Assembly: GCF_009914755.1 (NCBI RefSeq)
Contig: NC_060940.1
DNA: 64,000 nt
DNA from: the human T2T-CHM13v2.0 reference genome, Homo sapiens
Reading direction: 5' to 3' (one strand)
The stretch's first letter is position 1, and each line of letters begins with the position of its first letter. A program made the position numbers and the translations under genes. This document shows positions 1-64,000 of the stretch, piece after piece. A model generated the notes under the pieces. That model searched no databases. It was not told the origin of the DNA and saw only the letters and a program-made list of their open reading frames with translations.

Positions 1-1797
1 CTAGGTAATGAGATTCACAACTGCAACCCTTCTAAGTTAGGGGATCAGGTGAGGCTCTGGGTGAGAAAGGGCTTTGCACAATGATCTGAAGGGAGAGGGT
101 TTGGTGACAGCTGTCAGCTCATCGCTGGCTCAGTGCTGTAGCTGCAAATGCCCAGCCTTTGGAGCTACCTTGGTTCGAATCCTGATCCTGCCACTTCCTG
201 GCTGGGTCCTTCCCTCCTTGGGCCTCAGTTTTCTCATTTGCCATTTTTCACCTCCCAGGGGGTTATGAAGGTAAAAATTAAACAGCAAAATAGAGAAGGA
301 GCATGAGCCCCGAATGACACTCTCCTTCCTTTCCTGGGGACACACTCAGGTTCCTGCAGGCAGGATTCCTGCCCTCAGAGCTCGGAGCTCAGGGTCCAGG
401 GGTGGGCTGATGGAGCATGGTCCCAAATCCCTGTGTTCTCTGGCATGCAGTCAGACCAGGTCATTGGTGCCCAGGTCGCAAGGCAGGTGCAGTGGCATTG
501 CTGGGGAAGGCAGTTGGGGAGGAGGAGAGGCCATAGCAAGGGGCCCATCTGGACTTTTCCCTAGAGTAACAGGGAGCTGAGCCCACTTGGAGAATGTGCT
601 CAAGGGTGAGAGTCTGGGGCACCCCAGGAGCCAGGATGTGGCCAGCCCTGCTAGGCCTTCAGCAGGGGAGGGGAAGGCCAGGCTGCTCCTCTCTGACGTA
701 GGGGAAGCCTGGGAAATGGGAAAGCCTCGGAGGAAGGCTTCACGCTTCCACCTTTTCAGGCCCCCTCCCTGGGATGGGGAGGGAGTCTGAGCACTCTGGA
801 GACCACCCCCAGTGCAGCTGGGTCTGTGGGGCTTGAGGAAGACTGGGAGGCTTTCCAGGGGGGCCCTTCTCCATTGGGAGGCGCCTGCCTGGGGCCTGGG
901 AGGCAGATGGCATCTTGCAACCCTGCAATTAGTAAAGTAGGCAGGGGAGCCGGTGGGGGTGGGGGTGGGAGGCGGCCGGCTGAGAGCTGCAGCTGGCTTC
1001 TGGATGCTGCCGCTGCCTCCAGCCCCGCTCCGCTGGCCCAGAAGGGCTGCCTGGAGTGGCTGGAGGGCCCCAGGAAGACAAGGCAGTGGGGGCTTGGGAG
1101 GAAATACAGGGCAGCAGGGAGAGTCAGAGAGGGAATAGAATGGCACAGTCAATGTCAGTGAAGGCGGGTTTGGACAGCCCATTTGTTCCTGTCCCCATTT
1201 GACAGATAGGGAAACCAAAGCTGGGAGAGAGGCAGGAGCTCACTGGAAGACACATAGCCAATCAGAGAGCAGGCTGGGGCCAGAAGCCAGGTTTGTCTGG
1301 AGGGCTGGAGTGCAGAGGGCTCACTGCTGGACATGGATTTCTAGGCAGGAACCCCTAGGGGCTGCCTGGTAGAGTCAGGCTGGACAAAATGGCCTTGGCT
1401 GGAGAGGAAGGACAGGCCCAGGGCCCCCAGCCCTCCCACTATGGGAGAGGAGGGGCTGGGTGGTGGGGTAGTGTCTGGCTCAGCTGGTTCTCCAGCCCGT
1501 CTGGGCACTCCAGCCTGTGAGGAGAGGCACTGACACTGCTGCCCCTGGGCTGCTGTGGCTTTCGGTACCTGGGCTTGGGGGACTTCCACGTCCCCCTCCA
1601 GGAGGAAGACTTAGCTGGGCAGCAGCAAGACCCTCCTAGGACTGGCCTGGCAGTTATTGCAGTGGAGCTGGGGGTGGGGTGGGGTTCTGGTTTCAGCTTC
1701 TACCATCCCACCCATCCGTCCTTCCTCCACCCATCCTTCCACGCATCCATCAAGCTTTCCCTCCTGCCTCCCCTCTAACACTTAAAGATGCCCACTA

Positions 1798-2469
<672 letters not shown>

Positions 2470-4092
2470 TCAGCTGTGTGGCCTTGGAACAATCACTCCA
2501 TCTCTCTGAGCCCCTGGATCCTCAGCATAAAATAGGATGATGATGGTGACACCTACCGCGTGTGGCTGTTGGGAATGATCAGTGAGACGATGCCTGTGAG
2601 GCACAGTGGGGTGGGAGGGGCGCTCAACACATTCTAGCTGTTCTTGGCAGTCACCCCTGGAGTGACCAGGAGCCTGCAGGGGATCAGAGCCCGCGAGTGA
2701 CATGTGCTCTTGGCCTGGCTACATCTCATGCTGGCGGGCTCAGCACCTCCCCTCTCTCTGTTTCCTTACTTGCTCAAAGAGAAACTGGACTAAGCCCGAG
2801 GAAAAATCTTCAAATGCCTCCAAGAGTGGGGCAGTAATTTAAATGAGTGAGGGCAGTGCAGGGGAAGGCTGCAGGGAGTGGTGGGGACTGCGGTGCCCAG
2901 GGTGCCTGTGTCCCACCCCAGGGAGGAGCCTCCTCTCAGCCCAGCAGCTGTAGCCATGTGGGAGTGAGTCCACGCTGGTCAGAGATGCTAACTTCTCAAG
3001 AGAGGGAACCCCATGGCTTTGTGGGAAAACCTCCCATTACTAATGTTAGCAACGCATTAAATACTTTTTAAAGTATCAAATGAGGCAAAGCTAATGCTTC
3101 TTTGGGCAGTGGCCACCATGAACACTAGGTGACTTTCTCTGCAGGTAAGCTGGGGAGCCACAGAAGGGCTGTGAGCAGAAGCAGCACACGTTCCAGGCTG
3201 GGACCATCTCCAAGCCCTATCTGCAACCGTCCCTCCCCTCCCGAGGCCTGTTTTCTTGTGTACCATGGAGGTGGGAAGCCAGACCCTCTCCTTGCTGACA
3301 TTCTTAGGAGCAGTCTGCCTGGGAGATAGGGGCTGTAATGAGGCCCCTGCTCAGTGCTATCTCACAGGTGGTGCCAGGGAGTCTGGGGGAGCCTGGCCAC
3401 GCCAGACAGGGTCTGCTCTGTGTCTGGGAATGGCAGGTCTGGCAGGTCCAGCCGGAGGTGGCTCTTAGAGCTAGTGTCAGTGAGGGCCTGGCTCCTGCCT
3501 CCTAGCTCTTCAGGGTCAAAGGGCAGCACTTTCAGCCTTTTCTGGGACCAACTTCCTATTTGGGAGAGAAAGCAGACAGATCCCTGGCAGGAAATGACCT
3601 TCTTCTCAAAGCCCTGTTTTCCACTGGCGCTGACTTTCCACTGGCCACAAAGCAGGAGTCCCCGTGGTTGTCTCACTCAGCCTCCCCATCCCCCTCAGAG
3701 CCCAGGGGCTTTGCCATGGCAGCAAACCCACCTCGCTAACATCATTAATTTAGTGTTGGCAACAGAAAATTTTTCAGTGCCCTTATTTATTAGCGCCCAG
3801 CTGGGCTCCTGGGTCTGCCTCTCTCCTCTTCACAATCCCCAGAGCTCCTGGTGACCCTGAGACCCAGCACCAGGTGTCCCTGGTGTCCCTGGGACAGCTC
3901 TGAGCATTGTGGCCTCATGGCTCCCTCTTAACTAGGCCACACCGAGAGAAAATCATTTAGTGCAGCTCTCCCACCCCTAGCAGGCAGCCCCTTTGTCAAC
4001 CGAATTTAACTGCTCTTTGGGGCCAGGCTGGAGCCCTAGCCTCTCCTTGCACAGCCCTAAACACAGGGAGCTCACCACCTTCTTTATGCTAG

Positions 4093-4608
<516 letters not shown>

Positions 4609-5048
4609 TAAAACTGCCTGTAATTTCGCTATGTAGGGCAGGGCTGGGGGGAAAAAAAGGGTTTGTAATTTATTGTGTCCACATCTACCTCTAGGTAAAC
4701 TTCCATCAATACTTGAACTTCATCCCCTGCGCCCACCTGGCAAATCCCTCCTCTCCAGGGAAAACTTTTAGGTATTTAATATAACTAACCTTTACCGAGC
4801 TCTGGGTTAACCTATCTAATTCTTGTGACAGCTCTGAGACATCTTATAAATGAAGAAACTGAGGCTCAGAGAGGGCAAGTAACTTCCCAGAGGTTGCACA
4901 GCTAATAAGGGGCAGAGACATGAATCCATCGGGTGCCAGAACTGAAGTCTCTAGAGTAGGCATGCACTGTACTTTCTTCCTCCTCGCCACAGGAGTGGAT
5001 ACCAGACTGCTCAGCAGCTCAGATGTTTATTCATTCATTCTTTGTGGG

Positions 5049-5367
5049 GTTTTTTTTGAGACCGAGTCTTGCTCTGTTGCCCAGGCTGGAGTGCAATGGT
5101 GTGATCTCGGCTCACTGCAACTCCCACCTCCTGGCTTCAAGCGATTCTCCTGCCTCAGCCTCCTGAGTAGCTGAAATCACAGGCAATCAACACCATACCC
5201 GGCTCATTTTTGTGTTTTTTTTTTTTTTTTTTCATTTTTGTGTTTTTAGTAAAGACGGGATTTGGCCATGTTGCCCAGGCTGGTCTTGAACTCCTGGGCT
5301 CAAGCAATCTACCTGCGTTGGACTCCCAAAGTGCTGGGATTACAGGTGTGAGCCACCGTGGCTGGCC
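5049..5367 (-). mobile_element. Alu
   Basis: Antisense Alu consensus. Confidence 0.93.
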
Positions 5368-5523
5368 TCATTCATTCATTCTTTCTTCTTCACATTCACT
5401 CATTTATTAAGTTACTTGACATTCCTGAGCTCTGGTTCAGCGTCAGGTGCAGGCCGATGCCGTCCCCCACAACCCCCGCCCACATCTGCCATACTTTCAG
5501 ATGCCCCAAGAACTTGAACTTCA

Positions 5524-5529
5524 TTTATT
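5524..5529 (-). terminator. AATAAA polyadenylation signal of CCDC102A
   Basis: TTTATT on + strand, ~420 nt past the stop codon; first canonical hexamer seen in the 3' UTR. Confidence 0.7.
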
Positions 5530-5717
5530 ACAAATAACTGGGTTCACTGCATTGTATGATGAACAGCGAAGCCTAGAGAGGCAGCCCAGGGTGGGGCTCC
5601 AACAACTGCCCCCAACATGCCCAGCCCTGCATGAAGTCCTGGGTGGGTGAGGTCATCTGGACTGGGCCTTGGAGCTGTCCTGTATTTATAAAACCAAATG
5701 GGTCCAAAGACTTCTGG

Positions 5718-5758
5718 GTGTGCGCGCGCGCGCGCGCGTGTGTGTATATATATATATA
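5718..5758. repeat. Compound (TG)/(CG)8/(TG)/(TA)n microsatellite in the CCDC102A 3' UTR
   Basis: 41-bp perfectly alternating purine-pyrimidine tract. Confidence 0.95.
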
Positions 5759-5948
5759 AAACATAGGCTTCCTTTCCACAGGGCGTTGGTAGGTGGGACT
5801 GTTGACGCCATCCCTGGGAGAGAAGAAAGTCGGCTGTGGCAGGGACTGGTCCCAGAGTGAGCCTAGGCACTGCATCAGTTTGAGTGGCTGGTTAGCCTGG
5901 ACCCTGGGCAGGTATGGGGCGGCCCATCCTGCCCAGCCACAGGAAGCT

Positions 5949-6191
<243 letters not shown>

Positions 6192-7402
6192 TCATCTCCT
6201 GTAATCTCCTTATATGATAGAAGTGCCATTATCACCCCCATTTTACAAGCAAGGAAACCGAGGCACAGAAAGGTGAAGTCATTTGCTCAAAGTCACACAG
6301 ATGGTGGGGAGTGGGGCAGAGCTCTGAACTGAAGTGGGTGGTGCCAGAGCAGCTGGGCGGTTAGAGAGGTGAAGGAGCTGGCTCAAGGTCATGCTGCAGG
6401 ATTTGAACCCAAGCCTGGCTCTCAGAGCACAGGCAGCAGAGTTGGTTGGTGTGACAGTGCAGGGTGGGCTGAGCCCTCTACATTCCCAGTGTCAGTGAGA
6501 AAGGGCTCAGCCCTAGTTCTTCCTCACATTAAAATTCCTAAAGTCAAAATTTACGAGGAAAACTTTGAGTCTAAGAAGAGCTGGTGAAGGAAATGCCGAT
6601 CCCTCCCCCAACCCCCCAGCAAAGTGGCCGCCCCGGCTGCATCTTACTGGAAGACATGAATTATTAACACGTAAGGGAGGGGCACAGGCGGGGGCCTCCA
6701 TTACTGCACAGTGATTTAGTGAGCTGTCCCCGGAACATTAAAGCACAAAAAGTTGGAAAATAAAACGACACAGCGGTCCTGGGTGGCCCCACCCTCCCCG
6801 ATGGAAGCACTTGAGAGGCCCAGCAGGGCCTGCCTGCCCACTTCTGGAGTTTATGGCTCCTGAACAATGTGACCCAGACTGCGGGAAAGCCCCAAGGCTA
6901 AGTGGTCTTTTGAAGGGTGTGTGCTGCAGGGTCAGAGCAGGCAGAGCCAGCCAGGCATGGGTCCTGACTTGGGCCCACGCCTGGGCCCCTGCACAACACT
7001 TTATGGGCGTCATCCCAGGCAGATGGGGAAATCGAGGCTCAGTTTACCATGGCACAATAGCTGTTAGGTCTCTGCAGCCCATTCTCTAAGCCACAAGATC
7101 TCAGCAAACAGCAGCATATAGTAAATGCTCAATAAATAAGGGCTTGGATGGCTGATGGCCAGGGGTGATTCTGCCTGGCCACCCACCAACTGTGTGGCCA
7201 TGGAAAGACTTACCCTCTTGGGCCTTAGTTTCCTCATCTGCCAGCCCCCTAGGAAAAAACATCTTTCCTTTCTCTCATAGAAGCAGCGTGATGCTGATGC
7301 ACAACATGTAACCCAAATATAAGCCCCTCCGCAGCGGTAGTAGTAACAGTAGTAATAGCAGCAGCTGCTGACAATCACTCAGCATTTATTATGTGCCAGG
7401 TG

Positions 7403-7705
7403 TTTTCTTTCTTTTTTTCTTAGAGACGGGATCTCACTTTGTCTCCCAGGCTGGAGTACCGTGGTGTGATCACAGCTCACTACTATAGCTATGAACTCCT
7501 GAGCTCAAGTGATCCTCCTGCCTCGGTCTCCCAAGTAGCTGGAACTACAGGCACACACCACCATGCCTGGCTAAGTTTTGTATTTTTTGTAGACATGGGG
7601 GTCTTGCTTTGTTGCCCAGGGGGTCTCAAACTCCTGGTCTCAAGCAATCCTCTTGCCCTGGCCTTCCAAACTGTTGGGATTACAGGTGTGAGCTACCATG
7701 CCTCC
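7403..7705 (-). mobile_element. Alu (J-like)
   Basis: Diverged antisense Alu consensus. Confidence 0.9.
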
Positions 7706-8226
7706 AGGTACTTTCTTAAGAATGGATCAGCTCATTTAATACTCACAACAATCAAGAGGTAAGAACTATCATCATCCCCATTTTACAGATGAAGAAACTG
7801 ACACAGAGAGGTTAAATAAATGTCCCAAGGCCACACAGCTGCTAATGCTGAGCCAGGCTTCAGACCATTCAGGCAGTCTGGCTGCAGAACCGGGCACCCT
7901 CTATTCCACGAAAGAAGAGAATGCAACTAAGTGCATTCTCAGGGCCCGGCACAGGTCAATGCTGTGGCTCCGATGCTCCTTGGGCCTCCCAGCTGTGAAG
8001 TGGGAGGGACGTGGACTGAAGTTTTCTGATATCGCCTGGTTCTGTGATTCACAGAGTGCTGGGACAGAGACAGGGTTGGGAGAGGGAGGCAGAGTGTGCT
8101 GGGTGGGGCCTGTTGGCAGTGGACGGGATCCAGGCCTGGGGCCCCTCCACGAGTCCCTGCTCACCAGTCTCTCAGATCCCTGCTGTCTTGGTGTCACCTG
8201 GGCCCAGTAACGCTGAGGGCTGCCTA

Positions 8227-8685
<459 letters not shown>

Positions 8686-8854
8686 TCACCCAGGGCTGGG
8701 CAAGGCCGGCCACCCGCCCAGGGAAAACCACTCCTGCTGTTCCCTGGGAAGGTGCTCCTCCGAGAGTGTTTGCTCCTTGAGGCCTAGGCTAAGGCTTACC
8801 TCTTCTAGAAAAGCATCCCTTTGGTTCCTCTCCATCCCCTTTGCCTCCTCTTGC

Positions 8855-9671
<817 letters not shown>

Positions 9672-10549
9672 CTACAGGGCACAGGGATGGGGTGGGAGGG
9701 AGGAGGGAATCAGTATCAGCTTGGGCGCCATGCCAGGGAGTCCCACGAGGTCAGGCAGTTCTAGGGATGCTGGGTGTCTCTCCTTCCCAGAATCTCTCCA
9801 TCTGTTGTCTGAAGTATCAGCAGTAGAGGTTTGGCTGAGCAGCCAGAGGCTGGAGGTGCCTTCCAGGGAGGTGAGAAGGCTGGGTGGGTGGAACCTGTGG
9901 CTCCGGTTTGGATGTGTAACTTTCAGATGCTACTGGATCTACCCTGGAGCTGTTGGAGCAGGGTCGGGGTTTCCGGGGAAGGATGAGGTCTGGAGTCTTC
10001 AGGGGCGTATGGCATTGAAAGAGCTGGGTTGGGAATGAGCTAGGCTGGGGAATGGGTGGGTGTCTCAGAGCCCAGAGTGGCTGGGAAGAGGAAGGGCAGC
10101 CAGCAAAAGAGATGCCCACCCTGGAGCTCTGTGAGTTCTCTAAGCCTCAGTTTCCATTTCTGTAAAATGGGAATAGGCATTGCCTAAAGGTCTCTTGAGT
10201 CCATCCTTTTTGTTCCATCTCTACTGACTGCAACCTGGTCCAGGTCTCCTCCCTCTCTTGTTGTCCAGGGAATGTCAACAGCTTCCCCCCAGCCTGTCTT
10301 CCCATCCTCTGCCCACACAGCCTGCTCACACTCCCCTCCTGCTTTAAACTCTCTCGAAGAGTCCCACCACTCGTGCCTCACTTACCACATCCCCCCGCTC
10401 ACTCCCCTCCAGCACACTGGACTTGTTCCTCCAAAGCTCTGTGTCTCTTTCACCACGGACATTTATTCATGTTATTCCTAACTTCTCTCCATCCCCTCCC
10501 CTAAATCCGCACACTACCAGTTAACGGCTGCTTTTCCTGGAGAACTCAG

Positions 10550-10921
<372 letters not shown>

Positions 10922-11146
10922 TAGTATCCCCTCTTCTTGCTGGTGACCATGAAGCTGTGTGATTGGCATGAATCTGTGTGACAGAGAGAGCCATGTGTAC
11001 ATCCCCCAAGTAAGTCTTCAGCTCCATGAGGGGAAGAGGGGAGGCCACATCTGTCTGTTCAGTGCTGTGTCTCTGGCACCTAGAGTGGAGCTTGGCACAT
11101 AGTAAGTGCTCAATGAATGCGGCTACTATAATTACCAACTGGTCTA

Positions 11147-11629
<483 letters not shown>

Positions 11630-11796
11630 TCATGGTGTACAGGATGTGAGGGCGCTTCTGGCCTCTGTGTGGGAGAGAGGCCTGCCTCTTGCAGATCAGG
11701 ACACCATTGGATGTGGCTGGCCCCGCTCAGAGCACAGTCCTGGCCCCTGCCCTGTTCCCAGTGACCTGCTGATGGAGCAGGGCCCCAGGACCCCTA

Positions 11797-11973
<177 letters not shown>

Positions 11974-13140
11974 TCATGAGAACCACCAGGATATAGCCTG
12001 GAACCACCTCCGGGGGTGGGCGCCAGTGCAGGAGTGCTCAGCGTGGAGCCAAGGCAGCGCCCAAATGGGGCAGGCACCAGGTATTCCAAACAGACCTCGA
12101 ATCTGACCACTTCTGCTCCTCCCAATGTCTCTCCTCCTCATTACTGTCTAGCCTCCCAGTGTCTACTCCTGGCCCTTCTCTGTCAACCCGTTTTCTACAA
12201 CAGCAGCCCAGAGGGAGCTTTTAACAAAGATGAATGCAATCATACCACCCTCCTCCCACAAAGCCTCTGATGGCTCCCAGGTGCCTTAGGGTAAAGTCCA
12301 ACTCCTCTCTACGCTCTCACAAAGCCCTGCACGATTGGACACCTACCCGCCGCTCCCCCTTAGTTCACTGTACTCCAGGCACCAGGGACTCCTTTCTGTT
12401 CCTCAGACACACCAAGTTCCTGCCCACCACAGGGCCTTTGCACATGCGTGGATCTTTCTGAGACACTTCTTAGGACTGATTTTTCTTATTCTCAGGCCTT
12501 GACCTAAAGGCCCCCTCCTTAGGAATGCCTCTTCTGCCCACCTGGCCTGGAGGAGGGGCCTCCTCATCCCACTCCCCACTGGAAAGCTAGCCTGGGAGGA
12601 CGGGGAGCTTGTGCGTCTGTCCACCTTTGTGTCGTTGTATGGCCTGGGCACAGGGCCGCCCTCAGTGTACAGTGACTAATTCCAACACTGCTCTGCACAC
12701 AGGTGCATCGGCATTGCTTGGCGTGCATTTAAGACAATAACATTTCTTGCGGTATACAGCAAACCCCAACAAACTGCTGCTCCCTGTAACACACGGATGA
12801 GTTTTCAACACATAATGTTGAGGGAGAGACACCAGATACAAAAGAGAACCTTTATAATTTTCTACTAAATTGTACATTTGTGTTTCATTCGCTTTTCTTC
12901 GAATGATTATACTTCATAATTTGAAAAGACTAAAAGAACAGGGTCCTGGACCCAGCCCTGAAAGGTGCTGATTCAGGAGGGTGGAGGCGAGGTCTGGGAA
13001 TCTGTATTTTAGGAGATTTCCTCAGAGATTCTCATGTAAGACCAGTCTTGGTCCCCTCCAGGACAGTTTCAGGCTCTAAAGTTCTGTGATCCTCCCAGCT
13101 GCTAGAAACCCACCGATCCAGTGTGGCGTTCCCTGGGTGG

Positions 13141-13159
13141 CTGCGCCCTCTGGTGGCCA
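13141..13159 (-). promoter_or_regulatory. CTCF-binding motif in CCDC102A intron 4
   Basis: Minus strand reads TGGCCACCAGAGGGCGCAG, a near-perfect match to the CTCF core consensus. Confidence 0.7.
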
Positions 13160-13740
13160 TTGAGGCCTGCACAGGAGGCCGTAGTGGCAGCTCAGCCTGC
13201 TCTGAGCCCCCACACTGCAGTGGTGGATTCCCTTCTCTGGAGCCTCAGTTTCCCTATCTGTAAGATGGGGACATGAGGACCCAGCTCCCTGGGCTGCCAT
13301 GAGGCTTCAGTGACACCTAGTACAGATAGGAACCCAATGAATGCCACATCCAGCCTCCTCGTCTTCATCCTGGTCTACAAGGCCCCCTCCTGCGGCCTCG
13401 CCTCTCACTTCCTGCTCTCCAGCCACCTGGCCCTCCCTGTTTCCCGCACACGCTGGGCTTGTTCCTGCCTCAGGACCTTTGCACCGCTGTGCCTTCTGCC
13501 AGGAACACTCTCCCCTGTATCTTTTCAAGGACAGCTTCCTCTAGCCCCTTTAGGTCTTGCCTCAAATGCCACCTTCTTAGGCCTTCCCTGACCTACCACC
13601 CCATCTCTCTCATTCTGTTTTGACTCCTTCATAAATTATGAATCTGCCTGGTGACTGTCGGTCTCCCATGCCCACAGCCCCCACAAAGTGAGCTCCTGAA
13701 GGCAGGGACCTTGCCTGCCCAGCACTCAGAACAACTCAGA

Positions 13741-13857
13741 AAAAATAACATAACATAACATAACATAACATAACATAACATAACATAACATAAATAAAAT
13801 AAAATAAATAAAATAAAATAAAATAAATAAAAATAAATAAAATTAAAATAAAATAAA
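13741..13857. repeat. (TAACA)9 followed by (TAAAA)n pentanucleotide tract
   Basis: Read directly; abuts the 5' end of an Alu. Confidence 0.95.
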
Positions 13858-14211
<354 letters not shown>

Positions 14212-14214
14212 TCA

Positions 14215-14523
<309 letters not shown>

Positions 14524-14538
14524 CTAGAAGCACCCTGG

Positions 14539-15123
14539 CTTTGCAGTTCTCCTGGAACTGCATTCCCTATCCAAGTGCAAGTGCCCAGCTCACATTGTGG
14601 GGAGGTGGTCGGGGTTCCAGAGCACTGAGCATCCCCGGGCAAGTACCTCTCTCCTGCTGCACCTCAGGCTCATCTGAAAATGGCTCCAGGAGGTGGCGGC
14701 CCCAGCACTGGCCACTCCACTCCTTGGCCCACCTTGTTCTTCTCGAAGAGCTGTCAAAGACCACCCTGCTCCTGTCTGTTTTGTAGACTATGTTCCCGGC
14801 AAGGCTTGGTCTGAACACATGGTTCTGCAGATAGAAACACTGGAAAACACTGTCCAGTGACCCGAAGAGAGGGTTCTCTCTTGCCATCGACACTGTGTGG
14901 GATCCCTACATCCTCCCATAACCCCCACCCTGCCTTGATCTTGAATAAGGCACTGTAGGTAACAAGCATGATGCCTGGCCCTGGCAGAGTAGGTGCTCAC
15001 CAATGGCTGAGCTCAGCATCACCTTCCAGCACGCTGCCCTTCATGACCCCACACCACACTGGCCTCTCTCTCTGAAAGTGGAACACTCCATGCCTCCAAC
15101 ATGGGGTTCCCAGAGGGGACAAC
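14539..15123 (+). repeat. Left (donor) arm of 585-bp inverted repeat
   Basis: Reverse complement of 17035-17619 with about 9 mismatches; mirrored ORFs in the track (14567-14893 minus vs 17265-17591 plus). Confidence 0.97.
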
Positions 15124-15498
15124 GTCACCCTGTAGGAGGCATGTTGAAAACCCATGGCAACATTTTTGGCTATCACAATGATTAGGGGTCATTTAGTGGA
15201 CGGGGGCCAGGGTGCCTGACTCCCTGCAATGCCCTGGGCGTCCTGCCCATCAGGATGCATCCTGCATCCTACTGAATGCATGCACAGCCCACTGGACATT
15301 GCTCGGGGTAGAGATGATCTGAGCCTACAGCCTCATTCTGATTTACATTGAAACAGAAAGTAATTTTTATACTAACATACACTGAATTTTCTAGGAATGG
15401 AATCACTGTATAAACTGAAGGAAGACTGCACTTTTCTTTGTTTTTAGAGAGAGGATCTGGCTCTGTTGCTCAGGCTGGAGTGCAGATCACAGCTCACT

Positions 15499-15651
15499 CC
15501 CTGGAACTGCACTCCCTACCCAAGTGCAAGTGCCCAGCTCATATTGTGGGGAGGTGGTCAGGGCTCCAGAGCACTGGGCATCTCTGGGCAAGTACCTCCC
15601 TCCTGCTGTACCCCAGGCTCATCTCTTAAAGACTACCCTGTTCCTGTCTGT
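15499..15651 (+). repeat. Older direct partial copy (~91%) of 14551-14780 inserted in an Alu/FLAM
   Basis: Aligns to 14551-14675 + 14756-14780; flanked by TCACAGCTCACT direct repeats. Confidence 0.9.
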
Positions 15652-16082
15652 TCACAGCTCACTGCAACCTGGAACTCCTGGACTCAAGCGATCCTGCCAC
15701 CTCGAGCTCCCAAAGTACTGGGATTATAGGCATGAGCCACGGTGCCCGGCTGCACTTTGCTTTGTTCAGAACTTTACCAAAGGCTGTTCATCTCTCAAGA
15801 AAGCGCATCGCAGTGACACCACTTGTGTCTTTGAGTTGCTAAGTCTGCACACCTGCATGAGCCGCCTTTGTAGCTGTCCTGCGAGGTGACTTAAATGTGC
15901 AGATACATGTAAGCCTTCAACACAACACCTGACTCGGAGCACATGCTATGTCTTTGCTGTTATAACTATCGTCACTATCATCCCATTTAAAGACACCCAC
16001 TCTGACCACTTCACCATTTCTTCTAGAGGAGCTATGCCCAAGCACTCCCATATCACAACACGTGTATTTTAAGTTACTTTCA

Positions 16083-16379
16083 GGCTGGGCGCAGTGGCTT
16101 ACACCTGTAATCCTAGCGCTTTGGGAGGCCAAGGCAGGTGGGCTCCCTGAGCTCAGGAGTTCGAGAGCAGCCTGGGCAACATGGTGAAAACCTGTCTCTA
16201 CTAAAATACGAAGAATTAGCTGGGCGTGGTGGTGTGTGCCTGTAGTCCTAGCTACTCGGGAGGCTGACACATGAGAATTGCTTGAACCAGGGAGACAAGA
16301 GATTGTAGTGAGCTGAGATAGAGCCGCTGTACCCCAGCCTGGGCAACAGAGCGAGACTCTGTCTCCAAAAAAAAAAAAA
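16083..16379 (+). mobile_element. Alu
   Basis: Sense Alu; TSD AAGTTACTTTCA on both sides. Confidence 0.95.
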
Positions 16380-16439
16380 GTTACTTTCACTTCTACTTTA
16401 TATTTCAGTTAGTGCACTAGGTTGATTTTTTTGCTTGTT

Positions 16440-16665
16440 TGGCTTAAACAGTCTAAATTTATTCTCTCATATTTCTAGAGGCTAGAAGTCCAAGATCAAG
16501 CTGTTGGCAGGACTGGTTCTCTGAGGGCTGCGAGAAAGAATCCGTTCCATGCCTCTCTCCCAGCTTCTGGCAGTTTGCTGGCCATCTTTGGTATTCCTTG
16601 GCCAAAGATGCAACAATGTCCGCAAAAGCATCACCCTGACCTCTGCCTACATCTTCACAAAGGCA
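16440..16665. mobile_element. MLT1-type LTR fragment
   Basis: GGCTTAAACA...TTTATTCTCTCA...GAGGCTAGAAGTCCAAGATCAAG signature. Confidence 0.75.
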
Positions 16666-16673
16666 TTATAGTG

Positions 16674-17904
<1,231 letters not shown>

Positions 17905-18224
17905 TTATATTGATTTTTTAAAAAGGAGTGTGTAGATAGGTTATGCTATTGTCGTATTTAATTTCTGGACAGAAAAACTGCAGAATATTCATTATCATCA
18001 AGCTCGTGCCCTCTAAACTGCTCTGATCAAGGTCACTGGTGACCTCCACATTCTAAATCCAATGGTCCAGGGCTCAGCCCTGTTCTTACTGATCACTCTG
18101 TCCTCCGGGAAACGGTTTCTTGTGGTTCCCCTTCCCAGCCCGGCTCCCTTCTCTTGTCTCCTCTGCTGTTTCCCTTTCCTCTAACTGACCTCTAAACTTG
18201 GCACTTCAGGGCTGGATCCTCTGA

Positions 18225-18632
<408 letters not shown>

Positions 18633-19097
18633 TGACTCTTGCATTTTTACCTCCAGCCCAGGCCTGTCTCATGAACTCCAGACTCATTCACATCCCCAGC
18701 TGCCTCCCTGCCATCTCAAACTCACACGTCCAAAACCAAGGTCCCAGCTGCAACCTTCCAACTTCCCTGTCTCCATTCCCTGCTTTTACCCTGCCCACAG
18801 CCCTCTCCCCCAACTAGAAAGTACGTTTCAGGAAGGCAGGGGCTTCTGTCTTATTTACGGCTGTATCCTCAGGGCAGAGCACAGTGCCTGGCCCAGAACA
18901 GGTGCCTGGTAACGTATTATTTGAATGAATAAATAAAAACTTGCACTGAGTTCTTGGGTGGAACACCACTGCTCTACAGTTCCAAGATACAGTCTAAACA
19001 CTACCTGTCATCTTCGTGAGTCTAATGTTCTGTGATTCTGAGGGCGTTGTAGCACGGCCTGGCCCTGGCCCTGCCCCCTCCCGCCTCCCACGACTCA

Positions 19098-19385
<288 letters not shown>

Positions 19386-20518
19386 TCAGCTTGATGGGTA
19401 ACCTTGGGCAAGTCACACAGTGTCTCTGGGCCTCAGTTTCCTCTTCTGCTGCCTGCCTCTCCATCTCTGGAGAAGGAAGACACACCCTGCTCTGGGCCTC
19501 CCCTTTCACCTCCTGGAGCTGCAGAGTGTCAGCCACCATGGTTCCCTGTATCCTAGAAGATTCCCCAGGAGAGGTGGTGAGCTCCCTGTCACTGGAAGTA
19601 TGCAAACCTACGGCGGGGCACCGATGGGAACAAATGTTGAAGCAGGAATTCCTATAATGGCTTAAGCCTAGATTCCTTCCAAAGGAATTCTAGCTCTAAG
19701 ATCCTGTTTTTTCAGGGGCAAATAGTAAGGCATGGGGAGACTGGTGACACAGGGAAGCAGTGCCTGTGAGGAGAGCCAGCTCCCAGACAGGAAGCAGTTG
19801 AGAAATTAGGAACCCAGGGCCGAGCCCCTTTCCTTCTTGCCATCCTGCCCTTCTTCTCCGCCCCGCCCATCTCCAAGGCCTGTCTCTGACACAAACCCAC
19901 AAGGACCACAGCCCCTGTTCCAGCTTCTCCCACAGCCTTTCCAGATGAGTCTGGACCAGCCTCTTCCTGGCCCGGCCCTCAGTTTCCCTAGCTGGACTGG
20001 AGCGGTGGCCCTGAGGACTCCCTGAGGAGTGAGAGCTACTCTTCTGTTTCTCAGATTATTCAGGTGGAGGTGTCCAAAGCCCCATTTTACGAATGGGGAA
20101 CAGGGAGAGAGAGGACTTGTTCTGGGCCACAGCATGAAAAGGCTGGGCTGGAGAACAAACTCAGACTGCAAGCCTAGGGCTCCTGCCACTGCCCACAGCC
20201 CTCTGGCCTGTGACCGACAACTGGAATAAGGATAGGACAGGAACAGCATTGTGCGCAGTGAACACCACCTCCAAACACCAGGTCACCCCAGGGAAGAGGG
20301 GACTTCAGCCACAGGAGGCAGCAGTGCCCACGCTAGCCTACGGGATGGAGGGGGCTGGGCAGAATAGAGGAGGGGCAGTCTTATTTGGAGGAGTTGGCCT
20401 GTCCAGGGACTGAGCTGGGGACAGAGCTGGGGAACTGAGCTTGGACCCTGCCCCTAGGTGGCTTTCTGGTAACAGGCCTGCTGGCTCAGGAGAGGGTGCC
20501 CTCTGCACCCACTGTTAA

Positions 20519-20917
<399 letters not shown>

Positions 20918-21730
20918 CTTACTTCTGAATCTCTCTGTGCCTCAGGATCCTCCCCATGGAGCAAATATCTTAGAGGGTTGCTGTGGGGGTTACCTAGATA
21001 ACGCACATGCTCGGCTAAGTGCTGCGTGGGCGCCCAGTGAATGACGGCCGTTGCTATTACTGCCTTTTTCCAAACTCACCAGGCCCTCTCGGCCTCTAGA
21101 CTTTTTGCACAGGCAGTTTCTATCAGCTGGAATGCCTTCGGGCACTTTTTTTCTTAATTTTTATTTTTTAGAGGTGGAGTTGTTGCCCAGGCTGGAGTGC
21201 AGCAGTATAGTCATATTTCACTGCAACCTCGACTTCCTGGGCTCAAGGGATCCTGCTGCCGCAGCCACAGCCTCCCAAGTAGCTGGTACTCCAGGTACGA
21301 GCCACGTCGTCCTGCCCTCCTGGCACTTTTCACAGCTAATTCCTACTCATCATTCTAGTCTCAGCTTAAATGTGACCTCTTCCAGGAAAGCTTCTGTGAA
21401 GCCTGCGTCAGGGACCTCCTCTGTGATCCCAGTGCCCTGATTTCTCCCACCGCTCAGCTCTGATTGAATCAATGGATTCGGCTCTGCTACGAATCAGCTA
21501 ACTTCTAGGCAAGTTGCTGGATCCCTCTCCTGGCTCAAAGGGGATGATTCCTTGGTTCTGTTGACTTCTCAGGTGTGGGAGTGGAGGGATCACAGAACTT
21601 GGGATTCTCCACCCTGAGGTCTCTGGAAGGAAAATGATGTGAGGCCCCGCAAGGGTAGAACCCGACCTGGAGAAGTGAAACCTCCAGGAGGCCAGGCCTT
21701 TACTAGCTTGTTTCTGAGCCCAGCAGCTCA

Positions 21731-22620
<890 letters not shown>

Positions 22621-25600
22621 GGAGGAGAGAGTTCTGTTCCAGGAGAGTCCCAATGAGGCAGGATTGGTGGAGCAAGGGCCCGCAAAGGCCTCCTCAGTGG
22701 CCTCGACTCCCTGCTCCAATCCCTTCACCCAGCGGCGCTAATCTGAAACCTTGATCTGTTCTTTATTCTCCCGGTCCCGGCTCACACACTGATGGCTTAT
22801 ACTATACTACTATGCAACTTCCGCACAGGACCCAGGCGGGGGCACTGGGCTGGTGCCAGGAGTCCCCTCCCTGCCTTTTCCTGCACTGGGCTAACTCTTC
22901 TCATATTTAAGACTCTTCTGAGGTATCACTTCCTCCTGGAAGCCCTCCTGGAGCACTTCAGGCCAGGTCCATCAGCCCCTTATGTGTCTCCATCACTGCA
23001 CTAACTTACCCTGTCATTTATGTGTCTGCTGTGTACCTTTAACCAAGGCTGTGAGTTTGCTGTGGTCCAGGACTGGGTCCTGACCACTGTTTTAGTCCCA
23101 ACACATGATGACAATGATATTTGTGGAGGGCAGGCCACAAGCCAGGCACTGTGCCCAGGGCTTTAGGTGAACGATCTCATTTATTCCTTAAAGAGTGGAG
23201 GTGAAGAAAATGATTACCTCCATTTATGGTATCTATGAGTACAAATTCAAACTCTAGTAAGGATTTGCTGAATGAACGCACGCGCTGGGGATGATGATGG
23301 AAACAAACCAGTCCTCAGATGGAAAGGGCTTCTGAGAGTGCAGCAGGATGTTCTCTCCCCTTCTCTGCCGGAACCACCCCTCCCTGACACCGTGACTCAC
23401 CGCAAACAGCTCTCTTGTTCTCTGTGTCTCACTTCAGCCTCCCCATCGCCCAGCACTGGGCTCTGCCATTTATGGGCCATGCCCCCCTCCTCCTTAAAAT
23501 AAATGAGAGGCATGTCCCTCTCTGTCCCCAGTCTCCCTCCACTGCGGCCTCTGTTGACTGCCACCCACCAACAGCCCCTTGGGACATCACACTTTTCCTT
23601 CCCCATTAGGCAGAGAGCCCTGGTCCACAGATCTTCACACCTGCCCCTAAGACCCACCCTTTCTGAGTGATCAGTGTACTGTCGGTGGGACTCGGCACTG
23701 GCTGTCCCCAAGGCTGCCTGGCAGCCCTCTATGTCCCCTCTCCACCTTCTTCCAATCTCTAACCCACCTCATTCTCGGCAGATGATCTATCGTCATGATT
23801 TGCAGTGAAAAAGGAAGCTGTCAAGCCCCACGGCCCCCTCCTCTCTGCCCCTGAGAGGACAGAGGGGTTCTCCTTCCTTGAGCCGAAGGCCTCCCTCCTG
23901 CCAGTCCCACCCTAGCCAGTGACGTCCTTTCCAGGGGTCTTACCCCTGCTGAAGTGTCTCCTGACACCTTCTTCTCCCCTCCCCTGGCACCTCCCTTTTA
24001 AGGTCCTTCCAAAGTGGTCCACACTCGCCGTCTCCACTCCGTCTACCTGCTTGGCGCTCTGTCACCCGGCCACCTGTGCCAGGCTGGTTTCCAGTCCCCT
24101 GTGACGGTGTGCCCTCTGGACCCACCGTGGCACCTGCTTCCCTGCCTCACTTGCTTCCACGTCTTCCTCTCCAGGTTTCCCCTCCTCTCCAGCTGCTCGT
24201 CAGCCTCCCAGGTGAACCCCCTGGGCTTATCCCTCGAATGCGGCTGTCATCGGGCCCTGGGCCCCCTTCTCCTCTCACGATATCCCTGCCCGAGCCATCT
24301 CGCTATGTCCCCAACTCCAAGTCCCTCTCCAGCCCAGGTTGCCCTCAGAGCTTCCCATACCTCCAACCGGATGCCTGATAGATGATTCAGGCTCATCTTG
24401 GTTAAAATAGAACTTGCTGCCTCCATTCCCCCCGTGACCAGCTCCTCCTGGGTGCTCCTCCGAGAGAAGGCACTTCCTCACTCCTTCCAGAGAAGGCACT
24501 TCCTCACTCCTTCCAGCTTTGAAGGCACCCTGAAATCTGCCTTCTTTCCTCCCCCACCCACCGCCAAACCTTGTCAGTCTATCTGCTGTGCATCCGCCTT
24601 CCATCCACCTTCTTTGTCCACAGTCACTAACCTGTCAGGGTCCACACCACCTTCACTCACCTGGGTAACAGTACCCACACCCACCTCCCTGCCCATCATG
24701 CACTTTCACCTCCTTCAAATCCATTCTCAACAGCAACAGCCAGAGTGAGTTCTTATAAGAACCTGACCACTCTGATGGCCCCTCCCTGTGTCATTACCAA
24801 TACTGATTCCTCCCTAGCCTCAATTCTAAGGTTACTCCCTCTAGGACTCAACTCCAAATACTCTCCAATCCCAGCAGGAGCCGCAAGCCACTGATCCCAC
24901 CACTGCACTGCCCACCCCCATGTCCCTCTCTTTCCCAGCTCACCTTCTGTGCTCCTAATTTCTCCCTTGCCAGCACCCTCTGTGCCCTAGGCCCCTCCTG
25001 TTCTGGCTTCTCCTGGCAAACGCCAACCCTGTTCCCTCCACTGCTTTGCCCACTCTTACCTTCAACTATGGAGCCAGGCATTGGAGGTCTACACCACCAC
25101 GTGGAGCAGTATTTTTTAAAACTCATGACCTTTTGTCAAGGTTCCTCCGTGCTGCTCAGCGACCCCGCTGCATTTCTCTAGGCCATTTGCTGTTTGTTTA
25201 TTGTCTGTCTGCCTTTACCATGCATGAGGTCTAGGCCCAGCTCTGACACCAACCTCATGTAAGCCACTGTCCCTTTCTGGGCCTCAGTTTCCCCATGTGT
25301 AGAAGGGGGGATGTGTGAGAGAGACCAGTGCTTCTTCATCAGGGTGTCCTTCAGATTCACCCAGACACTTGGCCCTATACCCGAGAGAGTCATGTTTGCT
25401 AGGTGTGGAGCTTGGAATTTGCATTTTAATAGTCTGGGATATTTGAGTATTTGGCGATGCTTTCTTACTACCCACAGTTCCATAAACACAACATGTACAC
25501 CCCGACCCTGATAACATCTGTGTCACGCACCCAGACACAGCCATACAGATCCAGGCTCTGGTTCCATGTACACCACTGACACCCCAGGAGATCCCTAGCA

Positions 25601-25894
25601 GCCTGTGCCTCTGTGACCCAGTCTCTCCGCCTGTGCAGTGAGCTGGCTGGCCTTGATGCCCATGTGCATTCACAAACATCTGTGCACACACAGACATGCA
25701 ATCCCATGCACAGATGCAAAGACCCAGGGGCAGACACACATATGCTCAGATGGACGGACAGGCACACAACGACACGGGTGCATGGAGAGACATTTGCCTG
25801 TAGACACAGACACGCCTGAAGACACACATATGCCAGCACACTGACACACAGGTACAAGGACATGCAAGGAGACATGCTCATCCCCAAGTGAAGC

Positions 25895-25895
25895 A

Positions 25896-25928
<33 letters not shown>
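25895..25928. repeat. (CA)n microsatellite
   Basis: Pure CA run of about 16 units. Confidence 0.95.
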
Positions 25929-25932
<4 letters not shown>

Positions 25933-26622
25933 GCAGACACACACACTCCTCCTTTTCCTGGCCTAGCTCCACATAGAGAAGCTCTTGGAAAAGAAAAACA
26001 ATGTGAGAGCCTGTGGGGGGAGGGGAGGAGGAGGAGGAGGCAGGAAACCCGAATGCCAGCCGGCAGCTGTGCTGGGTATGGGGGCCCGGGCCCTGTCTGC
26101 TGGGCCCTTCTTGCAGCCGCTGAACTAGGAGCCTGGCAGGGAGGGGGCCACTGCCACATCCTCCCTGCCTCTGGGAGCTGCCAGGCCTGGCACAGGGCTT
26201 GGCCCAGAGAGGGCCACCGGCTTCTTCCAGGAATCCAAGCCTGTTGGGCAGGGCCAGGGCAGGCACCACCCAGGTCTCTAATGGCTTCCAGGCACCCATG
26301 CTAAAGGCAGAGATGGGGGCTCCAGACTCACCTCATTCTCCTTCCCAGCGGCCTGGCCAGGCCCCTCCTAGGGGCTGGGGGAGAAGGAAAGGGCACAGCA
26401 GGAGCACGGAAGTTTTGGAACAGCACTCCCACCTTTGCACTTCAGGCCCAGGGTCCCCTGGAGCGGGTGTGTGGGAAGGGGTGGGGGTCGGGGTCCTCAG
26501 GGGAGTTTTCTGGAGAAGCCCACCCCGCCCCCAGCACACCAGGAATCCTGCACTCCCACATAGACCCAAGGGCAGCCAGACCCTGCCTTGCAACGCCTCC
26601 CCCTACCCTGCCCCACTCATAC

Positions 26623-26985
26623 AGCACAGCCCTGGGGACACACACTCACATACAGCCCCAGTAATGCACACATTCACACACACACCCCCAGGGACCCGCA
26701 CTCACACACAGCCCCAGTAATGCACACACTCACACACACACCCCCAGGGACCTGCACTCACACACAGCCCCAGTAACGCGCACACTCACACATGGCCCCA
26801 GGGACCCGCACTCACACACAGCCCCAGTAACACTCACACTCACACATGGCCCGAGGGACCTGCACTCACACACAGCCCCAGTAACGTGCACACACACACA
26901 TACAGCCCCGGTAATGCACAGACTCACACGCAGCCCCAGTAACGTGCACACTCACACACAGCCCTGGTAACGCACACACTCACTG
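26623..26985. repeat. CA-rich minisatellite (~56-bp unit containing CAGCCCCAGTAA...CCCCAGGGACC)
   Basis: Repeated ACACAGCCCCAGTAA anchors at ~26651, 26707, 26762, 26817, 26872, 26931. Confidence 0.85.
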
Positions 26986-29129
26986 AGGGGCAGCAGCAGC
27001 GCAGAGCATGGCTTACAGTCGTGGAGATGCCCCAGCTGCCCTGCCCGCCCCTTCCACCAGGCTCAATGCCCTCTTGCCATGGGGTGTCTATGTGCGTGGG
27101 GCGTGGCCTCCTGTTCCCTTGGCATACTGCCCCACCAAGGGGCAGGTCACGGTGGGACCGGCCACCACAGGCCCCGGGGAGCCTTTCCTACCCCACCCTT
27201 CGTTGTCCTGCCTCCCAACAGCCAGACAGGTCTATTACTGCTTTAAGTCTCTGGGTTTGTATTCCAAATGCCCATGTCCCAGACTCCAAAACCCCCACCC
27301 ATCTTCAAGTTCAGCTGCCACCAACTCCAGGAAATGCCTTGATCTCCCCAACCCCACCCCCACCTGGGGACCACAGCCCTACAACCTCCCACAGCCAAGC
27401 CTGGCAAGCTGCCATCTCTCTTCTGGCAGTACAGGCTTCCCTCATCCAGATGGGACACTTGTGCCACTTAGAGCTTCCATCAGGGCTCCTGAACCCCAGC
27501 CCCACAGCTGTGCTCACTGGTAGCTCACTCCAGGACAGAAACAAGAATATTTTGAGCTGACACTTGCTGCAGGCTAGGCCCTCATCAGCCCTGCCCACAG
27601 AAAGTGACCCAGTGGTTCCTGTTGCTTGTGGACTTGTCTGGAATATCTCTCCTTCCTTCATCAGCAAACTCCTACACATCCTTCAAAACCCACCTCCAGT
27701 GTCCCCTCCCCTAGGAAGCCTTCTCTAACCTCTCTGCACAGAGTATGCTCCCAAAGCACCAGGCACCTCCGTGTTCTACAGCAAAGGCCTTACTTTGAAG
27801 TCCACGAGCGAGGGCATCAGCACAGGGCCCAGCATACAGCAGATGCGTGATGGATGGAAGGTACCCCTAAGAAGGTGGTACCACTCTTAGGGGTACCCTT
27901 GTGACCATGCAGAGTTTGGGAAGGTTGAGTCATCCTAAAGATCAGGAGTCAGTCGGTGGCCAGGCTCTGAGACAGGTAGGTATCTGAGCCTGTCTGGCCA
28001 GGGTTGGAATAAGAGGTCATCTCACGGCCAAGTCGGCTGTCCCACCTTTTACCTGGGGAAGCCTAATTGACCCACTGGGAACAGCGTTGTGTTTTGTCCT
28101 CAGCATGTTTGGATGGGTCTCTCCATATCAGTGAGAGGAATGAGCAATGCCAAGGCCTGGACAGGGGCCAGCTGAAGGGATGGGGAGCCCAGTGCCCCAA
28201 CCCCTTCCCCGGCTCTGAAACCCTGTAGATCCTCCCAGAGCCTTTCAGGTAGGGCCCTGGGACAAGCCCATGGCCACAGGCCTGGCTGTGGACAGAAAGC
28301 AGAGCCCAGTGGGAAACCACAGAGGACAGCCTGATTGAATAAGTGCAGGGCCCAAGGCTGGTCAGCCCACAGACTGCGGGCACCTGTCCCTGTGACCTGC
28401 TGCCCAGGATCCAGCTGCAGGACCTCTGGGGGGAGCTGGCTGGCGGGAAAGGAAGGGATGGCGGCTAGGCCTCCAGGCTGGACCTAAGCCCAGGGGTAGG
28501 CACCCCTGGCCTATTCCCAGGTAGCCCCATCTTAGACTGAGGAGCCACAGAGACAGCCTGGATCATTGATTTGAACTCCTTTCTTTACATATGGACCAAC
28601 TGAGGCCCAGAGGGACAGCTACGTGTCTGTGTCCACACCGCGGACCAGCAGCAAGGCCAGAGTAGGGAGCTGGTGATGGGATGCCTCCTCTTCTGGATCT
28701 TAGCCACCTGAGGGGCACAATGCCCCCGAGAGCACCTACACGATGGGGTCTGCAGGCACCAGGCCAAGTGGATACGCACAGCTGGAATGGTGGGGTGAAC
28801 CTTCATGGGGACCCAGCCCCACCCCGACCCCAGCCCCACCCCTCTCGGCAACACCGTGAACTCTTCACTCTTGTACAGCAGACATCCCGCTAGTCCCAGC
28901 TCCATCACTGATATGCTGTGTGATATCTGCAAGTCCCTGCCCTCTCTGGGCCTCAGTTTCCTTACCTACAGGATGGGGAGAGGCACTAAAAAGATTCCTG
29001 AACGCTCTAACAGGTGGGCAGACCTCCCGAACCCAAACCAATCCAACCCCCACAAGAGCCCTGGGAGAGCGGGGGTGGGAAGGTGGACACCACCCCCACC
29101 TAAGGTACTGAAACTGAAGCCCCAGCCCT

Positions 29130-30400
29130 GCGTCGCCTTAGTCCTCACTTAGTCGACCCCTCCCAAGCCGCTGGCCCTGCGAACCGCCCCGCTCCACCTA
29201 GCGACGGGCGGAGGGTGGAGGGGGTTCCCGGCCCGCGCCGCGCGGTCCCGCCCACCCCACCGCATGGCCCCCATTGGCAGTCGCCGCGGCTCTGGGCAGG
29301 GCGCCGTGCTCTGATTGGCCAGCGCCGCCCGTCCATCCCGCATTCGCCATGGCGACCACGTTGGGTCCCCCGGGAGAGTCCCAAATTCCGTCCCCGCCCG
29401 CCGCCCCCTCCCGTCCGGCCCGGGCCGCGGCATTCCGGAGGCGCCTCCCCTCCCCCATCACCCCGCGGCCCCTCCCCACCGGAGACCTGGGGTTCCGGGG
29501 GCTGAGGGAGGCCGGGGAGGCGTCTAGAAAGTTCTGCTCTGAGTTCGGGGGTTGCCGCGGGCGCCCCGACTGTGTCTGCTCCTCCAGCACGCCCCACAAC
29601 TTAACCCCTTCCTTCCCGCGGAAGGCGCGCGGCCTGGAGCAAGTTCCCGGGCCGCCTTGGCCTGCCGCCCCCCGGCCTGCCGCCCCCGCTCACCTCGGGC
29701 CGGGACTTGCGGGCTCCGTACGTCCCAGCCGCTGCGGCGGGGTAGAGCGGGCACCGTGCAGCTGCGACCGCCGCCGGAGGGGCCGAGGGAGGGCCGCGGA
29801 GTCTCCTCCTCCCTCCCGGGGGGAGGGGAAGCAGGGGGAGCGGCGGGGCCCCCGAAGCGGTCGCAGGCTGCGGCCCCGCTGTGACCCCGGCCCACCGAGC
29901 TGCTGGGGTGGGGGCTCCAGCCTAACTTCGGGGCGAGGGGTGCGGGCCGGGGCGGTGGGCTCTGCTGCAGAGCGGGCCGTACCCCAACGGAGGCCCCACC
30001 CCCGTGAGGGGCCGAGAGTTGCGGGGGGGCTCGGCTTTCTTGGTTCAGGTTTCCTCAGCGCCAACTACGTACTAGGCGCCCCCAGCAGAAACGGCCACCG
30101 CGGGTCCCAGCTCGGCACGTGGAGCGAGCTTACCAAGTCTTCACTGTTGTTACCTGCATTTTTCCCTGGGCCAGCTCTGCCACCGAGTGGAAGTGGGCCA
30201 ACAAGTCTGTGCCCATCGGGCCTCAGTTTCTCTTTCTGTACAACAGAAGGGTTGACGAAAGCAACCTTGCGCTTGTTAAGAGGTGGGGGGCGCGGGGAGC
30301 ACTCGGCCCGGCGGGCGGAGACTTTTCTCTGCATTGCGATGGTGGTTGGCAGGCCCTGGGGAATTACGGTACTTCGCCTTCGGGGACGCCCAGCTGTTTT
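29130..30400. promoter_or_regulatory. CpG-island promoter of CCDC102A
   Basis: Very high GC and CpG density, GC boxes (GGGGCGG), two CCAAT boxes (29273-29277, 29314-29318). Confidence 0.9.
29694..29770 (-). other. CCDC102A: CCDC102A non-coding exon 1 (5' end approximate)
   Basis: Strong donor GAG|gtgagc at 29694/29693 inside the CpG island; TSS not determinable from sequence. Confidence 0.7.
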
Positions 30401-32194
30401 GGGGCTTTCTCTCTATTGGGGGTAGGATGTTTGTGGTCTTGACTGGAAAGCCGGGACAGGCGTCTGGAGGACTCCCCACTACATCCTGTACCCTGGAAGG
30501 CCCCCGAGGTGAATCTATTTAAAAGAAGACCAACAATTCACCAAGATGGTGGGGAAAACCTGGCCTGATTGGGATTTTACCTAGAAAAAGAAGCTAAATA
30601 TTACGAAGATAAATTAGTTTTACCCCGTGATTAACGGAGTTTAGATTATGATTGCAACCACGCACGCCTTAAAATGAACCAAGAATGAATCAGATGTTAA
30701 CACTGGAAGTCTTGCTTTTTCTTGTAATAGTTGAGTATGTAGCATCCTTCCCTTCTGAACTGGTTTTTGCAGTAAGAGATTCATTTTTGCAAAAATATTT
30801 GAGAGCTTCCTCAAACTCAAGGATCACTCTGAATCCTTTGATAGTCCAGTGCCTTTTTTCGGGTCTGGGTCACTTCCCTTGCAGACGTTCCCTTTCTCTG
30901 TGGGCAGCGGCTGTTCCATTTCTCCTGCTTTGCTTCCACCAACTTCATGAAATCCCATACGTTGCAAGACTGGCAGTTTCACTTGTCGATTCATTTGCTT
31001 TGTATTTGTTATGCGTGGCTGAATGTTGAAAGCGTCTGTTCACCAGCCAGAGATAGATAGGAGATGTATGTGGGGTTTGAGTACTCAGAGGACAAGGGCA
31101 TCCACATTTTACAGCTGAGGAAATGAAGGCTCAGAGAGGCTCTTGGCTCAGACTTGCACAAGGTCCTACAGCCAGTAACAGCCTTGGATCAAGAGCCCAG
31201 AGGTCTTGCCCAGAGTTTTTGGAGGTGGAAATGGGGCTGGGGAAGGTGGTGGAGACTGAGTTGATGGTGCACCTGAACTCCAGCTATAACCTCATCACTA
31301 TCAGGCCTTCTCTCCTTAGGAAGAAGCAGTAAATATTGTCCTGAGGATGTCTTTTGCAGGGGCTAGGGTGGGGTGACGTGACCCACCCGATCGTAGAACC
31401 AAAGTAGGTGCTGGCCACAGGTTTTGGCAGCTCGCATGATGTTATCTTAGTTACCTAGGGGCTGGGTGTTATTACCACCCTCTCATAATGAGAAAAGTGA
31501 AGATCAGAAATGACTGGACTGGGCACGGCGGCTCACACTTGTAATCCCAGTGCTTTGGGAAGCCAAAGCGGGAGGATCGCCTGAGGCCGGGAGTTCAAGA
31601 CCAGCGTGGGAACATAGGGACACTCTGTCTCTACAAAAAGATAAAAAGTTTAGACAGGTGTGATGGTACGCTCCTGTAGCCCCAGCTAACTTGGGAGGCA
31701 GAGGCCAGAGGATCGTCTCGAGTAACTGGCCCGGGGTCACCCTATGAGATGTCAGATCCCAGATCTGACTGTTTCAATTTTACCATAGTTCTCTTTCTAG
31801 AACAACACCCCCAGGCGCCTCTCTGAATGCAAGGCTAATCTGGCGTCAACCTCCCCAGTGGTCTCGGCAGGGTTTCTCTCTGGCAGCCTGTCCCACTCAG
31901 TTCAGGACAGTCAGGTTTTTGAGGCGTGTGTCAATATTTCCCACACTTCAGCAGTTCTGTTTTCCTGTATTACTGCCACCACTTTTTGCCACTAACACAT
32001 GCCCTTATTTACCTAGCATTTTTCTTTAAATCATTTCACTTTGTAGGACCTACTTGTATCTTAAAGCCTATTTCATATAGCTAGGTAAATAGAAAATTTG
32101 TATAACTTGCCACAAATAGAAAAAGATCATAAAAATAAATAGTATGCAAATAAAACAACGTTAGTAAAGTCTAGCTAGAAACGTTCTCTTTGTT

Positions 32195-34318
<2,124 letters not shown>

Positions 34319-35599
34319 TAGTGAGCTTCAGGATCAGGAGTGCAGGGCTAAGTAACGGGCACTAACTTAGCCCCCAACTGAAGCAAGGCACAGTGAGGCT
34401 GGTACAGACCCAGGCTAGAGGGGCTATGGGGTAGGCAGGGCCTCCTCCTGAGCCCTAAGAATAGCCAGTTGGGCTCACATTCAGCATGAGGAAGGAGGAG
34501 GTTGGCATGGCAATCCTAGAGGTAGCTGGGTGACCTCGGAAAGGAAGAGCCTGGAGGTCAAGGTCTGGATCCTGATCAAAGAAAACCGAAGCGCAAAGAA
34601 GGGCCAAGGCTTGCCCAAGTCACCCAGAGGGAGTGTAGCCCAGGAGTCAGGACACAGGTGCACCGGTGTCCCTGCAAAACCTTCACCGTGCAGCTGGGGT
34701 GGGGACCTGGCTGCCCTCCAAGGAGCAGCTCCCTCCTGCTTCAGCAGAGGCCACTTGTACTACCTGCAAGCTGTATTTGGGCTGATGCGGGAAGGGCCCC
34801 AGTGAGGCAGAGAGCGGGGAGACCATGTTAGGACCTGTCTGGTTTCTCCCTTTTGCTGCCTCTCCATCTTTCCCCCAGGGCTGGAAGAGCACATTCCTGA
34901 GTCAGTTTTCCCAGGAGTCTGGATGGGGCCCAGGCAAGAGAGAGCACCGTCTCCCCATTACCAACACTCTCTCTCTATCCCCCACACACACCTCCTTGCT
35001 TTCCCTTAGAGCTCTTCAGAGGGTATGGCTGATGCAGGACAGGCCTATCCAGCTGCCTGGCTCAAGGAGAAGCTGGCCAGCTTTCCAGCCTCATGTTTTC
35101 TGGGCTCTGTGGCCAGGGAGGCCCCTCTCCACCATGCTCTGCCACTTGGCAACTCTGGGCCAGGCCCAGGTCCTCTCTGGGCTTCAGGTCCCTCATCTGT
35201 GAAATATGACGGCTTCATAGAGCACTTCCAGTGACTTTGCCAGCCTTACCTTTTGTAAGCCCCACACTGCCCTGCAAGATGGTACTGTCATTATCTCCAT
35301 TTTACAGAGGGGAAACAGGTTCAGAGAGCATGAGTGGCTTGCCCCAAGTCACCCACCCAGTAAGTGGTGGGCTTGGTACTTGAACCCAGGCAGTCTGACC
35401 AAGCTGCTGCCTGAGGTCTTTGCCATCATCAATATGCCATCAATTGTCAGGTCAGGCAGGGATCATTTTCCCTTTTCTATAGATGGGAAAACTGAGGCCC
35501 AGAGGGGCAACATGTCTTGCCCAAAGGTGCAGAGCTCAGGTGGGTCTTGCGCACTGCATAAGGCCACGTTGCCATGTCCTTGAGCACCTCCACAGAGGA

Positions 35600-35895
35600 G
35601 CAGCCACCCCAGGAAGTAGCTGCAGACTCTACGGGGTGATACCCTCAAAGGGTGACCAGGGCATGACCGACAGCTCGAAGGAAGCAAAGAGGCTGCTGCT
35701 GGTGAAAGAAGAAGTGAAGTGAGAGTGTGGTGCCTGGGCCTGGGGTGAAGGGAGCAGAGAGAAGTGCAGTGGGGGTGCAGGTGTGGGGCAAAGGGAGAGG
35801 CCACCCACAGACGCCTCCCGACTTCCCCTTCTTCCTGCAGAAGCTACAAGACAGCAGCCGAGACAGCAGCTGAGACGGCAGCGGCAGCTTCTCAG
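35600..35895 (+). promoter_or_regulatory. ADGRG5: ADGRG5 promoter and non-coding exon 1 (donor after 35895; start approximate)
   Basis: CTCAG|gtcagc donor; ETS/PU.1-type GGAAGT motifs, RUNX TGTGGT (35726-35731), E-boxes; position agrees with my recollection of the gene structure (long first intron). Confidence 0.6.
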
Positions 35896-36371
35896 GTCAG
35901 CCTCCTCCGGGCCTCTCCCCACTCTCCTCTGCCCAGTTCTCTGTCCTTATCCACAGGCCCCTCAGTGGGCACTGGCCATACCCATGTCCAGGTGGGCACA
36001 GACCTGGTGATATCCTGGTGAGCAAGCTGGGGACCCACCCTCCTTCCCTTTCTGGTTGGCAGCTCCACATCTGGGGCAATGTAGAGATCTGTGCTTTTGG
36101 AAGGAGGGGCAATTTAAATTAAGAAGTGGTTAGGCATGGGTCTCGAATCTTAGCTTCCCCGCGAGGTCTGGGACAAGTGAAGAGAGGTTTCTTTTCTGGA
36201 CCTCAGTTTCTCATCTGTAAAATGGGGTGAGTCTGGGAACCTGCACCTTGGATGGCTGTCAGGGGCTCAGTAGAGGACCTGGCACACAGTTTGTGCTTGG
36301 CAATCTGGAGCAGGTGCAGCTCCTTTCAGAGTGACCTGGATTGGATCCTGGGGACAGCATGTCTCAGGTAA

Positions 36372-36775
<404 letters not shown>

Positions 36776-37964
36776 CTGTTAGTGCTTTTTTGCAGAGACC
36801 ACAGGTTGATTGATTCCTCACCCAGGCCAGGGGCAGGGGCTCCAGACTGTGGTTGGCAGGGGCAGGTGGGGCTGTGTGCGGAGAATGGCTGGCTCAGTAG
36901 GCCTTCGTGCTGCTGGGGAGAGGTGGGCTTCGGGGGTGCATGGTCAGCTGTAGGGAGGAAGGCAGGGGTTCCCAAGCCTTGTGCTCAGATGTATTCCTGG
37001 CCAAGGACTTTGATCAGAGCCCTGGACCTTTCTCAGGGCCTGATTCCCAGGAGAGGATCAGGGAAATTGTTGTTTGAATTTCTCTTTCTGGGAAATAGAT
37101 TTCCTTGGCCTCATTTTACAGATGAGAAAACCTGAGACACAGAGAGGTCAGGTGCCTGCCCAGTGTCACACAGCCTAGGCACTGAATACTGCAACTGGTT
37201 ATCAAATTCTCATCTTCCAAAGGCTCTGTCCTGTGCTCCACAGCTCCTCATTTCTCTATTGGCCTAAATAGAGTCTTACTTGTCTGCAAAGCAACTCAGC
37301 TGCCCAACCATCTTTGGGAGGCTGCAGTGTGCAGGGGGTAGTGCCCTGGACCGTGGAGGCCTGGGTTTGAGTCCCAGCTTGCCCACTGGCCTGCTGTAGA
37401 ACCTCAAGCAGACTCCTCTTACGCAGTATTCGGTTTCCCCACCATCAACTGGAACCATCCTGGAAGTCAGATAAGGGATTGCTGTTTCCTAGAAGGCCAC
37501 AAATAATGAATTGCAGGGTGGAGAATGAAATGGCTCAGCGTGTGGGGGGATGGTGCATGGTGACCTCTCTGAAGGGATGTGGAGGGGAATTTGGAGGTTG
37601 CAAGCAGAAGTGAAGACTGTGGTTTGCTCCTGGGAAAGGGGGTGGAAACCACAGCTTCTATCTGGAGTGCCTGGGGGAGGTATCACTTCTGCTTTGGCCT
37701 CAATTTCTTCAGTTGTGTGGTAGGGTCAGGCTTTTCTTCCCTCAGTGCCTGCCTGGAACCAGTGGGGGTAAGAGCCTGGTCTTACACCTTGCAGGTCAAA
37801 TCCATCTATCTCTCTGGGCCTCAGTTTCACCAACAGTATAGTGAAGGGGTGGACAAATTGGCCCAAGATCCTTTCTGTGCTGTCAGGTCCTCCACTACTG
37901 GGCCTGAGTTATCTCTCCTGAATGAGTTCCTTCAGTAGCTTCTTTTGCCTCCCCAAACCTTTCT

Positions 37965-41360
<3,396 letters not shown>

Positions 41361-43130
41361 TATACACATCTTTTTTTTTTTTTTTTTAAAGAATACACAT
41401 AATTCTTAATAGTGAAATGACAATCTGTTGCATATTTTAACTTTTAATTTTGAGAAAATTATAAATGCACAGAAGGTTGCAAAAAATAGTACAGAACGTT
41501 TTGTATACCCTTCACTTATTCTCCAGTAGTAACATCTTGCATGCCTATAGTATAATATCAAAGCCAGGAAATTGTCTTTGGTATAGTTCACAGACTTCAT
41601 TCTGTATTATACTCACTCATTTATGTATGCCGGTTCTTTGGTAAGTATATTTTAACTTTATAAGAAACTGCCAAATGGTTTTCCTTGCAATTTTATGACA
41701 TGATAAAATAAAAGATTCCTGTAAACAACACCACGATCAAGACACAGAACTGTTCCATCGCCACAAGGATCCCTTGTGCGAGACCTTTAAAGAAACACAC
41801 TCCCCCTCCCTAACCCTTTGCAACCACTAATCTGTTCTCCATCTTTATCATTTTGTCATTTCAAGACTGTTAAATAAATTGAATCACACAGCATGCAACA
41901 TTTTGAGATTGGCTTTTTTTTTTTTTTTTTGGCTCATGATAATTCCTTTAAGATCCATCCAAGTTGTGTGTGTCAGTAGCTTTTTTTTAGAAATTCATTT
42001 TTTTAACTGCTGAGAATTGTATTTCAGAGTGTAAAGGTATCACCATTTAACCATTTTCACCCACTTTGAGGCTATCATGAATAAAGCTGCTATGACTCTT
42101 CATATACAGGTTTTTGTGTGAACACGAGGTTTCATTTCTCTGGGATAAAAGCCCAAGAGTGCAATTATTGGGTCATATGATAGGTACATGTTTAGTTTTA
42201 TAAGAAACTGTCGAACTGTTTTCCAGAATGGCATTGGAGTGTAATTTATTTATTCCTCTATTGATAGACATTCACATAGCTTTCAACTTTTCTTTATTAA
42301 CAATACTATTCTAAATATTCTTGTATGTGTATAATCCTGGCTTGCCCTATTCTTTCCATAGGATAAATTCATAAGAATGAGTTTCCTGGCTTAAAGGATA
42401 TTCAGAACGTAAAGTTCGAATGTGTTGCTAAGCCGTCCCCTTGCAGATGAGGCTCAGATCTTAGACAGAGAGTGCAGGAATGTGCCTGTCCCTACAGACT
42501 CACTGGGTGCTATCATATTTCAGATCTTTGCAGATCCAATGGTGGAAAAATGAGAACTCATGTTCTTAACTACTTTCCTCTGCCACTACCATCAAACACA
42601 TATTTTGAGTTTTGTGGCTCTCCCTCTTGAAGCCTTGCAAGTTTTTGTTGACTTCCTTTCTCTAAGAGGAGGATCATCAGTTCTCTTGCCCTCCCTCCCC
42701 TATTTCCTCTTCTTCATCCTCTTAATATGTTTTTTGATTGGATTTCTAAAGTCTTGTCTATAGAGGTATACATACAATAAAATTCACCCTTTTGGAGAGG
42801 AGTTTTTGCATTTTGACAGATGTGTACAGTCATGTATACATGTATATTACAATCAAAATATAGAACATTGCTGTCCCCTGAAAAGTTGTCTCAGGCCCTT
42901 TTGTAGTTAATATCTTTTCCCTACTCCCTGGCAACTACTGATTTGTTCTCTGATCCAATAGTTTTGACTTTTCTAGATTCCACTTCCATGTTACATTCCC
43001 TCCAGAAATGAATGAGGCTTCCAGCTGTTCTATATCCTCATAATACTTTGTATTACCATTTTAATCCTAGTCATTCTAGAAGGTGTGTAGTGATATCTGA
43101 TTGTGGTTTTTATATGCATTTCTCTAATGA

Positions 43131-43546
<416 letters not shown>

Positions 43547-43820
43547 TAGTTGTGTAAGAGTTCTTTATGTAGTCCAGATACAATTTTTTAAAAACATCAG
43601 ATATGTGTTTGTAAATATTTTCTCCCAGTCTGTGGCTTATCTTCTCGTTTTGCTAACCATGACTTTCAAAAAGCAGAAGTTTTAATTTTGATGAAATTCA
43701 ACTTATCAGTTTTTTGTTGTTGTTGTTGCCATGGATCACGTTTTTGGTGTTGTTTCTAAGAAATCTTTGCATAACCTAAGTCAGAAGGATTTTCTTTTTT
43801 GTTTTTTCCAAGGAGTTTTA

Positions 43821-46488
<2,668 letters not shown>

Positions 46489-47522
46489 TACAGTTTTAGT
46501 CTTGTTATTTGCATCTGTGATCCATTCTGAGTTAAATTTTGTATGTGCTTCAAGATATGGATTCAAGATGGCTTTTTTGTTGGCATGAGATATCCAATTG
46601 TTCCATCACTAATTGTTGAATCAATTATCCTTTCTCTATTGAATTATCTTTGCATCTTTGTCAAAAATTAATCGACAAAAATCAATATATGAACAAATTT
46701 TTGGACTCTCTATTCTGTTCTATTCATCTCTATATCTGTCCTTATGCCAGTAACACACTGTCTTGATTATTGTAGCTTTATAGTGAGCCTTGAAATCAGG
46801 TAGTGTGACTCCTCCAACTTCATTCTTCTTTATCAAAATTGTTTTGTCAATTCAAGATCCTTTGTTTTTACATATAAATTTTACAGTCAGCTTGTCATTT
46901 TCTAAAAAATATCCTGTAGTGATTTTAACTGGAATTGGATCTATATTCATGAGGGGTGTTGGTCTGTAGTTACCTTGTAATGTCTGTGGCTAGTTTTGGT
47001 ATACAGTAATATTAGCCTCCTAAAATGAATTTGGAAGCATTTTCCCTTCTATTTTCTAAAGGAATACATTTAGGATTGTTATCATTACTTATTTTGTCTT
47101 CCATTTTTTTCTAAGAGTTTCTGTAGAATTGATATTATAACTTTTTTAAATGTTTGGAAGAATTAATCAGTGAGGCCATCTGGGCCTAGTGTTTCTTTGT
47201 GGGAAGATTTTTAAATTACAAATTCAATTCCTTTAATCAATGAAGGACTATTCCTATTTTCTATTTTTTCTTGAGTAAGCATTGGTAGTTTGTGTATTTC
47301 AAGGAATTTTTTTTCATTTCACCTAAGTTATGTAATTTATTGCCATAAATTGTTAATATTATTCTCCTATTTTTTAATATCTGCAGGTTCTGTAGTGATA
47401 GCCCCTCTTTTATTGCTGATAACTGGTCATTGTACTTTGTCCTTTTTTCCCCTTTATCATTCTGCCTAGAGACTTATCAATATTATTGAGGTTTTCAAAT
47501 AACCAGCTTTTGGTTTCATTAA

Positions 47523-47868
<346 letters not shown>

Positions 47869-48398
47869 ATAATTTTATCTTTATTATTTTTCCTTCTGCT
47901 TATTTTATGCTTAGTTTGCTCTTCTTTTTATATTTATTAAGGTGGAAGCATAGATCACTGACTTGAAATCCTTCATCTTTCCTAATGTAAGCGTTTAATG
48001 CTATAAATTTTTCTCTAAGCACTGCTTTAGCTGCATCCCATAAATATTATGTTGTGTTTTCATTTTTATTCAGTTGAATATATTTTATAATTTCCCTTGT
48101 GATTTTGTCTCTGACTCATGGGTTACTTAATAGTGTATTATTTAATTTCCAAATATTTGGAGGATTTTTTGAGGCCTCTTTATGTTTTTTAATTCTAGTT
48201 TAAGTTCCTGGTGGTTACAGAACTTACTTTGTGTGCTTTTAATCCTTTTATATTTATTGAGATTTATTTTATGGCCCAGAATATGGTCTATTTTTGTGAA
48301 TGTTTCCTGTTGTAATTGAAAAGAATATGTATTTTGCGTAATTAGGAGAGTGTTCTATAAATATAAAGAAGATAGTTAATAGTGTTGTTCATGTCTTC

Positions 48399-48693
48399 TG
48401 ATATGGTTTGGCTGCATCCCCACCAAAATCTCATCTTGAATTGTAGTTCCCATAATCTCCATGTGTCATGGGAGGGACTGATGGGAAGTGATTGGATCAT
48501 GGGGGCAGTTTCCCCCATACTGCTCTCGTGATAGTGAGTGAGTTCTCATGAGATCTGATGGTTTTATAAGCATCTGGTTTTTCCCCTGCTAGCCATTCTC
48601 TCTCCTGCCACCCTTTGAAGAGGTGCCTTCCTCCATGATTATATACCCAGTCTTGGGTATTTCTTCATAGCAGCATGAGAATGGACTGATATA
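48399..48693. mobile_element. MaLR (THE1-like) solo LTR
   Basis: TGATATGGTTTGGCTG start; 5-bp TSD TCTTC at 48394-48398 and 48694-48698. Confidence 0.88.
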
Positions 48694-48968
48694 TCTTCTA
48701 TATCAATTTTTGTCTACTTCTAGCAATTACTCAGAGACAAATATTGCATTTTGCAACTATAAGTGTTGGTTTGTCAATTTCTCCTTTTAGTGTTATCAAT
48801 TTTTGCTTTATTTTTCAAAACTCTGTTATTAGGTGCACACACATTAAAGATTGTTACATTTTCTTGACGAATTAGTCTTTAGCATTATATAATCTTTATC
48901 CCTGGTAAAATTCCTTATCCTGAAGTTTACTTTTTCAGATATTAATGTAGCTATTCCCTCTTACTTAT

Positions 48969-49336
48969 TGATATGGTTTGGCTCTGGGTCCCCATGCAAA
49001 TCTCATGTTGAACTGTAATTTTTCAATGTTGGAGAGGGACCTGGTGGAAGGTGTTTGGATCATGGGGACAGATTTCCCCCTTGCTGTTCTCCTGATAGTG
49101 AGTGAGTTCTCAGAAGATCTGATGGTTTAAAAGTGTGTAGCACTTCCCCCTTCTCTCTCTCTCTCCCCTGCTGCCATGTGAAGACATGCTTGCTTCCCCT
49201 TCGCCTCCCGCCATGATTGTAAGTTTCCTAAGGTCTCCCCAGCCATGCCTGTGGAACTGTGACTCAAACCTCTTTTCTTTATAAATTACTCAGTCTTTGA
49301 TGGCTCTTTATAGCAGTGTGAAACTATACTAATACA
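48969..49336. mobile_element. MaLR (MST/THE1-like) solo LTR
   Basis: TGATATGGTTTGG...TAATACA; 5-bp TSD CTTAT on both sides. Confidence 0.88.
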
Positions 49337-50100
49337 CTTATGATTGGTATATCTTTTTTCCATCATTTTACATGTAATTTATTGGTGTCTTTATATTTGG
49401 TACGTGTTTCTTGAAGACAGTATGTAGTTAGGTTTTGCTTTTATAATCCAGTCAGACAATTTTTGCCTTTTAATTGGAGCATTTGGACTATGCTTAATGT
49501 AATTATTTATATGATTGGGTTTATATCTACCATCTTGCTATTTGTTTTCTCTGTATTCCATCTGTTCTTTGTTTCTTTTTCTTCTTGTCCTGTCTTATTT
49601 TGGATTGAGCAGTTTTCATAATATTATTTTATCTCTAGTATTGCCTTACTAGCTGTATCTTATAATTTTCTCTTTTTTGTGATGGCATTGTAGGATTTAA
49701 ATACACATATTTAACTTTCCACAATTTACCTTCGAATAACATTACAATACTTAAAATGTAGTTTAAGAACCTCACAACCAAATACTTCCATTTCCTCTCT
49801 CCTGCCTGTCGTGCTATTTTTGTGGTACACTTCTACTTCTACAGACACTGTGATCCCCACAATGCATTGTTACTGTTTTTACATTAAACAGATATTAAAA
49901 CCAAGGTAATTTATTTTATATTTGACACATTTTTGCCAGTTTCAATACTCTTCATTTCTTGGTTTAAGTCCAAATTTCCAACTGGCATAATTTTTCTTCT
50001 GCCCTAAGAATTTTCTTCAATATTTATTTTAGTGCCAATCTGCTGGCAATGAATTCTCAAACTCCTTGCTCATCTGAAGAAGTTCTTATTTTGCCTTCTT

Positions 50101-54271
<4,171 letters not shown>

Positions 54272-55286
54272 AACAATCGCTGTTTTTAGCCTCTTCCTTC
54301 ATCCCCTCTTCAGAGGTTACTGATGCCCCCAGTTCTCAAGTGCTTCCAAGGTTGTGAGGCTTCTCCTTGTCTCCTGCCAACACCACACCTCTCCCCACTG
54401 CAGGCACTTGGGTTCAACTTTTTTTGGTCTGCTAAACGTCTTACCAGGTGCCACCTACTTGTAGCCTCCAAAATTTAGCTGACATCTCCCATCTCTGCAG
54501 TTGTTTTCTTTCCCATTGTTCTGTCTTTGTGCCTGTTTTCTAAGGAGTAGCTTTACCTCTCCCATGGTAGGGTACAGGGTTTCCTGTACCCTGTGTCTTC
54601 TTTCATGATTTACTCTCTCATTTTGTTGGAGCACATCCTCCAGCAGCTTCCTGAGAGGCTTTGTGCCTCCTTTCTTCCCCATTGTACTGTTTTTCATGCC
54701 TCTTTTCTTTCCCATTGTTCTGTGGCTTTGTGCCTATTTTATTCATTCCCTCTCATTTTAGTGGGGCTTTAAGGGGCAGACATAAATTTGCTCTATTGAA
54801 GCAGAAGTTTATTAGTTCATTTTAAAATGGAGGAAAATGAGGGCAGAGGAGAGACAGATCCTACCCAAAGCCGCACGATGAGTTAATGGCAGGGCTGGAT
54901 GGGGTTTACCTGTTGCTTTCTCCCAAACACCGTCCCCCTGGGTAGAGACTGGGATCCTGGGGAAGCCCCCAGAAAGACTGCTTTTTGGGAAGGGGAGTGT
55001 ATCAGGCGGAGCTGCTAATGGCAGCCATTACTTGGTGGTCAAGGATTCTGGAGTCTTAGAGACCTGGCTTTAGGCAGGTTTAAGTAAAGCAAGACCCTTT
55101 GCCCTTCATCCTCAGCTTCCTCATCTGTGAAATGCAGGAGTGGTGAGTCAAATAAGATGCTGCATGTCCTACTCTTGGGACATGCCAGACACCTAGAAGT
55201 TAGAGGTTGCTCTTTTATCATCATGGTGATGGCATGCACCTTTTTCAGGGCCGGAGCCAGTTCTTGGAGGAGACTCTGCACAGGGC

Positions 55287-55350
55287 ATGGATCACTGTGG
55301 TGCCCTTTTCCTGTGCCTGTGCCTTCTGACTTTGCAGAATGCAACAACAG
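55287..55350 (+). CDS. ADGRG5: ADGRG5 coding exon 1 (exon starts 55249); signal peptide MDHCGALFLCLCLLTLQNATT
   Basis: tttttcag|G acceptor, GGCATGG start context, G|gtaag donor; hydrophobic signal peptide. Confidence 0.93.
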
Positions 55351-55576
55351 GTAAGGGGGCTCTGCTGAACTGGGGGCAGCCCTAGCCCAGTCGTGGGACT
55401 GTGATGCAAAAGGGGGAGGCGTCAAACCATGGGAGATTGAAAAGGGCCACTTAGGCTTCCTGGGGGCAGCAGGAGCTGCTTGTGAACTAGACTCTCAGGG
55501 TGGGATGGAAAGCCCAGAGGTTGTGGGGCCAGAGGGCAGTTGAGACACAAACTGAGGGGGAGGTGTGTCCCCACAG

Positions 55577-55652
55577 AGACATGGGAAGAACTCCTGAGCT
55601 ACATGGAGAATATGCAGGTGTCCAGGGGCCGGAGCTCAGTTTTTTCCTCTCG
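55577..55652 (+). CDS. ADGRG5: ADGRG5 exon 3 (ETWEELLSYMENMQVSRGRSSVFSS)
   Basis: cacag|AG acceptor, CG|gtgag donor, 76 nt. Confidence 0.92.
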
Positions 55653-56283
55653 GTGAGTTGGATGTGCCTCCCACCCCAAGCCTGCACCTTGAATCAGTGG
55701 GTCAGGGTTAGTCTAATGTAGACTCTTAACTGTGCATTTCTTCAGCACTTTTATTGAGCACCTACTGCATGCCTGACACTAGGCTCTGGGGATGCAGGAT
55801 GGGCATGTCACTGCCCTCATGAAGTTTATCATCGAGGAATGGGGGCCCTTAATCATAGATGTCATGACACTAAGTGCAGAATTATGGGTCTCCATGCATT
55901 TTCCTGGGAAGGGGGTCTAAGATTCTGGCTGGGCTCTCCAGGGTCTATGACCCAAAGACTGAGCAGCTCTAGGTGAGCGGCCAATGCTGAAGACTGGTCA
56001 GGGCTAAGAGTGGCTACTGGGAAGCTGTGAGGGAGCAGTCAGGGAAGGCTTCCTGGAGGAGGTGACAATAAACTGGGACCTGAACAGGAGTTAATCAAGA
56101 GGAGGGGATAGATGGGGTAGGGAGGTAACAGTGTGCCAAGGACACTGTGTGTGCAGTGGTCTGGAGGTGCGTGTGACAGAGGTGTGGGTGGGGAGGCCCT
56201 GCCCTCCCAGGCTGTCTACAGCCCCCTCTCACCCTTACCCCACTCCGGGCTCTGGCCTCCCTGGCCATCTCTCTGGGCTGCAG

Positions 56284-56440
56284 TCAACTCCACCAGCTGG
56301 AGCAGATGCTACTGAACACCAGCTTCCCAGGCTACAACCTGACCTTGCAGACACCCACCATCCAGTCTCTGGCCTTCAAGCTGAGCTGTGACTTCTCTGG
56401 CCTCTCGCTGACCAGTGCCACTCTGAAGCGGGTGCCCCAG
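56284..56440 (+). CDS. ADGRG5: ADGRG5 exon 4 (QLHQLEQMLLNTSFPGYNLT...KRVPQ)
   Basis: ctgcag|T acceptor, CAG|gtcag donor, 157 nt; N-glycosylation sequons. Confidence 0.93.
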
Positions 56441-57040
56441 GTCAGAGGCTGCGGGTTGGGGGGTGTGGCCAGCTGCCCCGCCCTAGAAGTCCTCCAGGCA
56501 TTTAAGGTCTGGACTTTCTTTAGGCTCCACTGTCTTCCTCCCCACACCCCACAGTCCAGGCTCTGCCCTAACTGGCAGTGAGTTGCCTCCTCTGTAAAAT
56601 GGGGCTCATACTCGCTGTGTGAACTGTGGAAAGGGAGGTGCTTTATTGCCCCTGCAGGGCAGAATCTTCTTCCTGCTTTGGCTGGAGGCTGCCCGCTGCG
56701 GGAGGCGCTGTGGGAGAGGCCAGAAACCCTGGCTCCTTTTAGGACCCTGGGGTGATCAGCTGGATCCCTGGCAGGGGCTGGGGCTGGTGCTGGGGCTGGG
56801 TGCTGAGGTAGCTCCATCTTCAGGGGTTCAGTGGGTCAGGTAAACATCCAAAACTCAGGAACAGCATGGAGGGAAGGCCTGGGATCTTGGGAAGTTTGGG
56901 AGGAGATGCAGCCTGGGGGGAGAAGGTTCTGTGGGTGGAAACCCCAAGGAAGGTTTCACGGGGAGTGGGAGGCAGTGAAGGTGTTGGGGTCAGGTCTCCA
57001 GGTCCTGGTTGCCAAACAGCCTGTTTGCGACCCTCTGCAG

Positions 57041-57172
57041 GCAGGAGGTCAGCATGCCCGGGGTCAGCACGCCATGCAGTTCCCCGCCGAGCTGACCCGG
57101 GACGCCTGCAAGACCCGCCCCAGGGAGCTGCGGCTCATCTGTATCTACTTCTCCAACACCCACTTTTTCAAG
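57041..57172 (+). CDS. ADGRG5: ADGRG5 exon 5 (AGGQHARGQHAMQFPAEL...THFFK), GAIN domain
   Basis: ctgcag|GCA acceptor, AAG|gtcag donor, 132 nt. Confidence 0.93.
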
Positions 57173-57469
57173 GTCAGTGTGATGGCGGGCCAAGGAGGGT
57201 GGGTGCCGGCCCCTTCTTGGGATCCACTGCAGGTGCCCATGTCACTGCCTGGCCTCTGGGTGACCAGCACTGAGTGAGACCAACCAGCCATCTGTGCAAT
57301 CCAAGCCAGCAATTGTCCCTCTCTGGGCCTCAGTTTCCCTGCCAACTTTAGCAGAATGGTAGGAAGGTATAATTACAATCTGCAAATAAGACCTAAGAAA
57401 CCTACGATGTGCCTGTCGGTAGGCGGGAGACAGACAAGAAGGCACTTATTATTCCCTGCCCTCAGATAA

Positions 57470-57794
<325 letters not shown>

Positions 57795-58226
57795 TGATCT
57801 TAGAGATTTAATGTCAGCAGAAGGTTGATTATAGCCATAGAGATCCAGAGTGATGGATGAGTCAGGGTGGGGTTGGGGCTCTTCCCAGTGGGCAGTCCAG
57901 GGGAGTTTCTGGGGAAGGTGCCTTTCAACCTTGGCTTTGAAAGTGAGTGAGGATAGTGGTGAGGTGGAGGGCGTGAGGCTGGAATGCATTAAACGAATGG
58001 GAGGTGGAGCAGGGGGTGGTGAGAGGACAGCTTTCCACAGGGCAGAAACAGCACATGCAAAGGCTGGGAGGCTGGGAAGGCTGGGAGGCTGGGAGGCTGA
58101 GAAAGCTTTCACGCTGCACACGTGAAAGTCTTGCTGCTTGTTCTCATCCAGGGAAGCGGAGCTCAGACCTTACCCAGGGCCTCCCCATTTCCCCTCCACT
58201 CAGCCCTTCTCCTGCTGCCCTTCCAG

Positions 58227-58343
58227 GATGAAAACAACTCATCTCTGCTGAATAACTACGTCCTGGGGGCCCAGCTGAGTCATGGGCACGTGAACAACCT
58301 CAGGGATCCTGTGAACATCAGCTTCTGGCACAACCAAAGCCTG
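58227..58343 (+). CDS. ADGRG5: ADGRG5 exon 6 (DENNSSLLNNYVLGAQL...VNISFWHNQSL), GAIN domain
   Basis: ttccag|GAT acceptor, CTG|gtact donor, 117 nt. Confidence 0.93.
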
Positions 58344-59791
58344 GTACTGCTGGGGGCGCCCCCGTTTCCACTGCACCCCTGCCCCTCTGTGACTCTCCTG
58401 TTGAACACTGGTTTGACTAGACCCAAACCTGTGGAACCATCTTGGAAATCCATCACACTTTGAAAATTCCTGCTCAAGAAATAAGAGAGAGAGAAGTTTT
58501 TACTCATGCATTTGTCAGAATTCTTTCAGTTGCAAGTAAGAAAAGACCACTTCAAGCCAGCTTGAGCACAGAGGGAACTGATTGGCACACATCCATGAAA
58601 TGTCTAGAGGTGATCCACCAGCTTCAGACATAGCTGGATCCAGGGATGGATCTGATGCCCTTGTGGCTCAGTCTCTCTCCGTCTCAGCAATGGTCTCCTG
58701 TCTTGGCTGTCCATTCTGTGGCATGATGGATGCTGGAGAGCCAGACTTCCTTTCCCTCTTCCCATCAGGCTCTTCCCCCGACTCCCCACCCACAACCTGC
58801 CCCAGTGCAGATCAGGGTCTCAGGATCTTAAAGGTTCAGCTGGGTCACACATGTCCATCCCTGCACCTGTCACTGTGCCCAGGGGGATGGAATGTGTGGA
58901 TTGGCCAGGCCTGGGTCACACGGCCCAGGGACTGGGGTGAAGGAGTGAGCTCCTAGGGTAAGTGCAGATGCTGATCCTGGAACAGAGACAGGGCTGCTTG
59001 TTGGGGGTGGGGGCAGAGTGGGGTGGTTCACAAGCCTCAGTGCCTCCATTTCTGGTTCCTGGCATTCCTGAAAAGCCCGGAGCCTCTGCTTTCTGGCTTC
59101 ATCTTCCCTTCAGCTTCACCAGGACTGCCCTGCACTCTAAATTTCACCATCATCCTTTCCTTTCAGCTCTGGGCTTTTGCCACTATGGTTCCCTCCACCT
59201 GGAATGCCCTTGCCCTACTCGTGTTGAAATCCAACACGTCCTCTAAGGGTTCAGGGCCCCCACCTCCCCTTCTCCCTTTGGGTCAGCTCTGCCTACCCTC
59301 CATGGTCTTCCGTGACTACCTGTGTCATTTCCTCCACTTCTCCACCCACGTGGCTTGGCATTAGGGTTGTCTGTGGATGAGTCTCCCCCAACCAGGCGTG
59401 GGTCTGAGCACATTGCTGTTCCCCATGGGGAGGAAGGGAAGGGATCAGCTGGTTATGGAGCGCCTACTGTATAAAAGGCCAGAGCTGGACACTCAAGATT
59501 CCGTGTTGCCCTTTGTTTTTCCACCATTGTTGTAACATGGGTACGAATGATCCTATTCTGTAGATGACTAAACTGAGGCTCAGAGCAACTTGGTGTCTTG
59601 CCTGGGTCACTCTGAGAGCCCACAGTGGAGGTGGGACAGGAATCTGAGACTGTCTGAAGCCAAAGGCCAGCCAGTGCCTGGTAAAATGTTGGCAAATGTG
59701 CAGTTGAGTCACCGTTGGCCCCCAGGACTCCCAGACACTGATCTGCAGCCTTTCCTCTGCACCCTATGACTGACCCAGCATCTCCACCCAG

Positions 59792-59944
59792 GAAGGCTAC
59801 ACCCTGACCTGTGTCTTCTGGAAGGAGGGAGCCAGGAAACAGCCCTGGGGGGGCTGGAGCCCTGAGGGCTGTCGTACAGAGCAGCCCTCCCACTCTCAGG
59901 TGCTCTGCCGCTGCAACCACCTCACCTACTTTGCTGTTCTCATG
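59792..59944 (+). CDS. ADGRG5: ADGRG5 exon 7, GPS motif (CVFW...WSPEGC...CRCNHL/TYFAVLM)
   Basis: cccag|GAA acceptor, ATG|gtatgt donor, 153 nt; canonical GPS with H-L/T autoproteolysis consensus at 59918-59926. Confidence 0.96.
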
Positions 59945-60662
59945 GTATGTATGCATCCTGAGTGGGGCTCAGAGCTACAGAGGGCCCTGTGTCTGTGGCA
60001 GAGGAGCAAGGCAAAAGCTGGTGCAAGGGACAGAAAGTCCAACTGAAATGGGCTTAAGCAAAAAACAAAAAAAACTTTATGGACTCATGTTTCTGGAAAG
60101 GCTGGGTTAGGCTTCAGGCATGGCTTGATCCACGGGCTGATCACTAAGATCACTAAGATAGCACTCTATCTTTGTCCCTCAACTGTGCTTGCTCTGTGCT
60201 GGCTTAGCCCTCAAATAGGATCTCCTTATGAGATAATAATATAGCTGGCAGCAGTTCCAGGCTCATGCCCTGCTAGCTTTCAGGCCAGTGGAATAAAATC
60301 TTCTTTTACCCAGTTCTGCCAGCCATGTGCTCATCCCTGACCCAATCGCTATAGGCAGAAGGAGGGAGGGCCCTGCTTGACCAGGCCTGGCACCCCTTTC
60401 TGCACAAAGAGGGCAAAGTGGTGGAACCCCACAGGTGCATAGGGAGTGGGAGAAGGGAGGCACTCATAGAAGAAGAGGGAGATGGGAGATGTGGAGGGGG
60501 CAAAACTGACTGTATCTGCCATGGCCTTGTTCAAGCCAGGTCCATGGCTAGGCTTGTGGGGAAGGGGACTTGGAGAGGAGGCCTCAGGAGGTCCCTCTGA
60601 CTGAGGCTGGGAGGAAGGGCGATACTATGCTTCTGGCCTCCAGCCCCTCTTCCCTCCTGCAG

Positions 60663-60784
60663 CAACTCTCCCCAGCCCTGGTCCCTGCAGAGTTGCTGGC
60701 ACCTCTTACGTACATCTCCCTCGTGGGCTGCAGCATCTCCATCGTGGCCTCGCTGATCACAGTCCTGCTGCACTTCCATTTCAG
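60663..60784 (+). CDS. ADGRG5: ADGRG5 exon 8 (QLSPALVPAELLAPLTYISLVGCSIS...HFR), Stachel end + TM1
   Basis: ctgcag|CAA acceptor, AG|gtatt donor, 122 nt. Confidence 0.95.
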
Positions 60785-61048
60785 GTATTCCGCTGCCACA
60801 GTGCTGGGCCTGCCCTGCACTGTGGCACATCACGCTTCCTTGTGTCCCATTTAGTCCACTAGAACTGGGTGTGCTTCTCCAGAGGGTGGGGACCAGGAGG
60901 CGGGAGACCAGCCTTGTGGTGCGACTGCTGTGGGATCCCTGCCCCTTCTTCGCCTCAGTTTCCCTGTCGGCATGCACCTATGCACCCAGTGGGTAGTGCT
61001 GCCTGGGTGATGTCCCTGGGCCATGGAGGACCATTCTCTCACCTGCAG

Positions 61049-61317
61049 GAAGCAGAGTGACTCCTTAACACGCATCCACATGAACCTGCATGCCTCCGTG
61101 CTGCTCCTGAACATCGCCTTCCTGCTGAGCCCCGCATTCGCAATGTCTCCTGTGCCCGGGTCAGCATGCACGGCTCTGGCCGCTGCCCTGCACTACGCGC
61201 TGCTCAGCTGCCTCACCTGGATGGCCATCGAGGGCTTCAACCTCTACCTCCTCCTCGGGCGTGTCTACAACATCTACATCCGCAGATATGTGTTCAAGCT
61301 TGGTGTGCTAGGCTGGG
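61049..61317 (+). CDS. ADGRG5: ADGRG5 exon 9, TM2-TM3 (IHMNL...LHYALLSCLTWMAIEGFNLY...LGWG)
   Basis: Family B2 signatures HxNL, LHY, WMxxEG, GWG; 269 nt; G|gtaag donor. Confidence 0.96.
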
Positions 61318-61479
61318 GTAAGCACATCATCTCTCCTCGCCTCCTCAGACTTCCAGGTGGGCAGGGTATTGATCCCCTTTAGTCCTTTCTTTCCCCTCCT
61401 CCTCATCGTCATAGTGGCCATTACATGACCACCAGCTGTGAACTCTGTCTACACCCACCTCTACTTTCTATGTTACTAA

Positions 61480-63290
61480 TTTTATCACCTCTTCCACCTC
61501 CATCATCATCATCGTCACCTCCTCCACCACCATTATCACCTCCTCCACCTTCATTATCACCATCACCTCCTCCACCTCCTCCACCACCATTATCACCTCC
61601 TCCACCTTCATTATCACCATCACCTCCTCCACCTCCATCACCACCATCATCATCTCATCCACCTCTGTTATCGCCATCACCTCCTCCACCTTCATCACCA
61701 CCATCGTCACCTCCTCCACGTACATCACCACCTTCTTCACCACCATGATCACCTCCTCCACCTCCATCACCACCTCCTCCACCATCATCACCATCATCAT
61801 CACCTCCTCCACCTCCACCACCTCTTCCACCTCCTTCACCACCACCATCATCTCCTTCACCTCCACCACCACCTCCTCCACCTCCATCACCTCCATCATC
61901 ACCTCCTCAACCTCCATCATCACCTCTTCCACCTCCATCACCTCCATCACCACCACCTCCACCTCTGTCACCTCCATCACTACCTCCTCCACCTCCATCA
62001 CCTCCATCACCACCTCCTCCACCTCCATCACCTCCATCACCACCTCCTCCACCATCATCACCTCCATCACCACCTCCTCCACCTCTATCACCTCCGTGAT
62101 CACCTCCTCCACCTCCGTCATCACCATCATCACCTGCTCCATCTCCTCCACCTCTATCACCACCATCATCACCTCCTCCACCTTCATCATCACCATCACC
62201 TCCTCCACCTCCATCACCACCATCACCATCTCCTCCACCTCCGTTATCGCCATCACCTCCTCCACCTTCATCACCACCATCATCACCTCCTCCACGTACA
62301 TCACCACCTTCTTCACCACCATGATCACCTCCTCCACCTCCATCACCACCTCCTCCACCTTCATCACCATCGTCATCACCTCCTCCACCTCCACCACCTC
62401 CTCCACTTCCTTCACCACCACCATCATCTCCTTCACCTCCACCACCACCTCCTCCACCTCCATCACCTCCATCATCACCTCCTCCACCTCCATCATCATC
62501 ACCTCCACCTCCATCATCTCCATCACCACCACCTCCACCTCCATCACCTCCATCACCACCTCCTCCACCTCCATCAACTCCATCACCACCTCCTCCACCT
62601 CTATCACCTCCATGATCACCTCCTCCACTTCCGTCATCACTATCATCACCTGCTCCATCTCCTCCACCTCTATCACCACCATCATCACCTCCTCCACCTC
62701 CATCATCACCATCACTTCCTCCATCTCCTCCACCTCTATCATCACCATTATCACCTCCTCTACCTCCATCATCACCATCGCCTCCTCCATCTCCTCCACC
62801 TCTATCATCGCCATCATCACCTCCTCCACCTTCATCATCACCATCATCACCTCCTCCATCTCCTCCACCTCTGTCACCACCATCATCACCTCCTCCACCT
62901 CTATCACCATCGTCATCACATCCTCCATCTCCTCCACCTCTGTCATCACCATCGTCACCTCCTCCACCTCCATCATCACCATCACCTCCTCCATCTCCTC
63001 CACCTCTATCATCATCATTACCTCCTCCACGTCTATCATCACCGTCACCTCCTCCATCTTCTCCACCTCTGTCATCACCATCATCTCCTCCACCTGCACT
63101 ATCACCATCATCACCTCCATCTCCTCCACCTCCATCAGCACCATCATCACCTCCTCTACCTCCATTACCGCCTTCATTTTCTCTACCTCCTTCACCACCA
63201 TCACCACCTACTCCACCTCCATCTCCACCATCATCACTTCCTCCACCTTCTCTATCTCCAGCAGCACCATCACTGGTACCTTCATCACCG
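61480..63290. repeat. ~1.8-kb CAC/CAT/CTC triplet-derived tandem repeat in ADGRG5 intron 9
   Basis: Continuous (CACCTCCTCCACCTCCATCAC)-type units; source of the 579-aa and 555-aa low-complexity ORFs. Confidence 0.97.
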
Positions 63291-63610
63291 TCCTTGCCCC
63301 TTTCTTGCTTATTTCTATTTCCTCAGCAGTTCCCCAGTCCTCCCTCCCATTTGCTCCCCACCACCACCTTCCCAGTGTGACCACTCCTCCCTCCACCACT
63401 GTTCCATCGTAGAGCCGTCACTAACATCATCTTGGAGGAGAGCTTCCTCCAAACCACCAGGCTCATTGCTCTGAAGTTGGGGGCTCACAACAGTCTCCTC
63501 TCAGTTGTCCCTTGACCAGTGAAATTCTGTGTCAGCAGCCCCAGGGACCGCCCCAGGGACCGAGGGTCAGCCCTCTCCCACATCTCCTGAGCCTTTGTCC
63601 CACCCCTCAG

Positions 63611-63728
63611 GGGCCCCAGCCCTCCTGGTGCTGCTTTCCCTCTCTGTCAAGAGCTCGGTATACGGACCCTGCACAATCCCCGTCTTCGACAGCTGGGAGA
63701 ATGGCACAGGCTTCCAGAACATGTCCAT
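63611..63728 (+). CDS. ADGRG5: ADGRG5 exon 10, TM4-ECL2 (APALLVLLSLSVK...GFQNMS); gene continues beyond window
   Basis: ctcag|GG acceptor, AT|gtgag donor, 118 nt. Confidence 0.93.
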
Positions 63729-64000
63729 GTGAGTGCCCTCAGGGCTGCAGTGGGCTCCCTGGCTCTGGCAGAAGGGCCACATGGGCCTGGGGCTCCAAAT
63801 GGAATATCCTGTAGGCAAAGCACTGGCTGTGGGGCAGAGAGGGAGCTGGGGCTTAGACAGGGGAGTTTGCAGGGGGCTCCACCACATCCCTTCCATGGAT
63901 CCAGGTCTCCTGCAGAGGCAGCCTTGTGTTCTATGCTGGTGAAGTCTACGAAGCCAGCGTCTGCTCGCCAACCTGCCAGGGCAGCCGGGCCTCCCGCCTC

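What the first reader, a model, noticed from the sequence alone, without database searches (positions are those of the whole stretch)
14676..14755. 80-bp insert stitched from two templates flanking CCDC102A exon 6
Seen: 14677-14699 (AAAATGGCTCCAGGAGGTGGCGG) is the exact reverse complement of 11554-11576 in intron 5. 14689-14751 is a 63-bp direct copy (2 mismatches) of 11232-11294, the last 19 nt of exon 6 plus its splice donor. The two pieces are joined through a shared 9-bp microhomology, GGAGGTGGC. The older copy at 15499-15651 lacks this block, consistent with it being a later insertion. Established: short local templated inserts with strand switching at microhomologies are the signature of FoSTeS/MMBIR or polymerase-theta end joining. 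Intronic sequence is included, so a spliced-mRNA retrocopy is excluded.
Basis: partly seen in the sequence, partly recalled or inferred. Interest (0 to 1): 0.75.

Follow-up and report, generated by a model that had tools for sequence, protein, structure and literature searches.

The report
Two-template copied insert in CCDC102A intron
A 77-base patch in intron 3 of human CCDC102A was copied from two short stretches on either side of the gene's exon 6 and stitched together at a shared short motif, which is a clean but ordinary scar of error-prone DNA repair or replication.

Summary
14677-14699 is the exact reverse complement of 11554-11576. 14689-14751 copies 11232-11294 with 2 mismatches. The pieces overlap in 11 nt: 9 exact, then one mismatch where the block carries the base of the inverted template. 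A chimeric source therefore differs from the block at 1 of 75 nt.

In the whole T2T genome, the 80-mer, the 23-mer (up to 1 mismatch) and the surrounding 585-bp unit occur only at this locus. It is not a dispersed repeat.

Removing 14677-14753 (77 nt) lets the unit align without gaps to the older copy at 15500-15652, with 15 of 153 mismatches. The indel therefore coincides with the templated tract, which makes it an insertion and not a deletion in the other copy.

The block lies in unit A (14539-15123). A was later copied in inverted orientation into an Alu at 17035-17619, with 9 of 585 mismatches.

Best reading: serial template switching of a DNA 3' end, of the MMBIR/FoSTeS type; polymerase theta is not excluded. 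This is a new example of a known kind, of modest interest. Dating across primates could not be done with these tools.

The parts
14677..14753 (+). Net 77-nt insertion in intron 3 of CCDC102A (75 templated nt plus TG; its placement is ambiguous by the 3-nt CTG also present at 14674-14676)
   Evidence: Removing it gives a gap-free alignment of A to B, with 15 of 153 mismatches over the homologous part; sequence
14677..14699 (+). Piece 1: inverted copy of 11554-11576
   Evidence: Exact 23-nt match; 0 expected by chance; only 3 places genome-wide, all at this locus
14689..14699 (+). Internal junction: an 11-nt overlap of the two templates (9 exact, then one mismatch at 14698 that carries the piece-1 base)
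14700..14751 (+). Piece 2, unique part: direct copy of 11243-11294. On the minus (gene-sense) strand it holds the last 19 nt of exon 6 and its splice donor
   Evidence: 1 mismatch, at 14727
11554..11576 (-). Template 1, in intron 5, 69 nt from the exon 6 acceptor edge
11562..11587 (+). Perfect 11-bp-stem, 4-nt-loop hairpin in template 1. The copied tract ends exactly at the last loop base (11576)
   Evidence: -14.6 kcal/mol, z -4.0, 0 of 200 shuffles as stable
11232..11294 (+). Template 2: 44 nt of intron 6, the donor, and 19 nt of exon 6
   Evidence: exon coordinates from the annotation supplied
14539..15123 (+). Unit A: locus-specific intronic sequence that received the block and is the parent of copies B and A'
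   Evidence: genome-wide, only local matches
14542..14562 (+). Perfect 8-bp-stem hairpin at the left edge of A. Copy B starts in its loop, and copy A' starts 3 nt outside its stem
15500..15652 (+). Copy B: older 153-nt copy of A without the block, inserted in an Alu-related monomer-like element
15488..15498 (+). 11-nt duplication of the host sequence flanking B (second copy at 15653-15663)
   Evidence: Read directly
17035..17619 (-). Copy A': inverted duplicate of A that carries the block (17405-17481); 9 of 585 mismatches
17013..17034 (+). 22-nt filler at the left junction of A'. 16 of the 22 nt are covered by two 8-mers copied from the immediate flanks (one inverted, one direct). The filler creates a perfect 9-bp hairpin at 17007-17028
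   Evidence: 8 of 2000 shuffles reach this coverage
17620..17634 (+). 15-nt filler at the right junction of A'; no template found
   Evidence: 0 of 15 nt covered
16862..17012 (+). Left part of the Alu that A' split. The right part is 17635-17795, and TGGTGGC is present on both sides

Best explanation
The block is a germline templated insertion. A free DNA 3' end arose at a break or collapsed fork in intron 3, between 14676 and what is now 14754.

Inferred sequence of steps:
1. The end was extended on a template 3.1 kb away, first copying 23 nt of the plus strand of intron 5 (11576 back to 11554). This start lies in the loop of a hairpin.
2. The end dissociated and re-annealed through its last 11 nt, with one mismatch, to the opposite strand 312 nt further on (11232-11242).
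3. It was extended a further 52 nt through the start of intron 6 and the splice donor, and 19 nt into exon 6.
4. It returned to the other side of the break with 1-3 nt of homology.

This is serial microhomology-mediated template switching of the MMBIR/FoSTeS type. A polymerase-theta route is not excluded.

What is shown: the two templates, their orientations, the junction, and that the insertion is a copy (both sources are intact). What is inferred: the order of synthesis, the kind of lesion and the enzymes.

Order of events at the locus: copy B was made from A first, the block then entered A, and A (with the block) was then copied in inverted orientation into an Alu 1.9 kb away.
For: - Exact 23-nt inverted match, and 63-nt direct match with 2 mismatches. 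0 of 100 shuffles give the 23-mer even with 3 mismatches.
- The only genome-wide matches are the two block copies and the sources. The same search method does find dispersed relatives at 72-92% identity for a control segment (9 of 11 hits on other chromosomes).
- The chimeric source differs from the block at 1 of 75 nt. At the one mismatch inside the overlap, the block has the piece-1 base, as expected if piece 1 was the primer.
- The 77-nt indel against B coincides with the templated tract to within 2-3 nt.
- Block-to-source divergence (1-2 of 75) is lower than A-to-B divergence (15 of 153). The Fisher tests, run on 17 of 155 (2 of those bases are non-homologous flank), give p 0.008 and 0.04.
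- The block is present with identical junctions in A and A'.
- There is no poly(A) and no long target duplication at the block.
- Multi-template germline insertions with inverted templates and junction microhomology are a described class (PMC8421209: abstract, introduction and passages read).
Against: - The outer junctions have little or no microhomology: 0 nt on the left, 1-3 nt on the right. A strict MMBIR model would expect some at each switch.
- The templates are 3.1-3.4 kb away. This is outside the 100-bp range used to define MMB-TIs in PMC8421209 and far beyond typical polymerase-theta inserts (mostly under 25 bp, about 85% primed within 10 bp of the break; PMC5068794 passages).
- The synthesis polarity rests on a single base, which a later substitution could also explain.
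- No outgroup sequence was available, so the insertion-versus-deletion call and the dates rest on evidence from within this one genome only.
Confidence: 0.8

Rival explanations
1. [quoted passage not shown]
For: The outer junctions have 0-3 nt of homology, and single-nucleotide priming is typical of POLQ (PMC5068794 passages). The neighbouring A' junction carries a typical TMEJ-like filler: 16 of its 22 nt come from two 8-mers copied from within 25 nt of the junction, one of them inverted (8 of 2000 shuffles).
Against: In the POLQ data read, inserts are mostly under 25 bp, about 85% are primed within 10 bp of the break, and only about 3% map to distant sites. Here 75 nt were copied from 3.1-3.4 kb away, with an 11-nt internal junction.
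Confidence: 0.25
2. Two pre-formed DNA fragments from the exon-6 region, possibly released by cleavage at the hairpin loop at 11573-11576, were captured at a break and joined to each other by annealing of the 11-nt inverted homology.
For: Piece 1 ends exactly at the last loop base of a perfect 11-bp hairpin. The outer junctions are almost blunt.
Against: Both source sites are intact in the genome, so the fragments would have to come from a sister or homologue that was then repaired or lost. Joining at an inverted homology needs single-stranded ends of the right polarity. No other trace of fragmentation is seen at 11.2-11.6 kb.
Confidence: 0.1
3. The patch came from RNA, as a class 2 templated-sequence insertion: unspliced CCDC102A pre-mRNA was reverse-transcribed and the cDNA was used to fill a break.
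For: Piece 2 is a contiguous stretch of unspliced pre-mRNA. In A it lies in the sense orientation of the gene. Class 2 TSIPs lack a target duplication and poly(A), and show microhomology (PMC5110952: abstract and section 9 read).
Against: Piece 1 is antisense to the same pre-mRNA. A single RNA template therefore cannot give the block without an extra fold-back or a sense-strand primer. Donor and target lie 3 kb apart in one intron-exon neighbourhood, which fits local DNA copying.
Confidence: 0.06
4. The block first arose during the formation of the inverted copy A', as part of one chain of template switches, and was afterwards transferred to A by gene conversion between the two arms.
For: Block-to-source divergence (1-2 of 75) is about the same as A-to-A' divergence (9 of 585), so the two events are close in time. 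The A' junctions show further small template switches.
Against: It needs conversion of a 77-nt heterology. The 9 A-to-A' mismatches are spread evenly, including one inside the block and ones 38 nt and 45 nt from it, so no recently converted tract is visible.
Confidence: 0.08
5. The block is ancestral to unit A, and copy B lost it by a precise deletion or skipped it when it was copied.
For: A 3-nt CTG repeat flanks the block and could mediate a slippage deletion.
Against: The missing tract in B matches the 75-nt templated tract to within 2-3 nt at both ends, which a random deletion would not do. The block is also significantly less diverged from its source than B is from A.
Confidence: 0.03

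Closest known systems
MMBIR/FoSTeS-type templated insertions (MMB-TIs; PMC8421209, passages and introduction read)
   Same: A short insertion copied from nearby DNA. At least one template is in inverted orientation. Several templates contribute to one event. There is microhomology at a switch point. It is found as a fixed or germline variant without a larger rearrangement.
   Different: The templates lie 3.1-3.4 kb away, not within 100 bp. Only the internal junction has substantial microhomology (11 nt, one mismatch); the outer junctions have 0 and 1-3 nt.
Polymerase-theta templated inserts (PMC5068794, passages read)
   Same: Prime-extend-dissociate-reprime logic, with minimal homology at the outer junctions. 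The filler at the A' junction (17013-17034) fits this class well.
   Different: The block is 75 nt copied from kilobases away. Typical inserts are under 25 bp and copied from within about 10 bp of the break.
Class 2 templated sequence insertion polymorphisms (PMC5110952, abstract and section 9 read)
   Same: A patch copied from elsewhere fills a break, with no poly(A) and no long target duplication.
   Different: Those are proposed to derive from RNA and usually from distant loci. This one is chimeric with opposite strands and comes from the same gene, 3 kb away. It was seen here in one assembly only, and polymorphism was not tested.
Short-range template-switch mutations of the four-point model in great apes (PMC7954356, passages read)
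   Same: Inter-strand switching, an association with hairpin-forming sequence, and creation of new perfect inverted repeats (as at 17007-17028).
   Different: Those events act within tens of bases in one fork and give a single inverted tract. Here there are two tracts and a kilobase jump.

Membership tests
MMBIR/FoSTeS-type templated insertion | The inserted bases are a copy of genomic sequence that remains intact at its source | tested here: met
   Both sources are intact; 74 of 75 nt are identical to the chimeric source
MMBIR/FoSTeS-type templated insertion | Microhomology at the template-switch junctions | tested here: inconclusive
   Internal junction 11 nt (10 of 11 matching). Left outer junction 0 nt; right outer junction 1-3 nt
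MMBIR/FoSTeS-type templated insertion | Template in inverted orientation and/or several templates | tested here: met
   One inverted tract and one direct tract
MMB-TI as operationally defined by MMBSearch (PMC8421209) | Template within 100 bp of the insertion | tested here: not met
   The templates are 3,101 and 3,383 bases from the insertion site
Polymerase-theta templated insert | Small insert (mostly under 25 bp) copied from sequence within about 10 bp of the break | tested here: not met
   75 nt copied from more than 3 kb away. The criterion is taken from PMC5068794 passages
LINE-1-mediated insertion (class 1 TSIP / retrocopy) | Target-site duplication of 5 bp or more, a poly(A) tail, and a TTTT/A target | tested here: not met
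   Block: 2-3 nt duplication and no poly(A); the four A at 14677-14680 are templated from the source loop. B and A' have 11-nt and at least 7-nt duplications but no poly(A)
Processed (spliced) retrocopy | Exon-exon junctions with introns removed | tested here: not met
   Piece 2 runs uninterrupted from exon 6 into intron 6. Piece 1 is intronic and on the opposite strand
Dispersed repeat family | Many copies elsewhere in the genome | tested here: not met
   80-mer: 3 of 3 hits are local. 585-bp unit: 5 of 5 hits are local at E up to 10. Copy B: 3 of 3 hits are local. A control segment gave 9 non-local hits out of 11
Class 2 TSIP | The patch derives from an RNA template | not testable with these tools
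   No expression or reverse-transcription data. The opposite strandedness of the two pieces argues against a single RNA

The most novel reading that the evidence does not exclude
The 14.5-17.7 kb part of CCDC102A intron 3 may be a recurrent copy-and-paste hotspot anchored on hairpins.

- One 585-bp unit received one patch and donated two non-tandem local copies over tens of millions of years.
- In 2 of 12 breakpoints the copied tract begins or ends in the loop of a perfect hairpin. Loops plus or minus 1 nt cover 0.15% of the window, giving a binomial p of about 1.5e-4. The test is post hoc.
- This would point to synthesis started at, or breakage in, hairpin loops as a distinct germline route to kilobase-range templated patches.

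As by-products, the block plants a sense-oriented near-copy of the exon 6 splice donor 358 nt upstream of exon 4. A and A' also form a 585-bp near-perfect inverted repeat that could fold as double-stranded RNA in the pre-mRNA or flip the 1.9-kb spacer.
Probability: 0.12. Interest if true: 0.5.

Novelty: new member of a known kind. Interest (0 to 1): 0.27.

Why it matters
This is a fully resolved natural example of a multi-template insertion whose templates lie kilobases away. That distance is beyond the range at which current catalogues of germline templated insertions look (100 bp in the tool described in PMC8421209).

The single mismatch inside the junction homology gives a rare clue to the direction of synthesis. 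The coincidence of tract ends with hairpin loops suggests where such events start.

In practical terms, the block duplicates a real splice donor, in sense orientation, inside an intron. The later inverted duplication creates a long intronic inverted repeat. Both can be tested for effects on CCDC102A RNA.

None of this changes what is known about the mechanism. It is an instructive case, not a discovery.

Tried and rejected
- **Dispersed repeat or chance match.** Rejected by the genome-wide searches and by shuffles.
- **Known structured RNA.** 0 Rfam families reach the gathering score in 11000-18000.
- **LINE-1-mediated origin of the block, B or A'.** No poly(A) at any junction.
- **A template for the right-hand filler of A' (17620-17634).** 0 of 15 nt are covered by 7-mers or longer from the flanks or from the A flank. 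A 7-mer shared with the far flank of A was seen by eye but is at chance level, and I dropped it.
- **The pre-existing 11-nt inverted homology around exon 6 as a feature in its own right.** 8 such pairs lie in 11200-11600, against a mean of 2.9 (maximum 11) in 60 shuffles, and 8% of shuffles reach 8. Not remarkable.
- **Literature on this locus.** 0 papers hold both 'CCDC102A' and 'inverted repeat'.
- **Earlier notes of this scan.** They were closed to the session.
- **Subfamily assignment of the host Alus.** Not attempted, because the diagnostic positions would have come from memory.

Full report
**Observation**

I read the three regions directly and compared the region with the whole window by BLAST.
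- 14677-14699 is the exact reverse complement of 11554-11576.
- 14689-14751 matches 11232-11294 at 61 of 63 positions.
- The 23-mer has three hits in the window (14677, 11554 minus strand, 17459 minus strand). None of 100 dinucleotide shuffles gave a hit, even with up to three mismatches allowed.

By the annotation supplied, exon 6 is 11276-11485 on the minus strand. The direct piece therefore covers 44 nt of intron 6, the donor, and the last 19 nt of exon 6. The inverted piece lies in intron 5, 69 nt from the exon.

**Not a repeat family**

The window's own genome can be searched.
- The 80-mer matches only three places, all on this chromosome at this locus: itself, the 17.4-kb inverted copy and the 11.2-kb source.
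- The 23-mer, with up to one mismatch, matches only the same three places. The reversed control pattern gives none.
- The whole 585-bp surrounding unit has only local matches at E up to 10. The same is true of copy B.
- As a positive control for the method, another locally duplicated segment (53396-53510) returned 9 matches on other chromosomes out of 11, at 72-92% identity. The search can therefore see old dispersed families.

**Exact anatomy of the block**

The two templates overlap in the block over 11 nt (14689-14699). Nine are identical in both templates (GGAGGTGGC). Then comes one position where the templates differ, and there the block carries the base of the inverted template. The last position is shared again.

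A chimeric source made of the reverse complement of 11554-11576 followed by 11243-11294 differs from the block at 1 of 75 nt in A and 2 of 75 in A'.

If 14677-14753 (77 nt) is removed, A aligns to copy B with no gap. There are 15 mismatches over the 153 homologous nt (17 of 155; the last two positions are host sequence). The indel is therefore 75 templated nt plus TG. A CTG is present at both edges, so the exact placement is ambiguous by 3 nt. The left outer junction has no homology to the source. The right one has 1-3 nt.

**Insertion or deletion, and when**

Two lines of evidence from within the genome favour insertion into A after B was copied.
- The tract missing from B coincides to within 2-3 nt, at both ends, with the tract that has templates elsewhere. 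A deletion in B would not be expected to respect those limits.
- The block is much closer to its sources (1-2 of 75) than A is to B. Fisher tests give p 0.008 and 0.04; they were computed with 17 of 155.

The block is present with identical junctions in the inverted copy A', so it predates that duplication or is contemporaneous with it. A and A' differ at 9 of 585 positions. With recalled neutral rates of 0.5-1.0e-9 per site per year:
- A/A' is roughly 8-15 million years old;
- the block has a similar point estimate, with a wide interval;
- B is several-fold older.

These dates are inference only. No outgroup sequence was available.

**Wider context**

The block is one of three nested local copy events.
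- **Unit A (14539-15123)** sits in otherwise unique intron sequence.
- **A' (17035-17619)** is inverted and splits an Alu. The left part of that Alu (16862-17012) and its right part (17635-17795) align to consecutive parts of intact Alus, and TGGTGGC is present on both sides. A' is therefore the derived copy.
  - Its left junction has a 22-nt filler. 16 of the 22 nt are two 8-mers copied from within 25 nt of the junction, one inverted (from 16990-16997) and one direct (from 17041-17048). 8 of 2000 shuffled fillers do as well.
  - That filler creates a perfect 9-bp hairpin at 17007-17028.
  - The right filler (15 nt) has no template that I could find.
- **Copy B (15500-15652)** interrupts an Alu-related element of about 165 nt. 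The left 90 nt of that element align with the Alu left arm, and its last 70 nt with the end of the right arm. From recall, this resembles a fossil Alu monomer; I did not test that. B is flanked by an 11-nt duplication of the host (15488-15498 and 15653-15663). None of the three inserts has a poly(A) tail.

**Hairpins at breakpoints**

The window holds only 14 perfect hairpins with stems of 8 bp or more and loops of 3-8 nt.
- The copied tract of template 1 ends at the last loop base of one of them (11562-11587; 11-bp stem, -14.6 kcal/mol, z -4.0).
- Copy B begins in the loop of another (14542-14562), and A' begins 3 nt outside the same stem.
- Loops plus or minus 1 nt cover 0.15% of the window, and 2 of the 12 breakpoints I listed fall in them (binomial p about 1.5e-4).

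The test is post hoc, and the breakpoints carry 1-3 nt of ambiguity, so I treat this as a lead. It agrees with the published view that hairpins stall synthesis and favour strand dissociation (PMC7954356, passages read).

**Mechanism**

The simplest account is serial template switching of one DNA 3' end:
1. extension on the plus strand of intron 5, starting in the hairpin loop;
2. dissociation;
3. re-annealing through 11 nt, with one mismatch, to the opposite strand 312 nt away;
4. extension through the donor into exon 6;
5. return to the broken intron 3.

The base at 14698 supports this polarity, because a primer keeps its own sequence across a mismatched annealing. This rests on one site. A later substitution could mimic it.

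Comparison with the literature I read:
- Multi-template germline insertions with inverted templates and junction microhomology are described as MMBIR-linked, but are catalogued only for templates within 100 bp (PMC8421209).
- Polymerase-theta inserts are mostly under 25 bp and copied from within about 10 bp of the break, with about 3% from distant sites (PMC5068794).
- Class 2 templated sequence insertions are break patches thought to come from RNA (PMC5110952).

The block fits the first class best, apart from its distance. The A' filler fits the second class. An RNA origin is disfavoured because the two pieces have opposite strandedness relative to the pre-mRNA.

**Consequences, not tested**

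On the gene's sense strand, the block in A reproduces the last 18 nt of exon 6 followed by a donor. That donor differs from the real one only at intron position +6. It lies 358 nt upstream of exon 4. Only one transcript is annotated, and I have no RNA data.

A and A' form a 585-bp inverted repeat, 98.5% identical, with a 1,911-bp spacer inside one intron.

**Verdict**

The thing is a clean example of a known mutational scar, with a kilobase template distance and hairpin-associated ends as its only unusual traits. Interest is modest.

Noticed in passing
14539-15123 and 17035-17619: A 585-bp inverted repeat, 98.5% identical (9 mismatches), with a 1,911-bp spacer, all inside intron 3 of CCDC102A. 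It could fold as long double-stranded RNA in the pre-mRNA or mediate inversion of the spacer.
   Followed up: partly
15432-15751: An Alu-related element of about 165 nt on the minus strand. It joins the Alu left arm directly to the end of the right arm. It is interrupted by the 153-nt copy B and has an 11-nt host duplication. The start of B shares 9 nt (CCTGGAACT) with host sequence 5 nt beyond the duplication.
   Followed up: partly
17007-17028: A perfect 9-bp-stem hairpin created by the junction filler of A'. Its arms derive from the Alu sequence on its left.
   Followed up: yes
53396-53510 and 54536-54650: A direct local duplicate of 115 nt, 94.8% identical. Unlike unit A, it belongs to an old dispersed family (9 further genomic hits at 72-92% identity). 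A second short pair lies nearby, 54504-54539 with 54703-54740.
   Followed up: partly
26614-26964: A tandem-like repeat with an offset of about 113 nt and 81% identity.
   Followed up: no
48399-48564 and 48969-49128: A low-copy direct duplicate, 78% identical and about 570 nt apart.
   Followed up: no
13745-13850: A long compound microsatellite (ATAAC repeats followed by AAATA-type repeats) directly upstream of the Alu at 13857-14153, about 110 nt from exon 4.
   Followed up: no
15252-15270: A further perfect 8-bp-stem hairpin in the spacer. It is not at any breakpoint.
   Followed up: no
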